A stretch of DNA of 64,000 nt from Leucoraja ocellata. Lineage: Eukaryota. Below, in pieces: positions 1-64,000 of the stretch. The translations under genes were made by a program, and so were the position numbers. Numbering within the stretch: position 1 is the first letter of the stretch; every line of letters starts with the position of its first letter. The notes beneath the pieces were generated by a model. It had not been told where the DNA came from. It saw only the letters and a list, made by a program, of their open reading frames with translations, and ran no database searches. The stretch is taken from the NCBI GenBank assembly GCA_036785375.1, contig JAWMAR010000391.1, positions 1,674,001-1,738,000 on the forward strand, read 5' to 3'.

Positions 1-89
1 ATGGATATGGCCTAGACAGTGATCTTTGTCCTTTGTCCTTGATCGATGATCTATAGCCACAGGTGAGACGCCAGAAGGCTGAAGGATAA

Positions 90-212
90 ATCAGGAACGA
101 AACCCATGCAGTCACAGGTAGAATATGAAAAACTCTGACAGCATCTGACATCAGGATTGAACCTGAGTCTCTGGCGCTATGAGGCAGCAGCTTTACCAGC
201 TACGCAACTGCT
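90..212 (-). mobile_element. V-SINE (HE1-like) tRNA-derived SINE fragment
   Basis: Reverse complement of the V-domain (aaacccatgcagtcacagg..aaactc) and a tRNA-like head (caggattgaacctgagtctctggcgct). Confidence 0.65.
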
Positions 213-552
213 GCAGTTCTGCTAGTGAAAGTATTGCTACAAAGCTGTTATTTAATTATCAATGGAGTGTTTTATTTAACACGTCAAGTACAAAAATACC
301 TGCAAATATTCTGGATAACTGATAAAAAATGAGCAATAATTCAATATGATCGGAGTTTGAACCCAAAAGTCTACTTGAAGGAATTACTTTTTTTCCACCA
401 ATGCGACTATAAATGTCAACAATATATTGAATTTACATATTCATCCATTTCACTTTAACAATGTTGTAGAAAGCTTTCAAAGTGCGCACACAACCAGTGA
501 CCGGCATTGTTATAATATAATTTTAAAAAACAGTGACCCGCATTCTGAGAAG

Positions 553-735
553 GTAGTCAATGTGGTGACGTGATCATCTGTGGAATGTGCCAGTCGGTGC
601 CATGCCTGGTCAGCATCGTGGCCAGTTGGTGCCATTGCTGTTCAATACTGTGCACGGTTGTTGCTGTGCCTGGTCAATTCTGTGTCAGGTCAATATTGTG
701 CATGGTCAATACTGTGCATGGTCAATGTCATGGCA
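553..735. repeat. Degenerate ~16-bp tandem repeat (tggtcaatactgtgca)n
   Basis: Repeated ggtcaat(a/t)(c/t)tgtg units at 640-730, decaying upstream. It explains the Cys/Val-rich spurious ORFs at 570 and 580. Confidence 0.7.
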
Positions 736-837
736 GTAACACCTTGGCAGTTACTTATCATTTTCTATAATAAAAATTAATAGTAAACCAAAATGAATCA
801 GAATTCATTTACCCCAGATATTGCATTTGAATTGTTA

Positions 838-1157
838 TAGCCCTGTCCCACGGTATGAGTTCATTCCAAGAGCTCTCCCGAGTTAAAAAAAAATCAAACT
901 CGTGGTAAGCACGGAGAATGAATGTAGCAGGTATGTCGGAGCTCGGGGACGTCTCTTAGCGCTATCAGCAGGTACTCGGGAAGGCTCGCTAACAGCAGGT
1001 AAGCATGGGAAGACTCGTGAAGATTTTTCAACATGTTGAAAAATGTCCACGAGAGCCCCGAGCACCGACAACTGGCCATTACCGTAAATCTCCAAGTTCG
1101 AATCAGGGCAAACTCGGGAGAGCTCTTGGAATGAACACGTACAGAGGGACAGGGCTT
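838..1157. mobile_element. MITE with ~45-bp TIRs (PIF/Harbinger-like), TTA TSD
   Basis: agccctgtcccacggtatgagttcattccaagagctctcccgagtt ... aactcgggagagctcttggaatgaacacgtacagagggacagggct, flanked by tta/tta. A second copy lies at 20777. Confidence 0.8.
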
Positions 1158-1187
1158 TTAGGAAACACATGCTCAGGGAGGCCTGAC

Positions 1188-1415
1188 CTGTTATTTTGAT
1201 CTTTGCTGACCACTTGGACGTCCCCTCCAACACACTTTGTTTTGCCGCCTTCAAGTGCCGTGCATAGTCTTCTTTGGACACTTCAAATTGTGCTTGGATC
1301 AACTCAAAAATCTCAGGCTTGTTGGTCTCTCTGACTTTCATTCTTTCCTTCATGGCTGCAATGATGTTTTGTGTTCTATCCTCTGCACCATGCTTTGAGC
1401 TTTTCTCGGCTGCTC
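1188..1415 (-). CDS. UNC13C: UNC13C 228-nt exon, C1-C2B linker to the start of C2B
   Basis: (R)[55 protein letters not shown]. Acceptor ttcag, donor ACAG|GTCAGG. The rest of ORF 883..1353 is read-through into the intron and a MITE. Confidence 0.96.
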
Positions 1416-2941
1416 CTGAATTGTAAATGTTAAAGCGAGCAGTTGTTTAGAATTTTAGATGAGCAAGATTTGTGAAGGTGAAACAACATTAGAAGGATAT
1501 GAAGATATGCACAGGTGGCACAAACTGTTAAATCAGTTTATTTCCTCTGCACCTGAACTGGATGCACCGAGATTGTACACTGAGAGAAAAACAAATACAG
1601 GGGAATACAGATGTTGAATACATTATTTTTTTGGAAGTTATAAACGCTAGCACAAGGAAATTGTGACACCTGAGCGTAGACCAAGTTCTTTTTAGCTGCT
1701 GGGATTGTTGAATATATATTAAGCATTTACAGCACAAGATTGATTCCTGACATCTTTGTAAATGATAAGATTAGGCCCAGTCAAGATGCCAATCTCAGTT
1801 TAGATTTTCTCATATTTTGAAAATAGCATCTCAAATAAATTTGATAAAAACACCACAAAAACAATCTCAGAATTTTCTCCAAGCAAATTTATGATCCATA
1901 AGCATTTTGCCAGCTATTTTCTAAACCTTTCATAGTCATCAAAATGTTCTTCTGTTGATGCACTCGATATCTGAGCATTATTTTAAATCAAATGGATGAT
2001 ATAACTTATTGCAGATGGAGAGACTGACAAGATGCAATAAAGGAATAGAGGCAAGAACCTGACAAGGAACAAATGTGAATTCAATGTTGATGGGTTTAAG
2101 AAACAGGGTGGACATGGAAACAATCCTGTGTTGTGAGAGTATGGTTGCATTGAAACATGGTTGTTTGGATCCAAGAGGATATTTGAGTTTGCACTCATTC
2201 AAACCACCTCATGGCAATGATGTTGCCTCTCCTGTCAATTGGAGCCACTTCCAACTTCTACCAATCGCACCTCTACCTTGACTTTATTACCAAACCTTTT
2301 TCTAGCATTCCAACCACCAGTACTACCATTTCATCTCTGATCCTGACCTCCTCCCCAGTTCTTGTCCTGACTACTCTGATCACTGATCAGCACTGACCAG
2401 ATCCCTGAATCTTCCCCTGAGCCGTTCTCCCCGAAGTCCCTAAACCTGACCAGGAATGGCTGAATTTATCTTGCAAGCACCACAATGAAAAGGAATGGTC
2501 CTTTGAGACCCTGGGCCTACCACCTGTTGATTAGCCTGCCACACATCAACTATTTAGAGTATCCAACCAATTTCTAGGTCCTTGTCAGGTCGCTTAAATC
2601 TTGAAATGAACGTTTTTCTGCTGGTTCCTGCAAAGTCTCTTCTGGAGGCCACCGTGCACAGTCTGCCCAATCTCTTCTACTTCTGCTAACACAATTTTCA
2701 TCAGAACAGTTCTGATGAAAGCTCTGACCTAACATGTTAATTCAGTTTCCCGGCCACAGATACTTCCTGACCTGCTGAGTGTTTCCAGTATTTTCTGTTT
2801 ATTTCAGATTTCTAGCATCTGCAGTTTTTTTATTTTCATCTAATAACTATGTCTTCGTCAAATGTCAATAGATTCTGATTGCAAGATCCCTGCCAGTAAA
2901 CAGATCTCTCTTTCTCAAATGCAATACAGAATATTTTGTCA

Positions 2942-3262
<321 letters not shown>

Positions 3263-3439
3263 TCACTGCATGTCTTACCTTTGTGTTCCGAAGGTCTGCA
3301 TTAGTGAATTATACACTGATTTCCAATTGTGAGCTTCAAGCTATTAATTGAATGCTACAAGGTCATTGTTAAGGCATTCTCTCTGTGGACCTCAGTAATA
3401 GTGACCTAGCCATTCTTTGTATGTGTTATATATCAATAA

Positions 3440-3636
3440 TGGGCCTTAGGCGACTCTATAGGCAACTGTCAGGGAATAGTTTTAATTGAATTAAAACGAG
3501 TCCCTATGACAGCACTTATGACAACCTACAACAGCAAAAATTGTCGCCACTGTCGCTGAAAATTGTTCAGCATGTTGAAAATTTTGTGGCAGTCGCCTAT
3601 AGTCGCCCAAAAAATCGCCAAAGTGGAACAGGCCCA
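3440..3636. mobile_element. Internally deleted MITE of the GGGCC(TGTCCCAC) TIR group, TAA TSD
   Basis: taa|tgggcc ... gtggaacaggccca|taa, with internal palindromic gcgactctataggc / gtcgcctatagtcgc. Confidence 0.6.
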
Positions 3637-3944
3637 TAAATTACTTCAAGTTAATTCTCCCAATTAGAAATAGGACAGTTGTTTAATTATATGTAACAAA
3701 ACTGAAAGTGTCATGTGTAACATCAAAATTGAACATTTCATTCCTCCAAAGGTAGGTTGGTCCAGAAGACCCACAGTGTTTTGGTAGACTGGTAGATTCA
3801 AACATGGAGGTCTGTAATCAATAGTGTTCTGCAGGGATCAGAGTGGGACCTCTATTGTTTGTGATATACAAAATTATGAGAGTCTGACATAGACAGTCAG
3901 AACCTATTCCCATGATGGAAATATCAAATATTAGAAGGCATATC

Positions 3945-5639
3945 AGATGATGATGTATCAAAGGGAAACAGATCAGCTGATTATGTAGCCAAACAAATTG
4001 CCCTCAGGCAAACCCCGCAATTACAAGCGGTTAAAATTAAGTCTGCAGCACAAAGAAAGCTCCCGGTTAGCATTGATGTAACCCAGTTACAGGATGCCCA
4101 GAGCCGAGCATCACTCCAGGAAAATAATTCCCTGAGCAAAGTAGGGTGTTATCAAGACCCCATTGTCTGGGTTCACCCTGATGGTCGGGTAGTTTGTCCC
4201 AGGAGCCTATTTTTGTCCCATGGACAGGCTCACATGGAAAAAGGGGGGACGGCACATGCATTGTCCCAACAATGGTATGCACCAGGTATAACAGTCATAA
4301 TTGATAATGTTGCAAGAACATGTCTGGTGTGTCAACAAAATAATAGAGGGAAGACACCTGCAAAATGTGATCACCTATCACAACCTGAAATGCCTTTTGA
4401 GAATTTGCAAATTGATTTTGTACATATGCCCGCAGCAAAGGGTTTTAAGTACGTTCTGGTCATAGTTGATATGTTCTCCAGAAGGGTGGAAGCACACGCC
4501 ATCGGTAGTCAATATTTTAATGAAAGAAATAATACCTAAATCCAGGATACCCATGGGAATAAACAGTGCCAGAGGCACTAATTTCACCAATAAATTAGGT
4601 CAGAACTTGTCGAAGGCTCTTGGGTTCCAGTAAAATTACACGTACCATATCAACCACAATGCTCAAGGATGGTAAAAATAGTAAATGGGGAAATAAAAGC
4701 TACTTTGGCCAAAGTATAGGTCAGCAAAATAGGTTGTTGTGGCCAGACGCCATGCCCGTAGTGATGTATATGCCCTGAAACACGGGCCTAACACCTCACG
4801 AGATATTGATGGGGGGACCTATGACAACAGGAACCCGACCCCCGATGACTCCTGAGACGGTAGCCCTGATATGGAATGATGAAAAATCCTTAAATATGCT
4901 CAAGCCACGTGTGAAACAGTTAATAAAATCTATGAGACAGTTAAGCAGGCACAGGTCCCTCCGGCAAAAGGAAATATGTACACATTTAAACCAGGAGATC
5001 AGATTTAAGTGCGAGCAATGAACAAAGATTCTTTCTCTTCTCGGTGGAAAAGACCATATTTGGTGCTGCTAACAATGCGAATGGCAGTAAAAGTAAAAGA
5101 AAAACCCAATTAGATACATGCCACTAGATGTAAACTGCATCACTCAGACGGAACCCTTGAGAAGGAAAAGCAAGAACCGTAAAGTTTTATAGTGATAAGA
5201 CGATGATAAAAAAAAGTGCAAAATGTGGACATGTTCTTTATTAACTTTCTTTGTAGTATTAAATACTTATGAACATATTAACATTATGTGGGTTCATAGA
5301 GGACATGAGAGTGAAGGGAGGCATCTAGATAGTTACGAGAAACAGGATGAAGGTAGTTGGAGTATGAAATTCAACTAACAACTTTCACACAGAACACAGT
5401 GAACTCGCAGCTGAAAGGAAAACAACCTTCCTTATCTGAGTGGGATGATTAGGATGTTTGGTTTGTGCCCATATCCTGACGCATGCTGAGGGAGGTATCC
5501 CTTTGCGAGCTCAAGGACCTGTTCCAACCAAATTATAATCGCACGCGTATGCCTCCATTTTTGCAATTGATTAACGAGAGAAAATATTTAAATCCTTTTG
5601 TACTATAATATATAAAGATCCACAAGGAGGGAACTGTGG
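3945..5639 (+). mobile_element. Degraded endogenous retrovirus segment: RNase H end, integrase, start of env, PPT (class I, gamma/epsilon-like)
   Basis: KGNRSADYVAKQ (RNase H end); HGQAH..CLVCQQNN (HHCC); PFENLQIDFVHMP..YVLVIVDMFSRRVEA (IN core); GLTPHEILMG; RWKRPYLVLL (GPY/F); CLVC CXXC at 5455; purine tract 5624-5633 followed by TGTGG. Many stops and frameshifts. Confidence 0.85.
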
Positions 5640-5892
5640 AAGGTGATAGAGGAAAAGTTAAAGAGTGAGACATTTTTTTCCCCACACAGAGAGTGGTGGG
5701 TGCCTGGACGTGCTGTCAGGGGAGGAGATGCGGAGATTGAAGTAGATACAACAGCAGCGTTTAAGAGGGATTTAGACAAGCACATGGATGGAGAGACGCG
5801 GAAGGGCCTGTTCCTATAGTCTGCCCAACCCTACCGCTGCTGCTACTTGGACTAACTTGCTTTTTCTCTTGTAGGAACTGGAGGTGGAAGGC

Positions 5893-6003
5893 AGCAGGTC
5901 AGGCAGCATCCCTAGAGAACATGGATAGGTGATGCTTCACGTCTGAATGAGGGTCCCAACCCGAAACGTCACCTATCCATCTTCTCCAGGGATGTTGCCT
6001 GAC
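5893..6003. mobile_element. Penelope-derived fold-back element with hammerhead-like loop
   Basis: Inverted arms gtcaggcagcatccctagagaacatggataggtga / tcacctatccatcttctccagggatgttgcctgac enclose ctgaatgagggtcccaacccgaaacgtc. Confidence 0.65.
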
Positions 6004-6220
6004 ATGTGTCATTTTTTTGCTTTTCCACTTCAGTTTCGTTTATTGTTACATGTACCGAGGTGCAGTCAAAAGCTTTTTTTGCATGCTAACCAGACAGCGG
6101 AAATACATTTTCTCTTTCTCAGAACTGATGATGGGTTTTCAAGTGTACCCGGTTGGGAAATTTACATGGTCACAGGGAGAATGTGTAAACTTTGCACAGA
6201 GAGTGCCCAAAGTCAATTGA

Positions 6221-7197
6221 CAATAGGTGCAGGAGTAGGCCATTCAGCCCTTTGAGCCAGCACCACCATTCAATGTGTTCATGGCTGATCATCCCCAATC
6301 AGTACCCCGTTCCTGCCTTCTCCCCATATCCCCTGATTCCGCTATTTTTAAGAGCCCTATCTAGCTCTCTTGAAAGCATTCAGAGAACCTGCCTCCCTCT
6401 GAGGCAGAGAATTCCACAGACTCACCACTCTTTGTGAGAAAAAGTGTTTCCTCGTCTCCGTTCTAAATGGCTTACTCCTTATTCTTAAACTGTGGTCCCT
6501 GGTTCTGGACTCCCACAACATCGGGAACATGCTTCCAACCTCTAGCGTGTCCAAGCCCTTAACAATCTTATATGTTTCAATGAGATCCCCTCTCATCCTT
6601 CTAAACTCCAGAGTGTACCAGCCTAGCTGCTCCATTCTCTCAGCATATGACAGTCCCACCATCCCGGGAATTAACCTTGTAAACCTACGCTGCACTCCCT
6701 CAACAGCAAGAATATCCTTCCTCAAATTAGGGGACCAAAACTGTACACAATACTCCAAGTGTGGTCTCACTAGGGCTCTGTACAACTGCAGAAGGACCTT
6801 TTTGCTTCTATATTTTATTCCTCTTGTTATAAAGGCCAACATGCCATTTGTTTTCTTCATTGCCTGCTATACCTGCATGCTTACTTTCATAGACTGATGT
6901 ACAAGGACCCCATATCCCTTTTCCCAACTTGACGCCATTTAGATAGTAATCAGCCTTCCGGTTTTTGCTACCAAAGTTGATAACCTCACATTTATCCACA
7001 TTAAACTTCATCTGCCATGCATCTGCCCACTCCCCCAACCTGCCCAAGTCACCCTGCATTCTCATAGCATCCTCCTCACAGTTCACACTGCCACCCAGCT
7101 TTGTGTCATCTGCAAATTTGCTAATGTCACTTTGAATCCCCTCATCCAAATCATTGATGTATATTGTAAATAGCTACGGTCCCAGCACCGAGCCTTG
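6221..7197 (-). mobile_element. CR1-type LINE, 5'-truncated (RT C-terminus and 3' UTR)
   Basis: SKFADDTKLGG, WQMKFNVDKCEV, LYRALVRPHLEYCVQFWSP, RRMRGDLIETYKI, FFSQRVVSLWNSLP. Confidence 0.92.
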
Positions 7198-8363
7198 TCA
7201 AGATCAGCCCTGGGTAGCACAGTAGCTATCAGGCGGCAGCAGCACTACCCACTGCACCAGTGCACCGCCTCTTTAGAGCAAGTGTATAGCACACGTATTC
7301 GAATAATTCTGGAGATGAGGGGCTTTATCTACTTGGGTAGATTAGAAAAATTGGAGTAGAGTATACATACTCAGTGATTTCCTAACCCCGAATCAAGCCC
7401 ATTGCAGAATGTACGATCTGAGACATGAGGACATCAAATAAAGTATATCCATTTTATTTAAGAGTTCTTCCAAAATTACTTCTCAAAGTTTTACATTTGA
7501 ATTAAATCCATTAAATTCAGTTAATTAAAATACTTTATAATTTCACAGGATTTCAATATTTGATACCATTTAATTAAACTGATAATTTTCCACAGCTCCA
7601 GCATCCTATCAGATTTTATTTTCTTCTCAAGAACATATTTTAAGTTCTCTTGTGATATAATCATCAATTGAAGGAATGCAAACCCTAGGCTTATTCACCA
7701 GTTGTCACAGAGCTATTCGGCCCAGCTTGCAATGCAGACCAACTTGGCATATTGGGCTAGTCCTATTTGCCTGTATTTGGCCCATAGCCCTCTAAATCCT
7801 TCCTATTCATAAAGGCAAATTATATTTCATGTTATTTCTCCTCAATATCAGTTTTTCAAAATGATTATTCTCTTTTATTACTCGGTGACCTTTAAATTGG
7901 TGGCCAGGACTTTGAAAATGCCTGATGAAAATTAGTTTGAATATATTTATTAACATGACTTTTAACTGATAATTTATTTGAAAATTGTTAAACTGATGAT
8001 AACAGCTTCAACAATACAACCTCTGGTTGAATGAGCAGAAAGATTAGAAGAAATTGAACCAAGAGAAAAAATCAATTTGCCATCGAGTGCAAAACAATAT
8101 GCAGGTTTCAGCTCAAAACTCCTATTGTCATGAGCATCTGAATCTGTTTTTCTTTCTGTTACAAATAGGCATTTTTAATGGAAACAGACCTTCAACATCT
8201 GCATGTAACCGATTGGGTGTAACTATGGAAGAACTGCATCTTTCTAGTGAGCAATGTGTTCAAACATGTTTTTCGTGACCTCCCCAAAATTCTCACTACA
8301 AAAGAGTTATTCATCAACTGAAAAAGCTTACCAGACGTGTAATTGTTAAAGAAACACACTTAC

Positions 8364-8435
8364 CAATTCTTGATTGTTTACCGAGGTTCTTGTGGTCATG
8401 GCAAAAGAAATGCCTGCTTTTCTCGCAGCAAGGGT
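8364..8435 (-). CDS. UNC13C: UNC13C 72-nt exon, TLAARKAGISFAMTTRTSVNNQEL
   Basis: Conserved pre-C1 Munc13 peptide. Acceptor ctctcaacag, donor TTG|GTAAGT. Confidence 0.94.
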
Positions 8436-8969
8436 CTGTTGAGAGGAGTTCAAATGTTCACCATAAGCAAAGGGAAGACATTTATATTCATAAATGTTGT
8501 AATAAGAAATCCATGTGTTAACATTTTTGTCATTCCTAAAAACAATCCTGTATGTAGTATTGGATGGGGCCACAAATACTGATGAAGAATATTGGGAATC
8601 AGTTGATTCTATCAATTGAATCAGATTCTCTTCTTGGCCAGTGCTTCTCGTAAGTGGTACTGGTGCATTATTAGAGTTTTTAAGCTGTATTTCAGGCCTA
8701 TTTCTGTGCCTTTTAACTACTGATTAAGCTGGGTTCAGGACTATTTGTTGCTCTCCAGGACAGAAAGGCAATAGAAATTTACAGAAATATTCCTATGTCC
8801 ATACAACAGGTAAATGTCATTATTAGAACAGTGCTTCGCTTCAACTTGGCCTGCAGTGAGATGCTGGAATTGCTTGAACTAACTTTGCAGACAGCCATGG
8901 TAAAATCCTGCAGGAGGGCAACTCTCAACTCAAGGCTGAGTAACGCTGTTCTGTACACAAAAATACATA

Positions 8970-9092
8970 CTTCTTAAGAAGGGTCTCGACCTGAAACGTC
9001 ATCCATTCATTCACTCCAGAGATGTTGCCTGTCCCGCTGAGTTACTCCAGCATTTTATGTCTATCTTCGATTTAAACCAGCATCTGCAGTTT
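8970..9092 (+). mobile_element. Penelope-like terminal repeat fragment
   Basis: aagaagggtctcgacctgaaacgtc...gctgagttactccagcatttt...ccagcatctgcagtt, the same family as the 3' end of the GIY-YIG element at 35620-36212. A reverse copy lies at about 10545-10665. Confidence 0.65.
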
Positions 9093-10848
9093 TAATATGG
9101 TTATTTCAATGATCTACAGAATTTTAGATTATAAATCAGTCCTTGTATTTTGACTTTCACAGACTTAAGTGTCATTAAGTGTCATTAAGTAAGCACACAA
9201 AAAAATAATGCTGAAATAGGCAGTGATCCTCAGAGAAAACCAACGATATACACTTTCACTGCTTGGTTGTTGTAACAATTAGGATTCGATTCTCAGACAT
9301 TTGCAAGGTTTATTGACAAAGATATGCTCCTGGATAGCAATCAACAAAGCATGTAAAGGCATTGTTGTTTACTCAGCAATTTAATGTACCATATATTGTG
9401 GGGAGCAGTTCAGAAATTATTTTAGTTAATACCCTAGAGGGATTTATATAAGACAATATTATCCTCTAGCTACCTATGTGGTTGACAAATCTTGCACGTC
9501 TGTACTTTATTTTAATAAAGTGGACTGGGAAAAATGGTAAACAGGAAGCTTTCATCCGAATATAAAACCTAATATTAATGGAGACCATGCCAAAATGGGA
9601 AAACCAAATTGATGCGTTTTGTGCAAAACATATAATCAGTTAGTGTTGAATATTTTCATTACCTGTCAAAACCTATCATATTTAACTTTGAACAAAATTA
9701 GCCTAATTCTACTGTGTGTAATTGCAAGCCATAATTTGTCTGAAAATAAGCTCTGGAAGCTCAGTTAAGAAGATTCTGGATCGTTACACAAGATGAAGTT
9801 AGATGTTATATTCAGAAAATGTCGAAAGAACAGACAAAATATTGCACTGAATTGACGAGGTGGCTGTGTTTAGAATCAAACAACTACTCTCATTTGTTAT
9901 TTATTTCCAGTCTATTTACTTCTCTAGTCCACATGGACTACAGCAAGGCATTTGACAAGATCCTGCATAGTAGGCTGGTCCAGAAGATTAGAACACAAGG
10001 GATCCAGGGTGAATTAGTAAATTGGATACAAAATTGGCTTGTTGTAAGGAAGGGGATGAGGGTTGTTTTTTCAGATTGGAGGCCTGTGACCAGTGTGTGT
10101 TAAGGGGATCAGTGCTTGGTCCACTTTCTATGCTATACAACACAGTGACTCTATGATGATAGTCAAAGTTATGCTAATGAATTGAGATAATTTGGAACTT
10201 GCCTAATTAAATCATAATCTAATAGTTTTGTGAGTATTTAAGCAATTAAATATCAGAATGGCCATGTCTGCTCTATTTAGTCACCAGTCTCTCCTCAATA
10301 AAATAAACAACTACCTTTAAAGCATCTTTAATTCCAACCATTCAGTCACAACCCATGTATATGTATGAAGCAGTCACCTTGTCTTATTTTCACCAAAAGG
10401 GAGACCAGTGTACTAAAGTGTGAATTGCACATAGTTCAACTTAATGAATGAGCGATCCTTGTCCATCTTCAGTTGCCTGCTTTAATACCAAGTCATTGTT
10501 AACAATGGAGTGCCAGCAATACTACGGCCATGTTTTAAAGATATATGCAGATGCTAGTTTAAACCAAAGAGAGACAAAACATGCTGGAGTAACTCTGCGG
10601 GACAGGCAGCATCTCTGGAGAGAAGGAATGGGTGATGTTTCAGGTCGAGACCCTCCTTCTGAAGAAGTCAAATGTCGGAAGCAGTTCCTTCTTACACATT
10701 GCCATATTTCAATGGTTAAATATTCACAAATGCTGAAGTGAGCCAAGTTTCTTGTGATTTTTATTTAATTCATTGGTGTAAATCCTTGTCCTGCAGAATT
10801 TTACAAAATAGAGCATTCACATAATTTAAGTATTTTGAAAGCACATAC

Positions 10849-10854
10849 CATCGC
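10849..10854 (-). CDS. UNC13C: UNC13C 6-nt microexon GCG ATG (Ala-Met)
   Basis: The minus strand reads actaac..ttattttcttccc-atgctgcttggataaacag|GCGATG|gtatgt. It supplies the AM of the recalled mammalian sequence RDV-AM-TLAARK. Confidence 0.82.
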
Positions 10855-11036
10855 CTGTTTATCCAAGCAGCATGGGAAGAAAATAATTTACTTGTTAGTT
10901 TCACTACTATCAGTTGCAAAATTAAAATCAATCATATTTTAAGGAACTATTAAAACAAATGTAACAGCCACACAGATAATTTACAATAACGTTCTTATCT
11001 AAATGAATTTCTATGTCAGTCATTAAATAATCAAAA

Positions 11037-11492
11037 TCTATATTACTAAAAGTCTGATCTTGACCGTTTTTGGCCCACTGTGCTGCGATTTCCGAGAGAA
11101 CGCCGCCACCTACAGCCGTCATTTTTGGCCACCTCGCCCAGAGCCCCCCTCCGCCTTCCTGGACTGGAGAATTTTTCCCATGGATGAAATCAGAGAGATA
11201 TTAATGGGTTTTTTTAATTCACCATTCTCTCTGCTGCCCCTGCTGGAGGGAGTGGGAGGGACTATAAAACCAGGAAGTGGTGTGCCTCACTCAGTGTCTG
11301 CAAGATGGATGAAGCCAAAGGGTCACGTCTCTATGAGCTCTGAATAACACTGAACACATGACTACTCAACTGTGAGTCCCCTTAATGTGGTTTGAAAATG
11401 AAAATATGGTTTGTTTGAAGTAAAAAGGCACTGCCTGCAAATGGTTGTTTGGGTGCTTTGGCTTGAAGTTAAAAGGCACTACTTACTGCAAA
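11037..11492 (+). mobile_element. Probable Helitron-type 5' end (non-autonomous or truncated)
   Basis: Begins A|TCTATATTACTAAAAG, resembling Helitron 5' termini, followed by a CpG-rich stretch and an internal repeat (ttgaagt(a/t)aaaaggcact x2). No convincing CTRR|T 3' end was found. Confidence 0.5.
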
Positions 11493-11995
11493 AACATTGT
11501 TGCTAACTGTGGAACTGATTAAATTACTAGGGTGGAGGAAGAGGACAAGTGTTAGTAGAAGTTGCGTGAAATTGAGAATTCAACATTCATATCCCCTGCT
11601 GGGTTGTAAGCTATGGAGTTCCACAATGACCAAAATGGCACTGTCGGGATGCAATCTTCATTCACTTTGCGATCTCTCTATCTGCATACATTTGGTGGAC
11701 ATTCATTGTGCACTCACACCAAACCCCTCACTAATACAGCAAAGTGCAAATAGCTACACCAGCCTCAACAAGTGCTCAGGACATAATCTGGAGCTCAGAC
11801 AGTTTACCGCGATCAGTACCAGACACAACTGATCCAAACAACATCTCTGCCCAATCTAAAGGCAGGAAATGCAACTACATGTTAAATATAATGTCCTCCT
11901 TGAGTATGGAATATTTTCATCTCAGACGCCTGGATTCTCCAGAATAAAATATATTTTTCAATTATTGCCATACTATAAATCAAATTCTAACTCAC

Positions 11996-12074
11996 CACAT
12001 CTCGAACGATGGGCACAGTCTTCTTCCGACGTAGATCTGGCATGCTGTCAATGCCGTACAGCACACTTCCAGCC
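11996..12074 (-). CDS. UNC13C: UNC13C 79-nt exon, [26 protein letters not shown]
   Basis: Contains the conserved Munc13 motif [14 protein letters not shown]. Acceptor ctttag, donor GTG|GTGAGT. Confidence 0.95.
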
Positions 12075-12288
12075 CTAAAGTAATCAATATGATTTAGTAA
12101 TGCAAATTATTACATAACAGTGCCAACATGTTTTATAAGATTGAAGTGGAATTCTTATCTACCATTATATTTTCTCTTTACAATTTTGTAAAAGTTGCTT
12201 ATTTGTGTTTCATACAAATAGTCATAATATTGTACAGAACAGAAACAGGTCATTTTGGCTCTCCCCATCTACATTGACTGTGATGCTT

Positions 12289-12561
12289 ATAGAAACATAG
12301 AAACATAGAAACATAGAAATTAGGTGCAGGAGTAGGCCATTCGGCCCTTCGAGCCTGCACCGCCATTCAATATGATCATGGTTGATCATCCAACTCAGTA
12401 TCCCGTACCTGCCTTCTCTCCATACCCTCTGATCCCCTTAGCCACAAAGGCCACATCTAACTCCCTCTTAAATATAGCCAATGAACTAGCCTCAACTACC
12501 CTCTGTGGCAGAGAGTTCCAGAGATTCACCACTCTCTGTGTGAAAAAAGTTCTCCTCATCT
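12289..12561 (-). mobile_element. CR1-type LINE 3' end with (tttctatg)n tail
   Basis: (tagaaaca)3, then aggtgcaggagtaggccattcggcccttcgagcctgcaccgcc; the reverse complement of the end seen at 62600-62692. Further copies at about 13835-14010, 27250-27390 and 42995-43240. Confidence 0.85.
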
Positions 12562-14616
12562 ATGCTAATACCATTTGTCTACTCCTTACTCTCCAGGTAC
12601 CTATTCTTTAAAGTGCAGTAACTATATCTACTTCTACCACCATCTCTGGAGGTTTGTTACATACCACCACCACCTTCTATGTGAAAAACCTGCTCCTCAG
12701 ATCACCCATTTCATGTTAAATCTATACCCTTAAGTTTTAAGAATGTCTTACCCTGAGAAAGACTCTAACTACCATATGTATGCCCTTCATAATTTTCTAA
12801 ACCTTTATAAAGTCATTTCTCAGTCTCCTAATTAAGAGAGAACAATCTAGACTATCCATTCTTGTAACCAAACCCCACCATCCGACGTAACATCCTGCTG
12901 AATCTCTTTCTAATGTTACCACAATCTTCCTTGGTGTGGCAACCAGACTTGTGCACAATACTTCAAGTGGAGTAAATCTACAACATGATGTCCCAACTAT
13001 AGACATAAAGTGTTGGAATAACTTTATGGGTCAGGCAGCATCTTTGGATAAATAGGATGTACCAACTCTTGTACTCAATGGCCCAACCTAGAAGGTAAGC
13101 ATGTCAAATGTTTATCACATTACCCTATCCACCTGCTTCGCCATTTTCAGGGAATCACGAACTTGTACCCCAATACTTCTATGTACCTCAACACGCCTTA
13201 GATCCTTGCCATTTGCTGTATATGTTCTGCACTTATTTGACGAGCCATAATATTGGCTTCGTTCTGGATTAAATTCCATCCACCCAACTTTTATCCCCAC
13301 AGTTTAATATATTAGTCTGAAACTTCCTTGACGATCTTACCACAAACATGACATTAGTTTCCTCAGGTGGGACGAATCTAAGTTACAAGCTAAATTGGAT
13401 CACTGTCATACTGCAAAGTCAGAATTACAGAGAGAGGCAGAAAGTCCATTTCTAGATTTTCACAAAAGGACACAATGTTCTGGAGTAACTCAGCAAGACA
13501 GGTAGCATCTCTGGAGAACATGGATAGATGATGTTTCAGATCAAGACACTACTTTATAGTGTTTCATAATATTTGCAACTCTGCGGAGTCACCTCAAGAG
13601 AAAATTCCCTTTCCAGTTATAAAGCAGAAATCTATCCAATCTTTCCTACTAACTCAAGGCCCAACAGTGGATGATCCTCATGACGCTTTATCATCATTTC
13701 CAGTGTTTGATATCTCCAACGTCTCGTTAACTCTCACTGGATGCAATTTACTGTACTTCTAATAAATAAATAAATAAATAAATAAACTCTCACTGGATGT
13801 TACAAAAAACTCAAGCTGTTGCTGACATGCATGATAGAAACATTGACACATAGAAAATAAATGCAGGAGTAGGCCATTCGGCCCTTCGAGCCAGCACCGC
13901 TATTCAATATGATCATGGCTGATCATCCAAAATCCGTACCCCGTTCCAGCTTTTCCCCATATCCATTGATTCCTTTAGCCTGAAGAGTTAAATCTAACTC
14001 TCTCTTGTTAGATATAGTTTGATCAAAACATCTTCTCACATGTACTCTACTGTTTTGACTAAGTATCTTTCCAGTGGCAATTGAATGCCAAGATGAATCA
14101 ACTACACATTAAGTCTTCAAATAAATCAGCTGCCAAGCTTCCTTTCATCTTAAGTGTATATGCCGCCCTCTTTTCCATCTGCTGAAATTAGATTGTGGCT
14201 TACTAAATTTCATGTGTAACTGTTTTGGCCAGTATTTTCTTTAAACCATTTTGTGTTTTTTTGTGTTTTGGGTATACCTTGCGTATGTATGCAAGCAAAG
14301 AATTTCACTGTGACTTGTCACATGCAACAATAAAGTATTCATTCATACAATTATAGATAATTGGAATTACGAAAATGATAAAGAATTCCAATTAGCAATT
14401 TAGGATTAAGTTTATCATTGGGGCAGATGCTACATCATATAATGGGTAAATTCATTAACCGAAAAGGAATACGTGGCTCTTATGATTTCCTGTGCTGCAC
14501 TAATGTATGAGGGAATTGGAGTGGAGTTTCTCAGAAAATGTACTTCCCTTATTTCCCTTCTACATTTTTTGCTTAGAATCATGAAGTATGTGGGTGCGCT
14601 GGGTAGAGGGGAGTTA

Positions 14617-15006
14617 AGGGCCTGTCCCACGAGCAGGCGACTGCATGCGGCGAGCACGACCAAACCGGAAGCGGGGGACGTGCGGTGGTCGAATGATCCC
14701 GTCCGAGTTGATGTGAAGTTCGAGCGAAGGCGTACGGCGTCAAGACGCTGCGTACTGCGTCAAGACTCTGCACACGCCCATCGAGGAGATGTGTATGGCC
14801 TCAAAGCGGCTGCGGGCCGGCAGGCCGTTGCCGAGCGGAATTTTTGGAAGTTTTTCGGAGCCCCGCGCAATGTCGGGACCAGCTCCGCACAACTCCATAC
14901 GGCTCCGGCGATCGAAGTGGGACCGGCCCCGTGATGCCGTACGGCTCAAACGACCACGTTAGGTCGTGCTTGCCGCATGCGGTCGCATGCTCGTGGGACA
15001 GGCCCT
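14617..15006. mobile_element. CpG-rich MITE with ~45-bp TIRs AGGGCCTGTCCCACGAGCA...
   Basis: Near-perfect terminal inverted repeats with TTA/TAA flanks (can also be read as TTAA). Retained CpGs suggest a young insertion. Confidence 0.85.
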
Positions 15007-15599
15007 TAAGGCATCTCGTCCTCACCATGGGATTGAGGCAAAGATTTGAGAGGCCAGCTTATCCATCAATTTTATAAAATATACGAACTTCAAACTATTT
15101 TTGTGATAGCTAAAAAATCTTCGATTTTATTTCACAATAGTTGGAAATTATTAGATTCAAATAATGCACTTGATATATGACAGGTTCACGGCTCCAGCCA
15201 GTTAACGTAAATAACCCATTCAGAATTTTTTTAAACGTTTCATATCTAAATAAAAGAGTCAGGAATCAGACAACTAAGAGAGAATTTCTGGTGTTTGGAT
15301 GACTTGATGCCAGCACGTTGTATTGAGTGATACAGCAGAAGGTAATAAAAACAATCAATGTTTATATTTTAATGTTTCTTAATGTGAGATGAAAGCAATG
15401 ATGTAAAGTTACTTTACACCATTGAGTAGAATTCTACACATTATTAAAACCCTTGAAGAACCAAAGAGGGAGAGGAACAGAGCAGCAGGGCATTAGACTA
15501 AAGCTTGTCAGCTTTGCTCTTCAAGTGCCCTGAACCTCATCCTGAATCAAAAACATCTACTGCATACATATATTGAAATTCTAATCCATGCACCATCCA

Positions 15600-17480
15600 A
15601 CCTTTCAGAGATTCATAGATATACAGCACAGAAACAGGTCCCTAGGCCCAAATCATCCATGCCAACCAAAATGCCTATCCACACTAGTCCCATATGCCTG
15701 CAATTGGCCCATAAATCTCAAAACCTTTCCAATCCACATACCTGTCCAAATGTCTTTTAAACATTATGATGTATCTACTTGCTCTGGCAACTCATTCCAC
15801 ACTCATTCATTTGAAAAACTTGCCCTTGGGGTTCCCTTTAAACGTTTTCCTCATACTTTAAAACTCTGCCCTCCAGTTTTGGACTCCCTGATCTATGGAA
15901 AAAGAATGTGGCTATTTACCAATCAATGCCATTCATAATTTTGTAACATCTGCATGGTCACCAATCAGGCTCCATCACTGCAGGTAAACAGTCCGAGCCG
16001 ATCCAATATCCTAATAACTTAAGCCCCAGGCCTGGCAGCATTCCCATGAATCCTTTCTACATCCTCTATGGGCTTATAACTTTGTTCCCATTGTGTGTTG
16101 ACTAGAACACCATACACTACTCGAGTATGACCTAACCAACAAGTTATACAATTGTAACGTGAATTCCCAACTCCTACACTCAGTTCCTCGTCTTATGAAG
16201 GCAAACATGCTACATATATTCTTCACCATTCAATTTACTTCTGTCATAATTTTCAGGGAATTGTGTACTCGCACTCCATGTATTCAATAACACTCCAAAG
16301 ACCCTACCGTCAACCCACTTATCTAAGTTAAATTTCATCTGCCACTCTCTAGTCCATTTTCTCAGTTGTTCTATGTCCTGTTGGAACCTTAGATCCCTGC
16401 GGCACACACTGGTTACAGTTGTGCAATCTGAAAAGCAACCCCCCATTATCATGCTTTGACTCCTACCATATTGTACCCAATTTTGTACCCAATTCGCTAT
16501 CTCATATTGGATCTCATGTACTCTAATGGGCCTGGGTGATTTTTCAGGCGACTGCTGGTGACTGTCAAGTTGCCGGCAGTCGCCTGAAAAATCGGCAACT
16601 GGAACGGCGACTGTCAGTGGAACACACACACACACATCGCTTCCTTCACCAGCCTGTTATGCAGGCGGGGGACAGGGCAAGCGGGGGGAGCGTTGCTCTT
16701 GACAGGCCCATTACCTTCCGGAGCAACTTCAAAGTCCATGTAGCCAACATCCGCTATCCTTCCCTTATCAATTAGCCATCCTTCAGTACCTCAAATGTGG
16801 GAATCAATGATATAAAAATCTCTTGCCAGGACACCAGCAATTTCACTTCAGACAAAATCCCAGGATACACCCAGTCAGGCACTGGACTTTCAATCCACCT
16901 TTATGTGCTTCAGGATCTCCAGCATCTTCTTCTTTAGCACATCGTTAGGCTTCAGGAGATTGCTGCTCTCTTCCCTGATCTCTCTAGTTTACACATCCTT
17001 TGCCACAGTAAACACAGGTGAGCAGTATTAATTTATGGATCCACTCATCTCCCGTGGTTCCACACATAGATTATCACTCAAACCCTCAGGAGACCAATTC
17101 TCTCCAAATCCTTTTCTTACCATTTCTTAATATAGTTACAGAGTCGTTTTGGATTCTCCTATGCCTTATCTGTCAGGGGTATCGCATGGCCCCTTTTTTG
17201 CACTCCTATATTTTAAGTGTACTCCTGTATGCCTTATACTCCTCAAGGGACACACTTGATCCCAGCTGCCTCAACCCGACATATACATGCTTATTTTTCC
17301 TGGCCTGAGCCTCAATTGTCCTCGTCAGCCAGCGTTTCCTAATCCTGCCAACCTTGCCCTTCACTCTAAGCTGTCCCTGAACTCCCCCTACCTTACTTTT
17401 AAAATCCACTCACTTGTCAAACATCCCTTTACCTGCAAACAGCCTCTCCCCATCAACCTGTACAAATCCCCATCTAATGC
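15600..17480 (-). mobile_element. Old degraded CR1-type LINE with a nested MITE (16527-16710)
   Basis: Relic peptides EIANWVQNW, QQDIEQLRKWTREWQMKFNLDK and SLEEYKAYRSTLK. The nested element is bounded by tgggcctg...acaggccca. Confidence 0.7.
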
Positions 17481-19023
17481 CACTTTAGAGGAGCGGAATT
17501 TGAATTTCCTTCCCATTTTATGGAAACAAATATGTTTCTACTCAATCATTTTGCACAATTTTATTCGGTCACAATTATCTTTAAACTATGTAGACTGCAA
17601 CATGTTTATTCAGTCTTTTGTTATAATTCACATCTTCAGACTCAGACATCATTGTGTGGAATGCTTGTTGTACTCCTTGCATAGCTAATGCACCTTTCCT
17701 GAGATCCTGTGCCTGAATGCATCAGTTCAAACGGGGTTTGAGCGCTGCTCTGTACAATTTAACCAACACTTCTTGACATTTAAAAATGCAACCTCCTTGA
17801 AATAAAGGCCAACATTTTATGATTAATTTGCTGTTAATATTTATGGATATTAACGCAAACAGAATTGTTCCACTGCACCTCCTCGTTTGCCACTATTTAG
17901 AAAATATTAGAGTTACAGAGTCATATAGCAAAGAAACAGGCCTTTCCATTTTCCTCAGTTTGCCCATATCTCTATAACTTTTCCTTTCATGTACCAGTCC
18001 AAATTTATTTTAAATGTTGTTAATGTTCCTATGATATGTTTCTCAGATCCAAATTGAATAATCTCACATTTCCTTGTTAAATTACATTTTTCAGGGTTTT
18101 GATTACTCAGTTTATTTAATTCTTAGCACATATACTATACTGGCAAGGTTATAATTTCCTAATTGACCATGAATGTCTTGCTGGGCCATTTGAGAGAGCA
18201 GTGAGGAGTTAACAACATTGCTGGGGTTTTGAAGCCACATGCATATAGATTGGTTAAGGCTGGCAGATTTCCTTCCCTAGGTAACATGAGTGGATCAGAT
18301 TTTATGATCATGGTGACCATTACTCATTTTAGCTTTATACGTTTATAAATTGACCAAATCTAATATTTCCCAGCCACTCTGGTTAGTTCTTCCCTTGAGA
18401 TCAGCATTCCAGCTCTTTGGATGACAAGAATCAATATGTTACTTGTAGTAACAAAAACAGAACGCTGGAAGAATTCAGCAAGTCAAGCGGCATTTATGGA
18501 GCCAAAAGATGTTCGGCATTATTTCAGGTCAAGGTCTATGTGCAATCCCCTTGAATTGAACACCAAGAACAAATATGAATGGAAAAACATTTATATACCA
18601 ATTAGAATAGGAACATCACTGCCTCTAGACTTTTTGAAAACATCATAAAACAACACCAGCAATTTCCATGATCAGTTTGAAATATTGACTGCAATGATAA
18701 CAAAAAATCATTCATCCAGTCTCTGAAAGTGAAAGAAAAGAAATTGAATGCCATGACTCTGTAAGTTATGAGCACTGCTTTAGAAACAATTGCTAACGTA
18801 ATGTGGTTCAGAGAGACACTGCTCAAAATTGTTTTAAGATCCATGCAAAGTGGTAACTAGCGGAGTTTACACAATATTTACTGCTGTTGAGCAATGGTTT
18901 ACGCTCAATTACATATCCCTCCAGAAATGCAACTACATTGCATCAGTTACTTAAGCTAATGCCATTTGGAATCATGCTGCAATTAAACTAATTCCTCAAA
19001 GCAACTGAAATAACTCTAACAAA

Positions 19024-19146
19024 GGTACACAAAAATGCTGGAGAAACTCAGCGGGTGCAGCAGGATCTATGGTGCTGCTGCACCCGTTGAGTTTCTCCAG
19101 CATTTTTGTGTACCTTCGATCTTCCAGCATCTGCAGTTCCTTCTTG
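19024..19146. mobile_element. Penelope-derived fold-back insertion with 12-bp TSD
   Basis: aactctaacaaa at 19012-19023 and 19147-19158. Arms ggtacacaaaaatgctggagaaactcagcgggtgcagcag / ctgctgcacccgttgagtttctccagcatttttgtgtacc. Confidence 0.8.
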
Positions 19147-20114
19147 AACTCTAACAAATACAAGTTTGTCCTTTAAACATTTATTGACAAAACTCCCCAA
19201 AAATTAGCAGAATTACGCAGATGTTATAATTTCAATTCAAATTATTTACTCAAATCTCTTACCTTGCAACATACCATTCCCCATGGGCAATGTTGATCTT
19301 TAACCTCCTTACAGGATCACCCTGGAGTTCTCAAAATTGAAAATGATTTCACAGCCTCTGAAGAGACTTTTAATCTATGTATATTTGCATTATATTTCAT
19401 AGTAGAAATGTTTGGCAATAAATACCACTGCTCTAAGCACCCACTCCTGTTGTAAGAATTATTTTAGTTTAGTTTCAAAAATATAATGTGGAAACAGGCC
19501 CTTCCGAAGCACTGATCAGCGATCACCCGTACCCTATTTCTATCCTACGCTTTTATTTTCTATCCAAATTCTTTATACAAACTTGCAGTAAAGGAAATAA
19601 CATGACAGCATCATGACAATATTCATTTAATTTTACTATAAATTGCATTTTATTTCAATGACCTAGACTGAAAATTAACATTGTAAAATCCAAATAAAAT
19701 CACTTTAGACGTTGCACACACTTACAGTTCTAATAATTCCAAAGACTAAATTCTCTCTTTGAATGCATATGTCCTGCAGCCAAATGCATTGATCTGAAAA
19801 GTAGTAAACACTGTCAACTGGGCTATTTATGATTTTGCATAGATCATAAATACTAACTGTGTGCCAAGGAATTTATTTACTCTAGACCACTTTATACGAC
19901 CATCATCTCACAAAAAATGTATAAAATGACGGCATTATGGTAATTGTGACATAATGACATTTATTGTTAAGGCCGAGTTGGCCAAGATTCCACAGCAGAA
20001 AATTAATTGCAATAACAGAGATCCTGCAAGTTCTAACACAATTAGCTGGCAGGTCTTTTGAAACTGCTACTGAAAGCACCAAAGCTGGAACTCAGCAAAC
20101 CAACATGAACCCCA

Positions 20115-20265
20115 AGGAGAGACACAAAATGCAAACTCAAGTCTGAAATAGGATCTCGACCCAAAACGTCACCTATTCCTTTTCTCCAGAGATGCTGTCT
20201 GACCCACTGAATTACTCTGGCAGTTTTTGTCAAGTAAACCAGCATCTACAGTTCCTTCCTACACA
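20115..20265 (+). mobile_element. Penelope-derived short insertion with 13-bp TSD
   Basis: aacatgaacccca at 20102-20114 and 20266-20278; contains gtctgaaataggatctcgacccaaaacgtcac. Confidence 0.75.
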
Positions 20266-20776
20266 AACATGAACCCCAGCATATTTTTAAACATCTTGAA
20301 ATTCCTCACCTCTTTAGCCACCACAATCCCAGATATCCCACTTAGAGCATGACGTATTGGTCGGGATGATTAACATGTTTTCTCACTTACGCATGTATAG
20401 AGAAGACAGACAGACAAAGGGAGACAGACCATTGAGGAATTGGTAATTATACACGTCAAGAATAAATATGACAAATTTGATCTCTCTATTAATTTGGTTG
20501 TCTCCAAGAGGAAAAATGAAAACAAAGAATAACATTGAAGTCGTGCTGTTTGGATTAGCAAAAGCTATCATGTATGCAGTAAAGTACTTTACAACCAATC
20601 AATAGAATACATTTTGAAATGGCAGCCAATTGTTCACAGAAAATGCAAGCAGCAAAATAAATTTGGTGAAATAATCTATTCCCTTTATATCATGGTAGAT
20701 AGGAGTAAACATTATCTAGAACAACAAAAAAGACTCACTAGTCTAGGAATAGTGCCTTAGGTTCTTTTGATTCTAA

Positions 20777-21125
20777 TGGGCGTCCCACTGTACGAGTTCA
20801 CGCAGGAGCTCTCCCGAGTTTAAAAAAATATTCAAACTCGTGAAAGCATGTAGAATGTACGTGGCAGGCACGTCGGAGCTCGGGACGTCTCTTAGCGGCT
20901 CGTAACGCTAACGGCAGGTACTCGGGAAACGCGGTAAGCTTGGGAAGACTCGTAAAGATTTTTCAACTTGTTGAAAAATGAACCCCAAGGATAGACGCAA
21001 CATGCTGAAAAATGTCCTTGAGAGCCCCGAGTACCTACGAGCGACTATTACCTTAATTCTCCGAGTTCGAACCAGAGGAAACGTATGAGAACTCTTGAAT
21101 TAACTCGTACAGTGGGACAGCCTCA
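20777..21125. mobile_element. MITE, same family as 838-1157, TAA TSD
   Basis: Shared interior (gagctctcccgagtt, cggagctcgggacgtctcttagcg, gagagccccgag) and gtcccactgtacgagtt / aactcgtacagtgggacag TIRs. Confidence 0.8.
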
Positions 21126-24100
21126 TAACCAAGAATGCAGAGAAGGCCATAGCTTGATGCTGAAATAAGCATCTATCTGTGTTACTATATCTGTGATGCA
21201 CTGTAATGTCAGACGAGATTTTGCGATCATGTTTTTGGAATAGGACTTGAACTCATGACCAAGGTGACGGAACAATCCAGAATGTATAGAACAATACATT
21301 TTTGTTTCCATGATCTAGATTAGGAAAGTAAATTGAACTTTTCACAAAGTCATAAAAGCATTATGTGATCTAACTACACATATTTGCTTTTGCCCCATTT
21401 TCATTGATATCCATGGTTAACAAAAGATTAACAAACTCAATTTCACCATTAAAAATGTACTTCGCAATAGTTATGATTTTGCAGTAAAGAGTTCGAAACT
21501 CAGCACCCATGTCTAAAATCCAATATTAAAAGGCCTGACTACATTTTAAAACCACAGCTCCAAGTAGTAGACTCTTCAACAACATCACCAGCTTCACCAT
21601 CTACATTAGTTCCCCCAGACGGAATGCTTACAAAATCACCTCATAGTCTTTGAAATTATGACAATGGAACTATGGTGCATGTAATCCTTCTTTAATAATT
21701 TAAGGTTTGAAGTCCAGCAACCAATCTGGTAAATGTATTTTAACGTCATCAAAGCACAAACATTGCTCAAATGGTAGACCCCAGAATTATTCACAGTATG
21801 TGCATATCTAGCGCTTTGTATTCTTGTTTCATCATAGACACTTTGGATACAAAAGCCAGCATGTTATTAACTAGAGATAAACACAAAATGTTGGAGTAAC
21901 TCAGCGAGACGGGCAGCATCTCTGGATAGTTTATTAACTAGATTTGACAATTTTGATGTTTTATTACTGGTTTTAGATTTTCTTTATTTAGAAGTAAATT
22001 TCTCTTTCTTTTCAATCCAAAATTTTTAAACGTCACATTGACGCCCACTGACATCCATTTGTCACGCTGCGATCACCTTGTGTTTAATGTGTTCCTCACT
22101 GCTGACAATGCCATCTTCCTTTGTGTTATTGGTAAACTTGGCCAGGTGGCTTTCTATCCTACCAGCTGCTTACAATGATGGAAATTAAGTGCAACTGCAG
22201 ATCCATGAGGCATCATCGAGGTAACTTTCATTTTCCTTTTTCTCTGACTCTTGCCACTCAGCATCTTTCCAAAAATAAGTCAATAATTTGACTTGAAGTC
22301 TGTGACCTTCACCTTCAATTAAAAGTTAGTTTTGGGGGGTTTGATGAAATGCTTTGTGGATGTAGGTAGATTTAACATGCATTGACATATGCCTGTAGAC
22401 ACTTTTAGCCATTTCTACAAAGGTCTAATATTATTTGTCAGACGAGACCTTTTCCAATATAAAAGTGTTCACGAATTGAAAGAAAATTATATGATTATGG
22501 CTCAAACATCAGCAGTGTGTTCACTAACCTTAGAAACCCAGGGGTAGAATTCTTAAGGATCTAGGAAACTGTTGGCCTTTGCTGCCATTACACGTTTCAT
22601 CACTGCGTTCATTCTAGTTCTGATTCTTATGTAAACTCTGGTGTATCTTCACTCCTAATGTTATGCCATCTAATATAGAACCCATGATCACAGTGAATGG
22701 AGTGGCGATAGTGGAGACAGTACCATTCTGGATATAAGCAAAGGAGATGCTAAGTTTATTTTAAATTATTGCAAGCTTCTAAAGTTGTAATTATCATAGA
22801 AATATACAATGCACAAATGAATCGTGATGCCCATCTACCTTCATCATCCCATTTGCCTGCATTAGCCTTGTATTCTTCTATGCTTTACCTATCCAAGTAT
22901 TTGCCGTTTAAACATTGTAATTGTATCAGCCTCTACCACCACCTCTGATAACTCGTCCATACTGCTACCACCTTCTGTGTGAGAAACCTACTCCTCAGAT
23001 ATTCTTTAAATTTTGCCCCTCTTACCTTAAACCTGTGTCCTTTAGTTCTAGATTCCCTTGCTGTGGAAGAAAGATTCTGACTATAATTTGTTCCAATGTC
23101 CCTCATAGTTATATAACCTCTATTAAATCAGTTTTCAGGTGCCTGAGAATAAACCTAGCAACAAAGTTGGTCAGGATGATGGCTGAGGGAATTTATAATG
23201 TCAATCCTCCATTCCATTAAACATTTTGGGGTGTTTCTTCTACACTCTCTCTATTACCATTACCTCCTTCCTATGGTATGATGACCAGAACTGTACACAA
23301 TTCCTAAGTGTGGTGGAACCAATTTTTTGTACAGCTGCAACATGATGTCCCAACGCCTCAATGAGTCCAGACTAAATTCCATATGCCGTCACTTTGCCCA
23401 TGTTTCTAGCTGACCTATGTCCTGCTGACTCTTTGGACAACCTTCGTCGCAACTATAATCCTGGAGGAGGGGAAAGGTTGTTGGTGGGAAAGAACAGGTT
23501 TGAGATTAATGAGTGGTTTCAGAGTCTCAAGGGAGTGGGGTGGAGGGTATTGAGTTTCCACCTGGCCAGGGTTGTGGGTCTTGAGGGATCACTTCCATGT
23601 GGGATAAGTAAGTTATTTAAAGAGGACCCACTTGAAGTTGGTGTTTAAATAATAATATGACAGGTTTACTCCTACGTAATTGGCCCGTACTTCTCAGAAC
23701 CTTGGATAAAAATCACACAGGACCTGCCAAGTCAAGCATTCCATTCCTATCATATATCACTGTATATATCTATGCACCTCTCCACAATAACACATCAAAT
23801 GCAAGGGGTATCTGGAAGAGAATTCTTGGGCTTCACATACCTCACAGTAAGCCTTTAACTTTGCTTTATAATCATTTTTAGGGAAATGTTATAGCATATT
23901 TAATGTCATGTAATGTCTTGGTTGAGTATTTTGTGAGAGTCTCACCATTGAGAACAGCATGACATTTAAACAAGCTTGATGCCGTTTGCTTTCCCGTAGT
24001 CCAGTGAAAAGTTGCTGCCCAGGACCAATTTGTTTGCACTTCTCTACATTTATATCCTTACAAACCTATTGGTCAGACTCGTAAAATCAGTATCTTGGTT

Positions 24101-24489
24101 GGCAAACCAACACAAACATTCTTCTCCGAAATTACAACTTTTTGGTGCTGAATTGAACCAAATTAACTTCTTTTCTGGACACATTTATAGAACAAAGTCA
24201 ATGAAAGTAGGGTTCAAAATGTTGCTTTTGCTATAGTTCATATTCACATAAAGCAACTGAGAATAACTGCTCCCCCCATTTTCTTTTTAATTGCTGCTTT
24301 CACCCATAAATTGAATTGGAGAACCATGCTTACACAACATAAAGTCTTACTGATCATCTCGAGTTATGGAATCATACAGCACAGAAATGGGCTTTTGGTC
24401 CACCTTGTCCATGCTAACCATGATATCTAACTATGCTAATCCTATTTGATCATATTCAGCTTCTCTCTCTCTACACCTTTCATAACAAG

Positions 24490-25115
24490 GCAAATGCAAA
24501 ATGTAAGCATTCATTTTGAGAGGACTACAAAATAAAAGAAAATATGTAATACTGAGGCTTTTTACGGAGATGGCAAGCTCCCATTTAGATATTGTGAGCA
24601 GTTTGGGTCCCAAATCTGAGGAAGGATGTGCTGTCATTGAAAAGGGTCCAGAGGAGGTTTACAAGAATGATCCCAGGGATAAATCATTAACGTATGAGGA
24701 GCGTTTGATGGCTCTGGGCCTGTACTCGCTAAGACGTTTAGAAGGATGAATGCGGATTTCATTGGAACCTACCAATAATGAAAAGCCTAGATAGAGTGAA
24801 TGTGGAGAGCATGCTTCCCGTAGTGGGATAATCTAGGACTAGAGGGCACAACCTCAGAATAAAAGGATGTATCTTTATAATAGAGATGAGATGACATGAA
24901 ACTTCTTTAGCCAGACGGTGGTGAATTTGTGGAATTCATTGCAGTGGAGGGCAAGTGATTGGGTATTTTTAAAGCGAAGATTGATAAGTTCTTGATTAGT
25001 AAGGGTGTCAAAGGTTATGGGGTTAAGGCAGGATAATATGGTTAATAGCAAAAAATAGATCAGCCATGATCGAATGGCAGAGCAGACTCGATGGGCTGAA
25101 TGACCTAATTCTCCC
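24490..25115 (+). mobile_element. Degraded CR1-type LINE 3' portion
   Basis: LTYEERLMALGLYSL, ttctttagccagacggtggtgaatttgtggaattcattg, and the 3' UTR gatcagccatgatcgaatggcagagcagactcgatgggctgaatg. Confidence 0.8.
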
Positions 25116-25959
25116 CCGATGCTCATGATATTGTTGAAGTATTTGTCCAATGCAGTTTAACCACTGTAATTGTATCTGCCTCTGTCACCTTCGCTGGCAG
25201 CTAGTCACATATTCACCAGTCCATCTGAATAATGTGCCTGTTAGATGTCCTTGACTGCAGTGATTTTAGTGAGAAGTTAATGACATCTTAAAATCACCAA
25301 ATAGCTTTTAATTAAATTTTCTGTTTAGACCTGTTCAACAGTTGCAGAGCAGCCAGTTTCAAAACTAACCTTTGTAACATCACCCACAGAAGTTTCTTAA
25401 AAACCTGACTTAAATCAGTTCTTTATCATCTGCTGACTGCAGTCTTTCTAATAAAACTCTCAATTTTAAAGGTTTACTTTAATACTGAGGTGTGGAATTT
25501 ATTGAAGAAAGCTTTCACTGAAATCTAATTTCACCCAATTAAACTGAAAGAATTCCAGCAGGTGAAGGTTCTCAAATGAACTACTGCTTGAAATAGCCTG
25601 TTCTGGAGTCATATTGTGAAAAATGAGTAGTTTAGAATAAAGTAGATTACAGTAGAATACAGTTACACTACACCATACAGAAATAACATAATATTTCAGT
25701 GGTCCACAGAAGTTCTTTCCTGACCACATTCTGTTCTTCCTACATTTCAAGACTGAATTAATCCAGTTAGTGGCTACAAAATGCTGCACAGTAATGGCTG
25801 CAGTTTCTATTCCACTTCCAAAATGCAATACTATATAGTAACAGCCCCACCGTACAGTTTAAATCTGTTTCACAGCAGTGTATTGTATTATATGAAACAT
25901 TGGCTATAAAGTCCTTTGAAATTACTTGCAAGGAAGGCGAAGGAAGCTATATAAATGTA

Positions 25960-26378
25960 TTGTTTAAGAAAGAACTGCAGATGCTGGAAAAATCGAAGGT
26001 GGACAAAAATGCTGGAGAAACTCAGTGTGAGGCAGCATCTATGGAAAGAAGGAATAGGCGACGTTTCAAGTCGAGACCCTTGTTCAGACTGGTGTCGGGA
26101 GGGGGCGGGAAAAAGAAAGGACGAGGCGGAGATAGTAGCCATGTGAGAGAGCTGGGAAGGGGGAGGGGAAGGAGGGAGAAAGCAAGGACTATCTGAAATT
26201 AGAGAAGTCAATGTTCATACCACTGGGGTGTAAACTACCCAAGCGAAATATGAGGTGCTGTTCCTCAAATTTGCGCTGGACCTCACAATGGAGGAGGCCC
26301 AGGACAGAAAGGTCATATTCAGAATGGGAGGGGGAGTTGAAGTGCTGAGCCACTGGGAGATCAGGTAGGTTAGTGCAA
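25960..26378 (-). mobile_element. Penelope-like element 3' fragment (end of GIY-YIG region and terminal repeat)
   Basis: Reverse complement parallels 35820-36212 (cctgatctcccagtggctcagcacttcaactcccc; SANLRNSTSYFAW frame) and continues into the ccagcatctgcagttctttctta terminus. Confidence 0.75.
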
Positions 26379-29204
26379 ACTCAATGTATCCCTTTCTTTC
26401 AACACATGTTGCAGCTACAGAAAACAAAACTGCGAATTAAACTGTTTTGTTACAACTCATGAAACAAAATCTATTAAAAAGTGCAGTAATTTTTTTTATC
26501 GCATATTGCACTTCTCTGAAGTCAATCAACAAACATCCAAGTAAGTGCAGTCACTAGAGCACACTGTGACATCTTAAGATTATAGGGACAGATCTCTGCC
26601 TCTCTGGTTCAATCATGTCATCTGTAACAAATGTCACATATGGTAATATTTTTGTATTCGATGTTCTGTTTATTTAACTTTGAGTACTGAGACTGCCTAC
26701 AGGTAATATGCATTTGACAGGAATGAGAACAATATTTACCGTATAAATCTGGTAAACAGGGTACATATTGTACCTTGGCCGCTGGTATTATTGTACAAGT
26801 AAAATATTCAGCTTCACTCCACTTGATGGATAGGTCTTAATGTGGATACTTAAAAATGTTGTATATAAATAACTGAAAGGATGAGTACTCATTGTAACGC
26901 CATCAGCATCAAATACCACAACAGGAACCACGCATCAAAGTCCCTTTCTGGAGAAAAGTTTGCACCACACATTTGGAAATCTGTTAACGTTAACGTAAAT
27001 TATTTTCTGGTACCATTTCATTTCAATAGAAAATGTTATGTGATAACAGAACTGCTAGAAATATGTTTGCTCTTTTCTTGCTCTGACTATTATTCTGTTG
27101 TTGGCTCAAGGTGTACTTTCATGCATGCTGAATGTTCAGTTTCATCCCCTGGCAGCCAGAGCCTTCCACGCAAACAGAAGGTCAGCTTCCCCTGACACCT
27201 GCGTTCTAAGGAAGATAACCAAGTCCCAGCAATTGCAGCAACTACTCAGCATAGACACATAGAAACATAGAAAACAGGTGCAGGAGTAGGCCATTTGGCC
27301 GAGCACCGCCATTCAATATGATCATGACTGATCATCCAAAGTCAGTAACCCGTTCCGGCTTTTTCCCCATATCCCTTGATTCCTTCAGCAGGTCAAGCAG
27401 CATCGGTGGAGAGCAAAACAAAGTTAATGGCACAGATCAGTGATTTGGCATCAGAAAATGACTTAATGGAAGGTCATTAACCTGAAAGGATAACTCTGAT
27501 CCTATCCCCATAGATGCAGCCCAACCTGCTGAGTGTTTCCAGCTTGCCCTGGATTTATTTCAGGTTTGCAACATCTGCAGTGTTTAGCTTTTGTGATTCT
27601 TCCATTGGCCCTTTTCACCTTCCAACTTTGCAACAGGAACAATTTGTGAGAAGTTGGGATAATAGTTCACTTTCTAGCCAAGTGATGTCAGGCCAGTTAT
27701 GCTATTACTAAACATAAGCATAGCTATTTCAGCACAGTGCAGAATCTGCTACCATTCTGACCTCTATAGGTACTGGTGCTTAGTGAAAAGCAATGCTATT
27801 TCATTCAACAAAAAGATTAATTATTTATTTCTAAATTCTCTGAATAAAATTTAATGTTAAGTCTTTCTTGTTAAAGGCACATGGACCTCAAAATTTGTAA
27901 AATATTATCAAAGCAGCTAAGAGGATTGTACCAGACAGAGTGCAGAGGGGATTCGTCAAGTGTTATCTGGAGAGAACATTTAATTCATCGAGGAGAGACT
28001 AGATTGGCTAGGCCTGTTTTCCTTGAGGGAGGAACCTAACAGAGGTGTATAAAATTATGAGGATACTGGAGACATCTAAAACCAGAGGCACCTTGGTTTA
28101 AGGTGAGGAGTAAGAGCGTTAAAGGATTTTCTTTCATCCAGAGGGTGGTTTTAATTTGGAACATACTGCTTGAGAAGGTGGGGGAAGCTAGTAATCTCAT
28201 TATGTTTAAAATTGAGCTGGGAAAGCATGAGTTGCAAATGCATCAAAGGCTACAGACCAAGTGCTGATATACGGGAATTATGTGGACGGGTGCTTGACGG
28301 TCAGCATGGGCACAGTGGACTCCAGGGCCTGCTTCTATGGTGAATGACTCTAGATAGTTGAAAGGCTTCTCAACTCACCACTAGTAGTTAGTCCTTTTTC
28401 TAAGGCTGTGACAAGGTCTGGAAATGAATGCTCCTAGCAAAATGAAACCTAGATATTTCACTAGGCAGCAAAAATACTCCTGTTGATCTAAAAATAAATG
28501 GCATTAATTTAGACCTACAAGGTTGAGGAACATCTGAATTATGAGCAAAGAGCTTGGCTAAAAATTAAAACAAAACAATGGAAACTATAGAAAATGAGCA
28601 AACAATAACTTCTCCTAATAAAATAACTAAGAAACCAAATAAAAGAGAAACCACTGAATTACTCAAAATAGCAAGAGCATTTTCATCTCCCATTTTTTTC
28701 ATTAACTGAATGTCATGTTTATATGAAGACATTAAATTTAAAACATTAATAAGTATAATTCACAATAGTATCTTTGGATTAATTGTATTTTGTATCTCTC
28801 AGCACCATTACAAACCCGCAACCTATCTCAGAGCATATTAAAATTCAATTACATAACATTGATAGCATATTTCTTCATAAGACAGCTAGACACTGAACAT
28901 GCAGAAGATTTGTATAATGATAATTGTGAAATTCATGGATGGAATAGTAAAAATGTTGAAGGTTAATTTTGTATTTCATTGCACCTTTGTCCAAAGCAGA
29001 ATTAGATCTTACTGTTTAGAGCAATAACAATAGTTGCTTAATGTATGGATAATTAAAAGGATCTTTTTAGCTGGGTTCATTAGCCTGAAGCTGCGAGTAG
29101 TTGAAGTTCACTATTGATGCCAGACTACTTGAATTAGTAATTCTGCCTGTGCTATCATTCATCCGGTTCTCCCAAGTTGTCAGTTCTAGTGCCCTTGTTA
29201 CCTG

Positions 29205-29392
29205 CGGTACACAAAAATGCTGGAGAAACTCAGCGGGTGCAGCAGCATCTATGGAGCGAAGGAAATAGGCAACGTTTCGGCCTGAAACGTTGCCTATTTC
29301 CTTCGCTCCATAGATGCTGCTGCACCCGCTGAGTTTCTCCAGCATTTTCTGTGTACCTTCGATTTTTCAGCATCTGCAGTTCCTTCTTAAAC
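29205..29392. mobile_element. Penelope-derived fold-back insertion, ~73-bp near-perfect hairpin, 13-bp TSD
   Basis: Arms 29206-29278 and 29284-29357; cccttgttacctg at 29192-29204 and 29393-29405. Confidence 0.85.
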
Positions 29393-30504
29393 CCCTTGTT
29401 ACCTGAATTGTTTACACAGAAAGATTCAAAGTATGACAGAGATTGACTATCCAAACCAATTCAATTTACCTGAATGTTTAACGCAGGACCAGATCAGTGA
29501 GGCTCCCTACAGATTGGGGTTACACTCTAATGCAATATTGTCACAGTTCTCTTATCAATGTTAACTACTGAAAAAAAAACTTGCGTTCAAGCATTCATTA
29601 ATAAAAATAATTACTGTTTGAATTAAATCATTACGTCCCTCGTGGGTTAAACAATTGCTATAGGAACTCTGGGTTAGGCGGCATTTGTAGAAGAAAATGG
29701 ACAATCAAGGATCTTCATCAAAATATCAATTATGCCTCCACTCATGAGTAGTTTCAATCTTTCAGGATTTATCTATTCATCTGCACAAGCACAGTTAGTA
29801 CTGAACTGATGCTGTGTTGAACATATTGAAAATGTATTTAAATATAAATTTTGATGCAAAATTCCTATTCCTTGTTCTGGCTTTGTATTCCTCATTTAAT
29901 TCTCCAACACTAGTCTAAGCCAGGTAGTTTTATTTTTACTTATTCTGGGCTGAATCCAACCACTTGCTGACATCACCTGTTTCACCAGTGTCACACCAGC
30001 TGGTAAGCAAATGGTCCAAATCAGGCCAGGACATTGATTTTATCAGTGCAATAATCATCCAAACAATGCAGTGACTGTATGCAATAGTATGGGAAGAAGC
30101 AGGGAAGTGGAAAGTTCAAAGTATAAACCAAGATAAATGATTTCAAATTTGAGGAAGAGAAGAACATATTATAGGATGAAATGTTGAATAAATCAAAGTG
30201 ATGCTGAGAGCCTATCTACAAGGTACATGGGTTTTTATCAAATAAAAAGATGAAAAACTGTTAATAATATTCACATAAGCAGTACATTTGAAAAATGACC
30301 TGGATTGTTAATGATTGAAGCATAGATCTGGGGTCAGATATATTTTTCTTTTGTGTTCAGATATAAATTATTACCTATGTTGCTGGAATGGAGGAAATTC
30401 AAGCAGATTGGATGTATCCAGGTCTAATTTTCTAACCATTTAAATTAATGGTTATACCAATGACAAGTAAACTCACATATCAGAAAAAAAAAACTAGAGT
30501 CTCA

Positions 30505-31440
30505 GCCATTGGATAAACTTGGATTGTTTCCTCTGGAACATTGGAAATTGAGGAGAGACCTGATAGAAATTTTAAAAATTATGAGAGGCAGAGATAGGGT
30601 AAATAGTTAGAACCTATTTCTCAGGGTGGAAATGGCTGGGTGGCATAGCTTTTAGGTGAGAGAGTGAAGGGGCTGTCCCACCGCGGCAACCTAATTGGCA
30701 AGTTTAGGAGAGTTTGCAAAAGTGTCATGTTGCAGACCTCCTTTGACTATGTTGAAGACTAGCTTCAACTAGCTTCGGGAAAATTGGACACCAAATAGTG
30801 GAGAGTGATGACGACCTCCTTTGATCTCCTTCGACTATGTTGAAGACTATCTATGACTATCTTCGACTACCTTTGATTACCTTTGACTACCCTCGATTAC
30901 CTACAAATAACATGCCGACCTATTACGACCTACCTCGACTAAACCTACGAGTAAAAAAAAATCGACTTTTTCTACTCGCGGGCATTTCTCAGCATGTTGA
31001 AAAATACGCCGCGACCTGCCTGAGGCCTCGAGTACACCTTCATGCTCGAGTACTACTCTCGAGCATGAAGAAGAGTTACAAAGACCTCCTAGGACCTTGT
31101 GTCGACCATGCTGCGAGTATGTGTCGAGGGCAAACTCTTCTGAACTCACAGATTAGGTCGCCGCAGTGGGACAGCCCCTTGAAGGTTTAAAGATGTGTGA
31201 GGAAAGGCATTTTTTTTACACAGAGAGTGGTTGATGCCTGGGAAGGGTTTCCCGAGGTAATGTTGGAAGCAGATACGATAGTGGTGTTAAAGAGGCTTTT
31301 AGACAGGCACATGAGTATGCAGGGAATGGAAGGACATGGATCATATGCAGGTGGTGGAAATTAGTTTAATTTATTATCATGTTTAGCACAGACATAGTGG
31401 GCCAAAGGGCCTGTTCTTGTAGTGTATTGTTCTATGTTCT
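30505..31440 (+). mobile_element. CR1-type LINE 3' fragment interrupted by a MITE
   Basis: ttggataaacttggattgtttcctctgg..gagaggagacctgatagaa before the MITE; ttttttacacagagagtggttgatgcctgg after it; tail tgttctatgttct. Confidence 0.75.
30668..31179. mobile_element. MITE AGGGGCTGTCCCAC...GTGGGACAGCCCCT with TGA TSD (Harbinger-like)
   Basis: tga at 30665-30667 and 31180-31182; TIRs of ~30 bp; internal (cgactac)-like short repeats. Confidence 0.82.
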
Positions 31441-32794
31441 GTGAGATCTGAGGGGTAAGGTTTTCAAACAGGTGATGGTTGCCTGGAGGTGGTAGAAGCA
31501 AAAAAATTACAATTAAAAAAAAAAAAAAAATGCTCTGATTGATACTTGAATGGGAAATATATAAAGGGATACAGGCCTAATGCTGACAAATGCTTCACGC
31601 CCATCAATGGCACACATGACTGATAGCACCATATGGACAACCTTCATCCACCACTTGGTCACCCTTCCCATTGGATAAAGTTGACCAGGAAAGCCATTGC
31701 ATCATTCAGCCCTTAATCTGAAACGGGACATCAGCTGTTTTAACCTTCCATTACCCCAACAATGCTTTCTGCCACCTCTGCAATGCAACCACCCGCTTGC
31801 AGGCTTCTGTCTAATGAAATACCCAGATAAATGGCTTCTGCTGTCAGTCAGATTACCTGCAGGCAGGAAACTCTCCAAAGGCAGCCACAATATGAAATGG
31901 GGTTTTCAACCCCGCACCACACCCACAGGTGACATTTCTGACCTGAAAGTCTATTATCACAACTCTGAGACTGAGAAGCTTTGAATAAAAGAAAACTCAA
32001 ACCAATATTGTAAATTTGAAATTAACATAAGTTGGCATCAACAAATTCATTTATATATTTGAAAATGATATACAAAATATATCTACACTATAAAAATGTC
32101 CTGTCCAGCTGGCCTAAAGCCTACAAGGAACAAATGCATTCCATCACTTAAGGTTTATAATTAATCTCTGAATTATCTATTTCTAGAGAATAGTTCTAGG
32201 TCTAAGTTCACTCTGCCAAAAGATTGTTGGACTCAAATATGAATGCCTGGAAATTCCAGTGCACCCTAATGCATAAAAAAAGTACCCATTATTTGAAAAT
32301 GTGCCATCATCACTCTGCACTTGGAGCTGGGCTCAGAAAGTTGTCCACAGAAAATCCCTGCAGCTAACCTTTAGTGGTAGCTAGGGAGGACTCAAGGCAG
32401 CACTCACCTGAGGTTAGGAGCAGGGAAGATCAGGATGGAACTTTGTGTGGAGAAGAAAGATCCATTCATTTAAATGTCAGATTGTCAGGGAACCAATGTA
32501 TATTAGGTAAGTGGGTTGAAGCAGATCGAGTCATAGAGAGATGTAGTACAGAAACAGGCCCTTCAGCCCTCGAGTCCACACTGACTGTCAAGTGCCTATT
32601 TACCTTAATCCCACTATTTTTCTCCCTGCAATCTTTTCAACATCCCAAGATTCTACCATTCAACTCTACACTGGAGGCAATTTTCAGTGGCAAATTCACG
32701 TACCAACCTGCATGTCTTTGGGCTGTGAGAGGGACCAGAGCATTTGGAGGAATCCCACATGGTCCCAAGACCTCACAAATCCCAATGATAAGAG

Positions 32795-33520
32795 CTCAGG
32801 CCAATGCCCTTAATGTTTAGCCTAGGAAAACAAGTGTGCCAAATGCCTTCTTCACTACCCCCATCCACCTGTCTCCATTTTCATTTCCAGCCAGCTATCA
32901 ATGTGCACGCCAAGATCTCATTGTACATCAATGCTCTTCGGGTTCCTGCCATTTAGTCTATACATCCTAACAGAATTTAACTTCCCAAAGTAGATTACCT
33001 CAGATTTGTCAGGATTAAATTTCATCTATCACCACTCTTCCCCATATTCAGCTATCCTACAGTATCTTTAGACAAAGCTATTCATCCCTCCAACAAATTT
33101 CCTGTCTTCAGCAAACTTGTGAAACAGACCACCTACAGTCTCTTCACGGGCATTTATATATATTACAAACAACAAAGGTCCCAGCACTGATCACGACCTG
33201 CTATAGACTTCCAGTCAGAAAAACACTCCACTACCCTCTGCCTCCTATCACCAAGCCATTTTTGGATCCCCTGTGTCTTAATCTGTAGGACCAGCCAACC
33301 ATGCGGGATCTTGTCAAAAGCTTTACTGAAGTCCATGTGAACCATGTCGATCTTTCTGGATCTTCTCGAAAAACAACCAGTTTTGTGAGGCGTAATCTCC
33401 CCCATGCAAAAAAACCTCACTGACTTCTCATCAGTCCATCTTTCCAAGTGAACATGAATCCTGCCCCTCAGAATCTTCTCCTACAGATTTTCTCCTACTG
33501 ATTTAAGGCTTGCCAGCCCA
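32795..33520 (-). mobile_element. Degraded CR1-type LINE RT fragment
   Basis: DMVHMDFSKAFDKIPHGWLV..WLGDRRQRVV. A similar plus-strand relic lies at 9925-10125 (MDYSKAFDKILHSRLVQK). Confidence 0.75.
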
Positions 33521-33881
33521 TAGAATTGTGGATCATATGTCCAGGTTTTTTAATTAAATTAATCTCTGCAAGGATGCTTCATTCTGGGATAACTAAAATA
33601 TGAAAACAACTTGCATCAATATAGAACTAAATTACATGAAACCTTTTCATGATGCCGACTCCCACTTCCAGAACACCTCCAATATAATTCTGTTTACAGA
33701 TTTAGCTTTCACTCTCCACCAGTGTTGTCTGATCTTACCAGTAATTTATTGTGCGTTTAATAATTGTATTGTCCAAGTAAATGATTCAAGATGTCGATAC
33801 AAATAACTTTTTGTTAACCAACAACAAAGATTCTTATGTGAGATCAATGTTACAAACACATTGAGTGTAGTTTCTACTCAC

Positions 33882-33946
33882 CCTCCTGGAGTCTTCAGAT
33901 TGTAAAGGTTAGATGCATCAAAAACATCTTTGCTTGTGAGATGAGC
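33882..33946 (-). CDS. UNC13C: UNC13C 65-nt exon, AHLTSKDVFDASNLYNLKTPG(G)
   Basis: Acceptor gttctttattaaag; donor GG|GTGAGT. Phase 0 to phase 2 fits the neighbouring exons, and the peptide resembles mammalian ARIVSGNDLDASKFSALQVCGG. Confidence 0.85.
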
Positions 33947-34277
33947 CTTTAATAAAGAACAAATAAGTAACTATAAGCATGATTATGTTCTAAACAATGA
34001 ATATTACAGCAATTTTAGGACATATCCTTTCCTGTTGCTTTAACATGAAACACATAATGAAGTATATGTTTGTGAAAACTTAATTTCAGCAATAAATGCC
34101 CTGTTTACAAATGCATCGTATATTGAACATATGGAGACAAGAGAAATTGAATTTGTAAAGGTGGGTTCCATGCGACACAGTAGGATGTGAAATGAATATC
34201 TTTACTACAGAACCACATAAAAATGCAACAAAATTCAAATGATATTTCATGGAAGATGAAACACATCAAGTTAGAAC

Positions 34278-34300
34278 CTGTTGATCCACAGAATTGTTAT
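34278..34300 (-). CDS. UNC13C: UNC13C 23-nt exon, (G)AT-AAC-AAT-TCT-GTG-GAT-CAA-CAG = DNNSVDQQ
   Basis: Acceptor cctcttttccttggttctttttcag; weak donor CAG|GTTCTA. It converts phase 1 to phase 0 as required and resembles the recalled mammalian DSSSVDEK. Confidence 0.85.
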
Positions 34301-35619
34301 CTGAAAAAGAACCAAGGAAAAGAGGACATAATATATTAGACATAAGATATTTTAAATTAATATAATTTGCTTGTCCATTCATATAAAATAAATGGAATAA
34401 ATAAATATCCCAGTTACCAGAATCATGAACCTGTTTTATTAACTTTTTGAATGGAGGCTAAATTAATCAAACTTAAACCAATGGAAAACAGCTGCAAATA
34501 TTATTAAAATGGTGAAAAAAATATACGTCTATTATATCTTTCATAAATAGCTGCTATTGGCATGAAATGACTATCATAATTATAATTTTTTTATATTTAA
34601 AAGAAAACATGTTGCAATATACCATTTAAACCAGGTTTTCGTACAAATCTAGAAGTTGGTTACTTTCTGTCACATTATTAATGACAAAGCCGTGCGATAT
34701 TTGTCACCATGACATACAACTCTGGGTCGAATCTGTATCTCGGTACACTCATCTCGGTTTGAGAGCGTGTATTCATTGAAATCATTCAGAAATGATCTTT
34801 ACACAAGGGAGGGAAAGGCTCCAGAAACTACATGTTGGATGTGTGCATTAATAAGATCTGGAGACTCTGCTGTGCATTACCATCAGTACGCACTAAGGCC
34901 ATCAGCAATCAAATGTACACCGCTTAGAATGTGGCCTGAACTACAGTGCCCTGCCAATAAACATCTTATATATGATATATGTTATATATTATAATATGAG
35001 GGTAGTTCAGTCTACATTCAAGACTACACAACATCCAAAGAATGACTGTCCTGGCACCATTTATTATCCATCCATGTTCTCCAGGGATGCTGCCTGATCT
35101 GCTGAGTTACTCCAGTCAATGTCAATTCTAATGTCAATTAGAAATACTAATTGTACAATGCCAGATGTTGATATATATAACTTATTTATTCAATGTGCTT
35201 ATTAGAGTCTTTAGAAAACAGAAAATTAACAGACAATACACATGTTGAAACTTAAACAGTGACAAGATGAGATCATTATATACTGTACCCCTATATTACA
35301 ATTGGAATTTAGCAGCTTACAGCACAACCGCCTCTTGGATTTTCCTTTGTGACACAAAGGTAAAAATATTCAGAAATTGAATATTTTCACTGATCATGCA
35401 CTGAAATGTGCCATGGTGATTAAACTGAACTTTTTATAAGATAAACCAAGAAATGTTGCAAGTGCAATCCTACTCACGAACAGATGCCACATCTGATGTA
35501 ATAAAGCAGATCCTTTTGCTAAAAATGAATTTGTTCCATTTCACTATTTTTGACTCCAGATTCAAAAATAGTGAAATGGAACAAATTCATGCTTGGGATT
35601 ATAAAAGTTCTCAGGAACA

Positions 35620-36212
35620 GAATCCTATCGTTCCTGGGGAGGCCCCCTCGACTCCATTCAAGGACCCAAGCAGTCGTTCCAGGTGCGACAGAGGTTCACC
35701 TGCATCTCCTCCAACCTCATCTATTGCATCCGCTGCTCTAGATGTCAGCTGATCTACATCGGTGAGACCAAGCGTAGGCTTGGCGATCGTTTCGCCGAAC
35801 ACCTCCGCTCGGTCCGCATTAACCAACCTGACCTCCCGGTGGCTCAGCTCTTCAACTCCCTCTCCCATTCCGTATCCTACCTCTCTACCGTGGGCCTCCT
35901 CCATGGCCAGAGTGGGGACCACCAGAAATTGGAGGAACAGCACCTCATAGGGCACCTTGGGCAGTCTGCACCCTAGTGGTATAAACATTGAATTCTCCCA
36001 ATTCTGTTAGCTCTTGCTGTCTTCTCCCTTTCTTAGCTCTCCCTCAGCCCTCGGGCTCCTCCTCCTCCTTTTTCCTTTCTTCTCCCCCCCCCCCCCCCCA
36101 CCCCCCCACCCTCCATAAGTCTGAAGAAGGGTTTTGGCCCAACATGTTGCCTATTCCTTCGCTCCATAAATGCTGCTGCACCCGCTGAGTTTCTCCAGCA
36201 CTTTTGTCTACC
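35620..36212 (+). mobile_element. Penelope-like retroelement 3' fragment encoding a GIY-YIG endonuclease
   Basis: FTCISSNLIYCIRCSRCQLIYIGETKRRLGDRFAEHLRSV..PVAQLFNS, followed by a pyrimidine tract and the terminal repeat gtctgaagaagggttttggccc...gctgagtttctccagcacttttgtctacc. Confidence 0.9.
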
Positions 36213-39200
36213 TATGATGAATATAAATCCATGATAATTTTCCAATTTGGCATGAGAGGTGATCTCTCACAAATATACAAAATTGTTAGAGCTTAACATG
36301 GTTGATATGGAGTTGATGTGCCCCCTGGGTGCAGTGTCTCGAACCAGAAACCACTGTTTTTGAATAAAGAATTGGCTATTTATGACTGAGATGAGAAGAC
36401 ATTTCTTCACCCACGAGGTTCTTGAATCTTTGTAAGTCACTTCCCAATGGGGCTGTGGAAGCCCAGTTGTTGTGTATACTCAAGACAGAGTAAATTTAAT
36501 ATTTCGAGGGATATTGGATTAGTGCAGTAAAATAAACTTGTGGTAATAGATCAACCATAAATGGCAAGGCCGGAATCAAATAGCCTAATCTCGCATCCAT
36601 TTAAAATGGTTTTATTTGTCATTTTATATTCTATAATATATTGTGGTAGCAAAAACCAATTAGAAATGAAGTAGATCAAGCAAGGTATTCATAAATAATC
36701 TTCTGAACAACATAATCCTTAAGATGTGCATAGATATTTATGGTTAGGTTTAGAGTCTAATTATGAACCCGGCCAATTGTTACCTCATGCAATCAAAGTG
36801 TAAATTTGTGCATATGTGCAATCATTTCATTGAGTACTTCATATCTCTTTATACATTTCTATGTGGCAGATGATATTCCAATGCAACAGTTTTGATGTTA
36901 ATATTTATGACAACTATACAAAGAAAAAATATTCAAATCCGTTGTATGTTGCCCAATATTCAATTTTTGTTAAATTGTTCGATCTTTATATTCACAATGT
37001 CTGCAAAACCTCTCAGGACTTGTGACAAATCACATTAAGACACAATTAATCTTCAATAATTCAACATAACATTACATGTAATGAAAATAAATAAACCAAA
37101 TTACTTGTTACTTCACAACCATTGAAATATTACTCTTCTGTAAACGATTTATGATGTTTTTATATAATTAGCATACTGCGTGCATTCTGAGATATTCACA
37201 GGATTTTCATTTATTTATGTGTCAACATTATATATAATGACATAAAAAACAGTTTTACAATCAGAAGGTTATTATTTCAGTTTCCCTCTCTAAAGTTGCA
37301 AGGATGTACTGTGTCTCGACCCGAAAAGTCGCCTATTTCCTTCGCTCCATAGAAGCTGCCTCACCCACTGAGTTTCACCAGCATTTTTGTCTACCTGCAT
37401 CTCTAAAGGCAGCCAGTTCAACCACGGCATCACCCTTATTACAGAAAAATAAAATTTGCAGGAGATAAAGTGAAGCTAATTGTGATGGGCAAGGAGTAAA
37501 TCCAGACAATATTAGTATGTAATGGGCTCTTGATTTACAGCAGTGGATGGAAGGATGTTGTAGAAGGAGGAGGAATGGGCAGGGTCAGGGATGAGAGGTT
37601 AGAGTCCAATTAACGTTGTCTTTTCTAGGAAACTGGACTTTGAATATCCTGTTTATTACACAAGGAAGCATGCATTTTTACTTCCAAACAAACTTTAGAT
37701 TTTACAATGATTTTAATGTAACCTTTGTTTTACATAAGTGGTACAATGACACCCACATTGCAGAGCAATTATCCTCACAATGGCAAACGCTGTTCATATT
37801 TACATAGTGCACTCAACAAGTTAATACTTATAACCTTTGTATTCATTGAGAGGACATCAATACTGTTATCTCCCTGACAGCAAATAAAAAGTGCCTTTTT
37901 AATCTCTCTTCTGTTTTCCCTATTTATTACTCAAATATTCAGGAAAAGCAGTTCCAAATGAATGAGATTCCTCTATGAACTAATGACTTCACGACAAAAC
38001 ATTCCAGTCCTATATCTGCACATATGGTCCTGCCACTCTGTTATTTAGTCCAACAATGGTGAGGAGGCTGTTTGGCCACATATTAAACACAGCTTAAAGA
38101 CACAATTCAATGTCAGAAGAACGGAATGTATCTCAGCTCATATTCAAGGTCATTCTGATCCTAAACTCCAAAAGTTTACAATTGTCCCTCAAACCACTGC
38201 TGACCCAGTTATAAATCATGTGTTCAGCAGAATCCTTAAACATTACAGAATCTTATAAAGGAACAGCTTGTCAAGTTGAACTGATTGCCAACCTGTTTCT
38301 GAATAAATTACTCTTGTTTTAGCCCATCAGCTTCCACACTCAAGTCAATGTATTTGGTGTTGAAAGAAAGGCATAAATTTGAGTGATTCTGTGAGGTCAT
38401 TATATTTTTGTTCATTCGTGAAATGTGGGCATTACTGGCAAGTCCCGTAATTATTACCCTGCTGTATTTGAGTGGTTTGCTGGGCTATATTTTGAAATAT
38501 GTCAATTTAAATTCTCCAGCAACCCATCTGATCATTAATTGGATCTCTGGTATTATCGGCCTGGTAACATAATCTGGTAAAGGATTAAGTAGCCTTATGA
38601 CAACACCTGAAACAAAGAATCAAGTACATACAGTCTAAGAAAACAGAAATCTAAAATAATGAACCTGGCAGCAATAGCTTTATGGTTACAGAACTGGAGT
38701 GTTCAGCAAAGGAAAAGCTATTTCAAATCAACTATGAGTGTTTATGACCCATTCGTCTGTCAATACAGATCATAGCTGAAATGATAATGTCTTAGTGCCA
38801 TTCTAGATGAACACCCCAGGTAATGATATAGCTCGAGTGGCAACATACATTTTCTGTCATAGTATTTATTATTTTGAGTATACAACTACTCCAAACAGTC
38901 TCCAAGCCTCAGAATGATAGTGATGTTGTAAACTTTAAATTAGGAACCTACAGGATAGAAAATAAGCTAAGAGGCTGGCTGTAAATAAGAACAGAATCAA
39001 ACTGTTGGCCAGATAATTCCATATGTAGAAACATTCAGTAATTGCTTCTTTAATTGTATCCTTCATACCAAACTAAGCTGTTCATGCAACAAGCAAGCAT
39101 GTCTAAGCTGCTGCAGAAAGATATAACAGCTGTCGAGGATAGATCGGGCAGCAGAAGGAGGCTGCACAAGTTAACAATAATAAGGGCAAGAAAATAGTGT

Positions 39201-40679
39201 TTGGCAACCAATGATCACCAAGTGAAGGAAGAAAGGTTCATGGAAAGTTAAAAGAATGGAAAACCTACTGTAATTTTGTCAACAGCCAGAAAGTATGTCA
39301 TGAAAAAGAGTTCAAAAGTCAAAGCAATATGTGAAGCATGGAAGGAGAGATGCAATACTAAGGACAATATTGTCCGTTGCAAATCGTTGGATGGCTTGAA
39401 TATTTCCACCCTTCCAATGGCAAGAAAAACAGCTCAATTCATCATCCACCCCATCTGCTGTCTGTGGCATCTTATTATGCACAAAGTGCAAGCTTGCTGC
39501 CCTCATCATCACAATGACTGCAACTCAAATATCAATATAACATTGTAAAGCATGTTACATCAAGAAGCAAGGTTTTACATCAAAAACAATAGAAATCTTG
39601 AGCTATTTCCAATGAAGGGAGTGGACTAATTATAGGTCCTTTTTTTTGGCTTACTTTATTGTAACATATGTAGAAGTCATGAAACCATGTGTCAGTAAGA
39701 ATCTTAGGAATTAAATAGCTACGGGGCACCTGGACCAGATGGCATTCTACAGATTCTGTCAGGAATGAGTGAGGAAATAGGATTGACTTGTATTTTGATG
39801 ACTTCCACAAATAGATAAATTGCGTAGAAAATCACTAGGTCTTTAATATAATCCCAGTATTCAAAAATATGGAATTTTGTCTAAAATTAAACATGCATGA
39901 CATTTTTTTGTAAATGCTAACAATATTTAGGCAATAGAGGCAACCTAGTTTTCATTGCATGTGCAGCACTGACCAGCTTCAAAGTTCTCTAAACTATTTA
40001 CAAAATTCTGGAGACACATTCACGACAGTATTGCAGACACTGTTATAGATGTTCATGGTACTTCACAGGCATTAATGGAACACGTGACACCAAAGTGTTC
40101 AGGATGGAACCAAAGGAGCTAGAAGGAAAGAGAGAGTGGACAGAGGGAAGAGGAGAGGAGTTTCAAGGCAGAATTCCAGAACTTAAGCTATAGGCAGCTG
40201 AAGACATGATGGCATATAGTGCTGTGATGAAAATCAAAGGCACACACTAATAGAGAAAGCCAGAATGCTCAGACTTCAGAGACTTGAAGGCTGGAGGAAG
40301 TGGGAGCCACGAAGATGTTCGAAAGCAAGAATGAAAAATGTAAAGCTTGTACATTTGTCATTCTCCAGGCTAATGTAGATCAGTAGCACATGGCCAAAGA
40401 AGAGAGCAAAATGGAAAGTAAATAAAGAAAGCAGTTACACGGGAACAAAAATGAATTCAACAAAGCTAAGAATGTGTTGGAAGCACAAGAAACTGCAGAT
40501 GCTGGTATCCCAAACAGAAACCAAACTGCTGGAGGAACTCAATGGTCCGACAGCATCTGTACTGCTTTCCAATTGTTTGATGCTGCCCAATCATCTTCTG
40601 TCCAACACATATTTAGAATCTGGACCATAATGGTCAAAGTTACCTGCAGGAAACCATGACGTTAAAGTGGTCCAAAAAG

Positions 40680-40970
40680 TCATAGAGATGCATGGAATGT
40701 GATTCTTTGACCCACTGAGTGTGTCCTGACCATACATCCATTCTCCCCATTTTTCATCAACTCCCTCCTGATGCCATCACTCATGTAAACATTAGCAGTA
40801 ATTTACAGTGGCTAATTAATCTACCAACCCAGATGTCTTTGAGATGTGGGAGGAAACTCTAATACCCAGAGAATGTGCAAATTCCACACAGACAATGCCT
40901 GAGATCAGGATTGAACGCAGGTCTCGTGCTGTGAGGCAGCGGCTCTACTAACGACACCCCCGTGTCACCA
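40680..40970 (-). mobile_element. V-SINE (HE1-like) copy
   Basis: tgtgggaggaaac..gaatgtgcaaattccacacagac..caggattgaacgcaggtctc. Other copies at about 43320-43650 (+) and 32530-32760 (-). Confidence 0.7.
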
Positions 40971-43898
40971 GTCAATTCCTGTCTCCCAAGGTGAACTGAA
41001 GAAAATCATCTTCAGCTTTCTCCGATTTAATTTCTACTTATCTTTGTTTTGCCAAGTCTAACCTTGCACGACCATCAGCTAAAATCTCATCAATTTACAA
41101 AATGCTAACCATGACAGTAAAAACAATGCACCAATTATGTCAGACTTTACCAAGCATGGGAGTTAAAATGCCAGATGCAGGGGCTGAGTGAGAACATAAA
41201 TATTTCACTTGCGCTGCCCACCGTGCAGATAGCAGGGTATAGGAGATTGAAATCGGCCGTAAAACATTCTGACATACAATGCAAAACGGTTCCACTTTTG
41301 CTAATTTTCTTACAACTTCACTGCATTCCTTGGAGTGGTCCTCTTCTAAAAGTCAATATCTCCTTTTAAAATATTAGCAACTTACAACTTTGAAGTCCCA
41401 CTTTATGCATACAAATAAGATGAGCTACTTAAATGCAATTATAATGTTCAAGGTCCACGAGCAACTTGCACTGCAGCTACAGGAACTCAAAGGCAACATT
41501 TCATGATGTGAAGATTAACTAATTGAACATATTGGATCTCTGTATGACACTGCAATTGCGTCTGGATGGCTCGAGAAAGGAAATGATTATTCTAATGCCC
41601 CAGTGTGTATGTGTCCAAATGCTAATCAGCATTTCAGAAGATGGTGCCACTGTTTCTTTCAGGGGTAGAACTAGAGTTTGTTGAAGGTGGGAAGAAGATT
41701 GAAATTTTAAATCATCAGTCAGTCTTCTGCCTCTGCCTCTTCTATGTGTGTGTTACAATGTTAAAACTGCACGACAGATGACATTCCCAGCCAGCTTATA
41801 AATGACAACCTGAGTTAGGAAGAAAGGCCATGCTTACATTTTCCAGCAGATAGATATTGTCACTATAGCATATACTTGTATACTTGTATACTGTATGTAG
41901 TAGAATTAAGCACACTGCAATGAAAATGTGACTGAAACAATATTTATCCTATCCATCTTGAGGTCCAAGGATAGGCTGTGCATGAGGACAAAGAGCTTCG
42001 GTACCAGCAGAAATCGTCATTAAATCATTTGAATCCAATGAACTCAAACAGACCTAAGTGACATATGACTGGTGCTCATCATGCAATTTCACCCAAGTGT
42101 TGAAAAGATCAACAAATAACAGAAAACTTGAACCATGAAACATGGTTAAATTAATACTGGCCTCGCTCATATACGAGGGCCTGCCCACTACTATTACAGG
42201 TGATGCTTGGCTTCTTTTCTCTCCCACAAACCATTTAATTCCCCTTTCTCTCTCCTCAACTGGAATGCCACATGCAAGGACCTTTCTGTCACTAATGGTG
42301 ATAACATTAGATCAAATGTCTATGCACTTTCCTTTCTCTTCCTTGCTCTTCCTGTTAGATTAAAAGGATCTCAGCTGCCTTGACACGAAACACACACCTT
42401 CCTTTTGTGTTTTCTTCCACCTCCCCTCGTCATGTGTTAAATGACTGATAAATGTGCATTATCAATCCTCATCTGCAGCCTTTGAACACATTGCACACCA
42501 AAACACCTCTTCATCACTGTCCAGTTGTGAGGACTGCACACACTGCCAGTTCCATTCTTATTAGTCCAGCCATTGCCAGACAATCACTTACAAGGCTTTC
42601 TCTTCCCATTATTACCTCTGGTTCTTCAAAGAACCTGTCCTTCTCTGAGCCCATTTGTAATCACTCTTCTGCAACATCAGACAAAAGATCATCTCATTCC
42701 CACGTCAATACTGAAAATTCCCTAGTCTAGCTCACTGCCATCTCCTCTCCTGTCACACATTTCCTGTGCTGAAAGCTACATCAAATCCTCAGTTATCTCC
42801 AGAACCAAAGAAGCAGTAACTAAAGTTACAACTATTGGTAGTCATAGCCATGGCTATCAAGTACCTACTCTCTGGAATTTTCTTCCTAAATAATTACCAC
42901 TGTCCGCCTTTCTGTCAGGCATTCCTTCAAACATTTAATTTCTCCTTTTGTTTTCTATAATCCCCCTATGAATTGCCTTCTACCATTTTACCAAGATTAC
43001 ATAGATACATCGATAATAGGTGCAGGAGTAGGCCATTCAGCCCTTCGAGCCAGCACCACCATTCAATGTGATCATGGCTGATCATCCACAATCAATACCT
43101 CGTTCCTGCCTTCTCCCCATATCCCCTGACCCCGCTAGCCCTAAGAGCTCTATCTAACTCTCTTTTGAATGCATCAGGTGAATCGCCCTCCACTGCCTTC
43201 TGAGGCAGGGAATTCCACAAATTCACAACTCTCTGGGTGAAAGATGCAATTGAAGTAGAAGTTTTATATTTGTAAAGATATCTTAAAATTGGGAAGGCGT
43301 GATGCCATGCAAGGTGTGGGGACGTTGTGGTACAGCTTGTCGAGCCACTGCCTCACAGCTCCAGTGGCCCAGATTCAGTCCTGACCTTCTGTTCTGTCTG
43401 TGCAGATTTTGCTTATACACTCCATAACCACATGGCTTCTTCCGAGTGCTCCTAATTGCTCCCACATTCTAACGCCAATCGGGTTGCTAGGTTAATTTTG
43501 GCTGGTGCAAGTTGCCCCTAGCAGGTGGACGATATAATCTGGAGGGGGGGGGGGGTTATTAATGGGAATGTGGCCAAGTTAAAATGGGTTGGGGAAAGAC
43601 TGGTGGAGAAAAAGGCCTAAGGTCCTTTTTTTAATTGCATAACTATCTATGAATTTGCAAGTCATGATTACTGAAGGCACTCAAAGTTTTATGGCACAAG
43701 AGGAAGATATCCACTCCAAGACCTCTTTAGCTAAAAAATAACTATCCAGACTCACACCACTTCCCAGTTCTTGGCCTTAGCTTTACAGGTTGTGACACAT
43801 TGTTCTGGTTACTTCTAAAATGTGCTGAGTATTTCTGCCCCGATTCACCTTTTCAAAAAGATTCAACCCCTTACCAACTGGTTACCTATATATCTTAG

Positions 43899-44070
43899 GG
43901 AGACAAAAATGCTGGAGAAACTCAGCGGGTGCAGCAGCATCTATGGAGTGAAGGAAATAGGCAACGTTTCGGGCTGAAACCCTTCGCTCCAGAGATGCTG
44001 CTGCACCCGCTGAGTTTCTCCAGCATTTTTGTCAACCTTAGATTTTCCAGCATCTGCAGTTCCTTCTTAA
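43899..44070. mobile_element. Penelope-derived fold-back insertion (third copy)
   Basis: Same arms and unpaired tail as 29205-29392; degenerate TSD tacctatatatctt / tacctaagtatctt. Confidence 0.78.
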
Positions 44071-44681
44071 ACAATACCTAAGTATCTTTATCATTTTAAT
44101 CTTTCTGCCAAATACCATAACTTGACATTGGTGTTTATTTCTCTGCTCAAGGTCCTTCCTACTCATCATAGCTAGGCCTCTCATAATTTAATAAATTTTG
44201 ATGCAACACAGATAAAGGGCATAAAATAAAGAAGATATTGATTTAACATTCATGAAGAATGATCCATTACCTGCCTCATGCCTGCTGAATCTTAATGCCA
44301 TTACTATTTATGAACCCAAAGTTCATCATCAGAGAATGGGTAAAAATATCTAAACTGAAGGAAGAATTATGCAGGACGAGGAGAGAATCTGCTGCTGGTC
44401 CGAATGTCAAGAGTGGCATTTCCATTTTGATTAACTAATGCAGCCCACTTTGGAAAGAAGGGTCTCAAGTGAAATTTCCTCACCTCGCTAATGTTGTTTA
44501 GCCACCTGCCCTTAATTAATATTGCTCCCCTTGTCTTTAATAATACTGTCATTCTGTCATGCCAAAGTCGGTTGCACAATGTACCATATTTAATACATGG
44601 ATGACAGAGAAAGATAGCATACAATGTCCTTCAAATGGATCTACAGATGTACAACTGAAAGAGCTACCCCAGTTTGTTTGG

Positions 44682-45120
44682 ACATAGAACATAAAGGTAG
44701 AACAGTACAACACACGGGCAGGCCCTTCGGCCCACAATGTCTTTGTTGAATATGATGCCAAATTAAACTAATATTTTCCTGCACATCCACATCCCTCCAT
44801 TCCTGCATATTCATGCGCCTATTCAAAAGCCTCTTAAACATCAGCATTGTATCTATTTCCACCACTACTCCTGGCAGCATGTTCCAGGCACCTACCACTC
44901 TCTTTCTGTAAAAAACTTGCCCCAAATATCTCCTTTGAATTTTCTCCCTTTGACATAAACCTATAACCTCTAGTCTTTGGCATTTCCACCCTGAGGAAAA
45001 TGTTTTGACTGTCTACCCTATCTATACATCTCTTTATCTTATATATTGCTATCAGGTCTGCCCTCAAATGTCGACACTCCTGAGAAAACAATCCAAGTTT
45101 GTGCAATCTGTCCTTAGAGA
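44682..45120 (-). mobile_element. CR1-type LINE 3' fragment
   Basis: DRLHKLGLFSQECRHLRADLIAIYKI, RVVGAWNMLPGVVVE. Confidence 0.8.
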
Positions 45121-46609
45121 ATCTCCAAAGCTTCCATGTCTCCATGTTGGAGTAATACAACACTTATTCGGTTAATGGCCACATGCCTGGCATTTGTTTA
45201 ACTTCACTGAAGATTCTTTGAGATAAACTGCACAAATAACATTTTGTTAGTGCATATTTAATTAATAAACAAACAATATAATCCTGGTCGTAATTGATTT
45301 AGTTAAAATCCAAGATCAAAGCAGAGTTTAAGAGTTAAAATCACAAAAATAGGAGCAGGAATTAGCAATGTGGCATCGCAGGCCTGCTCTGTCATCCATT
45401 AAAATCATGCTCATCTGGTCTTGGCCTCGTCTCCACCATAACCCTCAATTCCCCACGACATCTAAACAAGCAGGGCTTGAATATATTCAATAACTTGGCC
45501 TCCATGGCATTTGGGCAAGCATGCTTCAAAAACATTGGCACTCAAATGAACTGCTTCTCATCATCTTGGTTGTAAATGAGTAACTCCATATTTTAAACTA
45601 TGCTCCTTAACTCTAGAGTCCTTCCCAAGGAGAAACATCCCCTCAACATCCATCTTGCCAAGCCTGCTCTGAATTTGATGTTTCAATTCACCTCTCATTC
45701 TTCTGAACTGCAATGAGTACAGGGCTCACCTAATTGATCTTTCCTTACAAGACAACTCGCTCAATCCATAAATCAGACGTAAACCTTCTGTGAACTGCTC
45801 CCAATAGAGGACAAAAAGATATACAGTACTGTAGGTTTCCAGTATAGTGTTTAGTTTTGGGCACCATGTTATAGGAAAGATGTTGTCAAGCTGGAAAGGG
45901 TACAGAGACGAGTTACAAGGATGTAGCCAGGACTTGAATGTCTGAGCTATAGGGAGAGGTTGAGTAGGCTGGGACTCCATTCCTTGGAGCGCAGAAGGAT
46001 GAGGAGTGATCTTATAGAGGTGTATAAAATCATAAGAGGAATAGATCGGGTAGATGCACAGAGTCGGGGGGGATCAAGGACCAGAGAACTGAAGCAAATA
46101 AAGGCAAGCAGAAGAACCAACTTTGGAGGGGAGAGAGAGAGAGATGGAAAAAAACACTAAATAACGTGAGTGACCGAATGAGGGACCTACCTGCAAGCCA
46201 GCCAGGAAACCTATTCGACCGGAGCCCATAATGACCTGACCCGTTGAAATCCAATACCCGTTTAAATCTTTCCCATCCACCAATACATCCAATTAGTTCA
46301 AATGGTTCTGAAGAAAATTTTATCTGAAGTACACTTTGTTAATTGAATGTTAAGGGGCATGAATCCAGAGGGATGAAATTACCCCTCCGTCAATCCCTGG
46401 CATGAACACCAAAATGCACTATTCTGATATAATCTACAAAATTATGCTGAACAACTGGCATTGCTCCAACAAAAATATAGTAATGTATTAATGTCAAATG
46501 TTAAATGCAAATGTAACATTAATTTGCCTGCTAAATCAGATTGTAAAGCATTTCAGCACAGAAAAAAATTATTTTGCTGTGAATCCTCCAAACTCACTGG
46601 AAGAACAAG

Positions 46610-47030
46610 CAAACCAACATCAGTGTGCTTCCCCATGCCAACACCCAGTCTGCTGCATTGTGCAGGCCATATCGTTCACATGCCCTCAAAACCAATGCAC
46701 CGTTCTGAACTCTGTCACGGGAGATTACCAGGCTAACAGTGGAAAGCTTCAAGGATATGCTCAAAGCCTTCCTTGAACGAAATGCAACATCCCCATTCAT
46801 TCTGGCTGATGGCTGCTCAAAATGGCATCGGAGAATTTAGAATGGTATTGAGAACCTCAAGGTAATGCATCACGGAAGTCTCATGAACAAAGCAGGAGCA
46901 AAACAACTCTAAAAACTATGCAGTCCCTCCTGTCCCACTGTGGCAGAGTCTGCAATTCCCATGTTTTATTATCAGTTACCTGGGGTGCAACCAAGTCATC
47001 CTTAATTTTAAGGGGCTGTTTAAAGAGAAC
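46610..47030 (+). mobile_element. Degraded RTE-clade LINE 3' end
   Basis: LHCAGHIVHMP..SELCHGRLPG..FKDMLKA and a CPTCGRVC-like zinc-finger relic resemble the RTE RT C-terminus. Confidence 0.6.
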
Positions 47031-48844
47031 ATTTCAAACTCCCTTATTGGATTTGGCATACAATAACATTAAAAAAAAAACGTTTTGATATATTATAGAC
47101 TTAAATTCTTCCAATGCAATCCCAGTAATAAAGGACATTGAGACGATGACGATGTGATCTATTTACACATATTTGTAGTTCAGTCATTCCCTCTTGTCCC
47201 ATTTGGCAACACATACAATAACTTGAAAGCACGCACCACCAGATTCAGGAACAGCTCCCTGTTATCAGACTACTGAACGGTCCTTCCATAAGCTAAGGGT
47301 AAAGTTCTGCTTTCACAATTTACCTCCTGGTATGTTTTTATCTATCTGCACTTTCTCTGTAGCTATAACACTATACTCTCCACTCTGGTATTTTGTTCTT
47401 TGCACTACTCATTGTGCGTGTTGGGTTTGATTGTACTCTTGATGTATGATTTGACTGGATAGCATGCAAACAAAGTTTTTTGCTGTATCTCGGTCCACAC
47501 AAGACAATAATAAACTAATGCCGACAATCAGAACTGGGGCACACTTTTGCCTCATTAATCACACAAAATAGATGATGTAATACCAACTGTAAGATTTGAG
47601 AAAGGAAGGAAAATAATGAAAAATAAGTCAATGTCAGAGTACACCTCCACATTTTCATCAAGTAGATTGGTGTTGAACAGTTCTACACACTGATGTTTGG
47701 GACAGGGGTTCATGTGTACCCATCACCCATCATGGTATCAACCATGAAGTCAAATCTCAGCATCAAAACATGTGAAAGATGATTAAATAAATGTCGCCAA
47801 CAAATTTCTGCTACTATGTCCCCAACATCCAAAGGCACATAATCCGAACCTGATGTGTTCCATTTCCATTGCTTAGTCAGCCTTACCAAACCCAGTCCCT
47901 GCCTTCTCACCTATCCCCTCTCTGCAACTCAGCTCCATTCCTAGATCACGTCTGCTTGATTTTAGCACAGATGGATCAAATTTGTGTAAGGTCTATTCTA
48001 TCAGAATTTGGCCACTAGTGGGCTTTGCAAATTATCAACACCACTCCTCAATCAGGAACATTTTAAGAACCATTTACTGGGATGGATGAAGTTCCAAGCC
48101 TTTGAATTTCTCTGTGAAACCAAATGTTAAGGCTGTGAAATAAAGACTGGTACAGATTACCACATGAATGGCAGAATTCACTCAAGGGTTTAGTGGACAG
48201 GTTTCCTGTTTCTATATGACTGTTATGCCCAGACTGTCATTTTGAAGTTTGCATATGATTTCATTAAAATTGAATTTCTAAACATTTTTTAAACATCCAC
48301 CATTTGTCCCATTGTGCCATCTTGCATCTTGCTGGAGATGCCAACAGGGGAAAAACTAAATCCTTACTTCTAATTCTGCAAATATTTCACATCATCAAGA
48401 TTTTGCATCGGTTTACATCTGTTAGATTGCCAAACAAGGGAAGAACTGCTATTGATTCTTCAGATTCTGGCAAGAATAATGAATTTGCTGCACTGTTTAA
48501 ACATAGTAGCAATGTACAATTGGAGATTTGGAGATTCAGTTTGGCTTCACTTTAGTTATACAAAATCAGCAGGCACTTGTAAAATTAACAATTTGTGGTT
48601 CTCTGCTGTCACAATTATTTCAATGGATGGAGACCCATATAGAGTGAGCAAGGGTTCACGAGGCATGCTTCTGGCACCAGCAGTGCTGAAGCAGACTTTT
48701 ACTTTCTGAAATCTGAAAGTGTAAAACTGGAAGAGAACACTGCTTTAAATCTAATGTAATCTAAGTTGGACGTCATTGCATCCCATCAGTTGCTTCGACA
48801 AAATTCAATATGCTCAATGGAGTTGTGGTGAACTGAACAGTGCC

Positions 48845-49330
48845 CTAGCATATGGAAGAACCATTCAGAAGTTTGATAATGGAGGAAAAGAAGCACCGAG
48901 TGTGGTGGTACACGCTTTCAAGCTTCTGTACCACCTGCCGGACCATAGCAGGGAGGAGGAGGAATTATTGAGTTGGGACAAGTCTTTGATTATGTTGGCT
49001 GCTTTTCCAAGGCAGTGTGATGTATAGATGGAGTAGTATAATGGTCTGTGGGATGGGCTGGGCTACATCTACAACTCTCTGTAATTTCTTGTAGTCATGG
49101 GTAGACACAAAGCAAACCTTGATGCCACTCGACAATATGCTTTCTACGGTACATCTGTAGAACAGTCTCCTAAGGAAGCAGAGGTATGGTGTGCCTTCTT
49201 GGCTGTCACATCAATGATGCTGGTCCACGACAGATCATTGGCAATATTAACACCAAGTAACTTGAAGCTCTCAACCATTTGCACATCAGCACCACTGATG
49301 CTGATTGAGGCAGTTACTCCACTATGCTGA
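48845..49330 (-). mobile_element. Rex1/Babar-like LINE RT C-terminal fragment
   Basis: ISISGADVQMVESFKLLGVNIANDLSWTSIIDVTAKKAHH. A related 3' end lies on the plus strand at about 47225-47520. Confidence 0.65.
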
Positions 49331-50544
49331 TCAGAAAGACTGTGGGCATGAACATGCCAGAAGGTTCGGGACTTGCGCATGGTCCTCAGAAACGATTGTC
49401 AACCAAATCATTCCCACATATAAAAGTGTGCATCACCCTATTTGTATTTCAATCATTAGACATTATCCTTGCCAAAAGTTATCATGTAGTCCATTATAAT
49501 GAGTATGTACATTTATACCCAGTAAACCCTTGTTATTGCAGACCAATGGTGTCTGTTATTGTCGATTGTCCATTATAACAAAGTAAGATATTATCATTGT
49601 ATGTACTTGAATTAAAGAACTGCAGAAGATGATTAATATACACAAAAGGACACAAAGTGCTGGATTAACCCAGGGCGTCATGCAGCATCACTGGAGAACA
49701 TGGATAGGTGACGTTGGGACCCTTCTTCAGACTGATTCAGTCTGCTGAGTTACTTCAGCACTTTTTGTTGTTTCACTTTAAAACCTGGCACCGGTGGCGT
49801 TGGTCTGCACCAGCGAACACTTCTCCACCGGCTGTTGAGGCTCATGTTGTATGCCCCTGGGACAGTGCTTTCTTCAGGCCGCTGCCAACGGCAAGACATG
49901 CTCGGTCACCATGGGGCTCCCTTCCCTCTCACATGCTGCCGCTTCCAAGGTAGACTATGTCGGTGACTCTGGGGGAGAAGGAGGAGGAGGCAGCGGTAGA
50001 AGTAAGGGGTGGGGGGGGGGGGGGGGGGGGAAGGACAGAGTGGCGGGAGGAGGCGACGGTTGAGTGGGAACAGAGAAAGCCACCGCTGACAGCAAGAAGC
50101 AGCAGCAGGTGGGGGGGAGGGGGAGTCCCACAGTGACAGAGCATATCCTCTCTGTAGCCCGCAGAAAGCACTGTCCCCAGAGGCACCAATGTGAGCCGCA
50201 CCAACAGCCGTGTCAACAGACTGTGCTGTGGGTGAAGAAGGGCTTGCTGGTGCACCTTGCGAGCCAGGGGTGGCGTTGAAGGCCGGGGCTCCAAGCAGCC
50301 GGAGAGATGGTGCGGGCCATGGGTGTGTCAGCAGGTCCGTCCGCTATATCCAACGTCTGTAATTAAGGGGTCTGTTGAAATTAGGGTTTATTGTACAATA
50401 CACATATTTACATATATTGCCATCTCTATATTTGTGATATTTTTATTCTTCTATTGTACTGTGTATTGTGACAAAACCTTATCAACTGTTATATTTTTAT
50501 TAAAATCACTGATATTCAGTATCTTATTCATTTCGGTTTAATAT

Positions 50545-50940
50545 TTAACCGTGCCTTTGCTGTGTCGGCTCCGAGATTGTGGAATGAATTGCCTCTGCAC
50601 GTTAAACAGGCCCCTTCTCTAGCTGTTTTTAAGTCACTCCTGAAGACATATCTATTCTCCGTGGCCTTTGTAGACCAGTGAGGTGTTGAATTGTTTATTA
50701 ACTTTATTTGCTTGGTTTTGCTGCGTGGTTTGTACTCGTGTTTTATGTATTTTAATTTATTGTTTGGATTTTCGTATGTAATTTATGTGCCTCGTGTTAG
50801 TTGTATGTTCTGTTGTTCTGCCTGTTTTATGATGTCTTGCTTGTTTTCTTTTTTCTGTACAGCACTTTGGTCAGCTTTGGTTGTTTTTTAAGGTGCTTAA
50901 CAAATAAAGTTGTTATTATTATTATTATTATTATTATTTA
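50545..50940 (+). mobile_element. L2-clade LINE 3' end with (att)n tail
   Basis: RAFAVSAPRLWNELPLHVKQAPSLAVFKSLLKTYLFSVAF, then a GT-rich 3' UTR, gtacagcactttggtcag..aataaa and (att)n. Confidence 0.8.
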
Positions 50941-51539
50941 CTTGAAGTTCCAAAAGAATGTCTAATTGCTCTATGAGGAAAACTATACAATTCTATCCTG
51001 GATTATATTCACCCCATGGGGCAACTGATGTATTCTCTATGCCAGAGGATAGAAAGCACAGTGTACTCTCAGTGTACAACATCTTTTGGAATACATTATA
51101 CAATTGCACCATTTCACATTGCAATATTACTGGCTGTCATAAATGGTAAGTAGGAACCGTGACTGTTTTGAGCTCACAAGAAAGGACACCTTTAAAACAT
51201 CATGATTAGTAGACCATCCCATATGATAGAATTGCCAAACATTTTTGCAAGATAACTGTGGTGTTCAAAATCACATCTAATCATTAAGAATAAGGAGTTT
51301 CTGTACGGAAACTTGCCAACTCCAAGAAACGTGGAGTCAGGAACGTGGCCAAAAGATTACATAAAAGGATCGTACATTGAGTCGATAACCTTGAATTGAA
51401 ATCACAAAACACATTTTCCATTTAAAAGATAGAAGAAATTATTAATTCTCTCTCCTAAGACACTGGATATTGCAACAACTGACATTAAAAAAAAGAGATT
51501 GTAATCAAAGGTGACCTCTAGCTAAGCCAATCCACACAG

Positions 51540-52110
51540 TTACAACACTGGCATCTGTCCAACAATGTGGAGAATTGCCCAGGCATGTCTCATCCACAAA
51601 AAGGACAAATCCAATCCAGCTAATTAATGATCAATCAGTCTGCTCTTCATCATCAGGAAAATGACAGAAGATGTCAGTGACAGAACTTTCAATGAGCTGT
51701 TGCTCACAGATACTTATCTAGAGTTTCACCAGGACCACTAGTTTCTAGACCTAGTCACAGCATTAGTCCAAACATGGACCTAAGAGATGAATTTGTTTGG
51801 AGAGCCAAGAACGACTGCTCTTTATATTGGTTCATTTCACCAAGTGTAGCATCAAGGAGTCTTCTGAAAATAGACCAAATATGTCAAGGGGAAGGTTGGA
51901 TAGGGGAACTATTGGTTAGAATCATACCTCGCATAAGAGGAAGATGGTTGACGTTGCTGAATGGCAATTGTGCCAGGTCCAGGATATTGCTTTAGGGACT
52001 CGGTCTGCAGTGGAACACTGCCTGAGCACGTTCGGGCACCAACATTTAGCTGCTTCATCAATGACATTGCTTCCAATGTAAGATCACAATAGGGGTTGTT
52101 CACAGTCAAA
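51540..52110 (+). mobile_element. Old LINE (CR1/L2 group) RT N-terminal relic
   Basis: GICPTMWRIAQACLIHKKDKSNPAN*..ISLLFII and FSCFINDI motifs, with stops. Confidence 0.6.
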
Positions 52111-52859
52111 TTAAGCTCATCACCACTTTCACTAGGCATTTGGAGATGGTCAATGAATGCTGACCTTGGCCACGAGAGCTCCATTCCAAAAAATGAACAA
52201 TAAAGTACAGGTTTAAGATATAAATTCAACATCACCTAATTGAATGGGAAACCAGCAAACCAGTTATAATAATTATTATAACGAATAATAATTATTATCA
52301 GAATAATAACCGGTGTAAACAATGGTATGCTGGACCTGTGACTGCTGAACTTAACACTGAATGGATAAACCCATCTCTCTTGAAGACTCTTCAACGGCAT
52401 GACCTTCACAATTTTGGGAGTAGCAAAGAAAGTTATATTGCATAGAGTGCAAAAGTGAGATCATGATAATCAATTTTAATAAGGCCAGGAAAACAAAGAT
52501 CAGTAAAAGGAAAAGAACATTAAGAGTAGTGGACCAGAGACAACAATTAGTCATAAGGTGTTACAGCAAAGAAGCAGGCCCTTTGGATCACCATGCCCAT
52601 GATGACTGTTGTACCATTCAAGACTAATTCCATTTACCCAGATGAGGTTTAAAGTCTTCTCTGGCATTGTGATTCAAGTGCTTTGCCTGGACGCTTCTTG
52701 AGAGCATATAAATATAGATCAGCTGGGTGGTGCAATGACAGGTGGAATTGAAATCCAACAAATGCAAGGTCATGCATTCTAGAGAGCAAAGAAGGGTCAT
52801 ACCCGAAGGAGTGTGATAAACAGAGGGACCTTAATGAGGCGTGAGATGTGAGGAGTTGC

Positions 52860-54245
52860 ACCTTAGAAGGTCGAATGTAAGGAGAAAGTATACAGTTAAT
52901 GGAAAAACCCTTTACAGCATTAAAGGACGAAAGGATCTTGGGTTTAAGTCAAGAGCCCTCTGAACTGGCACCATAAGTAAATATAATGATAAAGAAGACA
53001 TATGGTGTGCTTGCATTCATTGGTTGGTACATTGAGTATAAGAGTCAGGAAGTCATGTTGCAGATTTATGGAATTTGATGAAGCCACATTTGGAGCATTA
53101 TGTGCAGTTCTGGTTGCCCCATTACAGTAAGGATGTGGAGGTTTTGGAGAGTGTGCAGAAGTGGTTTACCAGAATGCTCCCTGGATTGGAGGGTATTACA
53201 TACCTGCCAACTAGTCCGATTTTATTGTATTTGTTCCGATTTTTAAGTTAAAAAAGTGTGAAATATCGGAACAGTACGGTTTTGAAATGAGGGGGAAAAT
53301 ATGGCCAATCAACCGCTGTCTCTAAATTTAAAAGGGATGTGCAGGTTATGGGTTTTTACACAGAGAGTGGTGGGTACCTGGAACATGCTGCCTGAGGTAG
53401 TGGTGGAGGTAAGATAGGGGCATTTAAGAGGCTTTTAGACAGGCAAATAAATATGCAGGTAATGGAGGAATGTGATGCACATGCAGGTAGAGGAGATTCA
53501 TTTGACCTGGCATCATATTTGGCATGGATATTGTGGGCTGAAGGACCTGTTCTGTTCTATGTATGTTCTGTCTGCCTCCACTACCCCTTAGACAGTGTAT
53601 TGCAGATTCCAACCACAATCTATATGAAATAAAATACCCCTTTGGTCCACTCTATACCTCCTACATCTCACTGTAAAGCTATGCCTTCCTTTCAATACCT
53701 CCACCATGGGTAAAATATTCTCAATATCGTAAACATATTTCTGCATCCTCTCCAGCACAATCACCTCCTCTCTCCAGTGTGATGAGCAGAACGGCACACA
53801 ATACTCCAGGTGTGGTCTAATTAATGCTCTATGAAGTTGTAAGATTACACCCCCACTCTTATGTATTATGACACAGCTAATGAAGGCAATCATCCCACAT
53901 GCCTTCTTCACAATCCTATCTACTTGTGTTGCCACTTCTAATGTTTGTGGACTATTATACCAAGGTCCCTCTATTTGTCAACACTCCTTCTGTTCAATTC
54001 AATTCAATTCTGTCTGCCATCACTCCGCCCAGCTTTCTAGCTGTACTGTAACTATACCCTCTCTAGCATCTATGACAATAGATTTTCAACTCATTTTCAG
54101 ATATACCATTAATACCTTTTAGATTGACATAAGAGTTATTAATGCATATCACAAACATGATAGATCCCAGCACTGGTCAAAGAAACATCCCTCCACCACC
54201 AGCTTCTGTCCACAATTACAAAGCCAATTGCGGATGCACTTTACC
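52860..54245. mobile_element. Two tail-to-tail degraded CR1-type fragments (52860-53570 +, 53590-54245 -)
   Basis: Plus strand: gccacatttggagcattatgtgcagttctgg, tttttacacagagagtggtggg. Minus strand: QVDRIVKKACGMIAFI..LIRPHLEYCVPF. A foreign insert beginning catacctgccaact sits at about 53199-53325. Confidence 0.7.
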
Positions 54246-55071
54246 AGCTTGCATGGAAAGAATTGGGAATCAGTGGGGGGGAAATGGAAAATCGGTAGCG
54301 AGCAAAACAAGAAACTAATGAGACATTGTCATTATAGAGAAATAACATAGTCCGGGGACAAATAATGGATCACTTGCTTCATTCTAGTCAACTAAGTAAA
54401 ATAAATATGACATGTTTGATATTTTTCAAACAATGACAAGTATCATCCAGTCTACTTTGGATTTCTGATCAGTTAAGATTTAATTTGCAAAACTGAAATA
54501 AAATCCAATAGTATATAAAACTAACAATATTCGCAACCACAAATCATTGATTGCTCAAAACCTAATTACAATTAAGTATTAGATGCATAAATGAGTAAGA
54601 ATCTTCACTTGTTTATGTGAACTTCCTTTTGCAAAAAAAACAAACATTCTGGAGTAATTAAATATTTGAAACTGTCACCTCAAACATAAGTGAACATACC
54701 CAAGAGCTGGTTTTAGTCAGGGTGACAATTATCGCCTACATCCTTCACAAAGATAATGACATGAAATAACATAAAACTTTCACTAAATGAATATAAAAAG
54801 AAAAGAAAGCCTACAGGAAAAGCAAAAGTTTGTAATCAAATCCACGCTACAATAAATACATGCATGATTTCACTCCTAATTGTCAGATTCCCACTTAAAG
54901 TTAAATTACAGTATACCTGAATTAAGACCTCAAGAGGAGAGTTCAAATCTGAATTACATTCAATAGCCAATATCATGCACATTGTATTTAGTTTCTGATA
55001 CTATATATATTTCCTCATATTGTTTAGCAAACATCACCCGAACATTATTTCTATAGATATGTTGTTCGTAC

Positions 55072-58000
55072 CTGCTACTTGTTGTCTATACGCTTTGAAA
55101 GCAGCTTGCCTGAAGGTAGGTTTTATTCTAACTTTCTTTGCAGCTTCAGGAGGAGGTTCCTCTGGAGCAGTCTGATTTTCTTGACTTTCTGAACATTTTT
55201 CTGGAACAGCATCATTTTCTGCCTCTTCTAAGATTTCAGCTATAGGCTCTTCTGCCTTTTCTAAGATTTCAGCTATAGGCTCTTCTGCCTCTTCTAAGAT
55301 TTCAGATATAGGCTCTTCTGCCTCTTCTAAGATTTCAGCTATAAGCTCTTTTTCTTCATTAAGACTGCCGACATCATAAGAGCCCTCTTCACTGTCTTCA
55401 GCTACATCTGGGACAGTAAACTCTTCCAAAGGCTCCGGTGATAATGTCTGTTCATTACTTTCTTTATGAAATGTCTTATTTTCCAGTTTTGCAAGAACTT
55501 CCTCCATCACCTCAACATAATCCATTCCATGTTCTCCTGCTTGTTCACTGGACTCATCTTCCTCAGCTCTATAATAGTAAGGCTCATAATAAACATCAGA
55601 ATCAAGAGTAGTGCTTGATTCGCCTGCTGTAGATTGAGAAAAGGTCCTCAAACGATCCATAAAATTGCCTCTCACCTCTTCTTCACTCAAACTCTGGGTA
55701 CTTCTAGAGTCCATTTTATTCCAAACAACTTCCAAGGCAGATTTAGCACGTTGAAGTGATGATCCAAATTTCTGAAAACTGAATCCAGTATCTGAGAGAT
55801 CAATACTCAAGTGACTATGCCAGGATTTAGCAGGTGTCTCTGCTGGGTCATTGTCATTAGGTAGCTCACTCTGACTGTGACATCTTAGTGGAGATCTGTT
55901 TTGATACTGATAATAATCAGTAGAATACGAGTCATGATAGGGGTTATATGCATTTTCCCACTGATTTTGAGGTTCCCCATCAAAATCAATACATTCAGAA
56001 GTGTCAAATGTTGCCTCATATATTTCCTCCTCGTAGTCTTGGCCAGCAGCCTGATAATTTTCATCAAAATCTGTTGTGTAGCTCAAGACATTTTGCTCTG
56101 ATGGGCTATTTACTTCAGAAGCAAAGACATGCTGTGAAGTGCCTAGACCAGAGTCTGTGCCTTGTTCCAGATGCTGCCATTCTTTCCATGGCGAGAGGTC
56201 ACATTGCAAGGACAACTGAGAATCACTGTAATGGCTTCTCTCACCAGATGCACATATTAACCCATTGCTCATGCCACTATCAGCAGTTTCTGTCTTTTCC
56301 GCTTCTGTTTGTCGCATGTAATGTTGGTCTTCATAGTCATATGGTTGATTACTGGTATTAATCCAAGAGGATGCTCCTTCTTCTTTACCTCTTAACCAAA
56401 TATCCTTTTCTGAAGATGAAACAACCGAGGCACCATCTGCTCTGAGAAAGAACTGATTGTCTGAAAAATCTTCAGAGTATGATACTGACTGACAGAGCTT
56501 CGAAAAATCGGACTCTGAGTGACTGAGCTTAGTTGTGCAGCAATCACTCTGCAGCCACGTGGGTGAGAGCTCATTGTAGTAAGGCTCTGTCTGTTTCTGG
56601 GCGTCTTCAAGTGGAGGTGAATGTAAATTGTCAGCAGTACATAACTGCGTTGAATTTGAATATGAGCTACAAACAACAGTTCTGTCAACGTTAACAACAT
56701 TGTGAGATTCTGCTCCTAATTTTGAAGAGAGGAGTACTTTCTCAAAAACTGCTTTTGAACTAACTTCAAAACTGCGGCTGTGAAGGGCTTCCTCCAGGTC
56801 TTTGTCACTGGATGCTGATGATGCCCACTCACTGCCTCTCGGCTCCTCTTCAGCCGTCGTTAACTTCATATTCATACTTTCATAGGTCTGAGATTTTGGT
56901 GGAAGTGAAAATTCCTTTCTGTCATTTGGCTCATGAATTATCTCTGTGGAAATTCCAATGCCAGAACCTTTCAATTTATAACATTTTTTGAGAATTAAAT
57001 CTCTATTCTGTGGATTGTCAAAATACACAAGAATAGGGCGGGGCTTAGCACTGATACAGTCTCGCCTCTGCCCCAGTCTATGGGCAAGTTCAATCTGAAC
57101 AGTTTGTCGTGCATCCGTAAGCCCTAACTTGTCTTCTATAATTGCATAAATTATATTTTCAGTATTCTCGTGCACATCTTCTGGTACATTAATAAATCTT
57201 AGGTTTACACAGTTTCCTTGATAGTTAATTTGTCTAATATAGTCATGGATATCTCTGGTTTCTCTTCTGGACTGTACAAATCCAGAGCGTAACTGCTCAA
57301 TTTCAGTTTGCACCACTTCCACACTTGTGGAAATTTCATCAATGGACTGTTTCAGAGCATTCACATGCCCACGCAGCTCACACAGCTCAGTTTCTATTTG
57401 ACTTATTCCTTGAAGTTCCTTAAAGATCATTTCCATTACATCGTGAGTCTGACTGATGCAGCCAGTTGAACTGAATGTTGGTTCTAGTCCACTCTTCTGC
57501 TGCAAGCGCCCAGTTCTGTCCAAAGATTTGCTCCTGAAACCAAGAGACTTTTTCCAAGTACTCATTTCTGTCTCTGAGGAAATACACTCTTGACTTTTCT
57601 TCCATTTGCGAAGTTTACGTAACGCACCTAGTCGTAGTATTGTACGATCCGTATCCGCGCTTCCATCTGACGCAGCAAGGCTACTGACACTTTTCCTATT
57701 CCTTCTGACTGGCATAGTGTGAGACTTCTGCTCCTTCACCTTCTGAGAAATACTGACTTCATTCAATGATTCAGAGGCAGCACTACCAACTGACCAGACC
57801 ACCGGACCCTGTTTATCATTACTGGTAGAATTTAGTTTTCTTTCCAGTCCATTGGCTATGGCCACCCTGTAACTCAATGTGGGAGAAAGCGAATACTCTG
57901 CCCTTCCTTGCTCTTCATCCACGGACAAATTACGAGCAGATTGGCATTTTGCTAATCGTTTGACAGTGGTCTTCAAATTTGTGGAAAATTTTTGATTTTG

Positions 58001-58150
58001 AGCCTGATTTGCTTGCGAGTGCCTTAGTAATTTGTGGTCACTATTACTCTCCCTTTTTCTTGTTGTATTTGCTTGTTTCCTAGCAAACATTCCTTTGTAA
58101 AACTTTGCAATGTAAGCTTGGAGCAGATTCTTCAAAAGGGAAGCAACCAT
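55072..58150 (-). CDS. UNC13C: UNC13C (Munc13-3) giant first coding exon, CDS part (1026 codons + 1 nt), N-terminal region
   Basis: The 1042-aa ORF matches the recalled vertebrate UNC13C N-terminus (MVASLLK.., LSPTLSYRVAIANGL, HTMPVRRNRKS, HDVMEMIFKELQGISQIETEL, KSWHSHLSIDLSD, LQRAKSALEVVWNK, DYVEVMEEVLAKLEN). The true ATG is at 58150; the ORF track starts at an upstream TTG. Donor GCAG|GTACGA at 55072/55071, phase 1. Confidence 0.96.
55217..55348 (-). repeat. Coding tandem repeat, 4 x 33 bp (11-aa unit EPIAEILEEAE)
   Basis: The plus-strand unit ttctgcctcttctaagatttcagctataggctc occurs at 55217, 55250, 55283 and 55316, each with at most one mismatch to that unit. Confidence 0.95.
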
Positions 58151-58405
58151 AGGGAGGGGCAACAGGTATTATCGATTCCAGTCAGTTCCGTGGAACTTTG
58201 ATCAAGCGAATTACACATTTGCATATAACATTTTTGTACGTGGCATGAACAGCATATGTCGTATATCCCAGCAAGTAGATGATATTTATAGGATATAAAA
58301 TATTTAAGCAGATAACTGCCAGAAATAAGTCATAATGCTTTTGCATCTATAAGTCCTGCGGGATGGGCAATAGCACTGAACCAGCTGGATATCCCATGTC
58401 TGCCT
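58151..58405 (-). other. UNC13C: 5' UTR portion of the giant UNC13C exon (255 nt), with splice acceptor at 58405
   Basis: The minus strand reads ctaat-ttcttctttttttgtaacag|AGGCAGAC: branch point, polypyrimidine tract and AG. This implies an upstream non-coding exon that was not identified in the window. Confidence 0.75.
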
Positions 58406-60009
58406 CTGTTACAAAAAAAGAAGAAATTAGAATTGAACTACATGTGATCAATTGTTTTGTTAAAGTGAGCATCAATATATCATGTCAGCAAACCATCAAT
58501 GTATTACAAGCCAAATACATAAATATATATATGATTGACAAAATAATTTTTCAAGCTATATCTTGCAATAACAAACTCCAAAAGCTTGCAGAAATAAGTG
58601 AAATATAATTTGTACAAAAAAATAATTTTCTCTACGTTAGGAAATCATCTGTGAACAGACTGGTATTTCATTAATTGATCTTCCCCACCTTTGCCACATA
58701 AGATCAAATGCACAGGCTGCACTTACTAAAACTATTGCCAACATTGTGGCTCATTGAATGTAAGAATACCGTTGCAGAAATTAGGAATTCATTATGTTAA
58801 GTTCTCACATGAAATTCAAAAATAATTATTTACTCCCATTGCTACTTGCAAATTATATCATAACACAAAAGGCGATTCAGCGTTTTTTATTATTTTAGTT
58901 GTGTATTTTAACTTAGAATTACATATTTTCAACACATCGGGCATTTCCTCTGATCGCTCCATTACTGTAGTCTTACATAAAATGTTACAACAATATTCTC
59001 CTCAAAAATAAAATCAGTAAAATGCTTTAAGTTTCTATGGCGTGTAGTCAATTGCACAGCAAATCAATGATAGTTTTGTTTGCAGGCAATAGCACGAGGA
59101 AATTTAGTAGTCCAAGGTGGTGTGTGCCAAGCCCTTCCCTTAATGCCCAACACCATAACACAAGGCCTCGTCAGGGCTGAACCTGGAGTTTTGCATGAAT
59201 AACATGCTTGGGGGTTTGGAATTGGGCCTGGCGTGTAGAGAGGTGGAGAGATAAGGTTAGGAGCGAGGTCAGATTAAGCATTGAACACCTGTCCAGGAAC
59301 TGGGAAACCTTAGAAGAGATAGACAAAGGAGTCAACTGTAGATGGTTTTGCTGTGCAAAATTCAACTGCGTGGGACCAGCTCATGCAGGTCCACTTTAAA
59401 GCACATCCAAGCAGGCCTTGCACTTGGAGGTTCTTGGAGGTGTGAATAAAAATAAAATAAAACTGCCAGCCAGTTGCACACTGCACCACACTGGATGCTG
59501 CAAAGCTTATATGGATTCCTCCAGCATTAGTCAGGCAAGCAAATTACTAAACTGGAAGAAATATTGTGGATTTCATCCAATTCACAGCAAGCCTCCAATA
59601 TTTAGTTAAGGTTCCTTTTCATTAAAATCAAACCATGCAATGAACAATGATTTGGAGAAACTGTATGTTTATGCATTTTATGTTTAAGTGAGCGTCAATA
59701 TTTCATGTCAGCATGAAGAGTATATTTTTCGTACTTCATCATGCAAGATAATTTTCATTTTAATGAGTGATATTGATTGTATATTGATTATATAATGTCA
59801 AAGAGTTGAATTTGATTGAGAGTATATTCAAGTTATGGTCAGCCTTAAAAGTGATGATTTATTAACAAAAGTATGTCATTCAGAATCCTGTTTCGAACAA
59901 TCACAGCAATGTGGGAGTGGGGGGGAAGGGAAATTATAAATATGTTTTGGCTGGTGGAGTTATTGCCATGTATTCAGTCATATGGAAATTCAAGGTTTTC
60001 CTCTTTCAC

Positions 60010-60795
60010 TCTTGCGAAGTGGCGGCGCCTAACGGTAGCGGCTTGACTGCAGTAAGTCTGTCTTTTTTTAAATTTTTGACTCGTTAGATGTATGTTTTTG
60101 GTTCTAATTTTTATTATTTTTTAGCTGTGTATATGTGGGGGGGGTGGGGTGGGGAAAACCGTTTAATCTCTTCCCTGTACGGGGACCCGTTTTTCTCCCT
60201 GTCGGGTCTCCGGTGTCGTTGGGCCTAACATCCTGGAGCCGGCGGCGGCCTCCAACCAGAATCAACCTGAGGGCTCCAGTCGCGGAGCCTGTGGACTCGC
60301 CATCGCGGAGCTGGCCGACTTCGGAGCGGGGAGGGCTGTGGTGGCGCGCGGCTGCAACCCGACCGGAGCTTCGGAGGCTCCGGCCACAGGCCCGGTGGAC
60401 AGGAACATCAGGAGCTCACTGTCGCTGGTGGGAGAGTGCTTTTCAGAGCTCCTGCAATGGTAACTTCTCCCGCCAGAATCGCAGGGTTTAAATGACTCGG
60501 AGCGGGGCCTAACAGCACCCGGCGCGGCTTAAACGACCGCGGGATTTACCATCGCCTGCTGGGGGCTTTAACATCGTGAGCCCCAGTCGCCTTGATGCTG
60601 CAGTTGGACTGCTGGACCGCGGGAGAAGAATAAAGGGAAGAGATAAGACTTTTGTCTTCCATCACAATGACGAGGTGTTGGAGATTCACTGTGATGGATG
60701 TTTGTGTAAATTGTGTTAAGTGCGTGTCTTGGTTTTTTTTGTAATGTCATGACTGTAGGAATTAAATTTCATTCAAACCTTGTCTGAATGACAGT
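60010..60795 (+). repeat. Unclassified GC/CpG-rich interspersed repeat, probably a non-autonomous retroelement
   Basis: Sharp compositional boundaries. Starts gtggcggcgcctaacgg and ends with a T-rich stretch and tttcattcaaacc..tgaatgaca, resembling LINE-type 3' tails. No credible ORF. Confidence 0.45.
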
Positions 60796-61974
60796 AATGT
60801 CCCAGTAAAAAGGCAATTTGATGATCAAGTTCAAGATGATAAAGGTGAACATTTTAAATTGCAAAACTAAACATTCCATAATTTAATTAAGTGTATTTTG
60901 TAATTGTCACTTCTCCTATCCCATTTATGTCAACATTAATTTTAACATGATTGCCTAGTTATTTAACTCCAGTCAGTGACGTAAAAAACAACTCATTTTA
61001 ACATCAGCATGTTGCTCTCTGCCTCTGAATTTCATTCCACTTAAGTCACTACTGACCAGCGACTCATTTCTAGACACAATCCCCACAAAAAATATAGAAA
61101 TCCATTTTATTTAATTTTTCTTTTTTTCGATCACTCAATCTGAATTTTGGGGATTTAAATTCTTCCTGAAAGATATTAGTGGCTGATAAATAACTTTGAG
61201 TTACAGGTTTTGCCAATAAACCCAAACATTAGACTTCCAGATGAGACCATGTTCACCACCGATAACTAAATGACCTCAGTTCTTAATGCTAGACACTACA
61301 CTGGAAGGGTAAACTGACTGATACTAAAAGTAAAAAAGTGTTCCTAGAATCTCTTACTGTGATAAATTAAGAGAATGGCTTCCCTTAAAATAAAGCATAG
61401 CGTGTTCATCTGATAATAGTATTTTATCAGAAATCCTATTAACATTTAGAATTTGGCAAAATGTGGCAATATATTTAACAAAATATTACCACTAGCTTTA
61501 TAAAACCGTTCAAATTATGTCAAATATTCAATGTAGATATGGTAATGACAATTAATTGTGAATCCTCAGAAAGCCTTGACAGACGAGCTAGTAGTCTCCA
61601 CCCATTGTTAATTCACAACCAAAAGCTCAATATTCACAACTTTAGCAAATAATTCAGCTCCTCTTCATGAACCATTACAGATAGAACCTGTTCATTGGCG
61701 CTTTAATTATAACAGTGAATAATAACACCAGCAACAACTGGAAAACAGATAACAAATAATTTTCCTTCATTGAAAGTGCGAGTTTGAATATGACATTATT
61801 TGCAATTGTATTCGGGGGAAATGAGGCTAATAGGCTGATTTTATTGTATAAATGTAGCACTTCAGTAAGCTGTTCAATTGACAATTGAGTGCAGGTACAT
61901 GAATGTCAGATGCTTATGTTTAGGAAATGTGTCAATTGTTTGATCCTGGTGCAATCGACATGTTGAAAATGGAG

Positions 61975-62692
61975 ATGCAATGAGACCTGGGTGTCATGGT
62001 ACACCAGTCATTAAAAGTAGGCATGCAGGTGCAGCAGGCAGTGAAGATGGCGAATGATATGTTAGCATTCATAGCAAAAGGATTTGAGTATAGGAGCAGG
62101 GAGGTTCTACTGCAGTTGTACAGGGTCTTGATGAGACCACACCTGGAGTATTGCGTACAGTTTTGGTCTCCTAATCTGAGGAAAGACATTCTTGCCATAG
62201 AGGGAGTACAGAGAAGGTTCACCAGACTGATTCCTGGGATGTCAGGACTTATGAAGAAAGACTGGATAGACTCGGTTTGTACTCGCTAGAATTTAGAAGA
62301 TTGAGGGGGGATCTTATAGAAACTTACAAAATTCTTAAGGGGTTGGACAGGCTAGATGCAGGAAGATTGTTCCCGATGTTGGGGAAGTCCAGAACAAGGG
62401 GTCATAGTTTAAGGATAAGGGGGAAATCTTTTAGGACCGAGATGAGGAAAACTTTTTTCACACAGAGAGTGGTGAATCTCTGGAATTCTCTGCCGCAGAA
62501 GGTAGTTGAGGCCAGTTCATTGGCTATATTTAAGAGGGAGTTAGATGTGGCCCTTGTGGCTAAAGGGATCAGGGGGTATGGAGAGAAGGCAGGAACAGGA
62601 TATCCTCCATGATCATATTGAATGGCGATGCAGGCTCGAAGGGCCGAATGGCCTACTCCTGCACCTATTTTCTATGTTTCTATGTTTCTATG
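61975..62692 (+). mobile_element. Young CR1-type LINE 3' portion with (tttctatg)3 tail
   Basis: LQLYRVLMRPHLEYCVQFWSPNLRKDILAIEGVQRRFTRLIPG / RRLRGDLIETYKILKG..FFTQRVVNLWNSLP; one frameshift. Confidence 0.92.
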
Positions 62693-63774
62693 ATTGCATT
62701 TGTTATTGTGATGTTAATATTCAATTGGTCATGTGCCGTTAAATGCTTATATTAAACCCATAAGGAAAACGCCCCTCACTTCTAACTTCCAAAACAATGC
62801 TGATTAATTCAGCGAGAAGCCAGTTATACCTAAATTGGAGAATTCTTTGAAGGCAGTTTATTCTGCTGTATGATCAGCCAATGCTAAAGACTGCATCTTT
62901 GCTACAGAATGAGTATCGACAGATTCTTCTACTGCATAGTGCTGCGTCTTACTGATGAGGCAGGCATAGGCTAAAGCCAGGAACATAACTCAAGGTTGGA
63001 TATCAGGTAATTCCATTAAAGTTGAAACTTTTTTAAAGAACTTTCAACACTGGACAGTTCACATTGTTCTTAATAAAATCAAGAAACAATTGCAAAAGAA
63101 AAAACTGTCTTAATATAAAAATGTCTATATTGTGCACTTTTTTAATAATTGCAGCCTTTCTTAAAAATACCTGTGGAGCCTTGAACAAAAGTCCCAATTT
63201 GATTAAACTGCTTTTATGATAAGTAAATTCCATTTTACAATTACTTTAATGCACTATAAAAGCTGCATACAAAAAAATAACCTCCATTGCAATAACTAAA
63301 CTGTACCAACTGTGACAGTTTTTGTATATAATGAATTTAAACTACTTTATAAAGTATATTATAGCAAAACTAGTATGTGCTAAGATTTGGCTGATGTTGA
63401 AAGCCATAATCCATCATTGAGTTAAACACATAAATGCATATAAATGAAAAACAAACTTCTTCTGTGTTATGAAGCTGTCATTTGATTTACCTGCCTCAAT
63501 GTAATCTTGTTTAAGGTCCAGCGATAAACGTTTCTGGCACTAAGGAAATTTAAACGTTATAATTACAAAAATGAGTTATAAGCGCTATGCCATTCTGATG
63601 AAGGATCCCAGATCTGAAACAATAACTGTTTATCTTTCCAGGATACATCCTAATCTGCCGAGATCTTCCAGCACATTTCGTTTTTATTTCAGATTTCTCG
63701 CATCTACAGTCTTTTTTATCTTCATGTGCTGATTATAAGATATGGCCCAAGATTCTTACTTTCAATCCCATGCA

Positions 63775-64000
63775 TAGTTTAGTTAAAAACTGATTATTTA
63801 GTTTAGTATAGTTTAGTTTAATTATACAGCGCGGAAACAGGCCCTTAGGTGCACCGAGTCCGCACCGACCTGCGATCCCCACACATCAGCACTACCCTAC
63901 ACACACGAGGGACAATCTTACAATTACACCAAGCCAATTAACCTAAACCTGTACGTCTTTGGAATGTGGGAGGAAACCAATCTCGGGGAGAAAACCCATG
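63775..64000 (-). mobile_element. V-SINE 3' part with (tttag)n tail, running off the window
   Basis: tttagtttag..atacagcgcggaaacaggccc..gtctttggaatgtgggaggaaacc..aaaacccatg. Confidence 0.72.

What the first reader, a model, noticed from the sequence alone, without database searches (positions are those of the whole stretch)
56938..57445. LINE ORF1p-like module (coiled coil + RRM + CTD start) embedded in frame in the UNC13C/Munc13-3 N-terminus: candidate domesticated retrotransposon protein in a synaptic priming factor
Seen: the giant exon encodes a heptad-rich helix ([58 protein letters not shown]), followed from 57205 by NLRFINVPE-DVHENTENIIYAIIEDKLG-..ARQTVQIELAHRLG-..AKPRPILVYF-..RDLILKK-..LKGSGIGISTEI. 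Established (recalled): human L1 ORF1p has a trimeric coiled coil followed by NLRLIGVPE-..ENTLQDIIQE-..ARQANIQIQEIQR-..ATPRHIIVRF-..KEKMLRAA-..LKGKPIRLTADL, and many non-LTR ORF1 proteins carry the IERAHR and KPRPI(I/L)V.F motifs. Motif order and spacing are colinear. The recalled mammalian UNC13C has the same block (LRFLNVTE..IEFAQRIG..KPRPILVYF..LKGTGIGISTD), so it would have been kept since the origin of jawed vertebrates. Inference: an ORF1 was captured into the unique, intronless, C2A-less N-terminal exon of Munc13-3, parallel to L1TD1. It could trimerise Munc13-3, drive condensates or bind RNA at active zones. I know of no functional study of this module, though domain databases may already flag it.
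Basis: partly seen in the sequence, partly recalled or inferred. Interest (0 to 1): 0.92.

Follow-up and report, generated by a model that had tools for sequence, protein, structure and literature searches.

The report
Retrotransposon domain in two Munc13 proteins
A piece of an ancient jumping-gene protein sits in the front end of the synaptic protein Munc13-3, as one paper already remarked, and the same piece is also in its sister protein bMunc13-2, where its coiled coil is the known anchor to the synapse's release site.

Summary
Confirmed. The first coding exon of UNC13C (Munc13-3) carries a coiled coil plus a LINE ORF1p-type RRM: Pfam Transposase_22 above cut-off, Foldseek top ten all human L1 ORF1p. 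ORF1p's C-terminal domain is absent. The UNC13C homology is already in print as an unanalysed aside (Kitao 2025, PMC12129022).

Not found in print: the brain isoform of UNC13B (bMunc13-2) has the same whole module (profile-profile E 7e-31), from shark to mammals. B and C form one clade among free ORF1-type proteins (moderate support), so one capture preceded the gene duplication. Its coiled coil is the published ELKS1-binding, active-zone-targeting motif of bMunc13-2 (PMC5379939).

The coil is 92-94% conserved and models as a trimer (0.71 vs control 0.01; may be from memory). A protein scaffold is likelier than RNA binding.

Limits: ORF1 origin of the coil itself is inferred from position; the donor clade is unresolved; lamprey was not tested; this genome's UNC13B shows no such exon. 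The scan had no earlier finding on this.

The parts
55072..58405 (-). Giant first coding exon of UNC13C (ends inferred from splice signals); ATG at 58150
   Evidence: Open frame 58168-55034; 84% identity to sawfish UNC13C residues 1-997; pyrimidine tract and AG before 58405, AG|GT at 55072/55071 (sequence only, no reads laid)
57440..57715 (-). Conserved basic block just upstream of the coiled coil; origin not determined
   Evidence: 75-77% mean identity to bony vertebrates over exon residues 151-240; no ORF1 match shown
57224..57442 (-). Coiled coil of about ten unbroken heptads; the most conserved part of the exon; predicted trimer interface
   Evidence: Helix 2-74; 91-96% identity between this fish and bony vertebrates; heptad a/d pattern; trimer model contacts at residues 3-74
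57287..57442 (-). Part of the coil shared with bMunc13-2, paralogous to its ELKS1-binding motif
   Evidence: 42-56% ungapped identity over 52 residues, sawfish UNC13C against 120 UNC13B-type proteins; 52% reported in PMC5379939
56942..57205 (-). LINE type II ORF1p-type RRM, with no CTD after it
   Evidence: Pfam PF02994; PDB 2w7a, 2yko, 2ldy by sequence and by fold; invariant E89, E93, R123, R136
55709..55816 (-). Second block shared by the UNC13C and bMunc13-2 giant exons, at the place of the candidate calmodulin site of bMunc13-2 (aa 572-594)
   Evidence: BLASTP; a profile of the B block finds it in 5 of 5 UNC13C N-termini (5.7-11.4 bits), reversed controls score below 0; site numbering from PMC7017353
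11996..12070 (-). Downstream UNC13C exon
   Evidence: tblastn, 96% identity
8358..8435 (-). Downstream UNC13C exon
   Evidence: tblastn; splice signals
2954..3175 (-). UNC13C exon at the start of the C1 domain
   Evidence: tblastn, 97% identity
1189..1413 (-). Next UNC13C core exon
   Evidence: tblastn, 95% identity

Best explanation
A type II LINE ORF1 (coiled coil + RRM + CTD) was captured once into an alternative, C2A-less first exon of an ancestral vertebrate Unc13 gene. This happened before that gene duplicated into UNC13B and UNC13C and before sharks and bony fish split. The CTD was lost. The coiled coil became a protein scaffold. In bMunc13-2 it binds ELKS1 and targets the priming factor to active zones (published). 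In Munc13-3 it most likely self-associates as a parallel trimer and presents a near-invariant surface to a different, unknown active-zone partner, clustering three C1-C2B-MUN priming units. The RRM is kept as a folded accessory domain under weaker constraint and probably no longer works as an RNA chaperone.

Shown here: RRM homology in both paralogues; paralogy of the two exons; loss of the CTD; the conservation pattern. Published: ELKS1 binding by the B coil, and none by the C coil. Modelled only: the trimer. Inferred: that the coil came with the RRM, the unknown partner, the clustering role, and loss of RNA binding.
For: RRM homology in C.

Same module in B: after four UNC13C clusters, the next hits of the C profile among 1.84 billion representatives are UNC13B-type exons matched over positions 2-167 (E 1e-22 to 1e-14). 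B profile against C profile: probability 99.85, 162 columns. The B profile's three best PDB hits are L1 ORF1p (E 0.014-0.042), and the B model's four best Foldseek hits are too (E 0.017-0.038). A profile of the B RRM alone scores 135 of 144 ORF1-type proteins at E<0.01, against 0 of 144 reversed.

Single origin: B+C form one clade with no free protein inside (FastTree 0.913, 156 rows; IQ-TREE 90/65, 57 rows). The exons share a second block about 400 residues further on.

Scaffold role: coil 91-96% conserved against 49-71% for the RRM; coil net charge about -7; trimer score 0.71 against best control 0.01, runs agree in at least 76% of contacts, pLDDT at least 76. bMunc13-2 145-187 is needed for ELKS1 binding, and fragment 70-204, which by alignment ends before the RRM, gives FRET with ELKS1 (PMC5379939).

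Against RNA chaperoning: RRM and CTD are both required (PMC12129022). R261/R262 lie in the missing CTD. R210, R211 and R235 align to non-basic residues (roles from PMC6501352). The B RRM has net charge +0.2 against +4.7 in free proteins.
Against: The coil alone shows no clean ORF1 signal. The B coil profile scores 5 of 144 targets against 5 of 144 reversed. The C coil scores 32 against 8, but the targets were chosen with a profile that held this coil. The junction motif before the first RRM strand, present in 86 of 139 free proteins, is absent from both paralogues.

Pfam finds nothing in 3 of 3 B proteins at E 0.01, and finds Transposase_22 in only 3 of 7 C modules. B+C support in IQ-TREE is below the starred level, on 92 columns.

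The nearest free proteins were not tied to an ORF2: only 1 of 127 hits Transposase_22 at E 1e-5.

The trimer job asked for three copies only, did not use the alignment, and can pass by likeness to the solved ORF1p trimer. On eukaryotes the mark was reached by 17 of 29 solved pairs, by 1 of 7 with no older solved relative, and by 0 of 30 single chains.

The C RRM is still basic (+3.7), with invariant R128, K134, R136, R148, K153, K154, K157 and K159. This genome's UNC13B shows no such exon in about 190 kb upstream of its C1 exon.
Confidence: 0.62

Rival explanations
1. Chimeric origin: only the RRM came from a LINE ORF1. It landed next to a coiled coil that the ancestral Unc13 exon already had or evolved separately, so the ELKS1-binding motif is not retrotransposon-derived.
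For: Coil-only profiles barely beat reversed controls. The junction motif of free ORF1s is missing. In B a variable, low-confidence linker of about 20 residues separates coil and RRM.
Against: In C the heptads run unbroken to seven residues before the first RRM strand. Residues 31-155 align to the human ORF1p coil+RRM with only short gaps. Many free proteins match from profile positions 2-20 onward. A coil at exactly ORF1 spacing would be a coincidence.
Confidence: 0.2
2. The Munc13-3 module still binds RNA or another polyanion (for example acidic lipids) through its basic RRM and the basic block upstream, with trimer avidity replacing the lost CTD. This would make Munc13-3 an RNA-binding or condensate-forming presynaptic protein.
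For: C RRM net charge is +3.7 with 14.8 K/R, against +4.7 and 17.4 in 134 free proteins. Eight basic residues are invariant in 7 of 7 aligned orthologues. A conserved basic block precedes the coil. All 120 listed orthologues keep the full RRM (the list holds the best scorers).
Against: No CTD. Positions 120 and 141, basic in 76% and 94% of free proteins, are hydrophobic in C. The coil is acidic. The B RRM is neutral. Two gadid UNC13C annotations lack the RRM and keep the coil (may be an annotation effect).
Confidence: 0.2
3. Two independent captures of related ORF1s in UNC13B and UNC13C.
For: B+C support is only 90/65 in IQ-TREE. The B branch is long.
Against: The coils are 42-56% identical without gaps, far closer to each other (64-71 bits) than to any free protein (at most 20 bits). 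The exons share a second block and the same place in the gene.
Confidence: 0.03
4. The donor was not a LINE but another carrier of this fold, for example a viral FP25K-like gene.
For: Baculovirus FP25K appears weakly by fold (E 0.055) and among Atlas look-alikes. The genomic context of the nearest free proteins could not be fetched.
Against: Human L1 ORF1p scores better by fold. The module matches ORF1 of a complete L1 in this genome. Eleven of 139 free relatives carry a NADAR tail, an arrangement reported for ORF1 of oyster Tx1 LINEs (PMC12477816).
Confidence: 0.05

Closest known systems
UNC13C ORF1p-like canonical exon (Kitao, Ichiyanagi, Nakagawa 2025, PMC12129022, Methods and Fig. S8)
   Same: Same gene and region (mouse 223-404, coiled coil + RRM, hit to zebrafish L1-11 ORF1).
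   Different: That paper did no further analysis. UNC13B, UNC13A and Munc13 have no occurrence in its ten supplement files, and all five UNC13 mentions in the main text are UNC13C. No dating, paralogue or ELKS1 link.
bMunc13-2 ELKS1-binding coiled coil (Kawabe et al. 2017, PMC5379939)
   Same: Same coil, 52% identical to Munc13-3, conserved from fish to human.
   Different: They called the N-termini otherwise unrelated and ascribed the motif to parallel evolution. The following RRM and the ORF1p link are not mentioned in the sections read. Munc13-3(1-304) did not bind ELKS1.
Lyosin (MYL4-ORF1p) and the RFX5, NUP42 and USP4 ORF1p-fusion isoforms (PMC12129022)
   Same: An ORF1-derived exon fused in frame to a host protein; Lyosin also lacks the CTD and keeps the RRM.
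   Different: Those are alternative, lineage-restricted exons up to about 280 My old, and Lyosin's coil C-half is poorly kept. Here the exon is the canonical one, is shared by two paralogues across jawed vertebrates, and the coil is the best-kept part.
Human LINE-1 ORF1p (PDB 2yko, 2ykp, 2w7a, 2ldy); type II ORF1 of L1, CR1, L2 and R1 clades (PMC4120745)
   Same: Coil followed by the non-canonical RRM, with its invariant Glu/Arg residues; predicted trimer.
   Different: No CTD, no ORF2, single copy per paralogue, acidic coil, several RNA-binding arginines not kept.
L1TD1
   Same: A domesticated ORF1p (search listing only; passages).
   Different: A eutherian stand-alone RNA-binding protein, not a module inside a synaptic protein.

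Membership tests
Type II LINE ORF1p (Transposase_22) | Non-canonical single RRM | tested here: met
   for UNC13C; weaker for UNC13B (Pfam blank)
Type II LINE ORF1p (Transposase_22) | Coiled coil directly upstream of the RRM | tested here: met
   Helix 2-74 with unbroken heptads
Type II LINE ORF1p (Transposase_22) | The coil is itself homologous to ORF1 coils | tested here: inconclusive
   32 vs 8 (C) and 5 vs 5 (B) of 144 against reversed controls, on a biased target set
Type II LINE ORF1p (Transposase_22) | C-terminal domain after the RRM | tested here: not met
   Matches stop at the last RRM strand; no Pfam hit for a CTD family in the 1026-aa exon product; the free relatives continue into a conserved tail
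Type II LINE ORF1p (Transposase_22) | Invariant Glu/Arg pairs of the RRM (human E165, E169, R202, R215; salt-bridge role recalled) | tested here: met
   E89, E93, R123 and R136 in 11 of 11 C rows and 6 of 6 B rows, and in 94-100% of 134 free rows
Type II LINE ORF1p (Transposase_22) | Homotrimer | tested here: inconclusive
   Model passes, 0.71 vs control 0.01, but only three copies were asked for and a like complex is solved
Type II LINE ORF1p (Transposase_22) | Single-stranded nucleic acid binding and chaperone activity | not testable with these tools
   Residue comparison only
Active LINE element | ORF2 (endonuclease and reverse transcriptase) downstream of ORF1 | tested here: not met
   An L1 ORF2 of this genome has no tblastn match in the window, and no RT piece lies in the exon
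L1 clade as donor (versus Tx1, CR1 or L2) | Groups with ORF1s of that clade | tested here: inconclusive
   The C RRM profile scores free invertebrate-type proteins up to 73 bits and five ORF1s of this genome 19-28 bits. The tree is open at that depth. A clade with this genome's ORF1s is not rejected, p-AU 0.277.
Domesticated ORF1-fusion exon | In frame with a host gene and kept across species | tested here: met
   Full-length UNC13C and UNC13B proteins with C1, C2 and MUN domains carry it; protein conservation
Domesticated ORF1-fusion exon | dN/dS below 1 | not testable with these tools
   No orthologous DNA was available; amino-acid identity stands in
bMunc13-2-type ELKS1 anchor | Binds the ELKS1 C-terminus | not tested
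   Published negative for rodent Munc13-3(1-304) (PMC5379939)

The most novel reading that the evidence does not exclude
The whole class of C2A-less, RIM-independent vertebrate Munc13 isoforms (bMunc13-2 and Munc13-3) owes its active-zone targeting to one LINE ORF1p captured in the vertebrate stem lineage. The retrotransposon's trimerising coil became the ELKS1 anchor in one paralogue and a trimeric priming scaffold in the other. This would be older than any ORF1 fusion dated in PMC12129022 and would give a domesticated ORF1p part an experimentally shown synaptic function.
Probability: 0.6. Interest if true: 0.8.

Novelty: new member of a known kind. Interest (0 to 1): 0.62.

Why it matters
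It joins two published observations that were not linked in any paper found here: an ORF1p-like exon in UNC13C, and an unexplained ELKS1-binding coil shared by bMunc13-2 and Munc13-3. It gives a folded domain and a testable oligomeric state to N-termini described as largely unstructured with little functional information (PMC7017353). It makes an open question testable: how Munc13-3, which binds neither through a C2A domain nor to ELKS1, is placed at release sites. For transposon biology it would add a LINE counterpart to the Gag-derived synaptic protein Arc.

Tried and rejected
Locus L009, the second hit of the coil alone in this genome, is a simple tandem repeat and was rejected.

The wide VIA-align search returned only generic coiled coils, best Z 6.6, and barely tested the RRM. 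The viral fold library gave nothing at E 0.001.

Attempts to get DNA around the nearest free ORF1-type proteins all failed: two metagenome scans and one viral scan were empty, and a search for longer fused forms gave one unnamed 480-aa protein. The donor's ORF2 is therefore unknown.

No RhxxhE trimer motif was found in the window's module or in the first 70 residues of 120 B modules (the motif is recalled).

Searches of this genome with the shark B exon found only the UNC13C exon. About 190 kb upstream of each of the other two Unc13 C1 exons gave no module (best E 0.33) and no decayed remnant.

The ELKS1 chain among the PDB hits (8i3e, E 0.29-0.66) is a generic coil match. The sea-anemone record named 'unc-13 homolog C' (249 aa) has no Munc13 core and was rejected as evidence for an invertebrate origin.

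The original ORF1p RRM structure paper was not held. Earlier scan notes gave nothing relevant.
Full report
OBSERVATION. The quoted peptide is present on the minus strand at 57445-56938, inside a 1044-codon open frame that starts at ATG 58150. It is the first coding exon of UNC13C in a cartilaginous fish. Residues 170-420 are 94% identical to sawfish UNC13C (462 hits among 885 candidates, 120 listed), and four later exons lie in the window. Exon ends (58405, 55072) are read from splice signals only.

ORF1p HOMOLOGY. The module passes Pfam's cut-off for Transposase_22 (24.3 against 22.4 bits, E 3.9e-5). The whole exon product does not (20.2 bits), and none of the 120 listed orthologues carries that family in its precomputed list. 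Sequence searches of the PDB put four L1 ORF1p entries first (E 8.7e-6 to 7e-4; 1.4e-6 to 2.9e-5 with a seven-sequence profile). The AlphaFold model (pLDDT 84) is a 73-residue helix followed by an RRM. Its ten best Foldseek matches are all L1 ORF1p, ahead of ordinary RRMs, though none reaches E 0.001. In this genome the module also matches 38 other places. Of eight inspected, one is a complete L1 with a 1270-aa endonuclease-RT ORF2. The ORF1p C-terminal domain is absent, and no ORF2 is attached.

ALREADY IN PRINT. Kitao et al. 2025 (PMC12129022; I read the abstract, the Methods passages, the Discussion and supplement hits, and passages of the preprint) found UNC13C in a screen.

WHAT IS NEW: THE PARALOGUE. 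A profile of seven UNC13C modules was run against 1.84 billion cluster representatives (1768 hits, 150 listed). After UNC13C itself came six proteins matched over the whole module. These include horse and Anolis UNC13B, an emu protein and a basking-shark protein; the shark record is unnamed and is assigned to B by the tree (100/99). A profile of these six finds 394 proteins, the named full-length ones being UNC13B of mammals, birds and reptiles. All 115 newly listed ones keep the full RRM (the list holds the best scorers). B and C profiles align over 162 columns (probability 99.85, E 7e-31). The B side reaches ORF1p on its own, though weakly. The top three PDB hits are L1 ORF1p (E 0.014-0.042), as are the top four Foldseek hits of a pLDDT-68 model. 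The B RRM profile scores 135 of 144 ORF1-type proteins against 0 of 144 reversed. Pfam finds nothing in three B proteins.

ONE CAPTURE. On the RRM alone, B and C form one clade with no free protein inside: FastTree 0.913 on 156 rows (five free proteins dropped for short coverage), and IQ-TREE 90/65 on a 57-row subset. That support is moderate. Stronger evidence lies outside the RRM. The coils are 42-56% identical without gaps. A second block, at the place of bMunc13-2's candidate calmodulin site (PMC7017353 passages), is shared too. Both paralogues carry the module in cartilaginous fish, so the capture predates the duplication and the shark/bony-fish split (over 400 My; date recalled). Only five of the 150 listed hits have a Munc13 core, all UNC13B- or UNC13C-like. 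Lamprey and hagfish were not tested. Against universality: about 190 kb upstream of this genome's UNC13B C1 exon shows no such exon, nor does the same span at the other paralogue, taken to be UNC13A. The exon may be lost here, or missed.

DONOR. The nearest free relatives are 139 mostly unnamed proteins of about 100-580 aa; the named ones are from a coral, a sea anemone and a snail. They score up to 73 bits with the C RRM, against 19-28 for five ORF1s of this genome. One of them finds the UNC13C exon as its best match in the whole genome (67 bits, next 48). Type II ORF1s occur in L1, CR1, L2 and R1 clades (PMC4120745 passages). Eleven of the 139 carry a NADAR tail, as reported for oyster Tx1 LINE ORF1s (PMC12477816 passages). 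That is indirect evidence that the set holds LINE ORF1s and hints at a Tx1-like donor. Their DNA context could not be fetched. An origin beside this genome's own ORF1s is not rejected (p-AU 0.277). The clade stays open.

HOW IT MOST LIKELY WORKS. Against 19 bony vertebrates the coil is 91-96% identical, the RRM 49-71%, and the rest of the exon 3-84%. Core positions are mostly Ile, Val and Leu at both a and d, a pattern recalled as favouring trimers. A three-copy model passes (0.71 against best control 0.01; runs agree in at least 76% of contacts; pLDDT at least 76), with contacts only along the coil. It may pass from likeness to the solved ORF1p trimer, and two or four copies were not compared. 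Kawabe et al. 2017 (PMC5379939; I read passages and sections 7 and 14) showed that bMunc13-2 residues 145-187 bind ELKS1 and target the protein to active zones. They also showed that the 52%-identical Munc13-3 coil does not bind ELKS1, and called the N-termini otherwise unrelated. That motif is the first part of the module described here. The best reading is that the coil is a scaffold: an ELKS1 anchor in B, and in C a trimer with a different partner.

RNA binding looks lost or weakened. RRM and CTD are both needed. Of the arginines named in PMC6501352 (passages), R261 and R262 lie in the missing CTD. R210, R211 and R235 align to non-basic residues, and R206 is kept in this fish but not in most orthologues (numbering counted from the RRM start at 157). 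The four invariant Glu/Arg residues of the fold are kept in all 17 B and C rows. The B RRM is neutral (+0.2), but the C RRM is still basic (+3.7 against +4.7 in free proteins), so polyanion binding by Munc13-3 is not excluded. Two gadid annotations drop the RRM and keep the coil.

MAIN WEAKNESS. That the coil itself came from ORF1 rests on position and spacing. Coil-only profiles score 5 against 5 (B) and 32 against 8 (C) of 144 targets versus reversed controls, on a biased set. I put about 0.75 on a shared origin of coil and RRM, about 0.9 on a single capture of the RRM, and about 0.65 on a scaffold rather than RNA-binding role.

NOVELTY. No paper in the held library has UNC13B + ORF1p + LINE-1 or Munc13-3 + LINE-1 + domesticat. 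None of the 12 listed for Munc13/retrotransposon/domesticat/ORF1 (296 papers hold at least three of the four terms) mentions Munc13. Kitao's supplements do not mention UNC13B. Most subscription papers are outside the library, and the preprint's supplements were not read. Verdict: real; known as a remark for UNC13C; a new member (bMunc13-2), an older date and a link to a known synaptic function are added here. Interest 0.62.

Noticed in passing
G000:C130, about 5,171,000-5,367,000 (L030-L049): This genome's UNC13B locus shows no bMunc13-2-type first exon, although a basking shark has one; possible loss in this lineage or a gap in detection.
   Followed up: partly
L035:2768-10000 continuing into L034:1-1674: An open frame of about 2970 codons lies upstream of the shared UNC13B exons; probably another giant exon, with no ORF1 match.
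   Followed up: no
P0137, P0151, P0153, P0158, P0176, P0183, P0192, P0197, P0220, P0221, P0233: Eleven of 139 free ORF1-type proteins end in a NADAR domain; reported before for oyster Tx1 ORF1s (PMC12477816). One other (P0232) ends in UPF0029 and one (P0247) in Baculo_FP_2nd.
   Followed up: partly
P0125, P0273: Two gadid fish UNC13C annotations lack about 80 residues of the RRM and keep the coil; real deletion, internal splicing or annotation effect not decided.
   Followed up: partly
P0161 (XP_020903896.2): A 249-aa sea-anemone ORF1-type protein is named 'protein unc-13 homolog C', apparently through this module; it has no Munc13 core.
   Followed up: yes
one search list, e.g. P0281-P0287: Many bird records named 'UN13C protein, partial' are 86-93% identical to the emu B-type module, so are probably the UNC13B brain exon.
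   Followed up: no
window 55214-55345 (-): About four acidic 11-residue repeats near the end of the exon, in a stretch with 3-10% identity to bony vertebrates.
   Followed up: no
window 57440-57715 (-): A conserved lysine/arginine-rich block precedes the coil, where ORF1p has its N-terminal region; origin and role untested.
   Followed up: no
window, e.g. 6369-7086, 12404-13279, 45816-46136, 61978-62597: Many decayed fragments matching one LINE reverse-transcriptase frame of this genome (CR1-like, label recalled) in the introns and upstream.
   Followed up: no
L001:811-4610 and L008:702-3474: An ORF1 of the L1 type is followed in two loci by an endonuclease/RT region whose motifs look L2-like (label recalled); composite family or nested insertion not decided.
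   Followed up: no
L009:1-4256: A long short-unit tandem array with open frames of up to 924 codons; source of a false coil hit.
   Followed up: yes
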